From contig JAZTWM010000001.1 of NCBI GenBank assembly GCA_045635825.1, positions 52,358-116,357 on the forward strand: a DNA stretch of 64,000 nucleotides. The letters run 5' to 3'. A model generated the notes under the pieces. The model saw nothing but the letters and a program-made list of their open reading frames with translations, was not told where the DNA came from and did no database searches. The first letter of the stretch is position 1; each line of letters starts with the position of its first letter. The translations under genes were made by a program, and so were the position numbers. Below, piece by piece: positions 1 through 64,000 of the stretch. The stretch is from Candidatus Enterousia sp. Lineage in GTDB: Bacteria > Pseudomonadota > Alphaproteobacteria > Rs-D84.

Positions 1-8040: not shown

Positions 8041-9516
8041 ATGTCAGAAAACAAGCCAAATACACCAATGTCTACTAACGAATTGACCGCACGTCTGCAA
8101 AAGGCAGAAAATATACGCGAACGTGATGGGGTTGTTTGGAAGGATAAGTTTGATCGTACGCATACAATCGCTGATGCACGCACATTGAATGATGGTGATG
8201 CAGTACGTTTGGCCGGTCGTGTGACCGCACTGCGTTGGTTGGGTAAACTGATGTTTGGTCGCATTTATGATATTAATGGCGAAATTCAGTTTTCCATGTC
8301 ACGTGATGAACTGGGCGAAGAACAGTACAAGTTTATGAAGGCAAACGTTGACTTAGGTGACTTTATCGGCATTACTGGTGAAATATATCATACAACTGCT
8401 GGTGAATTAACTGTCAAGGTTTCTGCATATGATATATTGTCCAAGGCCCTGCGTCCATTACCAGAAAAGTATCATGGTTTGACCGATATGGAAACCAGAT
8501 ATCGCCAGCGTTATCTGGACATTATTGCCAACCCAGAAACACGTGAAACCATGAAAATGCGTTTTCAAATGTTGCGTTTAATTCGTGAATACCTGAACAA
8601 CAATGGCTTTGTAGAGGTTGAAACCCCAATCATGCAGGTTGTGGCATCTGGTGCGGCGGCACGTCCATTTATTACACATCACAACGCACTGGACGCAGAC
8701 TTTTATTTGCGTATTGCCCCAGAGTTGTTCTTAAAGCAGACAATCGCAGCCGGCTTTGATCGTGTATATGAAATGGGCAAGAATTTCCGCAACGAAGGCA
8801 TGGATGCAATGCATTTGCAAGAGTTTACAATGCTGGAATGGTATGCTGCATATTGGGACTATCCACGTAATATCGATTTTTCATGGCAGATGATTCAGCA
8901 TTTGCTGATGGAATTGCGTGGGACATTGCAGATTGAATACCAAGGTACCCAATTAGATTTCAGCAAATACGAAGAAATTGATTATACTGCCCGAATGAAC
9001 GAATTGTTGGGTGTTGATATTCTGGCATTTAATGACACAGATGCCTTAAAGGCCCAGTTGGTCGCCCAGGGTATGTTCCCGGCGGATGAACTAGAACCAT
9101 TAAAGTCTGTTCCTGCGATTGTTGACTATGTCTTTAAACGCAAGATTCGTGACCAAATTGTTCAGCCTGCTGTTGTATATAACTATCCTGCATATTTGAT
9201 ACCATTGGCACGTCGTAACAATGCGGACAATCGCCGTATTGATATATTCCAGTTGATTATCTGTGGGGCAGAGTTGATTAAGGCATATTCTGAATTGGTT
9301 GACCCAATTGTTCAACGCCAGGCATTTGAAGAACAGGCCGCAAACAAGGCTGCCGGCGACGACGAAGCCTTTGATGTGGACGAAGACTTTTTACGTGCAA
9401 TGGAACATGGTATGCCACCAATTTCTGGTTTGGGTCTTGGTATTGATAGATTCTTTGCAATCATCGCAAATCAGCCAACCCTGCGTGACGTGATACTGTT
9501 CCCAATAATGAAGTGA
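8041..9516 (+). CDS. lysS: lysyl-tRNA synthetase, class II
   Basis: GGAAARPFITHHNALD, FRNEGMD and anticodon-binding OB region; typical LysRS-II length and motifs. Confidence 0.9.
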   Translation: MSENKPNTPMSTNELTARLQKAENIRERDGVVWKDKFDRTHTIADARTLNDGDAVRLAGRVTALRWLGKLMFGRIYDINGEIQFSMSRDELGEEQYKFMKANVDLGDFIGITGEIYHTTAGELTVKVSAYDILSKALRPLPEKYHGLTDMETRYRQRYLDIIANPETRETMKMRFQMLRLIREYLNNNGFVEVETPIMQVVASGAAARPFITHHNALDADFYLRIAPELFLKQTIAAGFDRVYEMGKNFRNEGMDAMHLQEFTMLEWYAAYWDYPRNIDFSWQMIQHLLMELRGTLQIEYQGTQLDFSKYEEIDYTARMNELLGVDILAFNDTDALKAQLVAQGMFPADELEPLKSVPAIVDYVFKRKIRDQIVQPAVVYNYPAYLIPLARRNNADNRRIDIFQLIICGAELIKAYSELVDPIVQRQAFEEQAANKAAGDDEAFDVDEDFLRAMEHGMPPISGLGLGIDRFFAIIANQPTLRDVILFPIMK

Positions 9517-9533
9517 TATAAAAAGAGGTAATT

Positions 9534-10934
9534 ATGCCACACCCCGTTTCTGAAGCATACGCACAAGATGTCAGTAACGATAATGACAGCAAAAATCTAA
9601 TCACAATAAATCGTGCATTAGAGGCAGGCCGAATTAACGAACAAGCGGCAGATCATTTGCGTTTTTTGTATTCAGACAGCCTGAAATGGTTTCACGAGGT
9701 GTTTTATATCCTTGGCAAATGTTTCGGTGCACCCAAGACCGGTGTTATGAAATATGATTACGAAACAGACAGTGCCATTGACGAACCGATATCTGTTCGT
9801 GATATTCATCCGCTTCAGGCATATATTGTCCAGCATCGCTTGGATGCAGACCCAATGCGTAATCAGTTTTTTGCCAGTTCTGCCGGTCACAAAATTGATT
9901 TGGCGGTTTCATCCATTGTGACGGTTATTGTTGGTGCACAAAAAAACATTGATCGTGCCTTGGATAAAATTACTGGTAAATACTATGCTTCATATGTTGA
10001 CGAAGTTACCGATACTGTTTTCAAGGTTATCGCATCGCATGAACGCGAGGCATCTGCCCATGCAATCGCAACGAAAATTCGTGAAAAGTTGAATGAAAAA
10101 TACATATCAACACCGGCTGAAACTGTATTGCGTATCATTGGTTCGGGTCATGAACAAATTGCTGCGGATCTGGTACGTGCCTTGGACAAGGTTAAAAAGC
10201 CACGCATGCGTTTGCAGGACGTGTGGCGTGTCAAGTGCCTGTTTGACCTGATCCCTCAGGCCCGAACATTCATTGAACGCATTCAGGCAATGATGCCAGA
10301 ACGTATCTTATCTGTGCGTGATTGTTTTTATAATATGAAAAACCCACGTAATTATCGTGATGCCAAATTGATAATCAATATTGGTCCAGACGCTGATACG
10401 ATTATTCCAATGGAAATAATATGTCAGGTTCGTACATTCTTTGGCTTTGAACGCAAAACACACGATGTGTACGAGGTTTCGCGTAAAAAGAAAAATGCCA
10501 AATCTGAAAGTTTAGAAGCAAGTCTTGCAAATTATTATGAGTGTGGCGTCAAAGAATACAATCGTATGATTTGCGACTGCTTGGAAGATTTGTTTGATCG
10601 TGTTGGCTGGAATATTTTGTATTCCAGAAACAACAACGTTTCAATGTTCGAGGGATTCCCAAAAGAATGCAAATTGTATTACCCACAAAAAATACTGGAT
10701 AATATAAATGAAAAGTTAGATGATGCGATTGAAAATGAAGTATTTAAAATCAAGAACGCACCGTTCAAACTGACACCTGTGCAAGAAAGTGCAATCTTTC
10801 ATTTTATGGCGCGCTTCATTCTGGTTGCTGCGATGCCATATATGCAACATGACTGGGCGATGCCAACGGATTCCCAGGCTGGTAAACTGTTTAACTTTGT
10901 TATGAACGAAGTGCAACGGTACTATAAAAAATAA
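9534..10934 (+). CDS. hypothetical protein; possible divergent RelA/SpoT-like nucleotidyltransferase core
   Basis: Central region ATKIREKLNEK ... LQDVWRVKCLF ... RDCFYNMKNPRNYRDAKLII has spacing reminiscent of RelA_SpoT synthetase motifs (KxxSIxxKL / DxxGxRxI / DYIxxPKxNGYxSLH). The match is weak. Confidence 0.3.
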   Translation: MPHPVSEAYAQDVSNDNDSKNLITINRALEAGRINEQAADHLRFLYSDSLKWFHEVFYILGKCFGAPKTGVMKYDYETDSAIDEPISVRDIHPLQAYIVQHRLDADPMRNQFFASSAGHKIDLAVSSIVTVIVGAQKNIDRALDKITGKYYASYVDEVTDTVFKVIASHEREASAHAIATKIREKLNEKYISTPAETVLRIIGSGHEQIAADLVRALDKVKKPRMRLQDVWRVKCLFDLIPQARTFIERIQAMMPERILSVRDCFYNMKNPRNYRDAKLIINIGPDADTIIPMEIICQVRTFFGFERKTHDVYEVSRKKKNAKSESLEASLANYYECGVKEYNRMICDCLEDLFDRVGWNILYSRNNNVSMFEGFPKECKLYYPQKILDNINEKLDDAIENEVFKIKNAPFKLTPVQESAIFHFMARFILVAAMPYMQHDWAMPTDSQAGKLFNFVMNEVQRYYKK

Positions 10935-10983
10935 ATCTATCCCCCTTTCTTGGTCAAAGGGGGATATTTATGATGTAATCCAT

Positions 10984-11087
10984 AAAAAAAGACGAACAAA
11001 TACCGTTCGCCGAATAAACACATTATATCACAAAACATAGAAAAATCCCAATAAAAAACGTCCCATTTGGGACGTTTGATAATGGGG
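10984..11087. repeat. left copy of a ~105-bp imperfect direct repeat (terminator hairpins plus spacer)
   Basis: About 85% identical to 13230-13333; both copies end in the identical 35-nt AAAAAACGTCCCATTTGGGACGTTTGATAATGGGG. Confidence 0.7.
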
Positions 11088-11273
11088 CCCCATATTTGAC
11101 AGCGTTCTACCCCAAGACGTGCAACAAGTACTTGATTTAGACCCATTGCTGGACGAGGTGTTAGCGGAAATAAAAAATCATACCAGTAAGTTGTGTAACG
11201 TTCCTGATTGATTCAACGTGACCTGTGTATAATGTCATTGACAGACAATATAAATCTAAATAAGATTTGAAGT

Positions 11274-11678
11274 ATGAAGAAGTTATTGTTTGTTTTTTGT
11301 GTGTTTACTGCGTTATCACACGTCGGTTTTGCAAAATCTGATTATATTGCAATGATGCAAAGTTGTGATACAGAATACGAAAATGCCAGCAAACGTGCCA
11401 ATACGACCATAGAAATTGTACAATCAATAGACACGCATACGGAATGCTATAAGGCAATTGTTTCAGAAATAATAACAGCAAAATATAAACAAAACCATGA
11501 AAGCATGTGGAATAATTTTATTCAATATACAGACAGTGCCGCAGATGCGACATCATATATTCAGCGCCCAGATTCTTGTTATCCACAGTGCGGTTCAATC
11601 ATTGGGATAAATGCGGCGACATCAAAATTCGATGCCACCAAACAATACCTGGAACAACTGATGTCGATGAATCAATAA
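11274..11678 (+). CDS. secreted Cys-containing hypothetical protein
   Basis: N-terminal signal peptide MKKLLFVFCVFTALSHVGFA; several Cys; no known motif. Confidence 0.45.
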   Translation: MKKLLFVFCVFTALSHVGFAKSDYIAMMQSCDTEYENASKRANTTIEIVQSIDTHTECYKAIVSEIITAKYKQNHESMWNNFIQYTDSAADATSYIQRPDSCYPQCGSIIGINAATSKFDATKQYLEQLMSMNQ

Positions 11679-12017
11679 TCACTTATCGCGCTGAAAATAA
11701 AACTTACATCCGTCCAAATAGACGTATATCAAATCAGAATTTGCAACATAAAATTTTTCTATTGTGCCTGTATCTTTTTTTACCAGAATTTCTTGTGCGT
11801 TTTCATCAATATCAAAATCGCCGATGGTAATGTTTGCAGCATTGATTTCAACAGCAGTATTTTCATAATAACTTTGCACCATCCAATCGCAATCTGCGGT
11901 TATATATCCAGCATATTCAAATCGGTCAAAAGACCATTTGCCACAGAACTCACAAGATTTGCTGTCTGTAGAGCTACAACCAATCAAAAATACACAAACC
12001 AAAACTATCTTTTTCAT
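11679..12017 (-). CDS. lipoprotein, hypothetical; start trimmed to MKKIVLV
   Basis: MKKIVLVCVFLIGCSS carries a lipobox (LIGC); ~100-aa mature domain with 4 further Cys. Confidence 0.45.
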   Translation of the reverse strand: MKKIVLVCVFLIGCSSTDSKSCEFCGKWSFDRFEYAGYITADCDWMVQSYYENTAVEINAANITIGDFDIDENAQEILVKKDTGTIEKFYVANSDLIYVYLDGCKFYFQRDK

Positions 12018-12049
12018 GCAACACAGTATAAATGATACGATTGTAAAAA

Positions 12050-13189
12050 TCAATATATACCACGTTTATACAAGTTCCATTCATGTTGCCTGCGGTTAAT
12101 TAAACCGTTTGATACTTTTCCCTGGGTGCGATTCCAGGCTTTCCATGCGGATTCCAAATCCGAATAAACAGAGCTATGAAAATCAGGATTGTTTATATAT
12201 TTCACAACCGTAGAATTTTTGAAACCACTTGTACCAATATTATACGCCAAAGATACAAGAGCATCATATTGGGGTTGCGACATTTGTGCTGTAATATTGT
12301 CTTGTACAGCGCGTTCTGCCGTGGCTATATCAGAACGTAATAATGCAATCGCCTGCTGTTCTGTGATTCCGTTTGTAAAATCTTCACCTGGCTTTACCAA
12401 ATGCCCATAACCAATTGTTGCGCCTTTTGGCAAAGGCTCGTTCGTATTTACTGGTTTTTTCGTAGCATCATCATATATAACATGATTGCCCAGCTTGTCT
12501 AACACTCTATCTTCCTTGCCTTTCAACCACTCGATACCTTTATCGCTCATTTTCATATCACTTGCCTTTTGTGTGTCTGGCTTTTGGCCTTTATAAACCT
12601 TGCTGTCTATTTTCTTGCCGTTTTTGTCCAGTTCTATTTCTTCAACCCAACAGCGACAGTTTGGATGAACGGGACAAACAGGTATATCTTCTTTGTTTTC
12701 ATAGACTGTTCCATCGTTCCCCGAACATTCATCGCATGTATTTTCACCATGTTCGCTGTGCCACCGCCATATTTTTGGGGCAATTGCGAATTCTGGAATT
12801 TCCAGTTTATATGTACTCAATTTGTCGTCTGCAATGTAACCGCCCGGCATTAAAACCCTGACTGGTATTGGATCGCCGGGAACAACATATTCTTCGATAT
12901 CAAAATTAAAACCGATTGTTTCAAAGTAATCACCGTATGTGTCCAGGACATCTGCTTCTGCCTCGCTTTTATCGGACTCGAACTCTGCATCTATTTCATG
13001 CTGGGCGTCATAAAACTGTTCCAATGTCATATCGTATTCTGGGCGCATCATACGCCCTGTGGCATCAAATTGCACAGTCCCCGGATATAGGATATTCATA
13101 TACTTGGTTGCCCGCTTGTATGTTTCGCTGGTTTTATCACCGTATTCGGGTGAAGTTATCAGTTCTTGTAAAAATTTTGGTGTTTGCAT
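12050..13189 (-). CDS. fusion of phage MuF-like head-morphogenesis C-terminal region with a GH24 phage-type lysozyme
   Basis: CDECSGNDG..VCPVHPNCRCWV is the MuF C-terminal Cys/His motif. TIGYGHLV..GITEQQAIALLRSDI..YDALVSLAYNIG..GLINRRQHEWNLYKRG is the lambda/P21 R-type lysozyme signature. Confidence 0.65.
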   Translation of the reverse strand: MQTPKFLQELITSPEYGDKTSETYKRATKYMNILYPGTVQFDATGRMMRPEYDMTLEQFYDAQHEIDAEFESDKSEAEADVLDTYGDYFETIGFNFDIEEYVVPGDPIPVRVLMPGGYIADDKLSTYKLEIPEFAIAPKIWRWHSEHGENTCDECSGNDGTVYENKEDIPVCPVHPNCRCWVEEIELDKNGKKIDSKVYKGQKPDTQKASDMKMSDKGIEWLKGKEDRVLDKLGNHVIYDDATKKPVNTNEPLPKGATIGYGHLVKPGEDFTNGITEQQAIALLRSDIATAERAVQDNITAQMSQPQYDALVSLAYNIGTSGFKNSTVVKYINNPDFHSSVYSDLESAWKAWNRTQGKVSNGLINRRQHEWNLYKRGIY

Positions 13190-13229
13190 TTTCTTCCCCC
13201 ATAAAAAAACACCCGCGTGTGCGGGTAAT

Positions 13230-13333
13230 AAAAAAAGACGACCAAATGTCGTCCGCTGAATGTACGTATTATATCATAAAACGCACAGAAAAATCAATAA
13301 AAAACGTCCCATTTGGGACGTTTGATAATGGGG
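13230..13333. repeat. right copy of the ~105-bp imperfect direct repeat; its last 5 nt overlap the 3' end of tRNA-His
   Basis: See left copy; contains hairpins GACGAC-caaat-GTCGTC and ACGTCCCA-ttt-GGGACGT acting as terminators for the minus-strand tRNA. Confidence 0.7.
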
Positions 13334-13406
13334 CGGATAACCGGACTCGAACCGGCGACATTTGGTACCACAAACCAACGCTCTAACCAACTGAGCTATA
13401 TCCGCC
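13329..13406 (-). tRNA. tRNA-His (anticodon GTG) with encoded G-1 and CCA
   Basis: G-GCGGATA..anticodon arm TTGGT-TTGTGGT-ACCAA..T-arm GCCGG-TTCGAGT-CCGGT..TATCCGC-C-CCA; G-1 pairs with C73. Confidence 0.85.
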
Positions 13407-13436
13407 ATACTGTGGGTCATACGACCTGATTTTTTT

Positions 13437-13510
13437 TGGTGGAGCTGATCGGACTCGAACCGACGAGATGCGTGTTGCATGCCATCAAGTGTCCAACCCG
13501 TCCATCAAGG
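13437..13510 (-). pseudogene. partial tRNA-Ala copy (3' ~55 nt: acceptor 3' strand, T-arm, part of anticodon arm); cannot fold as a tRNA
   Basis: First 30 nt TGGTGGAGCTGATCGGACTCGAACCGACGA are identical to the adjacent full tRNA-Ala, and TTGCATGCCAT is shared, but the 5' half diverges and the acceptor stem cannot pair. Confidence 0.6.
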
Positions 13511-13518
13511 TTTTTCTT

Positions 13519-13594
13519 TGGTGGAGCTGATCGGACTCGAACCGACGACCCCTTGCATGCCATGCAAGTGCTCTACCAACTGAGCTACAACCCC
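13519..13594 (-). tRNA. tRNA-Ala (anticodon GGC) with G3:U70 identity pair and encoded CCA
   Basis: GGGGTTGTAGCTCAGTTGGTAGAGCA-CTTGC-ATGGCAT-GCAAG-GGGTC-GTCGGTTCGAGTCCGATCAGCTCCACCA. Confidence 0.85.
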
Positions 13595-13714
13595 ATGCAA
13601 GGCAATATTCTACACACATTCTGTAAAAAAGTCAACCCAAAATCACAAGAAATCTTTTTTACTTGGTTGTGTGCATAAATCCGCCCACGTGTGGGGCGGA
13701 TTTAATCTTTGCAT

Positions 13715-14731
13715 TTAGTGTTGTGCCTGCGTTTCGTGCAAACTGGCATAAACTTCTTTTGCTTTTTTCTGTGCTGCCTTGACACCGCGACTGAACAAGC
13801 TTGCCTGCATGTTTTTGATTGCGATAATCAACGTTGCGGTTGCGGATTGGTATTTATCCACATCCTTTTTTGCTGTGCCCAATGAATTTACCAGCATTTC
13901 TACAGTTTCTTTTTTTTCTGCTAATTCTGCATTTGCTGTCCCCAACATGGATTCTGCGGTTTCGGCACGTTTACGCAGTTCTGCGGCTTCTGCTGTCAAT
14001 GACTTGATTGAACGTTGGTCTGCGTTTGACATTGTTGGGATGAATTTCTTAAAGTTTGGTGTCAACAATTTGTCTGCATTGTATTCCTGACAAATTCTAT
14101 CATATGTTTTTTGATCTTGTGCGAATACGTGCTTTGCGCAGTCAATAACTGTTTTAGAGATAGTCTGGATTGTTGCCGCAACTGGAATAGTCTGGTCCAG
14201 ACAGTACTGGATTTCTTTGCGTGCCAACTTTTCGACATCCGCAAAGATGATTGCTTTGCTGCCTGGTTCTGAAATATAGACTAATTGCGCCAAATCGTGA
14301 CTTGTTGCATGTTCGCTGGCTGCACACATTTTAATTGCGTTCTTGCCTATGCTGGTTGCGGGGTTAGATGCCGCTTTCAATACTTCGTATACCAGCTTTG
14401 TATCTTTTACGTGTCTTAATGTCAACAGCAATTCCTGCAAAGCGTTTACGTCTTCCTGTTTTTTGGAAAACGCAACGGCTGCGCGCGCCCTATATAACAT
14501 GTTCAAGACGTGCATATCGGCTGCTTGATTTGCTGATGTGCCTTGTGCTGCACGGGCACTACGCATCGCTGCAACGATTGGGGATTTAGAGTTATCAAAC
14601 AACTGTTGATCGTTAAATGCGCTAACTTCGCCTGTAATAAATTTCATCGCTCTTACAGCATCTGAATATTTGCTGCCCAAGAACAATTCCTTAATAGCTT
14701 GTTCGAAATCGAATGAGATTTTGCTATTCAT
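13715..14731 (-). CDS. hypothetical protein with C-terminal coiled coil
   Basis: No known motif. C-terminal 90 aa (AEAAELRKRAETAESMLGTANAELAEKKETVEML...) are coiled-coil-like. Confidence 0.4.
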   Translation of the reverse strand: MNSKISFDFEQAIKELFLGSKYSDAVRAMKFITGEVSAFNDQQLFDNSKSPIVAAMRSARAAQGTSANQAADMHVLNMLYRARAAVAFSKKQEDVNALQELLLTLRHVKDTKLVYEVLKAASNPATSIGKNAIKMCAASEHATSHDLAQLVYISEPGSKAIIFADVEKLARKEIQYCLDQTIPVAATIQTISKTVIDCAKHVFAQDQKTYDRICQEYNADKLLTPNFKKFIPTMSNADQRSIKSLTAEAAELRKRAETAESMLGTANAELAEKKETVEMLVNSLGTAKKDVDKYQSATATLIIAIKNMQASLFSRGVKAAQKKAKEVYASLHETQAQH

Positions 14732-14871
14732 AATTTACTTCCTTTTTGATTGGTTTTATTTATTGCTAATAATATAGCACAATAAAAACGTTTGTCAAGT
14801 ATTTTAAAAAAATATCCCTTTGCCTTTGGGGTAATTTGGTGACGATTATACGGTTGTAATATAATGAGATT

Positions 14872-14897
14872 AAAAAATCCCCAAAATGGGGATTTTC
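14872..14897. terminator. intrinsic terminator AAAAAATCCCC-AAAAT-GGGGATTTTC
   Basis: Same terminator family as 7021; lies between the two coiled-coil ORFs. Confidence 0.55.
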
Positions 14898-14916
14898 TTT
14901 ACAGTGTATTGGAATG

Positions 14917-16098
14917 TTACAGGCTCTTGCCCATGTCTTCGGCCATTTTTTGATAGTCTTTAACGCCACTGCTGCCCAGACCTGATTTCATGCGTTTTGC
15001 ACCCGCAATCAACCGTTTTAATTTGTCTTCTGTGTTTTCTTTGGACTGACCCAGGCTATCGTTTGCTCGACGCAGGGACTCGTTTTCACGTGTCAATTCT
15101 GCGTTTTGTTGTTTTGCATCCATTAATGCTGTGCGTTCCGCTACTAATTCTTGTTTTGACCTTTCCAGGTTTGCCTGCAATTCTGCCACTTGTTTTTGCA
15201 GTGCATCAATTTTTGCAACATCTGCGGTGGATAATTTTTGCATATATGCCACCGCATCTGGCATTATCAGTTTTTCCATTTTGTATTTATCTACCTGCTC
15301 TTGATACTGTGCACCTGTAATTGCTTTGGCTTGCTGTGCACGATATGCAATTCTTAGTGACGTATCAATCGTACGTTGTACTTCCTGCATATTTGGTGAT
15401 TCTTTGGCTAATTCCTTGGCCAAGAAAGAAGATGTCATTTTGTCTGCGTCTTCATACAGTTTTTGGAATGTTGCCACATCATGCTGTGGTGTAATATAAG
15501 ACAGATATTCCAGGTCATCCACAGTTGCCAATGGGCTGTTTGCACGAAGTGTTATCGCCATTTTTTGACTGGCCGGACTGCTTTCATTTGCAACGCCCCT
15601 GGATAAATATTTCAGCAATTGATGTTTGGTTTCTTCGTTTTGCACTTGATTGAACTTTTGCAACATCATCAATCGCATGTTTTCAATTTCTTTTTCATTT
15701 CTTGGCATCGGTTCCAAGACTTTTATACTTTCCGGCGATAAATAACGAATATCCCTGTTCGTATAAAACAGACGTGATATATTTTTCAGTCTGGCAACAA
15801 AATTTTGTGCTTCTGGTGTGTCTGGATTTTTTCTGACTCTGTTCATGTGATCTATGAAATATACAATTTTCTGTATATATAATTTTTCTGGCCCCGACAT
15901 CCTATCTGATTGCATTTGTTTTTCCAGATTTTCAGTGCCCTTGCTAAAATTGTCCTCCAGGCGTTTATCTGGATGACCACTGGCATACAGACAGGAATCT
16001 GCCCAGAACCCCAGCCCCACAATTGGCAAAAACTCATCGTTTTGCAAAATCAACTCTGCCAAGGTTTCAAGACTCATATATTGTTTTTTGTCTTCCAT
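14917..16098 (-). CDS. hypothetical protein with long C-terminal coiled coil
   Basis: No known motif. C-terminus ALQKQVAELQANLERSKQELVAERTALMDAKQQNAELTRENESLRRAND is a strong heptad coiled coil. Confidence 0.4.
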   Translation of the reverse strand: MEDKKQYMSLETLAELILQNDEFLPIVGLGFWADSCLYASGHPDKRLEDNFSKGTENLEKQMQSDRMSGPEKLYIQKIVYFIDHMNRVRKNPDTPEAQNFVARLKNISRLFYTNRDIRYLSPESIKVLEPMPRNEKEIENMRLMMLQKFNQVQNEETKHQLLKYLSRGVANESSPASQKMAITLRANSPLATVDDLEYLSYITPQHDVATFQKLYEDADKMTSSFLAKELAKESPNMQEVQRTIDTSLRIAYRAQQAKAITGAQYQEQVDKYKMEKLIMPDAVAYMQKLSTADVAKIDALQKQVAELQANLERSKQELVAERTALMDAKQQNAELTRENESLRRANDSLGQSKENTEDKLKRLIAGAKRMKSGLGSSGVKDYQKMAEDMGKSL

Positions 16099-16239
16099 TT
16101 AAAATCTCCCTATATTCATAGTATGAATTATAGCATAAAAAAGACCGCCAGACCACTAATAAAAACTTATATGATTTCTACTTGCCAAGTGCTAAATCAA
16201 TTTGCTAATCTACAAACGTGATTTATCAAGGAGTATTAA

Positions 16240-16800
16240 ATGGACTATCAATTATTAAAGGCCGAAGTTGAACAAAAAACCGCCCAAACATTGGATGTTT
16301 TAAAGAATGAATATGCAGGTTTACGCACAGGACGTGCGTCTGTTCACCTATTGGATGCGGTTCGTGTTCCAGTATATGGCTCAGAAATGCCAATCAATCA
16401 GGTTGCGACTGTATCAACCCCTGACAATCAAACATTGTCTGTGACGGTTTGGGATATTACCAATGCACCTGCGGTTGAAAAGGCAATTCGTGATTCTGGT
16501 TTGGGCTTGAATCCTATGACTGCTGGCGGTGTTATTCGCTTGAATATGCCACCTTTGACCGAAGAACGTCGTCGTGAATTGACCAAGGTTGCAGGCAAAT
16601 ACGCAGAAGAGGCCAAGATTTCCATGCGTAACATTCGCCAAGATGCGATGGGTAAAATTAAACGCGCAGTGACCGACAAAGAAATCTCTGAAGACGATCA
16701 ACGTAAATACGAAGAAGATATTCAAAAGGTATTCGATAAACGTGGCCAAGAAGTTGATGCAATGGCCAAGGAAAAAGAAGCTGACATTATGTCTGTTTAA
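16240..16800 (+). CDS. frr: ribosome recycling factor
   Basis: 186 aa; LRTGRASVHLLD..V.YG and a C-terminal KEKEADI-type tail typical of RRF; conserved position before uppS. Confidence 0.9.
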   Translation: MDYQLLKAEVEQKTAQTLDVLKNEYAGLRTGRASVHLLDAVRVPVYGSEMPINQVATVSTPDNQTLSVTVWDITNAPAVEKAIRDSGLGLNPMTAGGVIRLNMPPLTEERRRELTKVAGKYAEEAKISMRNIRQDAMGKIKRAVTDKEISEDDQRKYEEDIQKVFDKRGQEVDAMAKEKEADIMSV

Positions 16801-16821
16801 TTTCTTACGAAATCGGGATTA

Positions 16822-17586
16822 TTGAAAATGTTCAAGTTATTTAAGAAAAAAACTGCACCTGTAACCAACACAGGTGCCAAGGTTCCACAACATATCGCAT
16901 TTATTTGCGATGGCAATCGTCGTTGGGCGGAAATGCGTGGTATGCCACCTTTGATGGGGCATCGTGCCGGTATTTCTAACTTTGAAAACCTGGTCGATTG
17001 GTATATTGCACGTGGTGTATCTACTATCACATTCTTTTGTTTTTCAACTGAAAACTGGACCCGTTCAGCCGAAGAGGTTGATTTCCTGATGGACTTGTTC
17101 TACACAGAATTGACCAAGAATATGGAACATGCACTGGAAAAGAATTTGCGTTGCAGGGTTATTGGTTCTCGTGACCGCTTGCCCGAAAAGTTAGCGGTCC
17201 TGTGTGATGAATTGGAAGACAAGACCGCGGAAAACACTGGTGGTACTGTTGTTTTTGCTGTCAACTATGGTGGCCAGCAGGAAATTATCGATGCAGTAAA
17301 TCAGGCGGTTGTTGCAGGCGAACCTGTGACATTGGAAAGTTTTGAAACATATCTGGATACGGGTGATTTATTGCCAATTGACCTGATGGTACGCACCAGT
17401 AATGAAAACCGTATATCTAATTTCTTGTTGTGGAAATTGGCATACGCAGAATTGCTGTTTGTGCCTGAACATTGGCCAGAATTGGTAACCAGTGAAAAGT
17501 TATGGCAATTCACATTGGATGAATTTGCCCGCCGTAATCGTCGTTTTGGCGGTGGCAAAAAGGCAAATTATTCCGGTAAAAAATAA
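16822..17586 (+). CDS. uppS: undecaprenyl diphosphate synthase (isoprenyl transferase)
   Basis: PQHIAFICDGNRRWA, FSTENW and RTSNENRISNFLLW motifs. Confidence 0.9.
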   Translation: MKMFKLFKKKTAPVTNTGAKVPQHIAFICDGNRRWAEMRGMPPLMGHRAGISNFENLVDWYIARGVSTITFFCFSTENWTRSAEEVDFLMDLFYTELTKNMEHALEKNLRCRVIGSRDRLPEKLAVLCDELEDKTAENTGGTVVFAVNYGGQQEIIDAVNQAVVAGEPVTLESFETYLDTGDLLPIDLMVRTSNENRISNFLLWKLAYAELLFVPEHWPELVTSEKLWQFTLDEFARRNRRFGGGKKANYSGKK

Positions 17587-17613
17587 TAAATTACAAGTAA
17601 GGGGAAAGGGGAA

Positions 17614-18258
17614 ATGTCAAATACAACAAAGCGTATAATTGCGGCCATTATCATGGCGGCGATTGCCGCACTGTGTGCGGTTGGCGAACATTATGGCGTG
17701 CCTGCGGTTCGCTATCTTGGCTTGTTAATTGTATCAGCGATGATTTTAGAATATGTTCTGTGCATACGACGTGCAGATCGTGACACATTGCATTCAAATC
17801 GTGCTGTGTTCATCGGTTTTGGATTATTGTTATTGCTATTGTTGCCGGCCGTTTATACGGTTGGTGTACGTCCATGGATTGTATTGTTGTTGCTGTTGAT
17901 AATTTGCAGTGCAGACATCGGTGCCTGGTTCTTTGGCAGATTGCTGGGTGGTGACAAGATGTGGGAACGTCTGTCATCTGGCAAGACGTGGTCTGGTCAA
18001 ATTGCAGGTATTATCTGTGGAACATTTGCAGGTGTTATGTACGGTCTGTTGGGTGCAGATACATTCATGCCACAACTGATGTGGATTGGAATCAGTATTT
18101 CATTGCTGTCCCAGTATGGGGACCTGACGGCCAGTTATATTAAACGTAAACTTGGTATCAAAGATTTTGGTGCCGTAATCCCAGGTCATGGTGGCGTGCT
18201 TGACAGATTTGATGGCTGGATTTACGCATTGCCATTGGTTTGGTTAATTATGTTGTAA
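17614..18258 (+). CDS. cdsA: phosphatidate cytidylyltransferase
   Basis: Polytopic membrane protein; C-terminal GKTWSG..IKRKLGIKDFG..IPGHGGVLDRFDG signature. Confidence 0.85.
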   Translation: MSNTTKRIIAAIIMAAIAALCAVGEHYGVPAVRYLGLLIVSAMILEYVLCIRRADRDTLHSNRAVFIGFGLLLLLLLPAVYTVGVRPWIVLLLLLIICSADIGAWFFGRLLGGDKMWERLSSGKTWSGQIAGIICGTFAGVMYGLLGADTFMPQLMWIGISISLLSQYGDLTASYIKRKLGIKDFGAVIPGHGGVLDRFDGWIYALPLVWLIML

Positions 18259-18286
18259 TTGTTTTATACAGGGAAAGGGTAAAGGC

Positions 18287-19351
18287 ATGAATTTTATATT
18301 AACGATTGTTGCATTGCTGATTGTTCTTGGTGCGGTTGTATTTGTACATGAACTGGGACATTTTTTGGCGGCACGATGGGCTGGTGTTCGTGTTGATGCC
18401 TTTTCCATTGGTTTTGGACCTGCGATTGTAAAATGGCGTGACAAACGTAATACGATTTGGAAAATCGGCTGTCTGCCATTGGGGGGATACGTATCCATTT
18501 ATGGCCAAGAAGACATGTTCAATCGCAAGAAATATACCGAATTGCCTGCGGATAAAAAGGTTGGGCATTATTTGTCTGCACCTGCCTGGAAACAGTTTAT
18601 AATTATTGGTGCCGGTGTTTGTATGAACTTTTTGCTGGCATGGATAATTTATACATCTTTGTTCATGTTTCAACCCCGTTTGGTTGGTAATTCCCAGTTA
18701 CCAGTGGTCGGCCAGGTTATTCAGGAATCTGTTGCATTTAACGCGGGGGTCAAACCTGGCGACACAATTGTTCGTATTGATGATACCAAGATTACAAATT
18801 GGGGCGAATTGATTCTGGCTAAAGAGTTGGCGTCCAGTCGTGATGCAAATGTCCTGATTGTTCGTGGTGATAAATTGGTAAATGTGACGTTGTCACCGGC
18901 GGATCGTTGGGGTATGGTTGCAGACGGGGCTCGTCGTGCCGATCCTGCCCGCCAGGGATTGTTTCGTGCCATGTATTCTGGTGCACGTAAAACATACTAT
19001 GAATCCAAGACCTTGGTGGTTGTGTTAAAGCAGATAATCACAGGTGAACGTTCGTCAAAGCAATTGGGGTCTTTTATCACGATTGCCGAATATTCAGGCA
19101 AGGCGATGTTGGCGGGCTTCTTTACGCTGTTGTCACTGATAGCATTGTTATCTGTGAATCTGGGGGTATTGAATTTGTTGCCATTGCCGGTATTGGACGG
19201 CGGTTATCTGCTGATATTGATTATCGAAGGTGTCACCCGTCGCAAATTACAAGGTCGTGCGATGGAAATTACGATTATGTGTGGTTGGGTGTTAATCATG
19301 GGGTTGTTTGCCCTGACCATGTGGAATGATTTGGTTCGTGTATTTGGATAA
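18287..19351 (+). CDS. rseP: RIP zinc metalloprotease RseP
   Basis: HELGHFLAARWAGV is an HExxH motif in TM1; PDZ region; LPLPVLDGG motif. Confidence 0.85.
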   Translation: MNFILTIVALLIVLGAVVFVHELGHFLAARWAGVRVDAFSIGFGPAIVKWRDKRNTIWKIGCLPLGGYVSIYGQEDMFNRKKYTELPADKKVGHYLSAPAWKQFIIIGAGVCMNFLLAWIIYTSLFMFQPRLVGNSQLPVVGQVIQESVAFNAGVKPGDTIVRIDDTKITNWGELILAKELASSRDANVLIVRGDKLVNVTLSPADRWGMVADGARRADPARQGLFRAMYSGARKTYYESKTLVVVLKQIITGERSSKQLGSFITIAEYSGKAMLAGFFTLLSLIALLSVNLGVLNLLPLPVLDGGYLLILIIEGVTRRKLQGRAMEITIMCGWVLIMGLFALTMWNDLVRVFG

Positions 19352-21624
19352 TGGCTATGAATAAAGTATCAACGTTTGCATTATTGTCATGTTTTGTTGC
19401 ATCCAGTGCTTTGGGTGCAACTGTTTCGCGTATTGATGTATCTGGGAATCAACGTATGGATGCCGAATCCATTCGTATTCTGGCAGATGTCAAAGTTGGT
19501 GATAACGTTGGTGACGCACGTTCCAATGAAATCGCCAAGAAATTACAGGAAAGCGGTTATTTTTCCAAGATAAGTGTCAATATGTCTGGAAACGTATTAA
19601 AGATTGCCTTGACTGAATCACCAATTATAAACATGGTAACTGTCGAAGGTAATGACGAAGTTTCAACAGATGATTTGAAAAAAGAAATTCGTACCAAAGA
19701 ACGCACTTCATATGATGCATCAACAATTGGTGCTGATGTACAACGTATGTTGACTGTGTACCAGCGTCAGGGTTTCTTTGGCACCAAGATTGAGCCACAA
19801 CGAATTGAATTGCCAGACAATCGTGTAAACATTGTCTATGAAATTACCGAAGGTCACCCAACATGGATAACCGACATTGATTTTTCTGGGAATAAAAAGT
19901 TTAATGACCGTACCCTGCGTGACGAGATATTGTCACGTGAACATGCCTGGTGGCGTTTTATGACGCAATTCGATACGTTTGACGAAGATCGTATCCAATA
20001 CGATGGTCAAATGTTGCGTCAGTTTTATTTGCGTAACGGCTATGTTGATTTTCAGGTCAAGAATATTGCCGGTACATTTACACCGGATCGTGAAAATTAT
20101 TCTGTTGTATTCACAGTTGACGAAGGGAACAAGTATAATTTTGGTAAATTGACGGTGGACAATCCGTTCCCGGATATTAAAACTGATGAACTGGTTCAGG
20201 CGATTGTGATGCAGTCTGGTGACACATATAACGTTGACTTGGTTGATGAAACTATGTCTGCATTACGCAGTGCGGTTGCCGACCATGGATATGCATTTAT
20301 TAATGTTGAGCCTGTCCCAACAAAAAATGATGACACTAAAACAATTGATTTGGTATTCAAGATTCAAAAGACCAATCGTATTTATTTGAACACCATAAAC
20401 ATTTTGGGAAATGTTCGCACATTTGATTCTGTGATTGAACATTTGATACCGATGCGTGCAGGTGATCCATTCTCATTACAAACAATTGAAGAAGGGCGTC
20501 AAAAACTGATGCGAACACGTTACTTCAAAGACGTGCAAATGATTCCAACACGTGTTGCAGATTCAAATATGATGAACCTGGATATCAAGGTCGAAGAACA
20601 ACCAACCGGTGAATTATCTGGTGGTCTGGGCTGGTCAAACATCAACGGCTTTATGGTTGATGCAGGCATTACCGAAAATAACTTTATGGGTCGTGGACAG
20701 GTTGTACAACTGCGTGGTTCAATTGCCGAATATCAAAAGCAGGCATTGTTCAGTTTTACCGAACCATATCTGTTTGGGCGTCAATTATCTGGTGGATTTG
20801 ATGTGTCCTACACAATGTATGATTATTCGTCATTGGGCAGTTTTGGCTATGATCGTGACTCTTTAAGTGTTGCGGGTCGTATGGGGTGGCGTTTAACAGA
20901 CCATTGGACACAAAATGTACGTCTGTCCGCATCTTTTGACCAGAATTATGATATTCAGGCAACTGGTGGTTGGCAAAAGGCGAACCTGTATACCTTATCA
21001 ACTAATTTTAGATATCATAACCTGACATCTAACTTTGAACAAAATACACACACAGGGGTTGTTGCAAATCTGGGGTTGGCATATACTGGATTTGGTGGAA
21101 CGGAATCCTTTATGCGATATACCGCAGATATTATTGGTATGGTAAACTTCTGGAATGATAAATGGCAACTGCGTTCATCTTTGGATTTTGGATATATTCA
21201 GCCATTAGATAACGATTATGTGTCACGTGTATATCGCTATTTCTTGGGTGGTGAATCATTGCGTGGCTTTGATGTTGCGGGGGTCGGATCTCGTAACTGG
21301 GCGTATCAAACATATGCACTGGGTGGCTTGTGGAAATTAAATGGGTCAACCCAATTGAACTTCCCAATCTTTATCCCAGACGAATACCAGATTAAGGGAT
21401 TTGTATTTATGGATTATGGTGTTTTGGGCAAGCCGCCTGCACGTGAAGACACATTTGCAGGTCGTCCAAATTACATAGATGACAACATACGTACATCCGC
21501 AGGTGTTGGTATCTATTGGAATACGCCAATGGGACCAATGAATTTCAGTTGGGGCTGGCCATTAAGGATGACAGAATATGATCGTGAACAGCGTTTCTTG
21601 CTGTCATTTGAAACCCAGTTTTAA
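19351..21624 (+). CDS. bamA: outer membrane protein assembly factor BamA
   Basis: 757 aa; N-terminal signal peptide; POTRA-like repeats; C-terminal Omp85 barrel ending in an aromatic residue (FETQF). Confidence 0.9.
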   Translation: MAMNKVSTFALLSCFVASSALGATVSRIDVSGNQRMDAESIRILADVKVGDNVGDARSNEIAKKLQESGYFSKISVNMSGNVLKIALTESPIINMVTVEGNDEVSTDDLKKEIRTKERTSYDASTIGADVQRMLTVYQRQGFFGTKIEPQRIELPDNRVNIVYEITEGHPTWITDIDFSGNKKFNDRTLRDEILSREHAWWRFMTQFDTFDEDRIQYDGQMLRQFYLRNGYVDFQVKNIAGTFTPDRENYSVVFTVDEGNKYNFGKLTVDNPFPDIKTDELVQAIVMQSGDTYNVDLVDETMSALRSAVADHGYAFINVEPVPTKNDDTKTIDLVFKIQKTNRIYLNTINILGNVRTFDSVIEHLIPMRAGDPFSLQTIEEGRQKLMRTRYFKDVQMIPTRVADSNMMNLDIKVEEQPTGELSGGLGWSNINGFMVDAGITENNFMGRGQVVQLRGSIAEYQKQALFSFTEPYLFGRQLSGGFDVSYTMYDYSSLGSFGYDRDSLSVAGRMGWRLTDHWTQNVRLSASFDQNYDIQATGGWQKANLYTLSTNFRYHNLTSNFEQNTHTGVVANLGLAYTGFGGTESFMRYTADIIGMVNFWNDKWQLRSSLDFGYIQPLDNDYVSRVYRYFLGGESLRGFDVAGVGSRNWAYQTYALGGLWKLNGSTQLNFPIFIPDEYQIKGFVFMDYGVLGKPPAREDTFAGRPNYIDDNIRTSAGVGIYWNTPMGPMNFSWGWPLRMTEYDREQRFLLSFETQF

Positions 21625-21684
21625 GTCTTGACGGGACTGGCGAAAATTGCGTATAATTTGAAATAATAGGAAAGGGGGATAATC

Positions 21685-21831
21685 ATGAAAAAATTATTCT
21701 TGGGATTCTTTGTTGCACTATGCCTTGCCGGCTGTGGTCAGGTTTATGATCGTGAACCTGTGGGCGTTGGCTTTGACAACAATGAATTAAAGTTAAGCCC
21801 ATGTGCCTGCATCATGGTCTATCAGGCCTAG
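21685..21831 (+). CDS. small lipoprotein (48 aa), VirB7-sized
   Basis: Unlisted ORF MKKLFLGFFVALCLAGCGQVYDREPVGVGFDNNELKLSPCACIMVYQA. Lipobox LAGC; RBS AAAGGGGGAT upstream; directly precedes the VirB8-like genes. Confidence 0.5.
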   Translation: MKKLFLGFFVALCLAGCGQVYDREPVGVGFDNNELKLSPCACIMVYQA

Positions 21832-22561
21832 TGTTATTTTACAATGGGGCAGGGGGGACACATTGGAATATCCAGACGACTTTAATGTACCAACATTTCC
21901 TGCGGGGCCACGTATTGCAACGTCCCGCATGTTTGGTATTGGCATTATGGTTGTTTTGTTTTTAGTTGTTATTGCATGTGGTCTGATACTGTGGGTTCAG
22001 CGTTCCGCCCATGTTCATCCATTTGTTGTTTCTGTAAACCCAATAACCGGTCAATGGGAAGTTGTAGGTCACACCCACTCAGAAAACGGCCAAATGACCA
22101 CAGACCAGGCCTTGCAAGAATCAGTTGTTGGCAAATTTGTCCAAGATTGGTTTGAAATATCTGCTGACACCACAACAAATGATAATATGTGGATGTCATG
22201 CGATTACGCCACAGATTGTTCTTTGGGCAAGAATATCGATGTAAAAATGGGGCGATGTGCATTATTCTGTGTATCTGGCGAAGAGGTTTTTACTCATTTT
22301 ACAGACTCTGTAATCCCCGGTTATCGTGTACGTGTTGAATCGGGGGAAACATGGCATTTTGATATGTCCAGTTTTCAGATAAGTCCGGTTGGTCAATTCA
22401 ATGCAAACGGTGGTTCTTGGCAGATACGTGGCACAATATATTCAAACATTTCTGCCCCAATCAGCATATTAGGCTATGCCATGGTCAAGCGAGAGATGGA
22501 ACGCTATCCTCAAACAATGGGGTATTATGTGTCCGAGTTTAGTGCATACAAGTTAAATTGA
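21803..22561 (+). CDS. VirB8-like bitopic protein (N-terminal segment, one TM, periplasmic NTF2-like domain); start uncertain (alternative ATG at 21929)
   Basis: After the TM, VHPFVVSVNPITGQWEVV matches the VirB8 motif HIPYVITVDRTTGEAGV. DQALQESVVGKFVQDWFEI parallels VirB8 DQAVAQFWASRYVIARESY. Confidence 0.5.
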   Translation: MPASWSIRPSVILQWGRGDTLEYPDDFNVPTFPAGPRIATSRMFGIGIMVVLFLVVIACGLILWVQRSAHVHPFVVSVNPITGQWEVVGHTHSENGQMTTDQALQESVVGKFVQDWFEISADTTTNDNMWMSCDYATDCSLGKNIDVKMGRCALFCVSGEEVFTHFTDSVIPGYRVRVESGETWHFDMSSFQISPVGQFNANGGSWQIRGTIYSNISAPISILGYAMVKREMERYPQTMGYYVSEFSAYKLN

Positions 22562-23211
22562 TGAGAAAGTTGGTACTATTCTTTGTTGGTTTATTGATTT
22601 TGGGTGTCATGTCTGCCACCTTGCTGGTTGCGGGTGTTATTTATGATTCAGGCAATAAAACAGCGGTTGAAGCATATTTTTTCCAGACCGATGATAATTA
22701 TGCCCGCCGTCCGGGTGACATAAAAACCGCCGAAGAGTTTGGTGTCGAAGATATGCGTGTTCAGTTTATATCAAAGTATCTGACCGAATACTTTTTTGTC
22801 TCGCCCGATATCGCACAATTAGAAGCACGCAGTGCCAATCGATCGACCCTTCGTTTAATGTCCTTGATATCGGTTTATAACAAATGGATAGAAACGGTAT
22901 TGCCAGAATTGCGTGAATTGGCTGCTGCACGTGCATTACGTATTGTCAAGGTCACAGATGCCAAGTTTATATCTAAAACCAAACATGGCGAATACTGGCA
23001 GGTTTCATATGATTTAACAACATGGGATGCACCAAATAACTTTTCTGTTGTTCCACGTGTAGAAAGTGCTACCCTGTTTATGGATATATCATATGAACCT
23101 GGGATGCGTGAAACTGTATTGGGTCGGTCCTTGTCCCAATATATGGAATCAGGTGGCGACCCAGCAGTTGCGTTCAAATTCGGGGTTCGTGATATTGTAA
23201 TACAGGAATAA
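22558..23211 (+). CDS. second, more divergent VirB8-like N-anchored periplasmic protein; ATGA-coupled to the previous gene
   Basis: N-terminal TM LVLFFVGLLILGVMSATLLVAG, then AVEAYFFQTDDNYARRPGD ... EDMRVQFISKYLTEYFFVSPD with VirB8-like spacing. Confidence 0.4.
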   Translation: MMRKLVLFFVGLLILGVMSATLLVAGVIYDSGNKTAVEAYFFQTDDNYARRPGDIKTAEEFGVEDMRVQFISKYLTEYFFVSPDIAQLEARSANRSTLRLMSLISVYNKWIETVLPELRELAAARALRIVKVTDAKFISKTKHGEYWQVSYDLTTWDAPNNFSVVPRVESATLFMDISYEPGMRETVLGRSLSQYMESGGDPAVAFKFGVRDIVIQE

Positions 23212-23213
23212 AA

Positions 23214-24014
23214 ATGGCGGGTGTCAACATGCACAATTTGAAGACTATATTTATGTTTGTTTGTTTGTCTGTTATGTCGTGCTTTTGTACATGTGCCAAT
23301 GGTGACAGTTTCGATTTTGATGAATTTGCCATCGAAGACAGTACAGATGTTGATATCACAATGGAAGACGTTGAACTAAACAGCGATGCCGATATTGCGG
23401 ACGTTTCTTCCTTTGATATTGCTGGCATTATGTTGGGTATGTCTTTTGAAGATGTTTATTCACTATTCTTTCGTGAAAATGGGCTGTATGCACCACGTAA
23501 AAAAAATGCTATAATTTATACAATACACCCTGATTGGAAAGTGAACTTGGATTACGAATGTCGTGGCCAGGGTACGGTTATCCCAACAGAACTGGAAAAA
23601 TGTATAAACAGTTTGGCCCGTAATCGTGGATTACTATATGCATCCGAAGTGCATCTGGTACGTGAAAACACAGGTGAAACGATAGTTGTTTATTTCACCA
23701 GTAATGCCAGTGATAACTTGGTATATCGTGTTGTGTATAACAATGATGTAAATGACATAGAAGGGGACGCAGAAAAATTCGTCAAACAGCGCGAGAATAG
23801 AATCCTAAACTTCTGGCAAAGTGTATTGGATAAATATGGTGCCCCCAATTCCGGCACAGACCATTGGATATCCAGTACTAATTCATATGATCCAATGCTG
23901 ATTGCCTACTATGGTGCATTAGATTTAGTGGATAATGGTCGCAATGCATCTGACCTGGCCAAGAATATTCAGGCTGCACGTGAAAACTTTCGGGTTAAAC
24001 CATATGCCTTCTAA
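23214..24014 (+). CDS. secreted acidic hypothetical protein
   Basis: Signal peptide MHNLKTIFMFVCLSVMSCFCTCANG, then a D/E-rich region and a ~200-aa domain with no recognised motif. Confidence 0.4.
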   Translation: MAGVNMHNLKTIFMFVCLSVMSCFCTCANGDSFDFDEFAIEDSTDVDITMEDVELNSDADIADVSSFDIAGIMLGMSFEDVYSLFFRENGLYAPRKKNAIIYTIHPDWKVNLDYECRGQGTVIPTELEKCINSLARNRGLLYASEVHLVRENTGETIVVYFTSNASDNLVYRVVYNNDVNDIEGDAEKFVKQRENRILNFWQSVLDKYGAPNSGTDHWISSTNSYDPMLIAYYGALDLVDNGRNASDLAKNIQAARENFRVKPYAF

Positions 24015-24354
24015 GACATCATATTCCAAAGGATTATTTGCCGAATTTTTGGCACGAAACTACCTGCGTTTACATGGTTTTCGTATTGTTAAATCACGTT
24101 ACATCACTGGTCGCCATACCAATCGTGCAGAAATAGACATTATCGCACGTCGTGGAAAACTGTTGCTGTTTGTAGAGGTCAAAAACCGTCCCACCGTATC
24201 AACTGCGCTGGATGCTGTAACATACGCCCAGTCATTGCGTTTACGTCGGGCGGGTGAAACCTATCTGGCACAAACCCGTTGGGATGGCAATGCACGTTTT
24301 GACATTATTGCCGTATGTGGTTTGCGTATCCATTGGATAAAAAATTGTATATAA
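24004..24354 (+). CDS. yraN: YraN/UPF0102 family endonuclease-like protein
   Basis: RGKLLLFVEVKNR and RFDIIAV motifs; start trimmed to MPSKTSYSKG. Confidence 0.7.
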   Translation: MPSKTSYSKGLFAEFLARNYLRLHGFRIVKSRYITGRHTNRAEIDIIARRGKLLLFVEVKNRPTVSTALDAVTYAQSLRLRRAGETYLAQTRWDGNARFDIIAVCGLRIHWIKNCI

Positions 24355-24420
24355 GTATTGATTTTTGATAAATCTCCTATACAATATACACTATGTTGAT
24401 ATAACACCAAAGGAGAAGAC

Positions 24421-24570
24421 ATGAAAAAAGCATTATTGGCATTGTTTGCAGTTTTGACATTGGCTGCCTGCACAGGTTCATATAAATCAGGAAATTGTGA
24501 ATACCACTTCTTGTTGCACAAGGATATCTCTGTTTCCAAAATCGTTGGTAATATGACAGGTGGTTGCTAA
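24421..24570 (+). CDS. small lipoprotein (49 aa)
   Basis: Unlisted ORF MKKALLALFAVLTLAACTGSYKSGNCEYHFLLHKDISVSKIVGNMTGGC; RBS AAAGGAGAAG; followed by a terminator. Confidence 0.5.
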   Translation: MKKALLALFAVLTLAACTGSYKSGNCEYHFLLHKDISVSKIVGNMTGGC

Positions 24571-24573
24571 ATA

Positions 24574-24600
24574 AAAAATCCCCAAAATTGGGGATTTTTT
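24574..24600. terminator. bidirectional intrinsic terminator AAAAAATCCCCAAAATTGGGGATTTTTT
   Basis: Same terminator family; lies between convergent genes. Confidence 0.6.
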
Positions 24601-24829
24601 ATTTTTTCTTTTTTGCTGGTGCCTTTTTTGTCACCGCTTTTGCCGGTGCTTTTTTATATTCTGCAACCAATGCCATAACACATGTATATGCCAATAATGC
24701 AGATACTGCAGTAATCAGACCAGAAATCAATCCGCCTGAAAATGCCACGAACAGTACAATACATACAGCCAAAACGATTGTATAGCCCAAGTTTTTAGCC
24801 AATACATTCAGCAGTTTATCGAACATCAT
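24599..24829 (-). CDS. small membrane protein with Lys/Ala/Pro-rich C-terminal tail
   Basis: Two hydrophobic helices, then KKAPAKAVTKKAPAKKKK. Confidence 0.4.
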   Translation of the reverse strand: MMFDKLLNVLAKNLGYTIVLAVCIVLFVAFSGGLISGLITAVSALLAYTCVMALVAEYKKAPAKAVTKKAPAKKKK

Positions 24830-24968
24830 ATTTCTCCCTTGTTTGTTTGGATATTCATATTATAGCACATATTTTTTTATATTCGCTATGAAAAAACACC
24901 GTCAATGAATGACGGTGCTTCAAAGGAGAGATATGAACTACTGACTAAAACAACCTGTAACTTATGGC

Positions 24969-25739
24969 TTACAGTACCACATGCCCGCCAACACGTGCTG
25001 TTTTTGGGATTGGCCCAAAAGAAGAACGTGGACTGACATATATGTTGCCTGTGACGACAAAATCACCACAGAACTGCAACATATTCACATCACGCAGGAA
25101 CAGATTGCCGTTAATTTCAATGTCGCATGGCAATACATATTTGCGCATATTTTGCAGATACAGGTTTCCGTTTACCTGTGATTTATTTTGTAACATTGCA
25201 CCGCTGGCACGACTGTCAACGATTACATCGCCCCAGAAACGATTTGCTTTCACTGCGGTTTGTTTTTTTACAATTTCTACTTCGCTACGTTTAACTGGCA
25301 CAACATTTACTGCACCACCGATTCGCTTGTTGGTTTTTGCGTCAACCTTCATTGGCAATGTAACAGGTCTTGGTTTTACAGTACGTGTTTCTGTGGCTAC
25401 GACCTGTTGGGTTTGTGGTGCAACAACAACAACCTGTTTGCGACAACCGACAACATCAATGATTAACATGGAAAATAAAATAATAATTGCAACCAACAGC
25501 GTCAGGTTTACCAACCCCACAACATTAATTGCACACAACCAATTCCACAGCCATTTCACACCACGTACAATCATACGCATACACCAACGGCAACCACGTG
25601 CAATCATAATAAATGGCCAACAGATAATATTCCAAACACGTGTCCAGAACGTGTTTTGTTGCTTTTCTGTACGCTTGACAGTGCGTTTAGTTGATTGAAC
25701 ACGTTTGCCTGCGGATTTTACTTTCATTTTTTTCAACAT
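24969..25739 (-). CDS. membrane-anchored bactofilin-like (polymer-forming cytoskeletal) protein
   Basis: Start trimmed to MLKKMKVK (RBS AAGGGA). Basic N-terminus, TM, then beta-helix-like repeats GDVIVD..VNGNLYLQNM..IEINGNLFLRDV..FVVTGNIYV. Confidence 0.45.
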   Translation of the reverse strand: MLKKMKVKSAGKRVQSTKRTVKRTEKQQNTFWTRVWNIICWPFIMIARGCRWCMRMIVRGVKWLWNWLCAINVVGLVNLTLLVAIIILFSMLIIDVVGCRKQVVVVAPQTQQVVATETRTVKPRPVTLPMKVDAKTNKRIGGAVNVVPVKRSEVEIVKKQTAVKANRFWGDVIVDSRASGAMLQNKSQVNGNLYLQNMRKYVLPCDIEINGNLFLRDVNMLQFCGDFVVTGNIYVSPRSSFGPIPKTARVGGHVVL

Positions 25740-25888
25740 GCATATCCCTTTTGATTTAAAAGTTAATCTTGTTACCCTAAAAATAATATTTGTCAAATCA
25801 TTTGTCAAGTGTTTTTGTCAAAAATTATTTTTTGTCATGCATTTTGTTTTTGACCTTTGTTGAAATCTGTTATATTCTATACCCTGTT

Positions 25889-26629
25889 ATGCAGAGAATG
25901 TTATTCGTCTTATTATTACTATTAACGGGATGTATGTCTGTTTGGCATATGCCTGATGACGTCACATACGTTCCAATAACGGTCGGTGATTATCAAATTG
26001 TTTCTTATCAACGTTTAACCGACCCGATGGCACCAATTCGCATATATATAGAAGGGGACGGTAATTCATTTAACGCACGTGGACGCCCAACAGATGATCC
26101 AACCCCAAATGGCACATTTGTTCGTGATATGATGGCCTATGACCCATCATCTAATGTTGTTTATCTGGGACGCCCATGCCAGTATATAATGTCACCCGCC
26201 TGTCAGCAAACAGACTGGACAGATGGTCGGTTTTCTGCACGCATGGTTGACACAATGGCATCTGCAATTCGTTCAATCGCAGGTTCACGCCCGATTATCC
26301 TGATTGGATATTCTGGTGGTGCAATGATTTCTGGCTTGCTGATAAATCAAAATCCAGATTTAAAGGTAACACGCTGGATTACAATTGCTGGTGTGTTAAA
26401 CCATGCAGATTGGACCCGGCATTTTGGGGATAAACCATTAACACGTTCATTAAATATGACTAAATTACCCAGTGTATCCCAGACGCACTATGTCGCCCCC
26501 AATGATACGGTTGTTCCGAACGAATTGTCACGTAAATGGGTTGGTGAAAAAAAACTAATCTATGTACCTGGTGCCAAACATTCGTATTTTCCAGTTGAAG
26601 ATTTATCATTTGGACTATTGACAAAATGA
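25889..26629 (+). CDS. alpha/beta-hydrolase fold lipoprotein
   Basis: MQRMLFVLLLLLTGC lipobox; GYSGGA nucleophile elbow (GxSxG). Confidence 0.5.
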   Translation: MQRMLFVLLLLLTGCMSVWHMPDDVTYVPITVGDYQIVSYQRLTDPMAPIRIYIEGDGNSFNARGRPTDDPTPNGTFVRDMMAYDPSSNVVYLGRPCQYIMSPACQQTDWTDGRFSARMVDTMASAIRSIAGSRPIILIGYSGGAMISGLLINQNPDLKVTRWITIAGVLNHADWTRHFGDKPLTRSLNMTKLPSVSQTHYVAPNDTVVPNELSRKWVGEKKLIYVPGAKHSYFPVEDLSFGLLTK

Positions 26630-26653
26630 TATATATGTACTATATATATCAGT

Positions 26654-27409
26654 ATGAAAGAGATAAACTTTATACCTATTTTTGATCAAACTGCCCCGGG
26701 TGTCTGGGATGATTTCATGCGTATTCGTGTGGCTGCCATGCGTGAAAACTATGGTCATGATATGTCTGCCACAGATTATGCACACTATATGCGTCAATAC
26801 CAAGACGATTTTGCCCGTCATCAATATAATGTTGCATATGGTGCATATGATGATGCAAATATGGTTGGTTTTATTCGTGGCTATGCCCATGGCAAGACCG
26901 CACAACTGGAATGCCTGTATGTATTGCCTGATTATCAGGGTAATCACATTGGTAAACGCCTGTTACGCCTGGCAGAATCCAGTTTTGCCCCTGTTTGCAG
27001 TCGTGCACATTTGATTGCGTTGGGACATACAGATAAATATTATTGCACCCAGGGTTATAAAACACCGACAAATACAAATATGTGCGAAAAGAAACTGCAA
27101 ATGCCCGCCTGTCAAAAGGTTGCCGTATTCAACTACACACCTGCGATTGCCCGTTTATGTCGTCCAATTATTCCTGCGGACATTACAGATGCATCTGCCT
27201 TGATTGCAAACCATTCACCAATTTGGGTTGATTTAGATTACCAACATCAGGCCAAGGGTATCTTAGTTGGCAAGCCTGATATGTCACGTCCACTATTTTT
27301 ATATGCCCCAGATGACACACCAAATCAGTCAACCGCCCGCAGTTTACAAAGATTTTATGATGACTATCGCAAAACGATATCCATCCAACATGAAAAACAC
27401 CAAAGGTAA
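26654..27409 (+). CDS. GNAT family N-acetyltransferase with ~100-aa C-terminal extension
   Basis: LYVLPDYQGNHIGKRLLRLAE is GNAT motif A. Confidence 0.55.
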   Translation: MKEINFIPIFDQTAPGVWDDFMRIRVAAMRENYGHDMSATDYAHYMRQYQDDFARHQYNVAYGAYDDANMVGFIRGYAHGKTAQLECLYVLPDYQGNHIGKRLLRLAESSFAPVCSRAHLIALGHTDKYYCTQGYKTPTNTNMCEKKLQMPACQKVAVFNYTPAIARLCRPIIPADITDASALIANHSPIWVDLDYQHQAKGILVGKPDMSRPLFLYAPDDTPNQSTARSLQRFYDDYRKTISIQHEKHQR

Positions 27410-27415
27410 TAGACC

Positions 27416-28285
27416 ATGTCATATACAAAACAGCAGGATTTTGGATTAATGGATATACCAATGTCATGCAGTCTGTTTATGGGGCCTGCACTTAATCGTT
27501 ACAAACGTTATCTGGCACCATTACCGGGTTCGGTTGGCGAATATGTTCGTGAATGGAATCGTGCCTTGGTTGAAACAATGAAAGAACCTGATATCAAACG
27601 ACATCTGGGCGATACAGGGCACAAGATTTTGAACGGCACAATAAAAAACAGTGCATTTTTATCACGTTGTACCAGTACTGGTAATGACATCTCTGGCCAT
27701 TCTTTGCATTATGCGTTGCGTTTTTCCGAAAGTGCCAAGTTTCTGGGGAACAAGATTCAGCAGAATCCAAATGGGAACTTTGTTGATTTGGGGGCAGGGC
27801 TGTCACCGCTGGCATCCGCAATTCAAACAGAATATAATATTTCTGGTGCATATATTGTTGATGAACCACAGATAATGGATGCCTATATTCGTACTGCCAA
27901 TCGTGTTGGTGGTCGCATCCCACAGGGGATTACATGGCACGATGTCCAAGATATGGCGACCCAGCACAAGATGGACACAATGGTTGCGATGGGTGTGTTT
28001 CATTACATGCCACTAGAAGAACAGATTAAATACATGCGTTTTATAAATGCTAACATTCCTAATTTTCTAATAGAAATCAAATATGACAATAATGATTCTG
28101 GGATTGGTGAAAATACATTCAGTCTAAAGCAGTTACAGTCATTACGTTTACTGGTAAATAACGCCCAGACATTGGAAACAGCAATGATACGCAACTCGTT
28201 ACGCTATTTGTCTAATTTTATGCATGCAATGCCGAACAAGAAAGATTATCTGGTTGGCAATCATTCATTGTTTCTAAGCCGATAA
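27416..28285 (+). CDS. class I SAM-dependent methyltransferase
   Basis: VDLGAGLSPLAS is motif I (DxGxGxG-like). Confidence 0.5.
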   Translation: MSYTKQQDFGLMDIPMSCSLFMGPALNRYKRYLAPLPGSVGEYVREWNRALVETMKEPDIKRHLGDTGHKILNGTIKNSAFLSRCTSTGNDISGHSLHYALRFSESAKFLGNKIQQNPNGNFVDLGAGLSPLASAIQTEYNISGAYIVDEPQIMDAYIRTANRVGGRIPQGITWHDVQDMATQHKMDTMVAMGVFHYMPLEEQIKYMRFINANIPNFLIEIKYDNNDSGIGENTFSLKQLQSLRLLVNNAQTLETAMIRNSLRYLSNFMHAMPNKKDYLVGNHSLFLSR

Positions 28286-28312
28286 AAAAATCCCCCATCT
28301 GGGGGATTTTTT
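28284..28312. terminator. bidirectional terminator AAAAAAATCCCCC-ATCT-GGGGGATTTTTT between the methyltransferase and the RNase E/G gene
   Basis: Same terminator family. Confidence 0.6.
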
Positions 28313-30104
28313 AACTAATCAATTTACGCCAGAAAGACTTTTTCTTTTGCTGTTTCTTGCGTTTTCTGCGTTGTGCATTTACTGTTGTTTTCTTTGCATC
28401 CATATGCTGTGCATTTTTTCTTTTTGCATCAGTTGATGGTGCATGTGCCCCCAACAGATCGTCTGTTTTATTTTGTTCTGGTGCAACACGCTGAATAGAA
28501 TATTGATCAATGTTCATCAGGCTGTCGTCACCAACGATAACAATTTCTGTTTCGAACTTTGCTTCCATTTCTGCCAATTCTGCACGTTTATGATTTAACA
28601 GATATACCGCTACATCTGTTGGAACTGTCATAATAATCTTCTGTGCGGCCTTGGCCAACAGTTTTTCCTGCAAATGGCGGAACAAAATAATCGCCGCTGT
28701 CTGGATAGATGGCACGACACCTGCACCCATACAATGTGGACATGGCACATAAGAAGATTCCATAAAACTACTACGCAGTCTTTGACGTGACAACATTAAC
28801 ACACCAAAGTTGTTAATTTTTGCAACCTGGGTACGGGCGCGGTCACGTTTCATAACCTCGCGCATTTTCATTTCTAATTTGCGGTTGTTTTTTTCCTCTT
28901 CCATATCAATAAAGTCAACTGCAACAATACCTGCCAAATCACGCAGGCGTAATTGCAATGCAATTTCTTCGGCTGCTTCCAGATTTGTATTCAATGCGGT
29001 TTGTTCAATATCTTTTTCTTTGATTGCACGTGAAGAGTTAACATCAATTGTAACCATTGCTTCAGTCTGGTTGATAACCAATGAACCACCCGATGGTAAT
29101 GTTACATATGGGCCATGCAAACCTTCTAATTGTTTTTCAACGCCGGCCTTGACCATCAAAGGCACCGCCACATCTTTATAGTTTACCAACTGTTTACGTG
29201 GTGCCTTGCCATACATCTGTTGGAAATACTGTTTCGCAGAATCGTATGCTTCTTCACCCTGAATAATCAGTACGTCTTCTTTGTCGCTTAGAAAGTCACG
29301 AACAACACGACGCAACAAAGAATCTTCGGTATGAATTGTGACCGGTGCAACTGATTCTAATGTTGTTTTGCGAATTTCATTCCACAGATTCACCAGATAA
29401 TCATAGTCTGCTGCGATATCTGCCGGCTGTGCACCCATTGCTGCTGTACGCAGAACAACAGTCATACCCTTTGGGATTTTTAATCCATGCAATACTTCAC
29501 GCAATCTGGCACGTTCTGCCTTGTCGGAAATCTTTTTAGAAATACCATAACTATTACGCTTGCGAGAGTTAGGCATCAAGACCGCAAAACGACCTGCCAA
29601 TGACAGATATGTTGTCATTGATGCACCCTTTTGCCCACGTTCTTCTTTTACACCCTGAACCAGCAAGATTTGTTTTGGTTTAATCACATCCTGGATTTTG
29701 AATTCACGTGCACGTTTGGCAAATTCTTTGTTATCTTCGCCCGCACTGTGGTCGTCATATTCTGCAACTTCATCTTCTTCGTCATTTGGATCATCGTCAT
29801 CATCAACGATATTGGCATGTGCCAATTCCAACAACTTTTTCTTTTGTTCTGCACTGACCTGATAATAATCCGGATGGATTTCAGAAAAAGGCAAGAATCC
29901 ATTTTTTCCTGTTCCGTAATCAACGAACGCTGCCTGCAAAGATGGTTCAACACGAATGACCTTGGCCAGATAAATATTACCTTTTATCTGTGGTTTGGTC
30001 GTTGTTTCAACATCAAAATCAGAAACACGACCTGTGGTTGTATCAACCACCACTACACGTGTTTCCTCTGGATGGACAGCATCCACGTATATTTTTTTTG
30101 ACAT
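28311..30104 (-). CDS. rne: ribonuclease E/G family endoribonuclease (short RNase E-like, with acidic insertion and basic C-tail)
   Basis: N-terminal S1 domain KGNIYLAKVIRVEPSLQAAFVDYG; an acidic insert DDDDDPNDEEDE; catalytic core; Arg/Lys-rich C-terminus. Confidence 0.75.
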   Translation of the reverse strand: MSKKIYVDAVHPEETRVVVVDTTTGRVSDFDVETTTKPQIKGNIYLAKVIRVEPSLQAAFVDYGTGKNGFLPFSEIHPDYYQVSAEQKKKLLELAHANIVDDDDDPNDEEDEVAEYDDHSAGEDNKEFAKRAREFKIQDVIKPKQILLVQGVKEERGQKGASMTTYLSLAGRFAVLMPNSRKRNSYGISKKISDKAERARLREVLHGLKIPKGMTVVLRTAAMGAQPADIAADYDYLVNLWNEIRKTTLESVAPVTIHTEDSLLRRVVRDFLSDKEDVLIIQGEEAYDSAKQYFQQMYGKAPRKQLVNYKDVAVPLMVKAGVEKQLEGLHGPYVTLPSGGSLVINQTEAMVTIDVNSSRAIKEKDIEQTALNTNLEAAEEIALQLRLRDLAGIVAVDFIDMEEEKNNRKLEMKMREVMKRDRARTQVAKINNFGVLMLSRQRLRSSFMESSYVPCPHCMGAGVVPSIQTAAIILFRHLQEKLLAKAAQKIIMTVPTDVAVYLLNHKRAELAEMEAKFETEIVIVGDDSLMNIDQYSIQRVAPEQNKTDDLLGAHAPSTDAKRKNAQHMDAKKTTVNAQRRKRKKQQKKKSFWRKLIS

Positions 30105-30310
30105 TTAATAATCCTTTTGTTTTGCCGGTGTACGTAATGGCAATAACCCGTCCCCATGGGGCGTCCATGCCCATGCCAAGGGATTGTGCCATGATACTAA
30201 TCAGCACCATTCGAGCCATTGAAAACAGTGACAATACAAACACTTATATACAGCCCCATTTCATACACAGGGAACATTTTAACATGCCAATATACGACTT
30301 GGCAAGGTAT

Positions 30311-31333
30311 TTATTTTCTAATTTTAATCTCGTTTTTTATGCGATTGATTTTCGCAGGGATTTTTTCTTTTGCCTCGGCCAGCCATCTTTTCATGCGTGA
30401 ACGCAACCATCTTTCATATACAAAAAACAGACTGCCCATGCCAATCAACGGCAATACATAGTAAATAATACGAAATGCCAACAACGCACCGAATATATTC
30501 GCCTTGTCCACATTATCAGGCAGGGCGATTAAGAACACTGTTTCAAAAACACCAATGCCACCTGGTACCTGACTGAAAACACCGGTTGATTGTGCGATTG
30601 CGAACAGTCCCATAAATATCACAAATGGTATTTCTACAAACGGTCTCAGGCAGAAATATAATACTAAACCCGCCAAAACACTGTCTGCAATCCCCAGCAT
30701 TGTCTGGGTAAAAGCCATTGACATAGATGGGATTTGAAACTTAAGTTGCCCGATTTTAATACTTTTCTTATAAAAAATGGCGGTCGTTGCAAAATAAGTC
30801 AACAATGCAACCAAACAGAAAATAAATAACGCATTTATACCAACATTGGCCCCAACAGAATCCTGAAATAAATCATGTGGTACCAAGAAATAACTAATAA
30901 CAACAATTGCTGCCGCCCCCAGAAAATACGTAAACCCAGAAATGGTCAGCATTTTTAGAATATCACCACCCCGAATTCGCCAACGTGTGTACAGTCTGTA
31001 TCGAATTGCACCACCGCTGACCACTGCATGTCCTGCATTATTACTGATTGCAAAGCCCAACATGCCTGCCAACATCCATTTCCACCATGTTACTTTGCCA
31101 CCGACATAGTTCAATGCCAAATAATCATACAACGACAATACCAAATATCCCAATATGCATGCCACGCATGCCATTGCCAGATTTACAAATGGAATATCTA
31201 AAATTGCATGTGCAATGTCGCCCAGACTATAATTTCTTAATTGCCACCACAGCATTCCTGCCGCCAACAGAAAGAAGAAAATCCCTGAATAACTAATCGC
31301 TTTTTTGATAATGCGTTTCGTCTTTGCTGACAT
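30311..31333 (-). CDS. UPF0104 / LPG-synthase-TM-like (flippase-like) inner membrane protein
   Basis: Polytopic; LSLYDYLALNYVGG..RYRLYTRW pattern of PF03706. Confidence 0.5.
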   Translation of the reverse strand: MSAKTKRIIKKAISYSGIFFFLLAAGMLWWQLRNYSLGDIAHAILDIPFVNLAMACVACILGYLVLSLYDYLALNYVGGKVTWWKWMLAGMLGFAISNNAGHAVVSGGAIRYRLYTRWRIRGGDILKMLTISGFTYFLGAAAIVVISYFLVPHDLFQDSVGANVGINALFIFCLVALLTYFATTAIFYKKSIKIGQLKFQIPSMSMAFTQTMLGIADSVLAGLVLYFCLRPFVEIPFVIFMGLFAIAQSTGVFSQVPGGIGVFETVFLIALPDNVDKANIFGALLAFRIIYYVLPLIGMGSLFFVYERWLRSRMKRWLAEAKEKIPAKINRIKNEIKIRK

Positions 31334-31457
31334 AAAAATCCTTTTTCAAATGTAATAGGATAAACATTTAAGAAAAAAAAGCAACCACCAAAACACATTG
31401 CAAAAATTATTGGCGTGTACAATACTGTAAAACAATCAAACCAAAAGGAAATATAAA

Positions 31458-32174
31458 ATGTTGCGACCATCTTTACGAAAAGCCAATCAAATGCGTCCTG
31501 TATCTATGGAAACAGGTGTTAACAAGTGGGCCGAAGGTTCATGTTTGATAAAAATGGGTGGTACACATGTGTTATGTACTGCATCTGTTGATTTTTCGCA
31601 ACCAACTTGGAAACGTATTCAAAACAAGACCGGTGGTTGGGTAACGGCAGAATATTCTATGTTACCACGTGCAAATGGAACCCGTAAAAGTCATGAATCA
31701 ATGACCAAAGATAATCGTGCCGTCGAGATTTCACGTCTAATCGGTCGTGCATTACGCAGTGTTGTTGATATGGATAAACTGGGGCGTCATACGATAACGA
31801 TTGATTGTGATGTGATTCAGGGGGACGGTGGTACACGTTGTGCCAGTATAACTGGTGGATTCGTTGCCTTGGCACTGGCTGTTCGTTGGTTGCTGGCCCA
31901 GGGGCGTATTAGTGAAAACCCAATTTCAGACAATGTTGCCGCTGTATCCGCCGGTCTGTGGAATAATGAATTGGTCTTGGATTTGGATTACGAAGAAGAT
32001 TGTGTTGCCGAATTGGATTCTAATTTTGTTATGTCTGGCGATGGTCGCTTTATCGAAGTCCAGGCAACCGGTGAACAACATCCATTTTCTGCGGACCAGT
32101 TGACCCAGTTAATGCAAATGGCATCAGACGGTTGTAAAAAATTGATAGATTTACAGAATCAGATTCTTGATTAA
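31458..32174 (+). CDS. rph: ribonuclease PH
   Basis: LRPSLRKANQMRPVS..EGSCLIKMGGTHVLCTASV; 238 aa. Confidence 0.9.
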   Translation: MLRPSLRKANQMRPVSMETGVNKWAEGSCLIKMGGTHVLCTASVDFSQPTWKRIQNKTGGWVTAEYSMLPRANGTRKSHESMTKDNRAVEISRLIGRALRSVVDMDKLGRHTITIDCDVIQGDGGTRCASITGGFVALALAVRWLLAQGRISENPISDNVAAVSAGLWNNELVLDLDYEEDCVAELDSNFVMSGDGRFIEVQATGEQHPFSADQLTQLMQMASDGCKKLIDLQNQILD

Positions 32175-33082
32175 TCTTTTGCACGTGGGTGGGCATTGGC
32201 GTAAATATTTGATATTTCCGCCATGTTCACCTTAGTATACAGTTGTGTGGTGGATAGTGAAGAATGCCCCAACAATTCTTGCAGACTGCGTAAATCCGCC
32301 CCGCCTGATAATAATGCCGTTGCAAATGTGTGTCTTAGTGCATGCGGTGTAACATAGTCAGGTAATTGTAGATAGCATCTAAGTTTTTCAATCACTTTTT
32401 CTGCCATGCGTGCCGACATTGGCAAACCGCGTACACTGCGAAATAGTGTGTCATTTGCATCATTGCCAAATGGACGCATGTCAATATACTTGCCAATCGC
32501 ATCCCATACCGCTGGCAATACAGGAATCAATCTTTCTTTCTTCCCTTTTCCAATAATACGCAATATATCTGGACGGCCATGTACATCTTGATTGGTCAAT
32601 GATAATGCCTCAGAAATACGCAGACCACACCCGAATAACAACAATACCAACGCCCAATCACGTGCCGCAATCCATGGTTCATGTGCATCAATTTCACGAA
32701 TTGCACCATGCATATTTTCCACATCTATTGGATCAATGGCCTTGGATAATTTGCGTGGCACCTTTGGTGCAGAAATCAGGCCAATTGCATCATTTTTTAC
32801 CCCGTATTGTCGCCCCAGAAATTTGTAAAAACCACGTACAGATGACAATGCACGTGCCGTTGATTTTGCCGTCAGTCCCCGTCTTTGTCGGTCTGCCAAG
32901 AAAGAACGCAGTCCCAACGTATCCACCTGTGCAATATCATTTATCTGTGGATTTTTGCCCATAAACTTTTCATAAAAAACGATAAAGTCACGAACATCAT
33001 TTTCGTACGCGGTCGCTGTATGGGGTGAATAATTTTTCACCCCACGCAAATAATCAATAAACTCAGCAACAATTTCATTCAT
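32171..33082 (-). CDS. xerC: tyrosine site-specific recombinase XerC/XerD
   Basis: ARHTFATALLSGGADLRSLQELLGHSSLSTTQLYTKV with catalytic R..H..R..Y; C-terminus AHPRAKD is XerC-like. Confidence 0.75.
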   Translation of the reverse strand: MNEIVAEFIDYLRGVKNYSPHTATAYENDVRDFIVFYEKFMGKNPQINDIAQVDTLGLRSFLADRQRRGLTAKSTARALSSVRGFYKFLGRQYGVKNDAIGLISAPKVPRKLSKAIDPIDVENMHGAIREIDAHEPWIAARDWALVLLLFGCGLRISEALSLTNQDVHGRPDILRIIGKGKKERLIPVLPAVWDAIGKYIDMRPFGNDANDTLFRSVRGLPMSARMAEKVIEKLRCYLQLPDYVTPHALRHTFATALLSGGADLRSLQELLGHSSLSTTQLYTKVNMAEISNIYANAHPRAKD

Positions 33083-33816
33083 TACTTAATTTCAAAAACC
33101 GCATTAACTGATACAGTTACATCTGTGTCTTTGCTGACCAATGTGCCGGCCGTATCAACAGATGTCGCACGTGCCATTGCCAATTTTGGTTGCATGCCAC
33201 CACCAATCGGCATTACATTGCCAGACAAATTTGTTCCATACGCAACAGTCAGCATTTTGCCCGCTTTTTTGCCATCACCCGCAGCCAATGCATTTGCACG
33301 AACACGTGCGTTTTCAACTGCCACCCCCAGACATTTTTCAACAACTGGTTTTAATGCCTCTTGACTGGTGTACATACGCAGATTTTCCGCATAAACATTC
33401 TGTGTACCTGCGAAATTATTCAATACAGTTTCAATTTGATTAATGTCATTGGCAGAAATCTCAACAGAAATTGATGTTTCCGTCCCCAATACAACAGATT
33501 TTTGTTCTTCACGATTCCATTCCGTTTTTTCATAGGAATTAAATTGTGTGGTTTGAACGTCCACAGGCATAGATTTTACCGCATCTGTAATTTCTTGAAC
33601 CTGATTTGTTGCCGCCTTCATTGATTCCACAGCCGTTGGTGCCACAACTGTTACACGCATAGTAATTGCAGTTTTGTCTTTTTTAACACTTGCATTACAT
33701 TCCCCACTTACTGCGATGATTTCTGGTTCTGCGTGCTGACTGATTGCCCCAAAGACCAACGCCATCACTGCACCTGCACCGATAACGCTGCAAATCCACA
33801 TAATTGTTTTCTTCAT
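33082..33816 (-). CDS. SIMPL/BP26 (DUF541) periplasmic protein
   Basis: Signal peptide; 244 aa; Brucella BP26/Omp28-like composition and length; stop overlaps xerC start (TAATG). Confidence 0.55.
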   Translation of the reverse strand: MKKTIMWICSVIGAGAVMALVFGAISQHAEPEIIAVSGECNASVKKDKTAITMRVTVVAPTAVESMKAATNQVQEITDAVKSMPVDVQTTQFNSYEKTEWNREEQKSVVLGTETSISVEISANDINQIETVLNNFAGTQNVYAENLRMYTSQEALKPVVEKCLGVAVENARVRANALAAGDGKKAGKMLTVAYGTNLSGNVMPIGGGMQPKLAMARATSVDTAGTLVSKDTDVTVSVNAVFEIK

Positions 33817-33849
33817 ATATTCCCCCCTTGTCTATAGATTTGTGTTGAC

Positions 33850-34842
33850 TTACCCCAGCATGGCCTTTTTTACACGTGCCAATGTTTTTTGTGCAACCGC
33901 CTTGGCACGTTCTGCACCCTTGGTCAAGATTGCATCAATTTCATCTGGATTGGCCATCAATCGTTCGTATTCAGTACGAGGCCCCTCTAATACAGAGTTT
34001 ATTTTATCAAACAAAATGGTTTTTGCACTTCCATACCCCATGCCCCCACGACGGAACATTTCTGCAAACTCTGCAATCTGTTCATCTGTTGCAAAGTGAC
34101 GGTATAATTGGAAAATTGTGGATTCATCTGGATTCTTAGATTCTTCTGGTGTCTTGGAATCCGTAATGATACGCATGATTTTCTTTTTTAGTTCTTTTTC
34201 AGGTGCAAACAGTGGGATTATATTGTCATAAGACTTGCTCATCTTGCGGCCATCCAACCCTGGGATAAGACCTGTTTCACGCCCAATAACTGGTTCTGGC
34301 ATTTTGAATGTTTCGCCATAAATCGTATTAAAGTGTCCTGCAATATCACGTGCAAATTCCACGTGCTGTTTCTGGTCTGCACCAACTGGCACAATGTCTG
34401 CATTATACAGCAAAATATCTGCGGACATCAAAATTGGATATGTGTACAGTCCCATATTAACACCTGCATCAATATCCAGACCATTTGCAGTGTTTTTATC
34501 CATCATTGCTTTATAAGAATGTGCGCGGTTCATCAGCCCCTTTGGTGTCACATTCATCAGGAAAGTATTTAATTGATATATTTCATCAATATCAGATTGA
34601 CGGAACAGAACTGCATTTTCCAGATTCAATCCCAAAGCAATCAACAATGCTGCAATTTCATGCGTATGTTGTTTAATTTGTTTTGCATCATGGATTGTGT
34701 TCAGTGCGTGCAAATCTGCAATAAACATGAATGTTTTATGTGTTTGTGATTGTTCAATCAACGGTTTTAATGCCCCGACATAGTTCCCCAAGTGTGGCAT
34801 CCCTGTTGGCTTAATACCTGTTAAAACAATTTTATCTGTCAT
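33850..34842 (-). CDS. trpS: tryptophanyl-tRNA synthetase
   Basis: TGIKPTGMPHLGNYVGA is a HIGH-type motif; KMSKS present; 330 aa. Confidence 0.9.
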   Translation of the reverse strand: MTDKIVLTGIKPTGMPHLGNYVGALKPLIEQSQTHKTFMFIADLHALNTIHDAKQIKQHTHEIAALLIALGLNLENAVLFRQSDIDEIYQLNTFLMNVTPKGLMNRAHSYKAMMDKNTANGLDIDAGVNMGLYTYPILMSADILLYNADIVPVGADQKQHVEFARDIAGHFNTIYGETFKMPEPVIGRETGLIPGLDGRKMSKSYDNIIPLFAPEKELKKKIMRIITDSKTPEESKNPDESTIFQLYRHFATDEQIAEFAEMFRRGGMGYGSAKTILFDKINSVLEGPRTEYERLMANPDEIDAILTKGAERAKAVAQKTLARVKKAMLG

Positions 34843-35036
34843 GATAATTACCTTTTCTTGTACTTGATTCTAATATTTTTGTTTGTGAAATAAAAGCCCT
34901 AATTTTACGATTACGCCGGGCCATGGCGTACAACAGACTCAGGCGGCAATCCGCCAACAATGATTTGCAGAAAAGATAAACGTTTTATTCATCATAGAAC
35001 TAATTATAACCCATGCGTGGCCAATTTCAATACAAA

Positions 35037-36344
35037 TTATTTAGACTTGTGTTTCAGTATGTCGCCCGCCTTGATGTATTCCGCATCATTTTTCTTCAGG
35101 GCTTTTTGTGCCTGTTTTGCATATTTTTTTGCATCTGCTTCCTTGTTGATAAGCATACTGTATTCCGCCATTGCCCATGCGTAACGCCCACCATCATTAT
35201 CGCCATACGCACGTGCCAACACCCAGTATGTCAAAGGGGCAGATTCATGCAGTAAAGCACGTTTTGCTAATTCAATGGCACGTTTGTTGTCATCTGCTTT
35301 TTTTCGTTCGGTCAACACCAATGCCAACGCTGTTTGAATCTGTGGTGCATCCCCCGCCAGTTCCAGTGCTTTTTCATATGAAACAATGCTGTCGTCATAG
35401 TGGCCAAATTGATATTCTATATCCCCCAACAGTTCATAAAAGTATGGATTGTTTGGCATTCTAGAAATCAATGTTTGGGTACCAATACGTGCCATATCTA
35501 AATTGCCACCACGCATATTTGCGATTGCACGTGCATATAATGCTGGGTTTGATTTATCTGTATATGGATACATTTCCAATACATGTTCAAAACTATCCAG
35601 ATATCCAATCAATTTTGCACGAACCAATTCATATCCATCAATATCAGGCTTATTTGTCGTTTTTTTTGTATCTTTCTTTTGTGCAATTTGTTCCCGTACA
35701 TTGGCTAATCTTTCGGTTGTCAAAGGGTGATTAATGCGATTAGGATTGATTTTAGATTCCAGTACACCTGTCATATCGCGCATTTGTTCCAGTACGGTTA
35801 TAAACCCGTTTGGGTCTAACCCAGCCTCACACATCAGGTTAACACCCATATTATCTGCAATTCTTTCTTCATCACGTGTAAATGCCAACATAGACTGCTG
35901 GACAACACCGCTGGAACCTGCTAATACGCCAGCCCCCAAAGATGGATTTCCACCTGCCACCATTAATCCAATTCCCAATGCCTGAATCAGCATGGAACGT
36001 TTCATTTCTGCATTCATTCTTTGTGACATTTGTGCCATATGTCCGCCCAGTGTATGACCCAATTCATGTGCGATAACTGCTTGTAATGCCCCTGGTGTTT
36101 TAATTTGTTTCAGCAAACCTGTATAAACATAAACATCGTCACCACCTGCAACAAATGCGTTAAAATCATCATCCCGCACAATATGTATTTTCAATCTGTC
36201 AGTTGATATGTCGGCAACATCTGCCAATGGCGAAACCAGTTCTGCCATCATACGTTCTGTTTCTGTATCGTTTATCAGCGTTGCACCCCATGCCCCATGC
36301 ATGGCGAATATCAGTCCTATAAAAAGAACAATTATCTTATGCAC
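35037..36344 (-). CDS. M48 family zinc metalloprotease with C-terminal TPR repeats (BepA-like)
   Basis: AHELGHTLGGHMAQ (HExxH); signal peptide; TPR-like C-terminal half. Confidence 0.7.
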   Translation of the reverse strand: MHKIIVLFIGLIFAMHGAWGATLINDTETERMMAELVSPLADVADISTDRLKIHIVRDDDFNAFVAGGDDVYVYTGLLKQIKTPGALQAVIAHELGHTLGGHMAQMSQRMNAEMKRSMLIQALGIGLMVAGGNPSLGAGVLAGSSGVVQQSMLAFTRDEERIADNMGVNLMCEAGLDPNGFITVLEQMRDMTGVLESKINPNRINHPLTTERLANVREQIAQKKDTKKTTNKPDIDGYELVRAKLIGYLDSFEHVLEMYPYTDKSNPALYARAIANMRGGNLDMARIGTQTLISRMPNNPYFYELLGDIEYQFGHYDDSIVSYEKALELAGDAPQIQTALALVLTERKKADDNKRAIELAKRALLHESAPLTYWVLARAYGDNDGGRYAWAMAEYSMLINKEADAKKYAKQAQKALKKNDAEYIKAGDILKHKSK

Positions 36345-38391
36345 CCAACGTCACCCCACGATCAAAAAAGAACATCAAATCACGCACCCAATCATCCATA
36401 TCATTATCACGTGCGGCATTACTGGCCAATTTGAATAAATCCCGATGTTCACGCCAATCAACAAAATAATATCGCATCCATCCGCTTTGTCGGGTTCCTA
36501 ATAATTCGCCAACCCCACGCATGACCAAGTCTTGTTCTGCAATAACAAATCCGTCTTCGGTTTCGCACAATACATCCAATCGCTTTAATCCCTCTTCGGT
36601 AACGTTATATCCAAACACCAGAACGCAATACGATTGCGTATTGCCACGTCCAACACGTCCACGCAGTTGGTGTAATGCAGCCAATCCAAATCTTTCTGCG
36701 TTTTCAATCACAATAATAGATGCCTGTGGAACATCAATTCCAACCTCAATCACAGTGGTTGCAACCAATATCGGCATTGCCGAAGCGGTATCGGCAAACT
36801 CTGCCATAACTGCATCACGCTGTTTCTTATCCATTTGCCCATGAACTAAACCGACATTTTCAAAATAATCCGCTAACATTTTATGTCTTTCTTCGGCGGC
36901 TGTGACCGGCAGACCGTCTTCACTTTCTTCTACCAATGGGCATACCCAAAATACCTTGGCGCCGGCATCAACTTGGGGTTTAATTCTTTCAACCAATTCC
37001 AATACACGTCCCATTGATAACTTGGTTGTTTTTATTGGCTTTCGTCCTGCAGGCTTTTCATTGATAATCGAAACATCCATGTCACCATACATTGTCATAG
37101 ACAGTGTGCGTGGAATCGGGGTCGCCGACAGTGCCAACAAATCAGGGTTGTTGCCTTTTTGACGTAACGCTTCACGTTGGGCGACACCAAATCTGTGTTG
37201 TTCATCAATTATAACCAATCCCAAATCTTTGTATTCAACATCTGTTGAAAACAATGCGTGTGTACCAATAACGATACGTGTCCGTCCAGATGCCAGCGAT
37301 ATCAGTTTTTCCCTGCGTCCAGCACCCTTGTCACGCCCCGTTAAAATGTCGCACATAATCCCAATTTCATCACACATTGGTTTCAGTTTGGCATAGTGTT
37401 GTTGTGCCAATGTATCTGTTGGTGCCAACAGGGCCGTTTGTGCACCTGTTTCTGCCATTTTAATTGCACTGGCCAATGCGACTGCGGTTTTGCCACTGCC
37501 AACATCCCCCTGGACCAGACGCATCATCGGCACACTTTTTTGCATATCTGCGAATATTTCATCGCATGTACGTTTTTGGGCCCCGGTCATTTCAAAGGGC
37601 AGGGTACGCCAAAACTTTTCCATCAGTTGATATTTCACCGGTCTTATACTGCGGCGATTTCTAATGTCTAATCTGTTCTTGCGACTGATTGCGATTGCAG
37701 ATTGATGTGCCAACAATTCACAATATGCCAACTTTGCCATATATGTTGCATTGGGTGCTAAATCTGCATCTGTTTTTGGATGGTGAACTATTTGCAAGGC
37801 TTCAAAAAACTCAACCACACGTGGATCTTGTTCGCCACGCAGTTTGTCAGGCAACACTGCAAATATTTGGTCACGCATATTTGCAAAAACTTTTTGTGTT
37901 AAACCTTCGCCGGCTGGATAAATTGCCTGGGCAGATGGAATCTTAGACGCATTTTGTATTTCTTCGATAAAGTCCGGATGGTTAATCGTTGGTTTGGACG
38001 TTTTTTCCAGTTTGCCTGAAATCATACGCCATGCACCAATTGGCATTTTGTTCAACCAATAATCCAAAAACTTTGCATTAAAGAATTGAATTACAACACT
38101 GTTGCCCATTTTGTCGTTACATAAAATCTGGGTTGGACTACGTCTGCCACGAAATGCACGACCGGTCTTGTGTGATTTTATTTGCAGCGGTATTGTTATT
38201 GTGTCACCCGGATTTGCATCCATAATATTTTCAGTTATACCGCGGGCCCGTACATATGACGGCCTGTGTCGCAGAAAGTCAATAACACGCCGTCCGCCCA
38301 ACACGTCTTCTAAACGTGTCGCCAATACAGGGCCGACCCCCTTGATAAATTGCAGGTCAGTATTCAAAAAATCAATCAGTTCACGTTTCAT
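36337..38391 (-). CDS. recG: ATP-dependent DNA helicase RecG
   Basis: Wedge domain; GDVGSGKT Walker A; DEQHRFG; 684 aa. Confidence 0.9.
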   Translation of the reverse strand: MKRELIDFLNTDLQFIKGVGPVLATRLEDVLGGRRVIDFLRHRPSYVRARGITENIMDANPGDTITIPLQIKSHKTGRAFRGRRSPTQILCNDKMGNSVVIQFFNAKFLDYWLNKMPIGAWRMISGKLEKTSKPTINHPDFIEEIQNASKIPSAQAIYPAGEGLTQKVFANMRDQIFAVLPDKLRGEQDPRVVEFFEALQIVHHPKTDADLAPNATYMAKLAYCELLAHQSAIAISRKNRLDIRNRRSIRPVKYQLMEKFWRTLPFEMTGAQKRTCDEIFADMQKSVPMMRLVQGDVGSGKTAVALASAIKMAETGAQTALLAPTDTLAQQHYAKLKPMCDEIGIMCDILTGRDKGAGRREKLISLASGRTRIVIGTHALFSTDVEYKDLGLVIIDEQHRFGVAQREALRQKGNNPDLLALSATPIPRTLSMTMYGDMDVSIINEKPAGRKPIKTTKLSMGRVLELVERIKPQVDAGAKVFWVCPLVEESEDGLPVTAAEERHKMLADYFENVGLVHGQMDKKQRDAVMAEFADTASAMPILVATTVIEVGIDVPQASIIVIENAERFGLAALHQLRGRVGRGNTQSYCVLVFGYNVTEEGLKRLDVLCETEDGFVIAEQDLVMRGVGELLGTRQSGWMRYYFVDWREHRDLFKLASNAARDNDMDDWVRDLMFFFDRGVTLGA

Positions 38392-38432
38392 ATATATAAA
38401 ATCTAATGAAAAATATGCAAATTATCAATAAT

Positions 38433-38455
38433 AAAAATCCCCCGTTTGGGGGATT
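38433..38455. terminator. terminator AAAAATCCCCCGTTTGGGGGATT downstream of groEL on the minus strand
   Basis: Same terminator family. Confidence 0.6.
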
Positions 38456-38463
38456 AGAACATT

Positions 38464-40083
38464 TTACATCATTCCCGGCATGCCGCCACCCATTTGTGGG
38501 GCGACTGGCTTGTCCTCTGGAATCTCGGTCATAACCGCACCTGTTGTCAGCATAACACCTGCGGTGCTGGCAGCGGCCTGAATAGCTGTCTTTACAACCT
38601 TGGCTGGGTCAATAATCCCGGCCGACATCATGTCCACATATTCGCCTGTCTGTGCGTTATATCCAAAGTTATAATCGCTGGCATCCATAACCTTGCCAAC
38701 AACGATTTCACCAGAAACACCAGCATTATCTGCAATCTGTGCACATGGTGCAATAATTGCACGGCGAACGATATCAACACCAACATTTTGGTCATTGTTC
38801 GCACCAACCACAGAATCTAATGCACGTGTTGCACGAACCAATGCGACACCACCACCTGCGACAATTCCTTCGGCAACGGCTGCACGTGTTGCGGCCAACG
38901 CATCATCAACACGATCTTTCTTTTCTTTTACTTCGACTTCGGTCATGCCACCAACTTTGATTACGGCGACGCCACCAACCAATTTAGCCAGTCTTTCTGC
39001 CATCTTCTCGCGGTCATATTCGCTGGTTGTGTTGGCCATAGATACACGAATTTCATCTGCACGTGCACTAATTGCGTCTTTGTTACCACCACCATGTGCA
39101 ATCAGGGTTGAATCCTTGGATACAACAACCTTTTTCGCATTCCCTAAGACGACTGGTGATATGTTATCAAATGTCATGCCCATATCGTCACTGATGACAG
39201 TTGCACCTGTGACAATTGCGATATCTTTCAGCATTTCTTTGCGTCTATCGCCAAATCCAGGTGCCTTGACCGCACAAACTTTTAAGCCACCACGCAAACG
39301 ATTTAATACCAATGTCGCCAATGCTTCGCTTTCAACATCTTCGGCAATAATCAATAATGGTTTACCAGATTGTGCGATTGGTTCCAAGATTGGCAATAAT
39401 GCCTGCAAGCCTGTAATTTTCTTTTCAGAAACCAAGATTTGTGCCCCATCTAATTCCGCCAACATTTTCTCGCTGTTGGTGACAAAGTATGGTGACATAA
39501 AACCTTGGTCAAATTGCATGCCTTCTACAACATCAATTTCTGTATCCAGTCCCTTTGCTTCTTCAACTGTGATAACACCTTCTTTGCCGACACGTTCCAT
39601 TGCGTTTGCAATTTTTTCACCAATGTCTGCATCATTATTTGCAGAAATGGTCGCAACCTGTGCAATTTCTGCACTATCCTTGACTGGGCGTGCATGGGCA
39701 TCAATGTCCGCAACGACTGCACTGACAGCCATGTCAATACCACGTTTTACGTCCATTGGGTTCATGCCCGCAGCAATAACACGACGACCTTCACGTATCA
39801 GTTTTTGTGCCAATACTGTCGCAGTGGTTGTGCCGTCACCTGCATCGTCACCCGCTTTTTTTGCAACTTCTTGCACCATGCGTGCACCGATGTTTTCCTG
39901 TGGGTCTTTCAAGGATACCGCTTTGGCAACGGTTACACCGTCTTTTGTTGCAACTGGTGCGCCATATGACTTTTCAATAACAACTGTGCGTCCCTTTGGA
40001 CCCATTGTGATTTTAACCGCATTGGCCAGTTTATCAACACCTGCCGCCAATTTATCTGTATCAAAAATAATATCTTTTGCCAT
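38464..40083 (-). CDS. groL: chaperonin GroEL
   Basis: [10 protein letters not shown]..; [11 protein letters not shown]; C-terminal GGM tail (MGGGMPGMM). Start trimmed to MAKDI. Confidence 0.9.
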
Positions 40084-40093
40084 TTTTATATCC

Positions 40094-40381
40094 TTATTCA
40101 ATAATGCCCAAGATGTCAGTTTCTTTGATTAATACATAATCTTTGCCTTGCAACTTAACTTCGTTAACAGACGAAGCCCATTTTGCAAACAAAACAACGT
40201 CACCCGCTTTGACGGTCATAGGAATCTTTTCATCACCTGCGTATGCCCCATCGCCCACCGCAATAACACGACCCTGGGATGGTTTTTCACGTGCGTTATC
40301 TGGGATAATGATACCGCCTGCGGTTTTAATTTCTTCTTCTATTCTCTCTAATAAAACATAATTATACAATGGTTTGAACAT
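40094..40381 (-). CDS. groS: co-chaperonin GroES
   Basis: 95 aa; [24 protein letters not shown]. Confidence 0.9.
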
Positions 40382-40485
40382 AAATAATACTCCTTTGTAA
40401 ACCCTGTATGGCTAATATAATTCAAAAAAGATTGCTTTCAAGCCCATATTTTAATATGCTGTTTGCGAAACACAAGGGGAATAAA

Positions 40486-40866
40486 ATGAAATATGATGAA
40501 AATAATGTCTTTGCAAAAATTATTCGTGGTGAAATCCCATCAAACAAGATTTGTGAAAACGAACACGCAATGTCGTTCTATGATGTAAATCCAATGTTTT
40601 CAACCCATGTGCTGGTAATTCCCAAGGGGCCATTTCAAAACATTCTAGATTTTGCAAAAAATGCCACCGCTGACCAGCAGTCTGCCTTTTGGTCATGTTT
40701 TACAGAAACCGCAGATAAATTAGGCTTAGAATGCGAATTTAATTGTCTGGCCAACGCTGGTGCGAATGCACCATTTGTTGCCCAGTCTGTATTTCATTTT
40801 CATATGCATCTGGTTGCAGGTGAACGTACACCAGCGTTCCAAGAAATGATAGTAGGGTTAAAATAA
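40486..40866 (+). CDS. HIT family hydrolase
   Basis: HFHMHLV histidine triad; start trimmed to MKYDENNVFAKII (RBS AAGGGGA). Confidence 0.75.
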   Translation: MKYDENNVFAKIIRGEIPSNKICENEHAMSFYDVNPMFSTHVLVIPKGPFQNILDFAKNATADQQSAFWSCFTETADKLGLECEFNCLANAGANAPFVAQSVFHFHMHLVAGERTPAFQEMIVGLK

Positions 40867-41081
40867 TGCGAATAAATGTTCGTGTCATACCACGTGCCAA
40901 ACTTAATCGGGTTGAAGTTCAACCCGATGGCATTGTGCGTGTTCACACAACAACTGCCCCCACCGATGGCAAGGCCACAGCAGACGTAATAAAAATGCTG
41001 GCAGAACATTATAATGTCCCAAAAACCAGCATTAAATTAGTACGTGGTACCACATCACGTGACAAAGTTTTTGAACTTTAA
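40866..41081 (+). CDS. DUF167/YggU family protein
   Basis: 71 aa; INVRVIPRAK..V..L..Y.VP...I.LV.G..SR.K.F pattern; TAATG overlap with the HIT gene. Confidence 0.55.
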   Translation: MRINVRVIPRAKLNRVEVQPDGIVRVHTTTAPTDGKATADVIKMLAEHYNVPKTSIKLVRGTTSRDKVFEL

Positions 41082-41629
41082 TAATTCATGATTTGCTTTT
41101 TTAGTTCCGCAACCGTATCCGCACCAAATATGTTATAAGAATCAGTCTTAACAATAAACCCATTTTTCTGCATATGTTTCATCAGGCGAACCAGTGGATT
41201 CCAAAATCCGTCTGTATTCAAAAAGAACAACGGTTTTGTTGTTTCGCCAATCTGCTGCATTGTCATAATATCTGTCAGTTCATTCAGTGTCCCAACACCC
41301 CCCGGCAGAATAATAAAAGCATCTGCAGAATCAAACATAATCTGTTTGCGTTCATTAACGCCATCAACAACCTGTAATTCAATTTCTGGATGGGCAGGTT
41401 CTTGCATTGCTATAACATCGTCGGTTGAAACACCGATTACTTCGCCACCATTTTTCAAGCACGCAGTTGCGACTGTTCCCATCAGTCCAACATCACCACC
41501 ACCAAATACCATGCGGATACCATTTTTTGCCAATAATTTCCCAACAGCGACCGCATCACGCTTAAATTGTGGGTTAATTCCAAATTGATGTCCGCAATAT
41601 ACGGCAATTGATTTCAGTCTGCATGTCAT
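41078..41629 (-). CDS. LOG family protein (cytokinin riboside 5'-monophosphate phosphoribohydrolase-like, TIGR00730)
   Basis: VFGGGDVGLMG..PGGVGTLNEL signature. Confidence 0.8.
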   Translation of the reverse strand: MTCRLKSIAVYCGHQFGINPQFKRDAVAVGKLLAKNGIRMVFGGGDVGLMGTVATACLKNGGEVIGVSTDDVIAMQEPAHPEIELQVVDGVNERKQIMFDSADAFIILPGGVGTLNELTDIMTMQQIGETTKPLFFLNTDGFWNPLVRLMKHMQKNGFIVKTDSYNIFGADTVAELKKQIMNY

Positions 41630-41677
41630 TTTCTTTTTCCTTTATTTTTACAAATTATAGCATAAAATACCCTGACA

Positions 41678-42676
41678 ATGAACGAAAAGTTTTTAGATTT
41701 TATTGCTAACTATAAAAACACGCCGGTGGCTATTGCTCTCAGCGGTGGTGTTGATTCGGTGTGCCTGTTGCATTGGTTGGTTAATGTTGGGGTAAATGTT
41801 ACTGCCTTGCATGTAAATCATCATTTACGTAAATCCGCGGACACAGATGCCGAATATGTTGGCAAACTATGTGACGAACTGGGGGTGCCATATCAAATCT
41901 TTGATTGGACTGGTGATAAACCAACCACTGGGTTAGAGGCGGCGGCCCGAACCGCCCGTTATAAATTGATGACAGATTGGTGTCACGAGAACGGTATTGA
42001 TACCTTGATGGTCGCACACCAGGCAGACGATCAAATCGAAACATTTTTAATGAATCTATCACGTGGCAGTGGGGTTTCCGGCCTGTCTGCAATGCGTGAT
42101 GTATCATATCGTGATGGCATTCAAATTGTGCGTCCACTATTGGGGGTCTTTCGTCGTGAATTGATTGCGTATTGTGACGAACAAAAAATCCATTATTTAA
42201 CAGATGAAATGAACTTTGACGATAAATACACACGTGTTAAAATTCGTCAAAATCGTCACCTGTTGGCTGATAAATTAGGAATCAGTGATGCACGTATCTT
42301 GTTGGCAATTGAAAATCTGTCCCGCACACGTTCTGCGTTGGATTTAGATGTGGATGCACGTGTACGCAGTGTTATGTATGATGACTATGCATTATTTTCA
42401 GATTCTTTTCTATTTGACCTACCGCCTGACATTGGTCTAAAGTTTTTGGGAATGTTAATACAACGCATTGGGGGGGATGATTATCAGCCACGCTTGAATT
42501 CGCTAACTTTTGCACTAAGTAAGTTGCACAACGAATGCAAAATTACTTTGGGACATTGTACGATTCGGCGTCATGGCAACACCATTTTAATTGTTCCCGA
42601 AGGTGCAAAAACAAGTATCAGGAAGAAAAATGAAAAAATTAAAAGACTTCAAAAACAACATGAAACAAAAAAATAA
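41678..42676 (+). CDS. tilS: tRNA(Ile)-lysidine synthetase
   Basis: IALSGGVDSVCLLHWL is a PP-loop (SGGxDS). Confidence 0.85.
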   Translation: MNEKFLDFIANYKNTPVAIALSGGVDSVCLLHWLVNVGVNVTALHVNHHLRKSADTDAEYVGKLCDELGVPYQIFDWTGDKPTTGLEAAARTARYKLMTDWCHENGIDTLMVAHQADDQIETFLMNLSRGSGVSGLSAMRDVSYRDGIQIVRPLLGVFRRELIAYCDEQKIHYLTDEMNFDDKYTRVKIRQNRHLLADKLGISDARILLAIENLSRTRSALDLDVDARVRSVMYDDYALFSDSFLFDLPPDIGLKFLGMLIQRIGGDDYQPRLNSLTFALSKLHNECKITLGHCTIRRHGNTILIVPEGAKTSIRKKNEKIKRLQKQHETKK

Positions 42677-44558
42677 TTCTGGTAAGAAGCGTGATAACGC
42701 ATCATGGTTTTTAATTCTGTTTGTCGTAATATTGGCGGCTTTGGCGGGTCGTGCATTTCATATGGGTGGCACAGGGATTGTGACTGGAACAGCCCCTGTG
42801 GTTAGCAAGCCTGTGCAGTTATCTTTTAGTGATGTTTTGCGTCGTGGCGATGAAATCAAGACCATGCGTGTAAACGGTTCTGACGCAACGGGTACATTGG
42901 TGGATGGCACACCATATACTGCAACCATCACATACGACCCAGAAATGTTGGCTAAACTGGCTGACAATGGTACGGCTATAACTATTGACACATCACGTGG
43001 ATGGTTTGAAAGGATTGCAACCTATGCCCCATTGGTCTTGACATTGTTATTTATATTCTGGATTGTGCGTGGCTTTAGACGTGGTGGTGCGGCTGGTGGA
43101 ATTACACGTGGTCTGGTTGGTCAAAACTCTACCAAGTTAATTACGGGCAAGCCCAAGACCACATTTGCAGATGTCGCTGGTATTGATTCTGAAAAGCAAG
43201 AATTAAGCGAAATCGTAGATTTTCTTAAAAATAAAGACAAATACAAAAACCTGGGGGCACGTGTACCACGTGGCGTATTGCTGTCTGGTCTGCCAGGAAC
43301 TGGTAAAACATTATTGGCACGTGCCATCGCCGGCGAAGCCAATGTTCCATTCTTTGCAGCATCTGGTTCGGATTTTTCTGGGATTATCGTTGGACTTGGT
43401 GTTGCCAAGATAAAAGAGATATTTGAAGTGGCACGCCGAAACGGCCCATGTATCTTGATTATTGATGAAATTGATGCTATTGGGCAAAAGCGTTCTGCCC
43501 ACTCATTCAACGACCAAGATCGTGAACAGACCCTAAATCAGTTGCTGATTGAAATGGACGGTTTTGCGAATGAATCTGGCATTATTGTAATTGGTGCAAC
43601 AAATCGTGCCGATATGCTGGATCAGGCATTGTTGCGTCCTGGTCGTTTTGACCGTCAGGTTTATATTGAATTACCTGATATGGCGGGCCGTCGTGAAATC
43701 CTGGATTTGTATGCCAAGCGTGTCAAGGTTGATGACAGTGTAAACCTGCAAGATATTGCACGTGGTACGACCGGATTTTCGGGTGCAGATTTGGCGAACC
43801 TATTGAACGAAGCCGCCTTGCACGCTGTTCGTAATGGTCGTGAAAAAATTGCCCCCGAAGATATAGAAGAAGCACGTGATAAAATTATCATGGGCCCACG
43901 CAAGGTTCGCAAAATGCGTCCCGAAGACAAGAAGTTAACCGCATATCACGAAGCGGGTCATGCCTTTGTCAGCATGATGTACGAAGATGTTGCCGATCCT
44001 GTGCACAAGGCAACAATTATCCCACGTGGTCGTGCCTTGGGTATGGTTCAGCACCTGCCAATTGATGACAAAGTATCAATGACATTGGCCGAAGTGCGTG
44101 CAAATCTGTCAATCGCATTGGCGGGTCGTTGTGCCGAAGAAATCTTCTTTGGTGCGGATAAGATTACAACCGGTGCCGAAAGTGATATCGCCATGTCAAC
44201 ACGTTTGGCACGCTATTCGATTACAACTGCCGGTTTGTCGCCAAAAATTGGTATGGTTGCCATAAATCAGGTCAGTACTTTGAACTCTCGCACTGCACTG
44301 GAAAATGCGTCTGACAAGACAGCCGAGATTGTAGATGCGGAAATCCGTACCTGGATAGACAATGCTCATCGTGATGCGACACGTCTTTTGACCAAAAATA
44401 AGAAAACCGTTGAAAAATTAGCAACTGAATTGCTGAATCGTGAAACACTGACAGGTGAAGAAATACGTGAAATTGTATTTGGCAAACAGAAGACCGCTAA
44501 ATCATCAACCAAGAAACCAGCAACACGTAAAAATGCAACAAAAACTAAAAAACAGTAA
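42630..44558 (+). CDS. ftsH: ATP-dependent zinc metalloprotease FtsH
   Basis: GLPGTGKTLLARAIAGEA Walker A; SRH; HEAGHA zinc site. Start chosen at the RBS-preceded ATG at 42630; overlaps the tilS 3' end. Confidence 0.9.
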   Translation: MKKLKDFKNNMKQKNNSGKKRDNASWFLILFVVILAALAGRAFHMGGTGIVTGTAPVVSKPVQLSFSDVLRRGDEIKTMRVNGSDATGTLVDGTPYTATITYDPEMLAKLADNGTAITIDTSRGWFERIATYAPLVLTLLFIFWIVRGFRRGGAAGGITRGLVGQNSTKLITGKPKTTFADVAGIDSEKQELSEIVDFLKNKDKYKNLGARVPRGVLLSGLPGTGKTLLARAIAGEANVPFFAASGSDFSGIIVGLGVAKIKEIFEVARRNGPCILIIDEIDAIGQKRSAHSFNDQDREQTLNQLLIEMDGFANESGIIVIGATNRADMLDQALLRPGRFDRQVYIELPDMAGRREILDLYAKRVKVDDSVNLQDIARGTTGFSGADLANLLNEAALHAVRNGREKIAPEDIEEARDKIIMGPRKVRKMRPEDKKLTAYHEAGHAFVSMMYEDVADPVHKATIIPRGRALGMVQHLPIDDKVSMTLAEVRANLSIALAGRCAEEIFFGADKITTGAESDIAMSTRLARYSITTAGLSPKIGMVAINQVSTLNSRTALENASDKTAEIVDAEIRTWIDNAHRDATRLLTKNKKTVEKLATELLNRETLTGEEIREIVFGKQKTAKSSTKKPATRKNATKTKKQ

Positions 44559-44574
44559 GTTTGAATTATTGCAA

Positions 44575-45183
44575 ATGCCACCCGCCAATACGCAATCTGT
44601 ATTGGTGACGGTTGGTGACCAATGTGTAATTTTTGACCCATGGGGACGGGCAGGGGACTGGTCACGTATTTTGGATGAACGCGGGTTGAAACTGCGTGCA
44701 ATATATGCGACACATGGTCATCCTGATCATATTGCATGTGCCCCGGCCTTGGCAAAACAATACGGTGTCCCTTGGTATTTGCACAGTGGTGATTTCCGTC
44801 TGGTTGGTTGGGGCAATGATTTGCTGACATACTTTGATTTGCCACCGATTGATATTAATGACACACGCCCAACAATGTTGGATGTTTCACCCATTGAAAT
44901 ACTGCCAGGATTACGCATGGATATTTACGAAACCCCGGGTCACACACCTGGTGGTGTTGCGTACCATTTCCCAGATGAACGTGTTTTATTGATTGGTGAC
45001 ACCTTGTTCCAAGACAGTATCGGTCGTTATGACCTGCCAGGTGGTGATAAGAAAATGCTGTTTCAGTCTATTTCAAACCTGTATAAACTGAATATTGCAC
45101 CTGATACTGATGTTGTACATGGTCATGGTATGGCAACAACGATTGAATGGCTGAAACAAAATAATCCATTTTTTCAGTCCTAA
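44575..45183 (+). CDS. MBL-fold metallo-hydrolase (glyoxalase II-like)
   Basis: ATHGHPDHIA is the HxHxDH motif; start trimmed downstream of the ftsH stop. Confidence 0.65.
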   Translation: MPPANTQSVLVTVGDQCVIFDPWGRAGDWSRILDERGLKLRAIYATHGHPDHIACAPALAKQYGVPWYLHSGDFRLVGWGNDLLTYFDLPPIDINDTRPTMLDVSPIEILPGLRMDIYETPGHTPGGVAYHFPDERVLLIGDTLFQDSIGRYDLPGGDKKMLFQSISNLYKLNIAPDTDVVHGHGMATTIEWLKQNNPFFQS

Positions 45184-45347
45184 TAATTTTCCCACATACA
45201 ATCGTTTTAATAACTTGAAAATAGTTAAATATGCTTTATAATTCATCTGGCGAAGATGAAATTGTTCTTTTGTGTGTTTATCACAGAATGCACAAATGAA
45301 TAATTTTTCTTCGCAGAATCAAAATACTATAAAAATGGAGAAAACAA

Positions 45348-47516
45348 ATGGTATTTGGCTTATTTAAGAAAGAAGAAGCGGCAAAATTAAACAATCCAAT
45401 TGCGGTTGAAATCCCATACGGTGATGCGACATTGCGTTTGGAAACTGGTCGTATGGCAAAACAGGCAAATGGTTCTGTTTTGGCAACATTGGGTGAAACA
45501 ATGGTTTTGGCAACTGTGTGTGCAGAAAAATCTGCTGTCGAAGGTCAGGATTTCTTTCCTTTGACTGTTGATTACCAAGAAAAGTTTGCATCCGCAGGTC
45601 GTATCCCTGGTTCACGTGACAGACGTGAAGGCAAGGCATCAACCGCAGAAACATTGACTGCACGTTTGATTGACCGTCCAATCCGTCCTTTGTTCCCAGA
45701 AACATTCAAGAACAAGGTTCAAATTATTGCCCAGGTGTTCTCTTATGATAAAAAGAACCAGCCTGACATTTTGGCAATGATTGCATCCAGTGCGGCATTG
45801 GCATTGTCTGGTGTTCCATTCCAGGGTCCAATTGGTGCGGCACGTGTTGGCTATGTTGATGGTCAGTATGTATTGAACCCATCCAAGAAAGATGCAGAAA
45901 ATGGCGAAATGGATTTGGTCGTTGCTGCAACCAAAGATGGCGTTTTGATGGTTGAATCTGAAATTGGCGAACTGGATGAAAAGACAGTTTTGGGTGCGGT
46001 TAAATTCGGTTTTGATGCCCAGCAATCTGTTATTGCTGCAATCAACGAATTGGCAGAAAAGGCTGGCAAAGAACGTTGGGAAACACCTGAAAAGACCCCA
46101 GAACAGCTGACAATGGAAGCAGATTTTGAACAGTTTGCACCTGCAATCGAAGCAGCCCTGCAAATCAAAGAAAAATTGGTTCGTTTGGAAACACTGGCAT
46201 CCATCCATGCCGAAGCCAAGGCACGTATCCCAGAATTGTTCCCAGAATCAGAACGTGCCACATCTACATTAGAATCATGGGCAGACGAAGTTGTTGAAAA
46301 CCTGACAGCACGTATTATGCGTGGCAATATCTTGGCTGGCAAACCACGTATTGACGGTCGTGATAACAAGACTGTTCGTCCAATTGAAATTGAATTGGGT
46401 GTAATGCCACGTGCACATGGTTCTGCATTGTTCACACGTGGTGAAACACAGGCATTGGTATCCTTGACATTGGGTGGTGGCAAAGACGCTTTGCCAATCG
46501 AATCCTTGGACGGTGCCGAAGAACGTGACTTTATTTTGAACTATAATTTCCCAGGTTATTCTGTTGGTGAATGCAAAGGCTTGAAATCTCCAGGTCGTCG
46601 TGAAATTGGGCATGGTAATTTGGCATGGCGTGCGGTTCATCCAATGGTACCAACCCGCAGTGAGTTTGACTATGTAATCCGTATAGTTTCCGACATCTTG
46701 GAATCAAACGGTTCATCTTCTATGGCGACAACATGCGGTGCAACATTGGCAATGATGGACGGTGGTGTTCCAATGAAACGTCCGGTTGCAGGTATTGCAA
46801 TGGGCTTGATTAAAGAAGGTGATGATTACGCAATCTTGACTGACATTTTGGGTGACGAAGATCACTTGGGCGATATGGACTTCAAGGTAACAGGTACAGA
46901 CCAGGGTGTAACAGCGTTGCAGATGGATATTAAAATCACGTCTATTACCTTTGAAATCATGGAACGTGCCTTGGCACAGGCAAAAGATGGCCGTATGCAC
47001 ATCTTGGGCAAGATTGAAAAGGCAATCAAAAAGCCACGTGAAAAAGTATCAGAATATGCACCTCAGGCATATATGATGAAAATCAACCCAGACAAGGTTC
47101 GTGAAGTAATCGGCAAAGGCGGTTCTGTGATTCAGGCGTTGGTTCGTGAAACAAACACGATTATTGACTTGGAAGATGACGGTACTGTTAAAATCATGGC
47201 GACAACCAAAGAAGATGCAGACGAAGCAATTCGTCGTATCAAAGACATTGTTGCCGAACCAGAAGTTGGCCAGATTTACAAAGGCACAGTATCTGGTATG
47301 AAAGATTTTGGTCTGTTCGTCAAAATCATGAACGGATTCGAAGCAATGGTTCATATTTCTGAAATCACAGGTGAACGTATTGCAAAAATCGAAGATACCA
47401 AGATTAAAGAAGGCGACACAGTATACGTCCGTTATCTGGGTGCCGACAAACGTGGCAAGACACGTATGTCAATGGTTGGTATCGACCAGAAAACAGGTGA
47501 AGAAATCCAGAAATAA
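45348..47516 (+). CDS. pnp: polyribonucleotide nucleotidyltransferase (PNPase)
   Basis: 722 aa; two RNase PH-like domains, a KH domain (VIGKGGSVIQAL) and a C-terminal S1 domain. Confidence 0.9.
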   Translation: MVFGLFKKEEAAKLNNPIAVEIPYGDATLRLETGRMAKQANGSVLATLGETMVLATVCAEKSAVEGQDFFPLTVDYQEKFASAGRIPGSRDRREGKASTAETLTARLIDRPIRPLFPETFKNKVQIIAQVFSYDKKNQPDILAMIASSAALALSGVPFQGPIGAARVGYVDGQYVLNPSKKDAENGEMDLVVAATKDGVLMVESEIGELDEKTVLGAVKFGFDAQQSVIAAINELAEKAGKERWETPEKTPEQLTMEADFEQFAPAIEAALQIKEKLVRLETLASIHAEAKARIPELFPESERATSTLESWADEVVENLTARIMRGNILAGKPRIDGRDNKTVRPIEIELGVMPRAHGSALFTRGETQALVSLTLGGGKDALPIESLDGAEERDFILNYNFPGYSVGECKGLKSPGRREIGHGNLAWRAVHPMVPTRSEFDYVIRIVSDILESNGSSSMATTCGATLAMMDGGVPMKRPVAGIAMGLIKEGDDYAILTDILGDEDHLGDMDFKVTGTDQGVTALQMDIKITSITFEIMERALAQAKDGRMHILGKIEKAIKKPREKVSEYAPQAYMMKINPDKVREVIGKGGSVIQALVRETNTIIDLEDDGTVKIMATTKEDADEAIRRIKDIVAEPEVGQIYKGTVSGMKDFGLFVKIMNGFEAMVHISEITGERIAKIEDTKIKEGDTVYVRYLGADKRGKTRMSMVGIDQKTGEEIQK

Positions 47517-47525
47517 GGTTGATTT

Positions 47526-47888
47526 ATGAAACCTGAACAACTGAAATGGACTGATAAAGAATGGGCAGCATACCTGGGGTGTGCTGTCCATGATATTCCA
47601 AAGTTCAAACGATATTTAGAAGAAAACTATGTGTTGGGCATATGGCAGGACGAAAAGACCAATCTTAAATATGCCGAATTGCAACGTCGTCACGATGCAC
47701 CATCTGGTGCTGTGCGTTATATAACGGTTACAATGTCTATTGGTTTTGATTTGCCACTGGACAAGATGGTTGAATTCACAAACAATGAATTTGTTCCGTC
47801 TTTGCGTATTCGCCCTGTGGCGGCCGCGTGTTACGGTGTACCGCAAAAAGTTTTGCAAATGTTGCATATAAACACAAAACAAAAATAG
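47526..47888 (+). CDS. hypothetical protein
   Basis: 120-aa ORF 10 nt downstream of pnp; no recognised motif. Confidence 0.35.
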   Translation: MKPEQLKWTDKEWAAYLGCAVHDIPKFKRYLEENYVLGIWQDEKTNLKYAELQRRHDAPSGAVRYITVTMSIGFDLPLDKMVEFTNNEFVPSLRIRPVAAACYGVPQKVLQMLHINTKQK

Positions 47889-47903
47889 AGTAGGGGGTAT
47901 AAA

Positions 47904-48200
47904 ATGGATATGGAATCATTAATGGCCCAGGCCCAGGCATTACAATCACGTGTTGCAGATGCCCAGGCACAACTGGATAAAACAATAATCAAAGGTATCG
48001 CTGATAACGGTGCATGCATTGTTGATATGACCGGTAAGTATGATATTCAAAAAATTACAATTCGCCCAGATGTTTTGGCATTGGGTGCAACTGCGGTTGA
48101 ACAGGTTGTTTTAACTGCATTGCGTGATGCCAAGGCCAAGGCAGATGTTCAAATAGACAAAGTTATGGGTGACGCAACATCTGGTGTGGCATTACCCTAA
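47904..48200 (+). CDS. ybaB: YbaB/EbfC family nucleoid-associated protein
   Basis: 98 aa; the MAQAQALQSRV..TGKYDIQKITIRPD pattern is typical of YbaB. Confidence 0.7.
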   Translation: MDMESLMAQAQALQSRVADAQAQLDKTIIKGIADNGACIVDMTGKYDIQKITIRPDVLALGATAVEQVVLTALRDAKAKADVQIDKVMGDATSGVALP

Positions 48201-48202
48201 TT

Positions 48203-48230
48203 AAAAAATCCCCCGTTTGGGGGATTTTTT
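48203..48230. terminator. bidirectional terminator AAAAAATCCCCCGTTTGGGGGATTTTTT
   Basis: Same terminator family; lies between convergent ybaB and the minus-strand membrane-protein gene. Confidence 0.6.
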
Positions 48231-48249
48231 AATGCTGTTTTATTCTGAT

Positions 48250-49281
48250 TTAAAACCATGTCCATGGTTGAAATACCTTTAACAATCCCAATGCTGTACG
48301 CTTGTCTGCGTATGTGTGACCGCATCTTGGACATACATTGAATGGCTTGATAATGGCTTTGACCTTGCCAAAAACCAAATGCCACAGATATATGCCTAAT
48401 GCCCATGTTGCAATTACCAGACCCCATGCAATATAGCCAAAATACTGGTCCACTGTGCGTGTAATAACGGTGATTGTTGTCACGTCAGATTTTGATAAAT
48501 CGTTATAGATTTTTGTCGCAACCGGCCATGAAGATGGACGCCATGGGTACACATGTTCAATCCCATAGTTGGTCAAGAATGTTGTACCCAAACCGCCAGT
48601 CTGTTTGTCCAGTGACTTTTTTATCGCCTCGTCCAGCATAGTGTCAACTTCGGCCTGTGCAACACGTGTCAGGCTGGTTTTAATTTTATCTAATTGTGCA
48701 TTGACCTTTTGTGCGGTGTTATCGACCTTGTCAATGGCGGTGTTTGCCTTGGCGATTGCGTTGTCTGCCTTGTCCAAGCCCTTATCCACAGATTCAACAG
48801 CCTTGTCCACCGCATCAGTTTTTACCCCAAACATTTTCGCAAAACCACTCAGTTTTTTAACGCCTGTTGTTTTTTCACGTGCTTCATTTGTTGCTTCTGC
48901 TGCCTGTGCTGTTTTTTCTTTTGCATTTGCGGTTGTGTCGGTCACTTTATCAACAGCGTTTTCTGCCAATTTTACACCGTCAATTGCTTTTGCAATTGGT
49001 TTTTCCAGATTAATTGAATCCGCAATACCATCTAACATTGCCTCATATTGCTTAACGATGCCTTTTTGCAGATCAAAGAACATAGATACAACAATAGATT
49101 TTTTTATTGGCTGTGAATAAGTGTTTTTTACATGTAATGGTGCCCAAATCAAGAATGCAAACCAGATAATTGTAAATATGGCGATTCCACGTTTTACGCC
49201 ACGTACCAAAGATTTCTTTTTTGCGACGGTTTTTGCACCGCCCATATCAATAACCTCAACTTCTTTTTTTTGTTTGGTCAT
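48250..49281 (-). CDS. membrane protein with repetitive coiled-coil/amphipathic central region and C-terminal zinc-ribbon-like CPRCGH
   Basis: N-terminal TM (IAIFTIIWFAFLIWAPL); central KAIDGVK/DKAVESVDKGLDKADNAIAKANTAIDKVDNTAQKV repeats; second TM; CPRCGH near the C-terminus. Confidence 0.4.
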   Translation of the reverse strand: MTKQKKEVEVIDMGGAKTVAKKKSLVRGVKRGIAIFTIIWFAFLIWAPLHVKNTYSQPIKKSIVVSMFFDLQKGIVKQYEAMLDGIADSINLEKPIAKAIDGVKLAENAVDKVTDTTANAKEKTAQAAEATNEAREKTTGVKKLSGFAKMFGVKTDAVDKAVESVDKGLDKADNAIAKANTAIDKVDNTAQKVNAQLDKIKTSLTRVAQAEVDTMLDEAIKKSLDKQTGGLGTTFLTNYGIEHVYPWRPSSWPVATKIYNDLSKSDVTTITVITRTVDQYFGYIAWGLVIATWALGIYLWHLVFGKVKAIIKPFNVCPRCGHTYADKRTALGLLKVFQPWTWF

Positions 49282-49342
49282 TAAAAACCCCTTTGATTGT
49301 TCAAAGGGATTTTAGACGATACCAGTCCATCATTTCAAGGTT

Positions 49343-49678
49343 TTATTTAATTTTGTCAAACTTTGCTTCTACAGATGTTGCCCTGACCATCTTATTAAAT
49401 GCGTCTATCTCTGTTTGTAATGTTTCGCGAATCTGATTAATCTGTGGGTACTGCAACGCTTGCAATTTCATGACTTCGCTAATGCTTTCTTTGTACAGGC
49501 AATATTCCGCCTCGCCACTATACATTACTGATAAATCTACCTCAGGAATCAGATTCCATTGTCTTGGAACCTTCTTATCTGCACGACAAACCAATAGATA
49601 GATATAGTCAAAAGGTCCCGAACGTTTATGCAGATTATCTAATATTAAATCATTGGTATTTGCTTTAACCAGTTTCAT
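49343..49678 (-). CDS. hypothetical protein
   Basis: 111 aa; abuts the tgt stop; no recognised motif. Confidence 0.35.
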   Translation of the reverse strand: MKLVKANTNDLILDNLHKRSGPFDYIYLLVCRADKKVPRQWNLIPEVDLSVMYSGEAEYCLYKESISEVMKLQALQYPQINQIRETLQTEIDAFNKMVRATSVEAKFDKIK

Positions 49679-50797
<1,119 letters not shown>

Positions 50798-50917
50798 TCA
50801 ATCCTTTATCGTGTTGCCTGCACTGGATACAGCATTTGCGTCTTGCTTCAGTGCATCTCTGCCTGCTGCGACCGCTACAACCGGTGCCAGCATATCATTG
50901 AGACTTTTTTGTGTGTT

Positions 50918-52204
50918 TTATTTTTTGCACGGTTTAAAGTTTTCCTGCCATATGGCTGCTAAATCTGCTTTAAAGTCCGCCCCCTGGGTCACGATGGACA
51001 TTGGCCCATCAAAGAACCCACGTGAATACTTCTGGACATCTTGTGGTGTTATTTTGTGAACTTGTTCCGTCACCCAGTCATATTCATACAGTTGTTTATG
51101 ATGTCTGTAAAATCCAACCAATTTATCACAGCGTTGGGTTGCAGATTCTTTAAAGTCTGCTTCGCCCAATGCGTCTTTGCGATTGTATCTATCCAAATCA
51201 TCTTCCGTAATTCCTAGATTATTATAAATATCATACGCATTTTGTGCGATTAACTGAACAACGCGTTCTATGTTGGCGGCTGATGTTTCTGTTGCAAAAC
51301 CATTCCAAAAATGACGTTCATTTCCGGTATTAAAGCCACCAAAACCATACACCAGCCCATTGTCCTGACGTAATACATTTGCGATTTGCTTGTTTATGTA
51401 CCGTTCAAATCGTCCAACAGATAAATTATTAAAATAATAATCCATTGTAAACGGCCAAATATCCGGGAATATTATACGCAGGCGCACATTTTTTTGTTCT
51501 GGTTTTAGGTTATGAATAACGCACGGTGTGTATAGAATGTCTGTATTTGCGGTAACATCGTGTGTTGGCAGGAAAGAAAACACCTGTTCGATATGTTTCA
51601 GTGTTTTATCCATATCTGCTATTTTCCCAGACACACAAATAATACAGTTTTTTGCTGACAATCTGCGGGAAATAAATTCCAGCATTTGTTCACGTGTAAA
51701 CGACATAATTGTTTCAATAGATCCCAGTGTTCTCAGCGAAGAAATCCCCCAGTTAAAAACATGTTCAGCCATAAAAGAATTAAATTGTCTGTTTGGGTCA
51801 TCTTGTGCGCGTCTCAGTTCGTCGCAAACAACCTTGCGTTCAATTTCAATCTTTTTCGGGTCAAACAGTGAATTTTGCAGTTGGTCACCCAAGAAACTGA
51901 TTAACAAATGTGCATTCTCTGCCACAATTCGACCATAGAACGCCAATGAACTAATAGATGTTGACGCGTTGCGCCATCCCCCGTGATAGTCCATATGGTT
52001 ATCTATCGCTACCTTGTTCGGGAAAGATGTGGTGCCTTTGCACAACATATGTTCGCAAAAGTGTGTCAGGCCTAATTCATTTTCTGCCTCGTCGCGTGAA
52101 CCGGTATTAAAAAAGACCTTAACCGTTGTTGTCACTAAATCCATCGGGTCTAAAATAACGGTCAAACCGCTGGGCAATATATGCAATATTGGGTTGAATA
52201 TCAT
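50918..52204 (-). CDS. M16 (pitrilysin/insulinase) family zinc peptidase
   Basis: HFCEHMLCKG is the inverted HxxEH zinc motif; 428 aa. Confidence 0.7.
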   Translation of the reverse strand: MIFNPILHILPSGLTVILDPMDLVTTTVKVFFNTGSRDEAENELGLTHFCEHMLCKGTTSFPNKVAIDNHMDYHGGWRNASTSISSLAFYGRIVAENAHLLISFLGDQLQNSLFDPKKIEIERKVVCDELRRAQDDPNRQFNSFMAEHVFNWGISSLRTLGSIETIMSFTREQMLEFISRRLSAKNCIICVSGKIADMDKTLKHIEQVFSFLPTHDVTANTDILYTPCVIHNLKPEQKNVRLRIIFPDIWPFTMDYYFNNLSVGRFERYINKQIANVLRQDNGLVYGFGGFNTGNERHFWNGFATETSAANIERVVQLIAQNAYDIYNNLGITEDDLDRYNRKDALGEADFKESATQRCDKLVGFYRHHKQLYEYDWVTEQVHKITPQDVQKYSRGFFDGPMSIVTQGADFKADLAAIWQENFKPCKK

Positions 52205-52207
52205 CTT

Positions 52208-53233
52208 TTAGACCTCTTTTTTGAACAATAAACAGCAATCCCCATAACTAAAAAATCTGTATTTTTCTGCAACTGCATGTGCGTATGCCGCCTTCATTTC
52301 ATCCAGTCCTGCAAACGCAGATACCAACATAAACAATGTTGATTTTGGTAAATGGAAGTTGGTCAGCAATACATCTGCAACATTAAATGTGTACCCTGGG
52401 GTGATAAAAATGTCTGTTGTTGAACAAAATGGTGCAACACGTGGATATTTTGCTTTGTCTGTGTTACGAATTGCCGCACTTTCCAGCAGTCTCAAAGATG
52501 TTGTCCCAACCACAATAACACGCTTCGCCTTGTTTATCTTATCTGCTTGTTCTTCGGTAATACACCCCCATTCACTGTGCATTTTATGGTGTCTCAGGTC
52601 TTCTACCTTGACCGGTAACCATGTCCCCGCCCCAACATGCAGGGTAATGTTTACAATTTGCGCGCCACGTTCCTGAATTTGTTCCAGCAATTCTGGTGTA
52701 AAGTGCAAACCGGCCGTTGGTGCGGCCATTGACCCCAAAGGCTTGGAATATACTGTCTGGTATCTTTCCTGGTCGGCTAATTCTGCCTCACGCTTCATAT
52801 ATGGGGGCAGGGGCATTTTTCCAACCGCATTCAGTGTTTCAAATACATTGTCACACAAAAACTCCAGTTTTAATCCGCTGTCATCATCATGTGCCAAAAC
52901 ACGAATCTGGTCACCATTATCCAATGTTAAGATTGTGCCATCTGGGATTTTATTAAACTTTTTACACAGTCCCCACCAAATCTTGTCATCAACTGCGGTG
53001 TGCAGGGTAATTTCATGTTTGCCGTCCGCCATAAATCGTGCTGGAATAACACGTGAATTGTTGAATACGACAACGTCGCCCGCCTGCAGATAATCCACAA
53101 AATCACGAACATTTTTGTCGTTTTGGACATCACCATTTACAACCAGCATACGCGACGCATCGCGTCTGTCCAGTGGTCGTGACGCAATCAGTTCGCTTGG
53201 CAATTCATAATCAAAATCAGATAGGTGTAACAT
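52208..53233 (-). CDS. queA: S-adenosylmethionine:tRNA ribosyltransferase-isomerase
   Basis: N-terminal LSDFDYELP..IA..P...RD.SR.LVV; 341 aa. Confidence 0.9.
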   Translation of the reverse strand: MLHLSDFDYELPSELIASRPLDRRDASRMLVVNGDVQNDKNVRDFVDYLQAGDVVVFNNSRVIPARFMADGKHEITLHTAVDDKIWWGLCKKFNKIPDGTILTLDNGDQIRVLAHDDDSGLKLEFLCDNVFETLNAVGKMPLPPYMKREAELADQERYQTVYSKPLGSMAAPTAGLHFTPELLEQIQERGAQIVNITLHVGAGTWLPVKVEDLRHHKMHSEWGCITEEQADKINKAKRVIVVGTTSLRLLESAAIRNTDKAKYPRVAPFCSTTDIFITPGYTFNVADVLLTNFHLPKSTLFMLVSAFAGLDEMKAAYAHAVAEKYRFFSYGDCCLLFKKEV

Positions 53234-53242
53234 TTATGTCTT

Positions 53243-53632
53243 TTATCTTTGCTTTTCCTGACCCCATCTGTCGCGCAATAGATTTATTTGGTGTTGCTGG
53301 TGCAACTCTTCAAGTGTGCGACCATTTACGTCAACTATATGACTATTGGCAAATCTTGGTGCCACAGTCAAAGAAACCTTATCTTTATCTTTTGTTTTGT
53401 ATCGTATTGTATCACCAACTGACACATAGTCAGGGAAATGGGTATCCATTATAGTCATTTGTCTATCTGCCAGACCATCCCCATCCATGTCCAAGATGCA
53501 TGCAGTCGCTGTTCTGACTACGCGCATATCAATAATTACGCCTTGATCTGTTTCAAGTTCTTTGTGTGTACACCCCAACATCATGCCCGCACCCGATAAT
53601 GTTAAAATCACTTTTTTATAAAAATTCATCAT
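53243..53632 (-). CDS. lipoprotein, hypothetical
   Basis: Signal peptide with lipobox MMLGCTH. Confidence 0.45.
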   Translation of the reverse strand: MMNFYKKVILTLSGAGMMLGCTHKELETDQGVIIDMRVVRTATACILDMDGDGLADRQMTIMDTHFPDYVSVGDTIRYKTKDKDKVSLTVAPRFANSHIVDVNGRTLEELHQQHQINLLRDRWGQEKQR

Positions 53633-53641
53633 ACAACCTCT

Positions 53642-54538
53642 TTACTTCTTAAACTCTAACCCTTGGTCGGTATAGTTTTCGGCCTTGTCTTCCCAATCTG
53701 GTTCAACGCGTACAAACAGGTGCAGTCGTGCATTTACACCCCATTGATTCTGGATGTCATGACGGGCGGCGGTGCCGATTTGTTTCAATTGTGCACCACC
53801 ACGACCAACAACAATCTTTTTGTGTCCGTCATTGCGAACTGCAATTTTTTGGTAAATATCCAAGACGCCTTCTGCATCAACATCAACACGTTCGGTCACA
53901 ACATTTATGTGATAAGGCAATTCTTGGTGAATATATCTGTAAATCTTTTCACGTGTCAATTCTGCCAAATACAATTCGTCTGGCACATCTGGTGCATCAA
54001 CTGTATCAAATAAATATGGGCTTTCCGGCATAACATCGGCCAATGCATCCAACATCTTGACCACACCATCATTTTTCAGTGCCGAAACCATAAAGATTTC
54101 ACGCCATGGTGCCATTTGCGAGATTTCTGCAACCATTGGCAACAGGTCTAATTTTGCAATCGCATCGACCTTGTTCAATGCGACAAAGATGTTTGGCCTG
54201 TCTTTGATTTTTTCTGCCAATGCACGAATTGTTTCTGTGATACCCTTTTGTGCATCCACCAACAGCAGTATTGCATCTGCGTCGCTGACGGCATCCATGG
54301 CGGCTGCAACCATTGCACGATCCAGACGGCGTGAAGGCTTAAAAACACCTGGTGTATCAACAAAGATTAACTGCTTATTGCCAACCATTTTAACGGCACG
54401 CAGACGTGTTCGTGTTGTTTGCACTTTGTGTGAAACAATGGACACTTTGCGTCCCATAATCTGGTTTAACAATGTACTTTTGCCTGCGTTTGTTGGGCCG
54501 ATAATGGCAACAAAGCCCGAATATGTTTTTTCTGTCAT
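53642..54538 (-). CDS. era: GTPase Era
   Basis: GPTNAGKSTLLN (G1), DTPG (G3), NKVD (G4), C-terminal KH domain; start trimmed to MTEKTYSGF. Confidence 0.9.
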   Translation of the reverse strand: MTEKTYSGFVAIIGPTNAGKSTLLNQIMGRKVSIVSHKVQTTRTRLRAVKMVGNKQLIFVDTPGVFKPSRRLDRAMVAAAMDAVSDADAILLLVDAQKGITETIRALAEKIKDRPNIFVALNKVDAIAKLDLLPMVAEISQMAPWREIFMVSALKNDGVVKMLDALADVMPESPYLFDTVDAPDVPDELYLAELTREKIYRYIHQELPYHINVVTERVDVDAEGVLDIYQKIAVRNDGHKKIVVGRGGAQLKQIGTAARHDIQNQWGVNARLHLFVRVEPDWEDKAENYTDQGLEFKK

Positions 54539-54650
54539 GACAAAAACCATAGCACACCAAATCCAAAAGTGAACAAAAAACTTGCAAAAAACTACTAAAT
54601 ATACTAAAAAGGTGATGGTGTAGGCGGGCGAACATAAAAAGGATAAAAAT

Positions 54651-55367
54651 ATGCAACTGACCGGTCCCGAAATCCTGTGCCGTATGCAGGATAAACCAAA
54701 CCCAGATATTGTAATCAAACCATTTAATATGAAATGCCTTGGGTCAAACAGTTATGATTTGCACCTGGCCGACACCCTGCGTGTATATGAACACACAATC
54801 CCAAAAGGTATGAAGCCTGCAATTGAATACAAGGGCGACCCCTGTCTGCACAGCATGGCAGATTGGTTTACGGACGATTATGCATATCGTAATTTTTGCC
54901 AATATCCGCAACACTATGATATTCGCAATCCACGTTATACATTGGATCCAACAAATGCATTTCATCATAAAACAGTTGATATTAAAATCCCAAAGTCGGG
55001 TCTGATTTTATCCCCTGATGTGGGTTATCTGGGGTCAACAGTTGAATATACAGAAACGCGCAACCTGTTCCCGTACATTGACGGTAAATCCAGTGTTGGA
55101 CGTAATTTTATCTTAAATCATCACACAGCCGGTCGTGGTGATGACGGTTTCTGTGGTGAATGGACATTGGAAATTCGTGTTTTATATCCAACTGTTGTAT
55201 ATCCAAACATGCGTATTGGCCAGATTTATTATGAAGAGTTTACCGGTGACCGCATGCCCTACAATGAAAATCCGCACAGTCATTATAACGGCCAGCGTGG
55301 ACCAACTGCCGCCGCTGTAATTCCTGTGGATGACTTTATTATTTCTAATAAAGTAAAGCAAAGATAA
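54651..55367 (+). CDS. dcd: dCTP deaminase family protein (extended, 238 aa)
   Basis: LTGPEI..I.PF......GSNSYDL is the dUTPase-fold dCTP deaminase N-terminus; ~45 aa longer than E. coli Dcd. Confidence 0.6.
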   Translation: MQLTGPEILCRMQDKPNPDIVIKPFNMKCLGSNSYDLHLADTLRVYEHTIPKGMKPAIEYKGDPCLHSMADWFTDDYAYRNFCQYPQHYDIRNPRYTLDPTNAFHHKTVDIKIPKSGLILSPDVGYLGSTVEYTETRNLFPYIDGKSSVGRNFILNHHTAGRGDDGFCGEWTLEIRVLYPTVVYPNMRIGQIYYEEFTGDRMPYNENPHSHYNGQRGPTAAAVIPVDDFIISNKVKQR

Positions 55368-55370
55368 ACT

Positions 55371-55398
55371 AAATCCCACCATTGCGTGGGATTTTATT
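55371..55398. terminator. terminator AAATCCCACC-ATTGC-GTGGGATTTTATTT
   Basis: Stem TCCCAC/GTGGGA plus T-tract downstream of dcd. Confidence 0.5.
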
Positions 55399-55454
55399 TG
55401 CTTTTTTGACATGTAACATATACAATCAGCATAACATAACAAAGGGGAAGCATT

Positions 55455-55994
55455 ATGTGGACAGTTATTGCAGTTATTGCAGTTTTATTATTATATTTCA
55501 TTGCCATCTATAACGGATTGGTTGCCCGCCGTAATCAGGCGCGTGAAGCATGGGCCACAATCGATTCCCAGTTAAAACGCCGATATGATTTAATTCCTAA
55601 TTTGATTGAAACTGTTCGTGGTGCGGCAAAACATGAAAGTGAAACCTTGTCTGCTGTCACAAATGCCCGTAATGTTGCGATGGGCGAACAGGGGCCTGCA
55701 TCGGCTGATGCACAAAACAAATTAAGTCAGACGTTAAAAAGTCTGTTTGCGGTTGCTGAAAATTACCCAGATTTAAAGGCAAACCAAAACTTCTTGGAAT
55801 TGCAACGTGAATTAACGGACACAGAAACCAAGATTCAATCTGCACGCCAGTTTTATAATACGGTTGTCATGGCATTGAATACCCAGATTGAACAATTTCC
55901 ATCTTGTATAATTGCCAGCATGTTTGGCATAACACCTGAAAAGATGTTTGAAATTGACGATGCAGAAAAGGTCGCCCCAAAGGTTAAGTTTTAA
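55455..55994 (+). CDS. lemA: LemA family protein
   Basis: N-terminal TM plus YNGLVARRNQAREAWATIDSQLKRRYDLIPNL signature. Confidence 0.85.
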   Translation: MWTVIAVIAVLLLYFIAIYNGLVARRNQAREAWATIDSQLKRRYDLIPNLIETVRGAAKHESETLSAVTNARNVAMGEQGPASADAQNKLSQTLKSLFAVAENYPDLKANQNFLELQRELTDTETKIQSARQFYNTVVMALNTQIEQFPSCIIASMFGITPEKMFEIDDAEKVAPKVKF

Positions 55995-56860
55995 TGTCAC
56001 AAAATAATGTGCAAGATTTTTCGTTGCATACACATACCGTCGGTTTTGACGGACGCAGTACAGTTGCCGAAATGGCATCACGTGCAAAAGATTTGGATAT
56101 GTCACTAATTGGCATATCCAATCATTTTATTGTGCATCCAGATGTGAAAAAAGCACATTTTTATCCACACGCTGTTCGTGGCGGATACGATAATATATAC
56201 CAATCATCATTTGTGGATGTTTTGGCGAAATATCGTGAACATTATGATGAAATTGATCGTGTTGCATGGGATATGCATATGCCAATCCTGCGTGGGATAG
56301 AGGTTGACTATTTTGACAACTATAACTGGCATCAGGGGATTGAATATGCAATAAAGGTGCTAAAGCCAGACTATGTTATTGGTGCATGTCATTTAATTGA
56401 ATACAACGGTCGTCTGTGCAATGTCCACGATATTAAAACCGCCCCTCAGCCCGATAGGGATAAAATGCTATCTCTATATTGGCACAAGGTTGCACGTGCC
56501 GCCAAGTCAGGATTATTTACATTCATGGCACATCTTGATTTGCCTAAAAAGGTTAAGGTTGGCAATGAATTAAAGTGGCGTGATATTGAAAGCCAGGTCG
56601 TTGACACAATCGCACAAACCAAAACAGGGATAGAGATTAATACCAGTGGTGTTGAACGTATGGGGGCATCGTATCCCGGTCCACATATTTTAAATTGCAT
56701 TGCCAAAACCGATATACCTGTTTTAATCAGCGATGATGCACATCAGGCATCACAAATTGGCCGTCACTTTGCAGATACCGAAGAAATAATCCGCCAATAT
56801 GGCATAAAAAACCGATTAACCCTGCAGAAAATACTTGCTTTTTCAAACAAAACACTATAA
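55994..56860 (+). CDS. PHP-domain (histidinol-phosphatase-like) phosphoesterase
   Basis: FSLHTHTVGFDG is the PHP motif I; TAATG-coupled to lemA. Confidence 0.55.
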   Translation: MSQNNVQDFSLHTHTVGFDGRSTVAEMASRAKDLDMSLIGISNHFIVHPDVKKAHFYPHAVRGGYDNIYQSSFVDVLAKYREHYDEIDRVAWDMHMPILRGIEVDYFDNYNWHQGIEYAIKVLKPDYVIGACHLIEYNGRLCNVHDIKTAPQPDRDKMLSLYWHKVARAAKSGLFTFMAHLDLPKKVKVGNELKWRDIESQVVDTIAQTKTGIEINTSGVERMGASYPGPHILNCIAKTDIPVLISDDAHQASQIGRHFADTEEIIRQYGIKNRLTLQKILAFSNKTL

Positions 56861-56988
56861 ACTGTGACCCGCTGGGTAATCAGAACTGATTAAACAACGG
56901 TGCTTTTTTTGGTCCCGTTTGTGATAAGGATTCTGTTCTTGGTTATAAAACCTGGCACCTAAAAAACCAAAAATAAAAGGATAAAACA

Positions 56989-57621
56989 ATGGCAAGAGCA
57001 GGTGCAAAACGTAGCACACGCAAACTGAAGATTGGACGTTCCTTGGGCGTCAATCTGTGGGGTCAGGCTAAATCCCCATTTAACAAACGTAAATACAAAC
57101 CTGGTCAGCATGGCCCAACATCTCGTGGTGGTAATTCTTCTGATTACGCAAAACAGATGCGCGCTAAGCAGACTTTGAAGGGTTACTATGGCAACATCGG
57201 CGAAAAGAAGTTCCGTGCATATTATCTGGAAGCCAACAATATGAAGGGCGACACCCCAGAAAACTTGATTGGTTTGTTGGAACGCCGTTTGGATGCAGTT
57301 GTATATCGTGCAAAATTGGCACCAACTGTATTCTCTTCACGTCAGTTGATTAGCCATGGCCACATCAACGTTAATGGCAAACGTGTTAAGATTGCATCAT
57401 ATCAGGTAAAACCAGGTGATGTTATCACAGTCAGTGAAAAAGCAAAACAGATGCCATTGGTCGTTTTGGCATTGGAATCTGCAGAACGCAACTTTGCAGA
57501 CTATGTTTCTGTTGACAGTGCAAACTTCACAGCAACATTTGTACGTGTACCTGCGTTCGAAGACGTACCATATCCTGTTCAAATGTTCCCAGAATTGGTC
57601 GTCGAATTCTATTCTCGTTAA
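56989..57621 (+). CDS. rpsD: 30S ribosomal protein S4
   Basis: [25 protein letters not shown]..; 210 aa with a C-terminal S4 domain. Confidence 0.9.
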
Positions 57622-57643
57622 TAAAAATAACGATATGGAAATT

Positions 57644-57676
57644 AAATCCCCCCCATTTGGTGGGGGATTTTTTTAT
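57644..57676. terminator. terminator AAATCCCCCCC-ATTTGGT-GGGGGATTTTTTT downstream of rpsD
   Basis: Same terminator family. Confidence 0.6.
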
Positions 57677-57851
57677 AAAAAACACGTTTTTTTGCATTTT
57701 TAATGCATGAATATTGCAAAAAACAGGGATTTTTTAATTATTGTCTTGACTTAAACCGCAGATTTCTCTACGATTCGGGTAAGCAGTACAAGGATTGTCC
57801 ATTGGAACTGCGGGACACCTTATAATATCAATTCTATGAAAGGAGAAACCT

Positions 57852-58124
57852 ATGAACAAACAGCAATTGATTGAAGCAATCGCAAACGAAGTTGATGTAA
57901 CCAAAGCAACAGCAGCAGCATGCTTGGATGCATTCATCAACACAGTTACAAAAGTTTTGAAAAAGAAAGGCGAAGTTCGCTTGGTTGGTTTCGGTACATT
58001 TGCAACTGCAAAACGCAAAGCAACAACAGGCCGCAACCCACAGACAGGTGCAGAAATCAAAATCCCTGCATCTACTCAGCCTAAGTTCAAACCAGGTAAG
58101 GCTTTGAAAGAAGCTTTGAACTAA
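57852..58124 (+). CDS. hup: DNA-binding protein HU
   Basis: MNKQQLIEAIA..GFGTF..R.ARTGRNPQTG..I.I.A...P.FK.GK.LK; 90 aa. Confidence 0.9.
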   Translation: MNKQQLIEAIANEVDVTKATAAACLDAFINTVTKVLKKKGEVRLVGFGTFATAKRKATTGRNPQTGAEIKIPASTQPKFKPGKALKEALN

Positions 58125-58400
58125 ATCTGTTCAAAAGATGATATACCAAGGTCCCCCAATCGGGGGCCTTTATTATTCTCTTGATTTTAGATAAAACTGC
58201 ACTATCATAATACAGCGAGAATGTTTGGATAGCATATATCCAATTATGGATTTATCCCTGTATTTTTATTATAATAAATAAAGTATAGTGGGGTATGGTC
58301 GTGCGACCACAGGATTCACTACGGATAAAGATGGCATAAATCTTTATTGGCAATGAATTTGGTGGTCGTACAAATGTGAAACATTAAAAAAGGAATATAA

Positions 58401-60197
58401 ATGGTAAAAGTAAAAGAAAACAAAAACGCACCTAAAAAGGGTGACACACCAAAAACACCACGTGCAATTCGTGGTGAAAACAAACACGAAATCGATGCTA
58501 ATGATGACAAGATTTACTTTATGGCATTGGGTGGCCTGGAACACATTGGCCAGAATATGTACATCTATAAATATCGTGGTAAATATCTGGTTGTTGATTG
58601 TGGTATGGGATTTCTGGACGAAGAAATCGGGGCAGGGGACGTTCAATATTGCGATACAACATGGTTGGAAAAACGAAAAAAAGATGTTGTTGGCTTTATT
58701 GTAACCCATGGCCACGAAGACCATATCGGTGCATTGAAATACATTTGGCCAAAGTTTAGAAAGCCAATTTATTGCACACGTTTCCCCGCAGAGATTTTGC
58801 GTCGCACATTTGCGGGTATTGAAATGGACTTTAATCCAAATACAGACATTGTTGAATTTGACCACAATGGTGCAACATTGGATTTAAATCCTTTTACTGT
58901 TGAAACGTTCCATGTCACCCACAGTGTGCCAGAGGCCCAGATGTTAATCATACAAACACCTGCGGGTAAGATTTTGCATACAGGCGACTGGACATTCAAT
59001 GATGATATTCCAATCGAAGCACCAACGGATTTTGCACGCCTGTCTGCAATTGGTTCTGATCCAAAATTGTTGGCATGTATGTGTGATTCCACCAACTCGT
59101 CACGTCAAACAAAACAGACAACCGAAACCCAGGTTCGTGAAACACTGACCGAAATTATGAAGAATGCACCCGGGCGTGTATTGGTTACCGGTTATTCACG
59201 CAGTTTGGCACGTATCAAAATGTTTGCTGAGGCTGCACGTGCCGCAGGTCGTATCGCCTGTATCAAAGAACGCAGTAATCCAAACCCGGTTCCATATGTT
59301 GGCCTGCCAGAGTTTCGTGAAATGGGCATTCAATTTGGCTATTTGAACAAAGACGATGTTTATCTGCACAGCGAAATCAAAGATTTACCTGCAGAAAAAC
59401 AGGCGATTTTCTTGACTGGTTCCCAGGGTGAAAAGTTTGCAATGCTGACCCGTCTGTGTCATGGCCAGGTCAAAGAATTAAAGTTGCAACCAACTGATAC
59501 AATCGTGTTCAGTGCAATTATTATCCCAGGTCGTGAACAGGATGTGTCATACCTGTATAATAAATTGGCACGTATGGGTGTTAAAACACACACTATCTTT
59601 GATACCGATAACTTACACGCCAGCGGTCATGCCGGTCGCCCTGAATTGGAACGTTTTTATGATATGGTACACCCCCAGGTGTCTATCCCAATGCATGGTG
59701 ACTATATCAACGAAATGTTGAATGGTAAAATGGCGATGGAACGTGGCGGTGCAAAACACATGATGGTCGTGCATAATGGCGAAATGGTTGCACTAAGTGA
59801 CGGTGCCGAACCATATGTTGCCGAAACAATTGAAACCAGTTATGTTGTTATGGAAGGTGAAACAGAACGCAGTGCCAACGATCAAGTTTATAAAAATCGT
59901 AAAAAGATTGCTTCAAATGGCGCGGTGTTTGTGACCTTGCCTGTGGACAAGCGTGGCTTCCTAAAAGGTGTGCCCGAGGTTTCCAGTGCTGGTATCTTTG
60001 AATCTGATGAAACTGGCTTCATGAAGCGTCAAATTCAAATTGAAATCAGTCGTGCAATCGATGGCTTGACCAAAACCGAACGCAAAGACCGTAATAACTT
60101 GGTGCGTGCGGTTCAGGTTGCCTCAAATAAAGTGGTACGTGCGGCACTTGGTGCGGACAAGAAACCACAATATAGTGTTCACTTTATCCAAAAGTAA
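58401..60197 (+). CDS. rnj: ribonuclease J (MBL/beta-CASP)
   Basis: VVDCGMGF..VTHGHEDHIGAL; ~560-aa core plus a Lys-rich N-terminal tail. Confidence 0.8.
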   Translation: MVKVKENKNAPKKGDTPKTPRAIRGENKHEIDANDDKIYFMALGGLEHIGQNMYIYKYRGKYLVVDCGMGFLDEEIGAGDVQYCDTTWLEKRKKDVVGFIVTHGHEDHIGALKYIWPKFRKPIYCTRFPAEILRRTFAGIEMDFNPNTDIVEFDHNGATLDLNPFTVETFHVTHSVPEAQMLIIQTPAGKILHTGDWTFNDDIPIEAPTDFARLSAIGSDPKLLACMCDSTNSSRQTKQTTETQVRETLTEIMKNAPGRVLVTGYSRSLARIKMFAEAARAAGRIACIKERSNPNPVPYVGLPEFREMGIQFGYLNKDDVYLHSEIKDLPAEKQAIFLTGSQGEKFAMLTRLCHGQVKELKLQPTDTIVFSAIIIPGREQDVSYLYNKLARMGVKTHTIFDTDNLHASGHAGRPELERFYDMVHPQVSIPMHGDYINEMLNGKMAMERGGAKHMMVVHNGEMVALSDGAEPYVAETIETSYVVMEGETERSANDQVYKNRKKIASNGAVFVTLPVDKRGFLKGVPEVSSAGIFESDETGFMKRQIQIEISRAIDGLTKTERKDRNNLVRAVQVASNKVVRAALGADKKPQYSVHFIQK

Positions 60198-60200
60198 ACC

Positions 60201-60226
60201 AAATCCCCACATTGTGGGGATTTTTT
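60201..60226. terminator. terminator AAATCCCCAC-ATT-GTGGGGATTTTTT downstream of rnj
   Basis: Same terminator family. Confidence 0.6.
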
Positions 60227-60397
60227 ATTATGCCTTGCAAAACAGGATTAAATGCTGTAATATAAAAAACATGACAGTTCGTTTTATTAATTTTTACTGT
60301 TGTCGCTAAAACTGCAATTTCCGCAAACTGTTTTCGTTTGCATTTCCAAAACTCAATTATTAAAATCCAAAAACAAAAGCCGAAAAAGGAACGTATT

Positions 60398-61822
60398 ATG
60401 ACGATTAAATTATACAATACATTGACCCGTAAACTAGAAGACTTTAAACCTTTAGAACCAGGCAAGGTTGGTTTTTACTCATGCGGTCCAACGGTTTATC
60501 ACTATACACATTTGGGCAACCTGCGTACGTTTTTGCATAATGACTTCCTAAAGCGTATGTTCATGGCAAATGGTTATGATGTGCGTCATGTTATGAATAT
60601 CACAGACGTTGGGCATTTGACCAATGATGAAGATGATTCTGGCGAAGACAAGATGGAAAAAGGGGCGGCACGTGACAACAAATCGGTGTGGGATATTGCT
60701 AATTTCTACAAAGGTGAATTCCTGCGTGACTTTAACGATTTGAATATGATTATGCCGTCGGTTATGCCACATGCGACAGACTATATTGCAGAACAAATCG
60801 AATTAGTTCAAAAGTTGCAAGAACTGGGTTACACATATGAAATCCCAGGGGATGGTATTTATTATGACACTTCTAAATTCGCAGCATATGGCGCCCTAAC
60901 AGGTGGTTCCCTGTCTGGTAATCGTGCAGGTGCACGTGTCGGTTTTAATGACGCTAAACGTAATCCTTATGATTTTGCATTGTGGAAGTTTTCGCCCCAA
61001 GATGCAAAACGCCAAATGGAATGGGATAGTCCATGGGGTGTCGGTTTCCCTGGTTGGCATGCAGAGTGCAGCGCAATGAGTATGAAGTTATTGGGAAGTC
61101 ATTTTGATATTCATACCGGTGGCGAAGATCTTTCACGTGTGCATCACGCAAATGAAATCGCACAAAGTGAACCGATTACTGGGGCACCATGGGTGAATAC
61201 ATGGTTGCATTACAGTTTCTTGTTGGATAAATCCGGCGAAAAAATGGCCAAGTCCAAAGGTGAGTTCCTGGGGATGGATGCGGTTCGTAATCGTGGTTAT
61301 GATCCAATGGTGTACCGCTATTTTGTTGCCATGGGTCATTATCAATCACAGTTGGCGTTCTCATGGGAAACTATGGATTCAACCGCTAAAAGTTATGCGA
61401 ACCTGGTTCGTCGTGTTGCAGATATATTGTCTGCGGAAAATGACGTTGTAAATCAGGCGGTCTATGGCAAATGGCATGACGATATGCTGGCTGTATTGTC
61501 TGATAATCTAAAGACTGCATCCGTTTTAGTCATGGTCCAGGATTTTATTAAGTCTGCAGATATCGACAATGCAACCAAATTAGCGTTGGTCCGTTTTGCG
61601 GATGAATTATTGGGGCTTCAGTTTATTGATCGTGCAAAAAAATTGGTTGCGCTGGAAAACGAAGCGGCGCCTGCCGATATTATTGCGTTGGCTGAACGTC
61701 GTGCAGCAGCCAAGGCAAACAAAGATTGGGGGATGGCCGATGCTTTGCGTGCCGAAATTGATGCGGCCGGTTGGACGGTTCTGGATGGGCGTGACGGCTA
61801 CAAAATCGTCAAGAAGTCATAA
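60398..61822 (+). CDS. cysS: cysteinyl-tRNA synthetase
   Basis: YSCGPTVYHYTHLGN (HIGH), WHAECS zinc site, KMAKSKG (KMSKS); start trimmed to MTIKLYNT. Confidence 0.9.
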   Translation: MTIKLYNTLTRKLEDFKPLEPGKVGFYSCGPTVYHYTHLGNLRTFLHNDFLKRMFMANGYDVRHVMNITDVGHLTNDEDDSGEDKMEKGAARDNKSVWDIANFYKGEFLRDFNDLNMIMPSVMPHATDYIAEQIELVQKLQELGYTYEIPGDGIYYDTSKFAAYGALTGGSLSGNRAGARVGFNDAKRNPYDFALWKFSPQDAKRQMEWDSPWGVGFPGWHAECSAMSMKLLGSHFDIHTGGEDLSRVHHANEIAQSEPITGAPWVNTWLHYSFLLDKSGEKMAKSKGEFLGMDAVRNRGYDPMVYRYFVAMGHYQSQLAFSWETMDSTAKSYANLVRRVADILSAENDVVNQAVYGKWHDDMLAVLSDNLKTASVLVMVQDFIKSADIDNATKLALVRFADELLGLQFIDRAKKLVALENEAAPADIIALAERRAAAKANKDWGMADALRAEIDAAGWTVLDGRDGYKIVKKS

Positions 61823-61826
61823 AACA

Positions 61827-61856
61827 ATGCCCGATATATTCGGGCATAATTTTTTT
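61827..61856. terminator. intrinsic terminator ATGCCCGA-TATAT-TCGGGCAT plus T-run downstream of cysS
   Basis: Perfect 8-bp stem followed by AATTTTTTT. Confidence 0.6.
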
Positions 61857-61922
61857 ATAATTAATGGCTTGAATTTTTGGCTTTTTATGCTATATTACCC
61901 GCGTTAACAAGAGGAAATTTCC

Positions 61923-62474
61923 ATGAACTATCCATACATGCCTAAGTCTACGGCCCTGTGGTTGATTGAAAACACAGCGCTGACATTTGAACAAATCGCA
62001 GAGTTCTGTGGTTTGCATGAATTAGAAGTAAAAAATATTGCAGATGCTGAAACATACAAGATTCAGCCATTAAACCCAATCTTAAGTGGTCAGTTGACAC
62101 GTGAAGATATTGAAAAATGCGAAGCAGACGAAAACGCACGCCTGACATTACGCAGTGAAATTGTCGAAGTACAGAAAAAACAAAACAAACGTGGTGTTGG
62201 CTATACCCCAAAATTGCACCGTCAAAATCGTTTGGGCGGTATCTTGTGGATTGTAAAGAACTATCCAGATTTAACAGACGGCCAGATTGCACGCTTGATG
62301 CGCAGTACAAATCCAACCGTTGCATCTGTTCGCAATAAAACACATAAATCTTATTCCTTGATACAGATTCAAAGCCCAATCGTATTGGGTTTGGTGTCGG
62401 AATCTGCAATTCATGATGCCGTTGCCAAGGCACAAAAGCAGGCAAATGCACCTAAGAAGAAAAAGAAAAAATAA
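61923..62474 (+). CDS. DUF1013-like conserved alphaproteobacterial protein with poly-Lys C-terminus
   Basis: Position upstream of rpoD and composition fit the alphaproteobacterial DUF1013 family; the family assignment is from memory only. Confidence 0.4.
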   Translation: MNYPYMPKSTALWLIENTALTFEQIAEFCGLHELEVKNIADAETYKIQPLNPILSGQLTREDIEKCEADENARLTLRSEIVEVQKKQNKRGVGYTPKLHRQNRLGGILWIVKNYPDLTDGQIARLMRSTNPTVASVRNKTHKSYSLIQIQSPIVLGLVSESAIHDAVAKAQKQANAPKKKKKK

Positions 62475-62539
62475 AGATTTATCAAACTTTTTCTATTGGA
62501 TACATCTGTTAAACAAACAAACTGCGACGGGGAATTTTT

Positions 62540-64000
62540 ATGGCAAAAAAACTGGACGAAGCAACAAAATTACTGATAGATTCGTTACCTGAAAACCTGC
62601 AAAAACTGGCGATGTCTGCAATCGAAGTCGGTTATATGTCACAAATGGACTTTACCGCTGCGACCGAAGCAGACGAAGTCCCAGAAGAAGAACAAGACGA
62701 AGTCTTAGACTTCTTTCAACAGGATTTGGGTGTTGAAATACTGGAATCTGATAACTACCCCCAAGATTTGGGCCGTTATTATGATAATGACGATGACGAG
62801 CCACGTGACAAGACACGCAATCTATTGAATGCCGATGCAGAGCAGGTTGATGTCAATGATGATGACTATGAACATTATGCTAAGCAGTTGGAACGCAGTC
62901 AAACCGGTTCCTTGGTATTGGGGATTCAGGATTCTGTTCAGTCGTATTTGAAACAAATTGGAACGGTTCAGCTGTTGACAGCGGCTGGTGAAGTTGCCAT
63001 CGCACAAAGAATCGAGGCTGCATCTCGCCTAATGGTCTATGGACTGTGTGAAAGCCCAATGACAATTCAGGCAATGTTAGACTGGTATCAGCAACTGTTA
63101 AACGAAGATATCCGTCTGCGTTATATTGTGAATCTGGAAGTTATGTATTCCAGTGAATCTGAACAGAAATCCTTGGTCGCTTTGTCCGAGGCACTAAAGT
63201 CCAAAGGTGTAGAGCAGGTTGATGATTTAGATGATGACGATTTAGATGATCTGACTGATACTGGTGTCGAAGAAGACGAAGAAGACGAAGAAGATGAAGA
63301 TGGTGGCAAAAAAGAAGATACACCACGTAGTACATCTGGTGTGCCAATCCCAGTAATGGAAGAATCTTTGATGCCAATGGTTTTGGATTTGTTCTCTAAA
63401 ATCAAACGCATATTCAACAGTATGCAAAAACTGCAGGCCAAGCGTTTGGACAATTTGTTGACATCTGATACGCCTGATTCTGCATTAGAAAAGAAATATA
63501 ACAAAATGCGTTTAGAATTGTTCGAACACGTCAGCAAGATTAGATTGAACGATGATCGTGTCGCCGAGATTTTAGAACAGTTGACTAAACGTGACCAATT
63601 GTTAATGGGGTTAGAGGGTAAATTATTGCGTTTAGCAATGGCCAACAAGATTAAACGTGAAGATTTCTTGGCCGAATATGCTGGCAATGAATTAAACCGC
63701 AACTGGGTCAAGAAATTGACCAAGCACAAAGATGCCACCTGGTCATCGTTTGCCAAAAAACACGAAGCGGATATTCTGAAAATCCAAGAAGATATCACCG
63801 CAATCGCCAACGAAACAGGCCAGCCAACCGCCGAATATAAAAAGGTTGTTGAACTTGTTCGTCGTGGCCAAACCGAAGCCGCTCGTGCAAAGCGTGAAAT
63901 GATAGAAGCGAACCTGCGTCTGGTTATCAAATTTGCAAAAAAATCCAGTAATCGTGGTCTGGGGCTGGATTTTTCGGACTTGGTTCAAGATGGTAATATC
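62540..64000 (+). CDS. rpoD: RNA polymerase sigma-70 factor RpoD (3' end beyond the window)
   Basis: Region 1.1 acidic N-terminus; non-conserved acidic repeat region; region 2 onset MIEANLRLVIKFAKKSSNRGLGLDFSDLVQDGNI at the window edge. Confidence 0.85.
   Translation, partial: MAKKLDEATKLLIDSLPENLQKLAMSAIEVGYMSQMDFTAATEADEVPEEEQDEVLDFFQQDLGVEILESDNYPQDLGRYYDNDDDEPRDKTRNLLNADAEQVDVNDDDYEHYAKQLERSQTGSLVLGIQDSVQSYLKQIGTVQLLTAAGEVAIAQRIEAASRLMVYGLCESPMTIQAMLDWYQQLLNEDIRLRYIVNLEVMYSSESEQKSLVALSEALKSKGVEQVDDLDDDDLDDLTDTGVEEDEEDEEDEDGGKKEDTPRSTSGVPIPVMEESLMPMVLDLFSKIKRIFNSMQKLQAKRLDNLLTSDTPDSALEKKYNKMRLELFEHVSKIRLNDDRVAEILEQLTKRDQLLMGLEGKLLRLAMANKIKREDFLAEYAGNELNRNWVKKLTKHKDATWSSFAKKHEADILKIQEDITAIANETGQPTAEYKKVVELVRRGQTEAARAKREMIEANLRLVIKFAKKSSNRGLGLDFSDLVQDGNI

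Follow-up and report, generated by a model that had tools for sequence, protein, structure and literature searches.

MuF polymorphic toxins combine an N-terminal MuF domain (PF04233, PF06152, MuF3 or MuF4) with interchangeable C-terminal toxins (Jamet et al. 2017, PMC5576092). The known members are reported to be exclusively phage- or prophage-encoded, immediately downstream of the portal gene, and are mostly found in Firmicutes or Bacteroidaceae, with domains that act in the cytoplasm (nucleases, ARTs and RelA-like domains) (PMC5576092; PMC11699363). For Bxa of Bacteroides stercoris two immunity proteins have been described (Alexei et al. 2024, PMC11699363). Here we describe a 2.1-kb segment, found in a 64-kb window (the whole stretch of DNA analysed) of Candidatus Enterousia, a gut alphaproteobacterium with a genome of ~0.9 Mb, which encodes a putative toxin of related design, called the toxin below for short. 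Like the MuF toxins and Bxa, it has an N-terminus, with a tentatively assigned MuF-like motif, and exchangeable C-termini followed by small candidate immunity ORFs, a role suggested for these ORFs by their position and co-variation with the variable domain, and it occurs in a gut host. Unlike the MuF toxins, the gene is chromosomal, lies directly 3' of a tRNA and lacks phage neighbours. Its host belongs to the Alphaproteobacteria and has a reduced genome, no more than ~50 aa of the MuF domain can be recognised, and all of the C-termini are predicted to attack peptidoglycan and are paired with exported partners. The gene is also not adjacent to a portal gene, as the portal of the window (28-1266) is 10.8 kb from position 12050.

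Peptidoglycan-targeting interbacterial effectors with periplasmic immunity are known from the T6SS (Tse, Tae and Tlde1) and from the Xanthomonas T4SS (X-Tfe/X-Tfi). The similarity to our locus lies in muramidase and L,D-transpeptidase-like (Tlde1, PF10908) domains, each found beside a gene for a lipoprotein or periplasmic protein that is a candidate for immunity. The N-terminal domain, on the other hand, is unrelated to known trafficking domains, and the analysis found neither T6SS genes nor T6SS markers (PAAR, MIX, VgrG, Hcp).

Orphan toxin/immunity arrays are described for CDI (cdiA-CT/cdiI) and Rhs loci, and the hallmarks of polymorphic toxins, namely a conserved N-terminus, a variable C-terminus, an adjacent candidate immunity gene and orphan cassettes, are all found at our locus or its counterparts (Zhang et al. 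2012, PMC3482391). A secretion or trafficking route was not found in the window, with no T5SS, T6SS or T7SS genes among the 34 ORFs scanned with Pfam in four batches. As in CDI and Rhs loci, displaced C-terminal modules with candidate immunity genes come after a full-length gene, and a sharp motif (...KVYKGQKP) demarcates the variable part. The differences are that the protein is small (379 aa), that the orphans of one relative (L087; relatives are named by such labels below) bring their own terminator, RBS and ATG, and that a tRNA 3' end anchors the array as a whole.

Tandem islands at tRNA genes, including CIME derivatives, arise when successive insertions at the 3' end leave displaced tRNA fragments, and att-like repeats can flank units without an integrase. 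An integrase-less unit between att-like repeats is found here too, with displaced tRNA fragments in relatives and a remnant of just 6 nt in the window, whereas the repeat is chiefly a promoter/terminator leader rather than tRNA sequence. No integrase was found either inside the segment, which has three ORFs, or in the window, which holds a core Xer gene only. The leader itself recalls the late-gene leader of lambdoid phages, in which PR' gives a short transcript terminated at tR' ahead of the lysis genes, until Q antitermination opens the way. By analogy, intrinsic terminators lie within tens of nucleotides of a predicted strong promoter, between it and a lysozyme gene, but here the terminators are two in tandem, the context is chromosomal and neither a Q-like gene nor a qut site was found.

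We propose, with a probability of roughly 60%, that tRNA-His anchors a polymorphic toxin/immunity locus at its 3' end, whose active cassette at present is the 2.1-kb segment, and that the repeat represents two generations of the toxin gene's leader.

Organisation of the locus

The features of the locus are collected in Table 1. The flanking direct repeat, first described in the initial annotation with coordinates that agree with ours to within 2 nt, has a length of 107 nt, an identity of 84% between its copies and a spacing of 2246 nt; the repeat search gave one family with two copies. The last 38 nt of both copies are identical. A search of the window for the 35-mer core AAAAAACGTCCCATTTGGGACGTTTGATAATGGGG gives these two matches and no others, even when 3 mismatches are allowed, against 0 occurrences expected from 100 shuffles. 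The mapped position of tRNA-His(gtg) means that the right copy covers just the last 6 nt of the tRNA (G71-A76; TGGGGC on the plus strand), and the other ~101 nt are located downstream of it.

Table 1. Features of the tRNA-His locus, in positions of the window.
Feature	Position	Strand	Basis or remarks
Terminator hairpin of the upstream 466-aa gene (p466)	10938-10966		Bidirectional, 11-bp stem on both strands
Left (distal) repeat copy, putative orphaned leader	10982-11088	minus	No gene after it
Left junction and non-coding spacer	11083-11213		Strain comparison
p134, 134-aa exported protein	11274-11678	plus	Sec signal peptide MKKLLFVFCVFTALSHVGFA; own promoter 11238-11266; convergent with toxin gene
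112-aa lipoprotein	11679-12017	minus	Lipobox LIGC; directly downstream of toxin gene; promoter-like site 12025-12053
C-terminal GH24 (phage-type) lysozyme domain, aa 206-379	12050-12574	minus	Exchangeable module
Conserved N-terminal domain of the fusion, aa 1-205	12575-13189	minus	Cys/His MuF-like motif aa 136-182 (nt 12644-12784)
Hairpin T3 and T-run	13210-13227	minus	Directly upstream of toxin RBS (GGGGGAAG) and ATG; kept in all species examined
Right (tRNA-proximal) repeat copy, putative working leader	13228-13334	minus	Repeat search; fold z = -4.9; leader conservation
tRNA-His(gtg), locus anchor	13329-13405	minus	ARAGORN, Rfam

Three ORFs make up the interior, p134, the lipoprotein and the fusion gene (12050-13189), and neither the ORF list nor Pfam reveals a recombinase among them, as had been stated in the initial annotation. 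The sole tyrosine recombinase of the window (32171-33082) is of the Xer type and a core gene of the genus. The window also contains a weak VirB8-like ORF.

On the left, the terminator hairpin of p466 is kept in L001-L006 and L093 and marks the limit of the variable locus. The left-junction sequence TGGGGCCCCATATTTGACAGCGTTCT resembles the core of miniature tRNA-end inserts, and in other strains the junction is a poly-C tract (8-14). The adjoining spacer (11101-11213) is shared with L001-3 and, in part, with L006.

The repeat as a probable leader

Read from the tRNA, the right copy contains the terminator T1 of tRNA-His (13302-13323), a predicted extended -10 promoter (13268-13297; TTGATT-18-TATAAT with TG before the -10) and the hairpin T2 with its T-run (13236-13254). 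The left copy has the same order on the minus strand, with a 6-nt remnant of the tRNA-His 3' end (11083-11088), T1' (11056-11077), a predicted promoter (11022-11051; TTGGGA-18-TATAAT, again with TG before the -10) and T2' with a T-run (10991-11011). In total, 10 terminator-like sites were counted, compared to 2.3 expected.

T1, the extended -10 promoter, T2, T3 and the RBS are conserved across 10 alleles and species, among which some of the stems show compensatory changes and the promoter consensus T.TG.TATAAT is nearly invariant. All species examined have the leader, which is found behind tRNA-His, tRNA-Ser(gga) and tRNA-Ser(tga). In L087, L096-99 and L106 it is single-copy and the same genes have no flanking repeat, an observation that the initial annotation itself had named as one that would refute its reading. 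The left copy is 98% identical to the leader that drives the MuF201 gene in the sister strains L004/L093. A 38-nt T1 allele is common to both window copies (win_L and win_R), L002_R and L004/L093_mid. Only this strain has the identical 38-nt core; the left hairpin of L001/2/3/5 is decayed and the variable poly-C tract follows it.

Taken at the level of sequence, these comparisons indicate that the tRNA-proximal copy is the conserved leader of the toxin gene, with ~95% of the repeat not being a duplicated target, and that the distal copy is an orphaned leader. The direct repeat would then be two copies of the promoter/terminator leader of the toxin gene and not a simple integration scar.

The fusion protein and its partners

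The C-terminal domain of the 379-aa protein matches Pfam Phage_lysozyme (PF00959) with E=1.4e-29 over aa 257-370 and solved endolysin/lysozyme chains with E down to 7e-25, and the catalytic Glu, Asp and Thr of GH24 lysozymes (E226, D241 and T258) are invariant in 35 homologs. For the N-terminal domain, the match to Phage_Mu_F (PF04233) covers aa 136-182, model positions 62-111 only, and its 25 bits are under the 29.6-bit cut-off, so that the MuF assignment, which we regard as tentative, rests on a ~50-aa motif that scores below the Pfam threshold. PHROG head-morphogenesis families match aa 140-200 at E about 1e-7, and BFVD models of phage head-morphogenesis and minor-capsid proteins match ~50-60 aa with probabilities of 0.97-0.99 and a TM of about 0.2. 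The AF2 model of the N-domain has a pLDDT of 82.5, and a structure search found no PDB match for its fold. No signal peptide could be read from the sequence of the 379-aa protein. Presumably the N-domain with its MuF-like zinc-knuckle motif directs trafficking or packaging.

Homologs retain aa 1-204 at 82-88% identity and continue with a GH24, GH108 or YkuD/Tlde1 domain, the C-terminal types being swapped at one sharp junction, ...SKVYKGQKP(D/E). Across independent lineages each C-terminal type is found with its own small partner ORF. GH24 modules pair with a p134-like ORF, the lipoprotein or both; Tlde1 pairs with a 117-aa membrane ORF in L087, L100 and L009, and in L036 a 115-aa membrane ORF, which gave no sequence match, takes its position; GH108 pairs with p129 in L090 and L100.

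Homologs of p134, which has no Pfam or PHROG family, are found with 29-44% identity at the same convergent position after GH24-type fusions (L013, L094, L096-99 and L105-109). On these grounds p134 is a candidate periplasmic immunity protein for the GH24 domain. At strain level it does not co-vary tightly, because p134 of L002 is 97% identical to that of the window despite a GH24 identity of only 52%. The lipoprotein is absent from L002, accompanies the window-type GH24 module in L001, L087 (as an orphan), L100 and L040, and persists by itself in L090 as an orphan; its distribution makes it a candidate immunity protein for this GH24 subtype. We infer from these pairings the toxicity and the immunity function of the cassette proteins.

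A proposed history of the locus

In the explanation that we favour, the 379-aa protein consists of a conserved N-terminal part and a peptidoglycan-degrading domain that can be exchanged and is a GH24 lysozyme in this case, and the lipoprotein and p134, each under its own promoter, would be the periplasmic immunity proteins of this toxin. Transcription of the toxin gene would start from the extended -10 promoter within the repeat and would have to pass the intrinsic terminators T2 and T3, so that the gene is probably near-silent unless termination is overcome.

The tRNA-proximal leader would serve the present toxin gene, and the distal leader would stem from a former occupant, the MuF201 allele that is still found in sister strains. 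An incoming cassette with its own tRNA-His 3' end and leader may have been inserted at the tRNA 3' end, displacing the old leader, and the old gene may afterwards have been lost through recombination between T2 copies. A partial T2' beside p466 in L004/L093 supplies the homology that such a deletion needs. In the same two strains the 98%-identical leader adjoins a 19-nt fragment of the tRNA-His 3' end, after which come an insert of 135 bp and the complete tRNA; this fragment and the MuF201-type sequence of the distal copy suggest that new units were added in tandem at the tRNA 3' end as the locus grew. With only 6 nt of tRNA-His, the left copy does not reveal the crossover point, and L006, which has no left copy altogether, calls for an extra deletion under this model.

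Insertions at tRNA ends in relatives

Scars in the relatives support the view that the segment sits at an insertion hot-spot, the tRNA 3' end. Besides the fragment in L004/L093, a unit of tRNA-His fragment, leader and toxin array is found in L100 within a chain of islands at tRNA-Lys with a P4-type integrase, and a comparison of L105/L107 with L106 reveals that an element with a terminase has been inserted immediately before the leader, at the final ~8-12 nt of tRNA-Ser. To this extent the att-site reading of the initial annotation, with integrase-less cargo at an att-type site of a tRNA, has a fair basis in geometry, but it does not hold for the ~95% of the repeat that corresponds to the gene's own leader.

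These scars raise the question whether the segment is a true att-flanked, mobilisable islet of the CIME or satellite type. The two copies would be attL and attR of a 2.1-kb element that is excised and re-integrated by a tRNA-targeting tyrosine integrase encoded elsewhere, and the attP would have evolved to include the region downstream of tRNA-His, hence the leader similarity. The order of intact tRNA, islet and displaced tRNA 3' remnant fits such an element, as do the L100 unit and the finding of the fusion behind three different tRNAs in different species. In L094 a 43-nt degenerate copy of the tRNA 3' end, 2093 nt downstream of the tRNA, brackets the fusion and p134, and the genus commonly has integrase-less mini-inserts that duplicate 19-22 nt of a tRNA. 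We nevertheless consider a mobilisable islet rather doubtful. The tRNA duplication in the window's left copy is just 6 nt, compared to 19-22 nt or 43 nt for its equivalents in relatives, the identical core is strain-specific and faces a decayed left hairpin in L001/2/3/5, and L096-99 and L106 have the module without the repeat. An empty site of the form p466, leader, tRNA-His did not appear among 9 strain-level contigs, which have alternative cassettes instead. The right copy is syntenic and conserved in a sister species and therefore looks resident rather than incoming. The window offers the core Xer gene as its only integrase, and of the P4-type integrases that occur in related genomes none is linked to this strain.

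Orphan arrays and recombination

Orphan modules are found in relatives. In L087 a full Tlde1 gene is followed by a stand-alone GH24 module, whose domain is 95% identical to that of the window, with the lipoprotein and a remnant of p134. In L100 the full gene is of the GH24 type and has its lipoprotein; two orphans come after it, a Tlde1 module with the 117-aa ORF and a GH108 module with p129. The toxin at tRNA-His is older than the split from the L087 species. Between strains the identity is mosaic, with ~100% over 11200-12600 and 69-100% over the N-domain and leader.

The cassette could also have entered or been duplicated by homologous recombination, of the Campbell or gene-conversion type, between the leaders of two toxin alleles, with RecA and without a site-specific recombinase; the repeat would then be the homology segment. 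The short mosaic tracts across N-domain, leader and left copy would be explained in this way, as would the shuffling of T1 alleles among copies and strains, and displacement by recombination in polymorphic toxin loci typically leaves orphan modules such as those of L087 and L100. The 38 nt of perfect identity are sufficient for RecA, but 84% over 107 nt is a poor substrate. Moreover, neither the constant place of the module immediately 3' of a tRNA nor the constant T-loop breakpoint of the tRNA-fragment scars would be accounted for, and we judge a purely RecA-dependent origin to be unlikely.

A possible link to phage particles

Our cassette reading leaves room for a more speculative function of the fusion, to which we assign a low probability. 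The MuF-like N-domain might serve to place exchangeable peptidoglycan-degrading heads in a particle or injection device domesticated from a phage, with antitermination of the double-terminator leader gating expression. The candidate device is a T7-type portal/Bbp19/Mtd_N cluster ~10 kb upstream, which is conserved and whose Mtd-like receptor-binding protein differs between strains. If this were true, the locus would provide a phage-derived weapon that acts on contact, or a tool for entering prey, and its warheads would be swapped as cassettes at a tRNA-anchored site.

That the segment is simply a decayed prophage, with the MuF-lysozyme as a virion-associated or lysis protein of a past phage at tRNA-His and the small ORFs as unrelated morons, is very improbable: the MuF-like motif does match phage head-morphogenesis families, GH24 is the classic endolysin fold and the portal/Bbp19/Mtd_N remnant is 9.7 kb off, but no further phage gene was found within the module in about 12 independent contexts, the N-domain had no tblastn match in the 50,697 phage genomes of INPHARED and the full-length protein none in one IMG/VR scan (close relatives), and throughout the genus, in genomes of ~0.9 Mb, the module is conserved, its domains are swapped, cassettes are found as orphans and exported partners co-vary, all of which points to selection as a toxin/immunity system and away from the prophage or satellite remnant of the initial annotation.

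Implications

The locus appears to be a chromosomal, tRNA-tethered version of the MuF-type toxins in an uncultured, genome-reduced gut alphaproteobacterium, in which all warheads are predicted to attack peptidoglycan. The partner genes encode exported or membrane proteins, and the leader, a promoter with two terminators, is strictly conserved. Our results also suggest caution when islands are called from repeats alone, as what looks like a convincing att repeat can turn out to be a regulatory leader present in two generations. With about 900 genes in their genome, these bacteria have nonetheless kept such a locus and diversified it, which argues for its importance to their lifestyle, be it competition with or dependence on other bacteria.

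The putative toxin gene and its partners

By its sequence, the locus beside tRNA-His is a tRNA-anchored polymorphic peptidoglycan-toxin/immunity locus, with toxicity and immunity as predicted functions. The repeats flanking it, which the initial annotation took for att sites, appear to be two generations of the toxin gene's leader that tandem accretion left behind next to the tRNA 3' end. What had been observed stood, and its interpretation stood in part. A direct repeat of 107 nt (84% identity, copies 2246 nt apart, final 38 nt identical) does flank some 2.1 kb beside the tRNA, and is the sole long direct repeat near the locus in the window. ORF and domain searches bore out the three-gene interior (secreted protein, lipoprotein, MuF/lysozyme protein) and found no recombinase among the three ORFs; the MuF match, at 25 bits, lies below the 29.6-bit cut-off. 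The 35-nt core of the repeat occurs at only two sites in 64 kb with up to 3 mismatches allowed (shuffles predict 0).

Over residues 1-204, many of the 398 homologs of the 379-aa protein are 82-88% identical to it; beyond that they carry a wholly different C-terminus, swapped at a single sharp junction (...SKVYKGQKP(D/E)) between GH24 (PF00959), GH108 (PF05838) and YkuD/Tlde1 (PF03734/PF10908). The GH24 domain hits endolysins and lysozymes of known structure at E down to 7e-25, and catalytic Glu226, Asp241 and Thr258 are invariant across 35 homologs. The N-domain has no signal peptide, and its AlphaFold model (pLDDT 82.5) has no fold match in the PDB. Likeness to phage head-morphogenesis/minor-capsid (MuF) proteins is limited to about 50-60 residues around a Cys/His motif identified by sequence at aa ~140-190 (BFVD probability 0.97-0.99; PHROG E about 1e-7). 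One scan of IMG/VR for close relatives with the full-length protein gave zero matches, as did tblastn of the N-domain against 50,697 phage genomes.

Each C-terminal type travels with its own small partner ORF, in independent lineages (L-numbers denote contigs of sister strains and related species). The GH24 partner is a convergent exported protein like p134 (window species, L013, L094, L096-99, L105-109) and/or the lipoprotein (window, L001, L087, L100, L040); Tlde1 comes with a 117-aa multi-pass membrane ORF (L087, L100, L009), and GH108 with a convergent 129-aa ORF, p129 (L090, L100). In L036 a 115-aa membrane ORF occupies the position of the 117-aa Tlde1 partner, with no sequence match between the two. 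L087-89 hold, in order, a complete Tlde1-type gene, its partner, a Tlde1 remnant, a stand-alone GH24 gene that has a terminator, RBS and ATG of its own (95% identity with the window C-terminus), the lipoprotein and a p134 remnant. L100-104 have a complete GH24 gene and lipoprotein, followed by orphan Tlde1 (with the 117-aa ORF) and orphan GH108 (with p129), while L090, of the GH108 type, retains the lipoprotein gene by itself. Swapped C-termini, type-specific partners and orphan modules are, at the level of sequence, what defines a polymorphic toxin system. Promoter-like sites upstream of both partner genes are as expected if candidate immunity genes were constitutively expressed. The lipoprotein would be the better candidate than p134 for subtype-specific immunity, because in L002 p134 is 97% identical to the window's despite a GH24 domain just 52% identical.

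Features of the locus, its surroundings and related contigs
Contig	Feature	Position	Strand	Remarks
Window	Phage-like remnant	28-2234		Adjoins dnaB; upstream part seen in L001/L002; T7-type terminase nuclease-like ORF, portal, Bbp19, 78-aa ORF, Mtd_N tail-fibre-like protein
Window	Glycosyltransferase / pyruvyl-transferase / radical-SAM block	2261-6942		Mtd-like gene to rpmG
Window	Left repeat copy	10982-11088
Window	C tract at left junction	11083-11091		4 to at least 14 among strains; L005 terminates within it
Window	Promoter-like site, p134	11238-11266
Window	p134, 134 aa	11274-11678	+	Sec signal peptide
Window	Lipoprotein, 112 aa	11679-12017	-	LIGC lipobox
Window	Promoter-like site, lipoprotein	12025-12053
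Window	379-aa protein	12050-13189	-	GH24 lysozyme domain, E=1.4e-29; weak partial MuF match
Window	T3, third hairpin	13210-13227	-	Just outside repeat; then toxin RBS and ATG
Window	Right repeat copy	13228-13334
Window	T2, hairpin and T-run	13236-13254	-	Within right copy
Window	Extended -10 promoter	13268-13297	-	Within right copy; TTGATT-18-TATAAT, TG before -10
Window	T1, tRNA-His terminator hairpin	13302-13323	-	Within right copy
Window	tRNA-His(gtg)	13329-13405	-
Window	Pseudo-tRNA-Ala, 1 unit	13430-13511
Window	Coiled-coil-like ORFs, 338 and 393 aa	13715-14731, 14917-16098		Paralogous, about 27% identical; between tRNA-Ala and frr
Window	VirB8 match	21803-22561		Directly past bamA; E=2e-9, 38 bits, above cut-off
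Window	Tyrosine recombinase	32171-33082		Xer architecture
L087	Pseudo-tRNA-Ala, 2 units	9596-9753
L004	Mini-insert	13060-13194
L093	Mini-insert	1366-1486
L013	Mini-insert	10600-10779
L036	Mini-inserts	8400-8580, 8770-8860
L100	Mini-insert	9715-9850
L065	Mini-insert	18970-19094
L067	Mini-insert	3824-3860
L100/L101	5.5-kb island at tRNA-Lys(ttt)	3912-9490		Bounded by tRNA-Lys 3' fragment; P4-type integrase (Arm-DNA-bind_3 + Phage_integrase), Imm_superinfect gene
L101	Second integrase + HTH_17 (excisionase-like) element	16699-18225		Beyond toxin array
L094	Gabija-like pair	10740-14878		OLD-family AAA/TOPRIM ATPase, UvrD helicase
L092	DDE transposase fragment	4000-4763		Against p466 stop codon; 4.8-kb contig

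The repeats as probable leader copies

Given the position of tRNA-His, the right copy shares just the last six tRNA bases (G71 to A76), and its remaining ~101 nt lie downstream of the tRNA. The order tRNA, T1, promoter, T2, T3, RBS is the same before the fusion gene in all species examined, behind three tRNAs: His (window, L087), Ser-gga (L096-98, L106) and Ser-tga (L094). Across species the -10 region hardly varies, and some of the changes in the stems are compensatory. In the leader region 10 terminator-like sites were counted where 2.3 would be expected, and the fold z is -4.9. In L080, where tRNA-His has no toxin gene, the downstream sequence is unrelated to the leader. This conserved order, together with L080, argues that the right copy is the toxin gene's own leader and no product of integration, in place of the att site first proposed. 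The left copy (T1', promoter, T2') abuts the terminator of p466, the upstream 466-aa gene, which points to a leader without a gene. The arrangement of promoter, tandem terminators and lysozyme gene is reminiscent of lambdoid PR'-tR' late control.

Insertion at tRNA ends and strain alleles

Integration at tRNA 3' ends is, judging from the contigs compared, real in this genus, and to that extent the insertion reading survives, with the repeats themselves as probable leader copies. Mini non-coding inserts (135-180 bp) adjoin the 3' ends of tRNA-His, tRNA-Ser(gga), tRNA-Arg(cct) and tRNA-Gly(ccc), the last two with related copies, and also occur within the tRNA-Lys island chain. Those of L004/L093 (His), L013 and L036 (Ser-gga) lie between tRNA and toxin leader and each supply their own terminator; both ends were inspected in these, and the 19-22-nt flanking duplications start in the T-loop. 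The mini-inserts share a core (...GGGTTCGG...GAAAGGGGCCC...GGGAAT(A/T)ATAC), have no Rfam family and may represent integrative elements reduced to their attP. In L100 a unit of tRNA-His fragment, leader and toxin array lies inside a tRNA-Lys island chain that also includes two tRNA-Lys fragments and a P4-type integrase. L105/L107-109, compared with L106, have an extra terminase-bearing element at the last ~8-12 nt of tRNA-Ser, directly upstream of the toxin leader. A 43-nt degenerate tRNA 3' copy, 2093 nt downstream of the tRNA, divides the L094 toxin pair from the Gabija-like module, and defence-island accretion at the same tRNA-Ser is suggested. L096-99 and L106 carry the module without a flanking repeat, a finding that the initial annotation had itself named as telling against its reading.

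Strains with identical LysRS hold different alleles at the tRNA-His site. L001 has the window's arrangement, and truncated L003 and L005 agree as far as they reach; in these and in L002, which has a different GH24 C-terminus and lacks the lipoprotein, the left T1' hairpin is decayed and a poly-C tract (8-14) replaces the window's GGGGCCCC. L004/L093 read, from the p466 end, p466, a 30-nt T2' remnant, a 201-aa gene (MuF201), T3'', a full leader copy, a 19-nt tRNA-His 3' fragment, the 135-bp insert, a new terminator and intact tRNA-His. MuF201 has a peptidoglycan-hydrolase-like domain (phrog_873, E=2e-27) and a MuF motif (PF04233, E=5e-10), and its leader in L004/L093 shares 98% identity with the left copy of the window.

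The simplest reading of the left copy is a history of three steps. It would have been the leader of an earlier MuF201-type occupant; the present cassette, bringing a tRNA-His 3' end and a leader of its own, would then have entered at the tRNA 3' end, through an integrase acting in trans or homologous recombination; and MuF201 would finally have been deleted when T2 recombined with the T2' remnant. The likeness of the window's left junction (…AGAACGCTGTCAAATATGGGGCCCCA…) to the mini-insert core (…GGAACGCAGTGCAGTGAAAGGGGCCCA…) suggests that a later deletion cut the tRNA fragment there down to 6 nt. Window and L001 are about 100% identical over 11200-12600, but identity drops to 81-87% at the left junction and varies within 69-100% through N-domain and leader, and this unevenness points to recombination having reshuffled parts of the locus. 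The identical last 35 nt of the repeats reflect one T1 allele, common to both window copies, the right copy of L002 and L004/L093. The transposase junction in L092 reflects either assembly chimerism or disruption of the allele by an IS.

Chromosomal setting

The host is Candidatus Enterousia (order Rs-D84), gut alphaproteobacteria, as judged from LysRS relatives, and genome sizes in the group are about 0.75-1.0 Mb (PMC12306168). The neighbours of the locus are chromosomal genes, among them lysS, frr, uppS, cdsA, rseP and bamA. The search for a cognate integrase led to the only tyrosine recombinase in the window, which is ruled out as a syntenic Xer-type core gene (68-79% identity across the genus). 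An empty site at tRNA-His, also looked for, was found in none of the strain-level contigs compared. LysRS-p466 synteny is genus-wide, but only the species of the window has tRNA-His after p466, so an inter-species empty site does not exist; the toxin at tRNA-His is syntenic with sister species L087.

Several other parts of the region vary. The 338-aa coiled-coil-like gene is missing in L001 and found in L002 and L093. The tandem pseudo-tRNA-Ala units between tRNA-Ala and tRNA-His (79-82 nt; 3' ~30-37 nt (nearly) perfect, 5' part degenerate) are absent from L001/L002. The phage-like remnant, with no capsid gene seen, has a portal (Head-tail_con, E=2e-82) 85% identical in L049, a species with LysRS only 76% identical, and an Mtd-like protein just 56-73% identical between strains with identical LysRS. 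The glycosyltransferase block, variable in gene content against L001-L004 despite identical LysRS, looks like a surface-polysaccharide variable region. The VirB8-matching ORF may be a piece of a type IV secretion system; the ORFs after it gave zero Pfam matches.

Comparison with known systems

MuF polymorphic toxins are reported as exclusively phage- or prophage-encoded, beside a portal gene and mainly in Firmicutes, with nuclease, ART or RelA-like C-termini (PMC5576092), and a related system in Bacteroides, Bxa, comes with a pair of immunity proteins (PMC11699363). The MuF toxins are the closest described family to the Enterousia locus, which has the same domain logic but does not fit the description 'prophage, next to portal', and differs in its fragmentary MuF domain and in peptidoglycan-directed C-termini with exported partners. 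These domains and partners are presumably closer to T6SS Tlde1-/Tse-type effectors, and the orphan arrays are similar to those of CDI and Rhs loci.

Follow-up and report, generated by a model that had tools for sequence, protein, structure and literature searches.

The window analysed here is a stretch of 64,000 nucleotides from Candidatus Enterousia. On its minus strand, at 12050..13189, it carries an ATG-initiated open reading frame for a protein of 379 aa, termed the effector, in which the list of open reading frames, Pfam, the homologues and an AlphaFold model (mean pLDDT 85.5) distinguish an N-terminal module and a C-terminal GH24 lysozyme. All motifs quoted in an earlier note on this DNA are indeed present in the frame, namely CDECSGNDG...VCPVHPNCRCWV at aa 152-182, TIGYGHLV at aa 258-265, and EQQAIALLRSDI, YDALVSLAYNIG and GLINRRQHEWNLYKRG. 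A Shine-Dalgarno-like GGGGGAAG lies directly 5' of the ATG, and because the N-terminus is hydrophilic (MQTPKFLQELITSPEYGDK...), the protein is predicted to carry no signal peptide. With 398 homologues of the effector, and its N-terminal module found in 59 genomic loci by a single-protein query, the two-domain architecture is far beyond chance. Exact-sequence look-ups with the effector and with the portal protein gave no record.

The gene is chromosomal and lies between lysS and frr/uppS/bamA. ARAGORN places a tRNA-His (GTG; 13329..13405, minus strand) directly upstream of the module, and a tRNA-Ala at 13519-13594. On the other side follow two small genes of families c1 (11679..12017, minus strand) and c0 (11274..11678, plus strand). 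The effector and these two candidate immunity genes (11274-13189) are bracketed by a 107-nt direct repeat, D1, which a repeat search located at 13228..13334 (left copy) and 10982..11088 (right copy); the copies are 84% identical and 2246 bp apart. The left copy begins in the last bases of the tRNA-His and contains, besides a promoter-like site (TTGATT-18-TATAAT), two hairpins, the first of which is terminator-like. Annotated as a spurious conserved ORF (cluster c14), the D1 element is also found 3' of two further effector loci, L023 and L026. This flanking repeat, the candidate cognate immunity genes and the orphan cassettes described below are the most informative features of the system, and all three had been missed in the earlier note.

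The phage context that the note had implied is not borne out. Instead of the portal and terminase genes of a head-morphogenesis module, the neighbours are tRNA-His/Ala, lysS, frr and uppS. No relatives of the N-terminal module were found in a scan of IMG/VR viral contigs, and no phage genes adjoin the effector in the four related loci with precomputed Pfam annotation (L001, L004, L006 and L008). A homologue of the window's portal, which is encoded at 28-1266, lies within 10 kb of the effector in none of the 59 genome loci, and this window alone has a portal within 11 kb. The suggestion that the gene is a truncated remnant, perhaps preceded by a frame-shifted MuF N-terminus, fails as well: the 205-aa N-terminal module is full-length and begins with the same MQTPKFL in about 50 genomes, while the 140 nt upstream are taken up by the ribosome-binding site, terminator-like hairpins and the tRNA-His, and therefore leave no room for such a segment. 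Judged from these comparisons, the effector is an intact two-part protein and not a broken phage gene.

The N-terminal module and the GH24 domain

The N-terminal module (aa 1-205; 12575..13189, minus strand), as delimited by the AlphaFold model and homologue alignments, is specific to this family. The model combines a small head made of helices with an acidic helix of 37 residues (aa 56-92), and further comprises a beta-sandwich (aa 102-145), the zinc knuckle and a beta-hairpin. Across Candidatus Enterousia and its uncultured relatives among gut Alphaproteobacteria, about 50 species-level genomes retain the module, with 45-88% identity and a set of invariant residues, and neither relaxed selection nor frequent frameshifts were seen in the loci examined. 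No relative of known fold was detectable for residues 1-135, a profile search against PDB sequences gave no match below E=0.6, and beyond the knuckle of about 50 residues no relative of known function was found.

This knuckle (aa 139-182; 12644..12775, minus strand), which reads IWRWHSE..C152xxC155...PVH175PNC178RC180W, is the sole part of the effector that is related to phage minor head or head-morphogenesis proteins, as seen in PF04233, PHROG and BFVD matches. In the general motif W.W...C/D-x2-C/H...P.HPNCRC, residues C152, C155, H175, N177 and C180 are invariant and C178 is nearly so. Seven PHROG families annotated as head morphogenesis or minor head protein (595, 115, 1657, 4728, 2841, 7625 and 241) match aa ~139-200 with values from 1e-4 to 3e-9, and the annotations of the PHROGs matched by the knuckle include 'minor head protein and DNA pilot'. 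In the BFVD fold search the knuckle alone aligns, and the best matches are minor capsid and head morphogenesis proteins over 43-66 columns, with probabilities of 0.97-0.99 and E values of only 0.04-0.1. Among remote sequence relatives of the knuckle stretch, 46 of 63 match PF04233 (best 1.8e-18), and such relatives are fused to M23, GH24, GH108, M15, pesticin-like and Tlde1 domains. The alignments to PHROG 4728 (aa 139-368) and PHROG 2841 (aa 141-288) run on into the lysozyme region of the effector, which suggests that these two families are phage MuF-lysozyme fusions. A second Enterousia protein, c13, combines an endolysin-like domain with a MuF motif above the Pfam cutoff.

The earlier note had read a MuF/SPP1 gp7 family signature at the end of the N-terminal half. 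The motif is there; as a family signature it is weak and partial, since PF04233 matches with E=3.3e-5 and 25.0 bits (cutoff 29.6) over profile positions 62-111 of 112 only, and TIGR01641 with 22.9 bits (cutoff 39.65), both below the curated cutoffs for the whole domain. In the PHROG head-morphogenesis profiles, which are 337-679 positions long, the matched stretch starts at about position 240-270, and thus the preceding ~250 residues of the phage MuF protein are absent. With some 50 of more than 250 MuF residues represented, and with residues 1-135 lacking a relative of known fold, membership in the MuF family is not supported.

The C-terminal assignment of the note, an intact R-type lysozyme, is confirmed. 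Pfam, PDB profiles and invariant residues define a phage-type GH24 domain at aa 212-379 (12053..12556, minus strand), which we assign to the KED subtype. PF00959 matches aa 257-370 with E=1.4e-29 and 103.4 bits (cutoff 22.3), and PDB profile matches range from 7.8e-25 down to 1e-10. The closest solved relatives are 6et6 (6.5e-18), the P22 lysozyme 2anv and P21 R (3hde/3hdf), and the profile matches also include 9kbs and 4zpu. E226, D241 and T258 do not vary among 49 homologues. In the HMM alignment T258 pairs with T31 of the P22 lysozyme 2anv, while insertions of about 6 and 11 residues, relative to P22 lysozyme, between the putative catalytic residues prevent HMMER from aligning that stretch. 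Matched by eye, the GIxxLKxxE and YDD motifs correspond to E16/D25 of P22, and we take E226 and D241 to be the catalytic residues. The domain thus has a putative Glu-Asp-Thr triad as in P22/T4-type lysozymes.

C-terminal classes, partner genes and orphan cassettes

The two parts of the effector meet in a conserved linker (aa 197-216, SKVYKGQKPDTQKASD-MKMSD; 12542..12601, minus strand) with the consensus SKVYKGQKP..QKxSDMK, and across this linker N-terminal and C-terminal identity are uncoupled. In 50 species-level genomes the same N-terminal module carries four C-terminal classes, all of them peptidoglycan enzymes: GH24, which falls into two subtypes, a divergent T4-like lysozyme, GH108 accompanied by a PG-binding domain, and a Tlde1/YkuD L,D-transpeptidase-like domain. 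Near-identical N-termini (83-88% identity) bear GH24, GH108, Tlde1/YkuD or the second lysozyme type, whereas some GH24 proteins of the same class share merely 47-55% N-terminal identity. The ...QK.SDMK linker is also found in the GH108 and Lys2 classes. Its M212 is invariant, and in related loci the free-standing ORFs for orphan lysozymes begin at this same Met. From these patterns we conclude that the C-terminal domains are exchanged by recombination at the linker. The architecture that the note had called MuF-polymorphic-toxin-like is therefore essentially right, with a constant N-terminus and a C-terminal domain that changes between enzyme classes even among close relatives. The wider, more distant homologues add M23 peptidase and PG-binding domains. 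The target of every C-terminal domain found is peptidoglycan.

Displaced cassettes and scars of recombination are found in related loci, the cassettes downstream of the effectors, as in polymorphic toxin loci. In L001 the order is Tlde1 effector, partner gene, Tlde1 C-terminal fragment, linker remnant, 168-aa lysozyme and c1 lipoprotein. The remnant, QKVSD/MKMSD, lies directly 5' of the orphan lysozyme, and this orphan is 96% identical to the GH24 domain of the window. Orphan GH24 cassettes occur in L001, L048, L053, L055 and L060, and orphan GH108 cassettes in L023, L033 and L034. Other loci contain lone immunity-type genes, and there is one deletion chimera of N-terminus and C-terminus.

The first gene after the KED effectors is c1, our candidate for the cognate immunity gene. 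In the window its ATG lies about 30 nt past the effector stop codon, and it encodes a 112-aa lipoprotein with a signal, the lipobox MKKIVLVCVFLIGC/SS and several conserved Cys, for which no Pfam or PDB relative was found. It directly follows all eight KED-subtype GH24 effectors for which the sequence continues downstream, and no EG-subtype effector, and a copy that is 83% identical to the one in the window also trails the orphan KED lysozyme in L001. The second immunity-type gene, c0, is convergent with the effector operon and encodes a secreted 134-aa protein with the signal peptide MKKLLFVFCVFTALSHVGFA/K and four conserved Cys, again with no Pfam or PDB relative. The family is lineage-restricted (28 matches) and is the first downstream gene for all eight EG-subtype effectors; the window copy is 34-37% identical to the convergent ORFs directly after the EG effectors in L004, L006 and L008. 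In the window, L011 and L025 it comes after c1. Because c0 partners the sister EG subtype of GH24, the copy in the window is probably an extra (orphan) immunity gene.

The other classes have partners of their own. Small multi-TM proteins lie downstream of the Tlde1 class (18/18), a secreted protein, c5, downstream of GH108 (7/8) and a lipoprotein, c8, downstream of Lys2 (7/7). Overall, the first downstream gene is class-specific in 48 of the 50 loci, and within GH24 the co-variation is perfect at the level of subtypes. None of 100,000 permutations reached such co-variation, a value that overstates independence because the 50 loci are related by descent. Convergent orientation of the partner genes is frequent, and as many as four families are arrayed together. 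All partner proteins are predicted to have a signal peptide, a lipobox or TM helices, and this envelope location fits the site of action of peptidoglycan enzymes. Since no Pfam, PDB or annotated homologues link them to known lysozyme-inhibitor or immunity families, the term immunity rests on position, co-variation and predicted location.

Function, delivery and alternative explanations

We consider it probable that the effector is an intact member of a polymorphic, peptidoglycan-targeting family of antibacterial effectors and immunity proteins that is confined to Candidatus Enterousia and related gut Alphaproteobacteria with reduced genomes. The GH24 domain would cut the glycan strands of the target cell's peptidoglycan from the periplasmic side, while the 112-aa lipoprotein would bind and inhibit this domain and so shield producer and kin alike. 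The 134-aa protein, secreted and encoded convergently, would guard against the sister lysozyme subtype of neighbours. The N-terminal module would be the trafficking domain. Displaced cassettes of enzyme and partner are retained downstream as orphans.

Compared with known secretion routes, the N-terminal module offers the MuF-type knuckle alone as a recognisable element; there is no signal peptide, T5/T6/T7 marker or PDB fold match. No secretion-system genes adjoin the effector in the window or the annotated loci, and no Hcp, VgrG, PAAR, MIX/FIX or other T6SS marker was found among the ~40 window proteins or in L001, L004, L006 and L008. In the scan of these ~40 proteins for a secretion system, a VirB8-like protein after bamA (2e-9) was the only match, and its two neighbours had no Pfam match. 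This lone VirB8-like match is too little to propose a T4SS, for which the signal should moreover lie at the C-terminus.

Capsid delivery is a possible route, given that a conserved T7-like head/tail cluster is present in the same genome. No ejection, internal-core or lysis proteins and no hydrolase are recognisable in this cluster, no MuF-motif protein was found inside it, and, this window apart, the effector loci are not linked to it. Use of MuF is not known from T7-type phages. Our guess for the export route, and a tentative one, is loading into a phage-like particle via the MuF-type knuckle, as proposed for MuF toxins; bacteriocin-like release and import, or an unrecognised secretion route, is about as likely. 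A more specific version is doubtful: the MuF-knuckle effectors may be proteins loaded into a podovirus-like particle that is domesticated and dispersed. Capsid, tail tube, portal and a split terminase would come from the conserved ~10-kb T7-type cluster, and the fibres from Mtd_N-type proteins. On this view Enterousia would attack rival cells or host bacteria with capsids that contain interchangeable cell-wall enzymes, and survival would depend on the periplasmic immunity proteins. If true, this would be a capsid-based protein-delivery weapon and the first tractable case of a route long hypothesised for MuF toxins.

The strongest of the competing explanations, although in our view unlikely, is a pesticin-like soluble bacteriocin whose N-terminal module would bind an outer-membrane receptor and mediate import into the periplasm of related cells, where the enzyme would kill and the periplasmic partner would confer immunity, the knuckle being merely a structural zinc site. 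Pesticin follows the same logic, in which an N-terminal part serves uptake and a lysozyme is paired with a periplasmic immunity protein, a Pesticin-type lysozyme domain occurs in two remote knuckle relatives, and all cargo acts in the periplasm, as expected where import stops there. However, the N-terminus is predicted to be helical (pLDDT 70-80) with no TonB-box-like disorder evident, the module resembles no known domain for receptor binding or translocation, and no lysis or release gene was seen.

Less probable again is an ejection protein of a virion or GTA type, packaged via the knuckle into podovirus-like particles of the T7-like cluster and opening the recipient's wall so that DNA can enter, with the periplasmic partners as superinfection-exclusion factors that act on incoming particles. 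The PHROG matches of the knuckle, the missing internal-core/ejection proteins and hydrolase of the T7-like cluster, and the missing signal peptide of the effector would all agree with this, and fused lysozyme, GH108, M23 and M15 domains are the typical set of virion-associated hydrolases. Yet arrays of differing immunity genes, lone immunity genes and orphan cassettes are hallmarks of antagonism and not of an entry enzyme. Moreover, the gene is unlinked to the T7-like cluster in the other genome loci and absent from IMG/VR viral contigs, and a Tlde1-type editor of cross-links would be an odd tool for making a hole in the wall.

We give still less credence to a weapon against a host or prey bacterium, in which the enzyme would open the partner's wall for metabolites and immunity would serve only against self-damage. 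That reduced genomes of proposed symbionts or parasites (PMC12306168) still keep one or two copies of the system speaks for it, whereas subtype-specific immunity, extra non-self immunity genes and rapid cassette swapping point to conflict among close relatives.

Finally, a decayed phage MuF gene that lost its N-terminus and left an endolysin with a MuF tail, or a lysis cassette of endolysin and holin/spanin, is very improbable: the MuF profile is matched over its last ~50 positions only, and the small membrane proteins after Tlde1 and the lipoprotein after the window lysozyme look superficially like holins and spanins, but the N-terminal module is confidently folded and conserved over its full length, the 5' end is intact with its ribosome-binding site and the tRNA-His upstream, and a holin/spanin reading is ruled out by the orientation of the partner genes, their predicted location (secreted, not pore-like), their arrays and their subtype specificity.

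Known systems and meaning for the lineage

A close parallel is with MuF polymorphic toxins, which likewise have a MuF-motif N-terminus, a variable toxic C-terminus and a small downstream ORF as immunity candidate, and for which delivery in phage heads was proposed (Zhang et al. 2012, PMC3482391; Jamet et al. 2017, PMC5576092). These toxins differ in having a complete MuF domain and in lying beside portal/terminase genes in prophages, mostly of Firmicutes (PMC3482391; PMC5576092). Their cargo acts in the cytoplasm, e.g. nucleases and ADP-ribosyltransferases, whereas all Enterousia cargo acts on peptidoglycan. The Enterousia effector has ~50 MuF residues below the cutoff and is chromosomal and unlinked to head genes, and its system comprises predicted periplasmic or membrane candidate immunity proteins as well as orphan cassettes. 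The words lysozyme, peptidoglycan, Alphaproteobacteria and orphan are absent from Jamet et al. 2017 (PMC5576092), and no comparable system was found in that survey or in full-text literature pairing MuF with Tlde1 or a peptidoglycan hydrolase.

Cell-wall effectors of the T6SS share with the Enterousia family the enzyme classes and the adjacent periplasmic immunity genes, and a Tlde1-type domain is found on the Enterousia N-terminal module too. Known effector/immunity pairs of this kind are Tlde1-Tldi1, Tge-Tgi and Tae-Tai, and PF10908 is the 'Tlde1_dom'. The Enterousia proteins differ in that no T6SS marker accompanies them in the scanned proteins and their N-terminal module is unrelated to known T6SS adaptor domains; because the genomes are under 1 Mb, a T6SS is unlikely in Enterousia. 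Pesticin-Pim and related bacteriocins (PF16754) have an N-terminus for uptake or targeting and, at the C-terminus, a muramidase of phage-lysozyme fold, with periplasmic immunity. The Enterousia effector resembles them in its two-part layout, its lysozyme-fold C-terminus and its predicted periplasmic partner. It differs in having no PF16754 match, plasmid context or TonB-box evidence, and in a killing domain that is exchanged among four enzyme folds.

In the minor head proteins of PHROG 4728/2841 a lysozyme-like region follows the MuF knuckle, as in the effector, but there the knuckle lies ~250 residues into a long, phage-encoded MuF protein of 525-591 positions. T7 gp16 is a virion-associated peptidoglycan hydrolase, and such cargo acts on the recipient's wall. 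Neither immunity genes nor cassette polymorphism are known from these fusions and virion-associated hydrolases. Both are familiar from CDI (CdiA-CT/CdiI), Rhs and MafB systems, which have a conserved junction motif where C-terminal domains are exchanged, displaced downstream cassettes of C-terminal domain and immunity gene, and lone immunity genes, as here. Those systems use filamentous or repeat proteins of very large size, for which the secretion route (T5SS, T6SS, Sec) is defined, whereas the Enterousia effectors are compact (370-430 aa), cytoplasmic-type proteins with no recognised export signal.

The Enterousia lineage is uncultured and comes from gut and rumen. Genomes of Rs-D84/Enterousia measure less than 1 Mb and have neither respiration nor standard transporters, and the organisms have been proposed to be obligate symbionts or parasites (PMC12306168). 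Retention of the effector system in one or two copies per Enterousia genome, together with arrays of immunity genes, implies strong selection for cell-wall warfare in genomes of this size. Polymorphic toxins are classed by their N-terminal trafficking domain, and the Enterousia module fits no described class. The family offers at least seven uncharacterised candidate immunity families, in which inhibitors of GH24, GH108 and Tlde1-type enzymes may be found, and the KED-c1 and EG-c0 pairs provide a clean natural experiment in subtype-specific lysozyme inhibition. Moreover, the family may help to establish whether proteins are directed into phage-like capsids by a MuF-type motif.

A phage-type lysozyme among exchangeable cell-wall domains

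The effector gene lies at 12050–13189 on the minus strand, where the earlier note had placed it, and encodes 379 aa from an ATG start with the ribosome-binding-like stretch GGGGGAAG immediately 5' of it; every motif quoted in that note was found in the protein. Its C-terminal half is indeed a genuine GH24 phage-type lysozyme (Pfam PF00959, E = 1.4e-29, 103 bits, cutoff 22.3), with 6et6 (Acinetobacter lysozyme), 2anv (P22 lysozyme) and 3hde/3hdf (P21 R) as the closest solved structures. The putative catalytic residues are intact: all 49 aligned homologues keep E226, D241 and T258, the last of which pairs with T31 of P22 lysozyme.

The proposed toxin-like architecture was borne out, in that the C-terminal domains vary on a constant N-terminus. 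The same N-terminus (74–86% identity over 55–63% of the query) is joined in the homologue list to GH108 or YkuD/Tlde1 C-termini, and the identities of the two halves are uncoupled: homologues P0002–P0005 show 69–73% N-terminal and 83–96% C-terminal identity, P0006–P0009 show 77–88% and 51–52%, and P0078 and others combine 86% N-terminal identity with a C-terminus that gives no match. The 50 full-length effectors from genome loci fall into four C-terminal classes, which are Tlde1/YkuD (18/50), GH24 as in the window (17/50), GH108 with PG_binding_3 (8/50) and Lys2, a divergent T4-like lysozyme (7/50). More distant family members carry Peptidase_M23 and PG_binding_1 as further cargo; all cargo domains are peptidoglycan-acting. 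C-terminal domains are exchanged at a conserved linker, aa 197–216 (SKVYKGQKP..QKxSD-MK), which is common to three classes and whose invariant M212 is the start codon of orphan lysozyme ORFs.

Such an orphan is seen at locus L001, where a Tlde1-type effector occupies the same frr-uppS-bamA locus. The order there is effector, multi-TM partner, Tlde1 C-terminal fragment, the linker remnant QKVSD, a free-standing 168-aa lysozyme (96% identity to window aa 212–379) and the gene for lipoprotein c1 (83% identity to the window c1). Additionally, we detected orphan GH24 cassettes at L048, L053, L055 and L060, orphan GH108 cassettes at L023, L033 and L034, lone c1 genes after the GH108 modules of L010, L027, L031 and L044, and an N-terminus/C-terminus deletion chimera at L030. 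We infer that diversity would arise through recombination at the linker, displaced cassettes being retained as a reservoir.

Two copies of a 107-nt direct repeat (13228–13334 and 10982–11088, 84% identity) flank the entire module in the window; the repeat starts in the last bases of tRNA-His and includes both a promoter-like site and a terminator hairpin. On the minus strand at 13210–13297, TTGATT-18-TATAAT with extended TG resembles a strong promoter and is separated from the effector start codon by two terminator-like hairpins (13254–13236 and 13227–13210); this may be an attenuator-type leader, or merely part of the repeat element. Between tRNA-Ala and tRNA-His, a 37-nt copy of the tRNA-Ala 3' part (13430–13466 vs 13512–13548, 97% identity) resembles the att-type duplication scar that an earlier integration/excision at the tRNA cluster would have left.

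Candidate immunity genes

In 48 of the 50 loci the first downstream gene matches the C-terminal class, a number that 0 of 100,000 label permutations reached; the relatedness of the loci makes this result overstate independence, but N-terminal similarity crosses the classes. Tlde1 effectors are followed by same-strand multi-TM proteins of 99–118 aa from four families, often arrayed (18/18 loci), GH108 effectors by a convergent secreted protein of ~144 aa, c5 (7/8), and Lys2 effectors by a convergent lipoprotein of 312–345 aa, c8 (7/7). Within GH24 the co-variation reaches the subtype level. Effectors with LKxKE(D/Y)..LDK (KED subtype, including the window's) have the ~112-aa lipoprotein c1 next in all eight loci having downstream sequence, whereas those with LKxxEGxV (EG subtype) have the convergent secreted c0 (~135–145 aa) next in 8/8 and c1 in none.

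The window carries both genes: c1 (11679–12017), whose ATG lies ~30 nt past the effector stop codon and whose lipobox reads FLIGC, and c0 (11274–11678), whose signal peptide ends in GFA|K. Because c1 tracks the KED subtype and c0 the EG subtype, we read c1 as the probable cognate immunity gene of the window effector, while c0, as in loci L011 and L025, would add immunity to the sister subtype. The partner families have no Pfam, PDB or annotated relative, c0 is lineage-restricted, and all are predicted to be located in the envelope. Functionally, the effector system is probably a polymorphic toxin-immunity system. The lysozyme would cut the glycan strands of a target cell from the periplasm, and the lipoprotein would inhibit it in the producer and its kin.

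The N-terminal module and its MuF-type knuckle

The MuF signature is genuine; however, it is a small, partial match. PF04233 aligns with the effector over its final 50 profile positions only (25 bits vs a cutoff of 29.6), and TIGR01641 also stays under threshold. The stretch aa ~139–200, which comprises the zinc knuckle, is matched by seven PHROG families for head morphogenesis or minor head proteins (1e-4 to 3e-9), each ~250 positions into a far longer profile. The idea that the gene is a truncated MuF remnant does not hold, as residues 1–205 are a complete, conserved module. Its homologues open with a common M(Q/K)TPKFL, and Y30, G45, F59, V112, W143, C152, C155, H175, N177 and C180 are invariant. 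The module is modelled with a confident fold (pLDDT 84), predicted to consist, in order, of a helical head, a 37-residue acidic helix, a beta-sandwich, the zinc knuckle and a hairpin. No relatives were found among PDB sequences, and a BFVD fold search returned minor capsid proteins over 43–66 aligned columns only; neither database holds anything similar to the module beyond its knuckle. A frame-shifted MuF N-terminus upstream is not there either, since the terminator-like hairpins and tRNA-His 5' of the start codon leave no room for it.

In phages, the MuF-type knuckle is part of capsid-internal minor head proteins. The alignments to PHROG 4728 and 2841 run from the knuckle on into the lysozyme, which suggests phage MuF–lysozyme fusions. 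In remote relatives the knuckle is joined to M23, GH24, GH108, M15, pesticin-type, Tlde1 and SAA-like domains; the Serum amyloid A domain (PF00277), an unexpected pairing, occurs in 12 of 63 such relatives (P0144–P0268, best E = 5e-25). A separate 201-aa Enterousia protein, c13, has an N-terminal endolysin-like domain (AWRNNNPGNL motif; matches to PDB 7q47, Gp29 of 9vvp and phrog_873) followed by a MuF motif that scores 38.9 bits, above the Pfam cutoff. Directly after it comes a ~200-aa lipoprotein-like gene, and the two, found near effector loci (L019 2165–3251, L027 12335–13421, L030 9161–10244, L044 12794–13880), are possibly a second effector-immunity pair.

Export and chromosomal setting

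The effector has no signal peptide, and a search for T6SS or other secretion markers near it gave a VirB8-like protein after bamA as the sole match. This protein (PF04335, 2e-9) opens a trio at 21803–24014, continued by 217-aa and 266-aa proteins without a Pfam match; it is kept in 19 other loci and the trio, likewise after bamA, in 16–19 other Enterousia loci. The trio may form an envelope complex or derive from a T4SS. The sole functional clue to export is the MuF-type knuckle.

A conceivable carrier lies at the left window edge, where a compact T7-type cluster of head/tail genes ends (28–2234) with a portal (28–1266, 2e-82), two small ORFs (1263–1466 and 1463–1699) and an Mtd_N-type fibre protein (1728–2234). 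Portal relatives with 72–86% identity lie on >50 IMG/VR contigs (L069–L122) in an almost invariant gene order. Capsid (PF19821), p76, tail tube A, tube B (phrog_376), p115 and the terminase ATPase part are followed by p212, a double-HTH protein and DnaB on the opposite strand, then by the terminase nuclease part, portal and small ORFs, joined at some loci by the fibre protein. Host polysaccharide genes adjoin the cluster end, and the dnaB block appears to divide the terminase. The cluster may represent a domesticated, GTA-like element or else a prophage of very small size. It has no recognisable ejection, core or lysis proteins, no hydrolase and no MuF-motif protein, and loading of the effectors into its capsid is therefore conceivable. 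MuF is not known to be used by T7-type phages, and effector loci are not linked to the head/tail cluster in the other fetched genome loci; we regard the capsid route as rather unlikely.

The only physical link observed between such a cluster and a lysozyme gene is in L121, where a free-standing GH24 lysozyme (11517–11981, 52% identity to the window C-terminal domain) comes directly after the portal and one small ORF of a more distant cluster (portal 56% identical). Proteins of ~160–220 aa with an Mtd_N/phage tail-fibre N-terminal domain also occur 4–10 kb from effector loci in seven other genomes (L010 3666–4259, L019 5689–6255, L022 5105–5671, L023 15879–16445, L027 19718–20197, L037 4333–4998, L068 4976–5605). 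Their conservation is limited to the N-terminal ~50 residues, which suggests variable receptor-binding tips.

The effector itself has chromosomal neighbours, among them lysS, frr, uppS, cdsA, rseP, bamA, groEL, ftsH and pnp. Of the earlier interpretation, the domains and the toxin-like architecture stand, while the remnant idea and the phage context fall. Between lysS and the immunity genes, a 466-aa protein (9534–10934) without Pfam or PHROG match has counterparts of 64–66% identity in L048, L051 and L058, themselves effector loci. The interval between the tRNA cluster and frr encodes two coiled-coil-rich paralogues without family match (13715–14731 and 14917–16098, minus strand; 338 and 393 aa, 27% identity); L001 has only the tRNA region there, so the stretch is strain-variable.

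MuF toxins of temperate phages are the closest named relatives (PMC3482391, PMC5576092), but what defines them, a full MuF domain together with a prophage or portal setting, is missing here, and our system differs in its cargo of cell-wall enzymes only, in immunity location and in its orphan arrays. Jamet et al. (PMC5576092) make no mention of lysozyme, peptidoglycan, Alphaproteobacteria or orphan modules, and our literature search found no paper combining Tlde1 with MuF. The predicted mode of action resembles that of the T6SS Tlde1/Tge pairs and of pesticin–Pim, but neither trafficking parts nor context are shared with them. In a scan of species-representative genomes the N-terminal family was found at 59 loci, exclusively in Candidatus Enterousia or gut/rumen Alphaproteobacteria MAGs, some with two copies. 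Rs-D84 genomes are <1 Mb and encode neither respiration nor standard transporters; a life at the expense of other cells has been proposed for this lineage (PMC12306168). What is new is a putative trafficking module together with at least seven candidate immunity families, in an uncultured lineage with reduced genomes.
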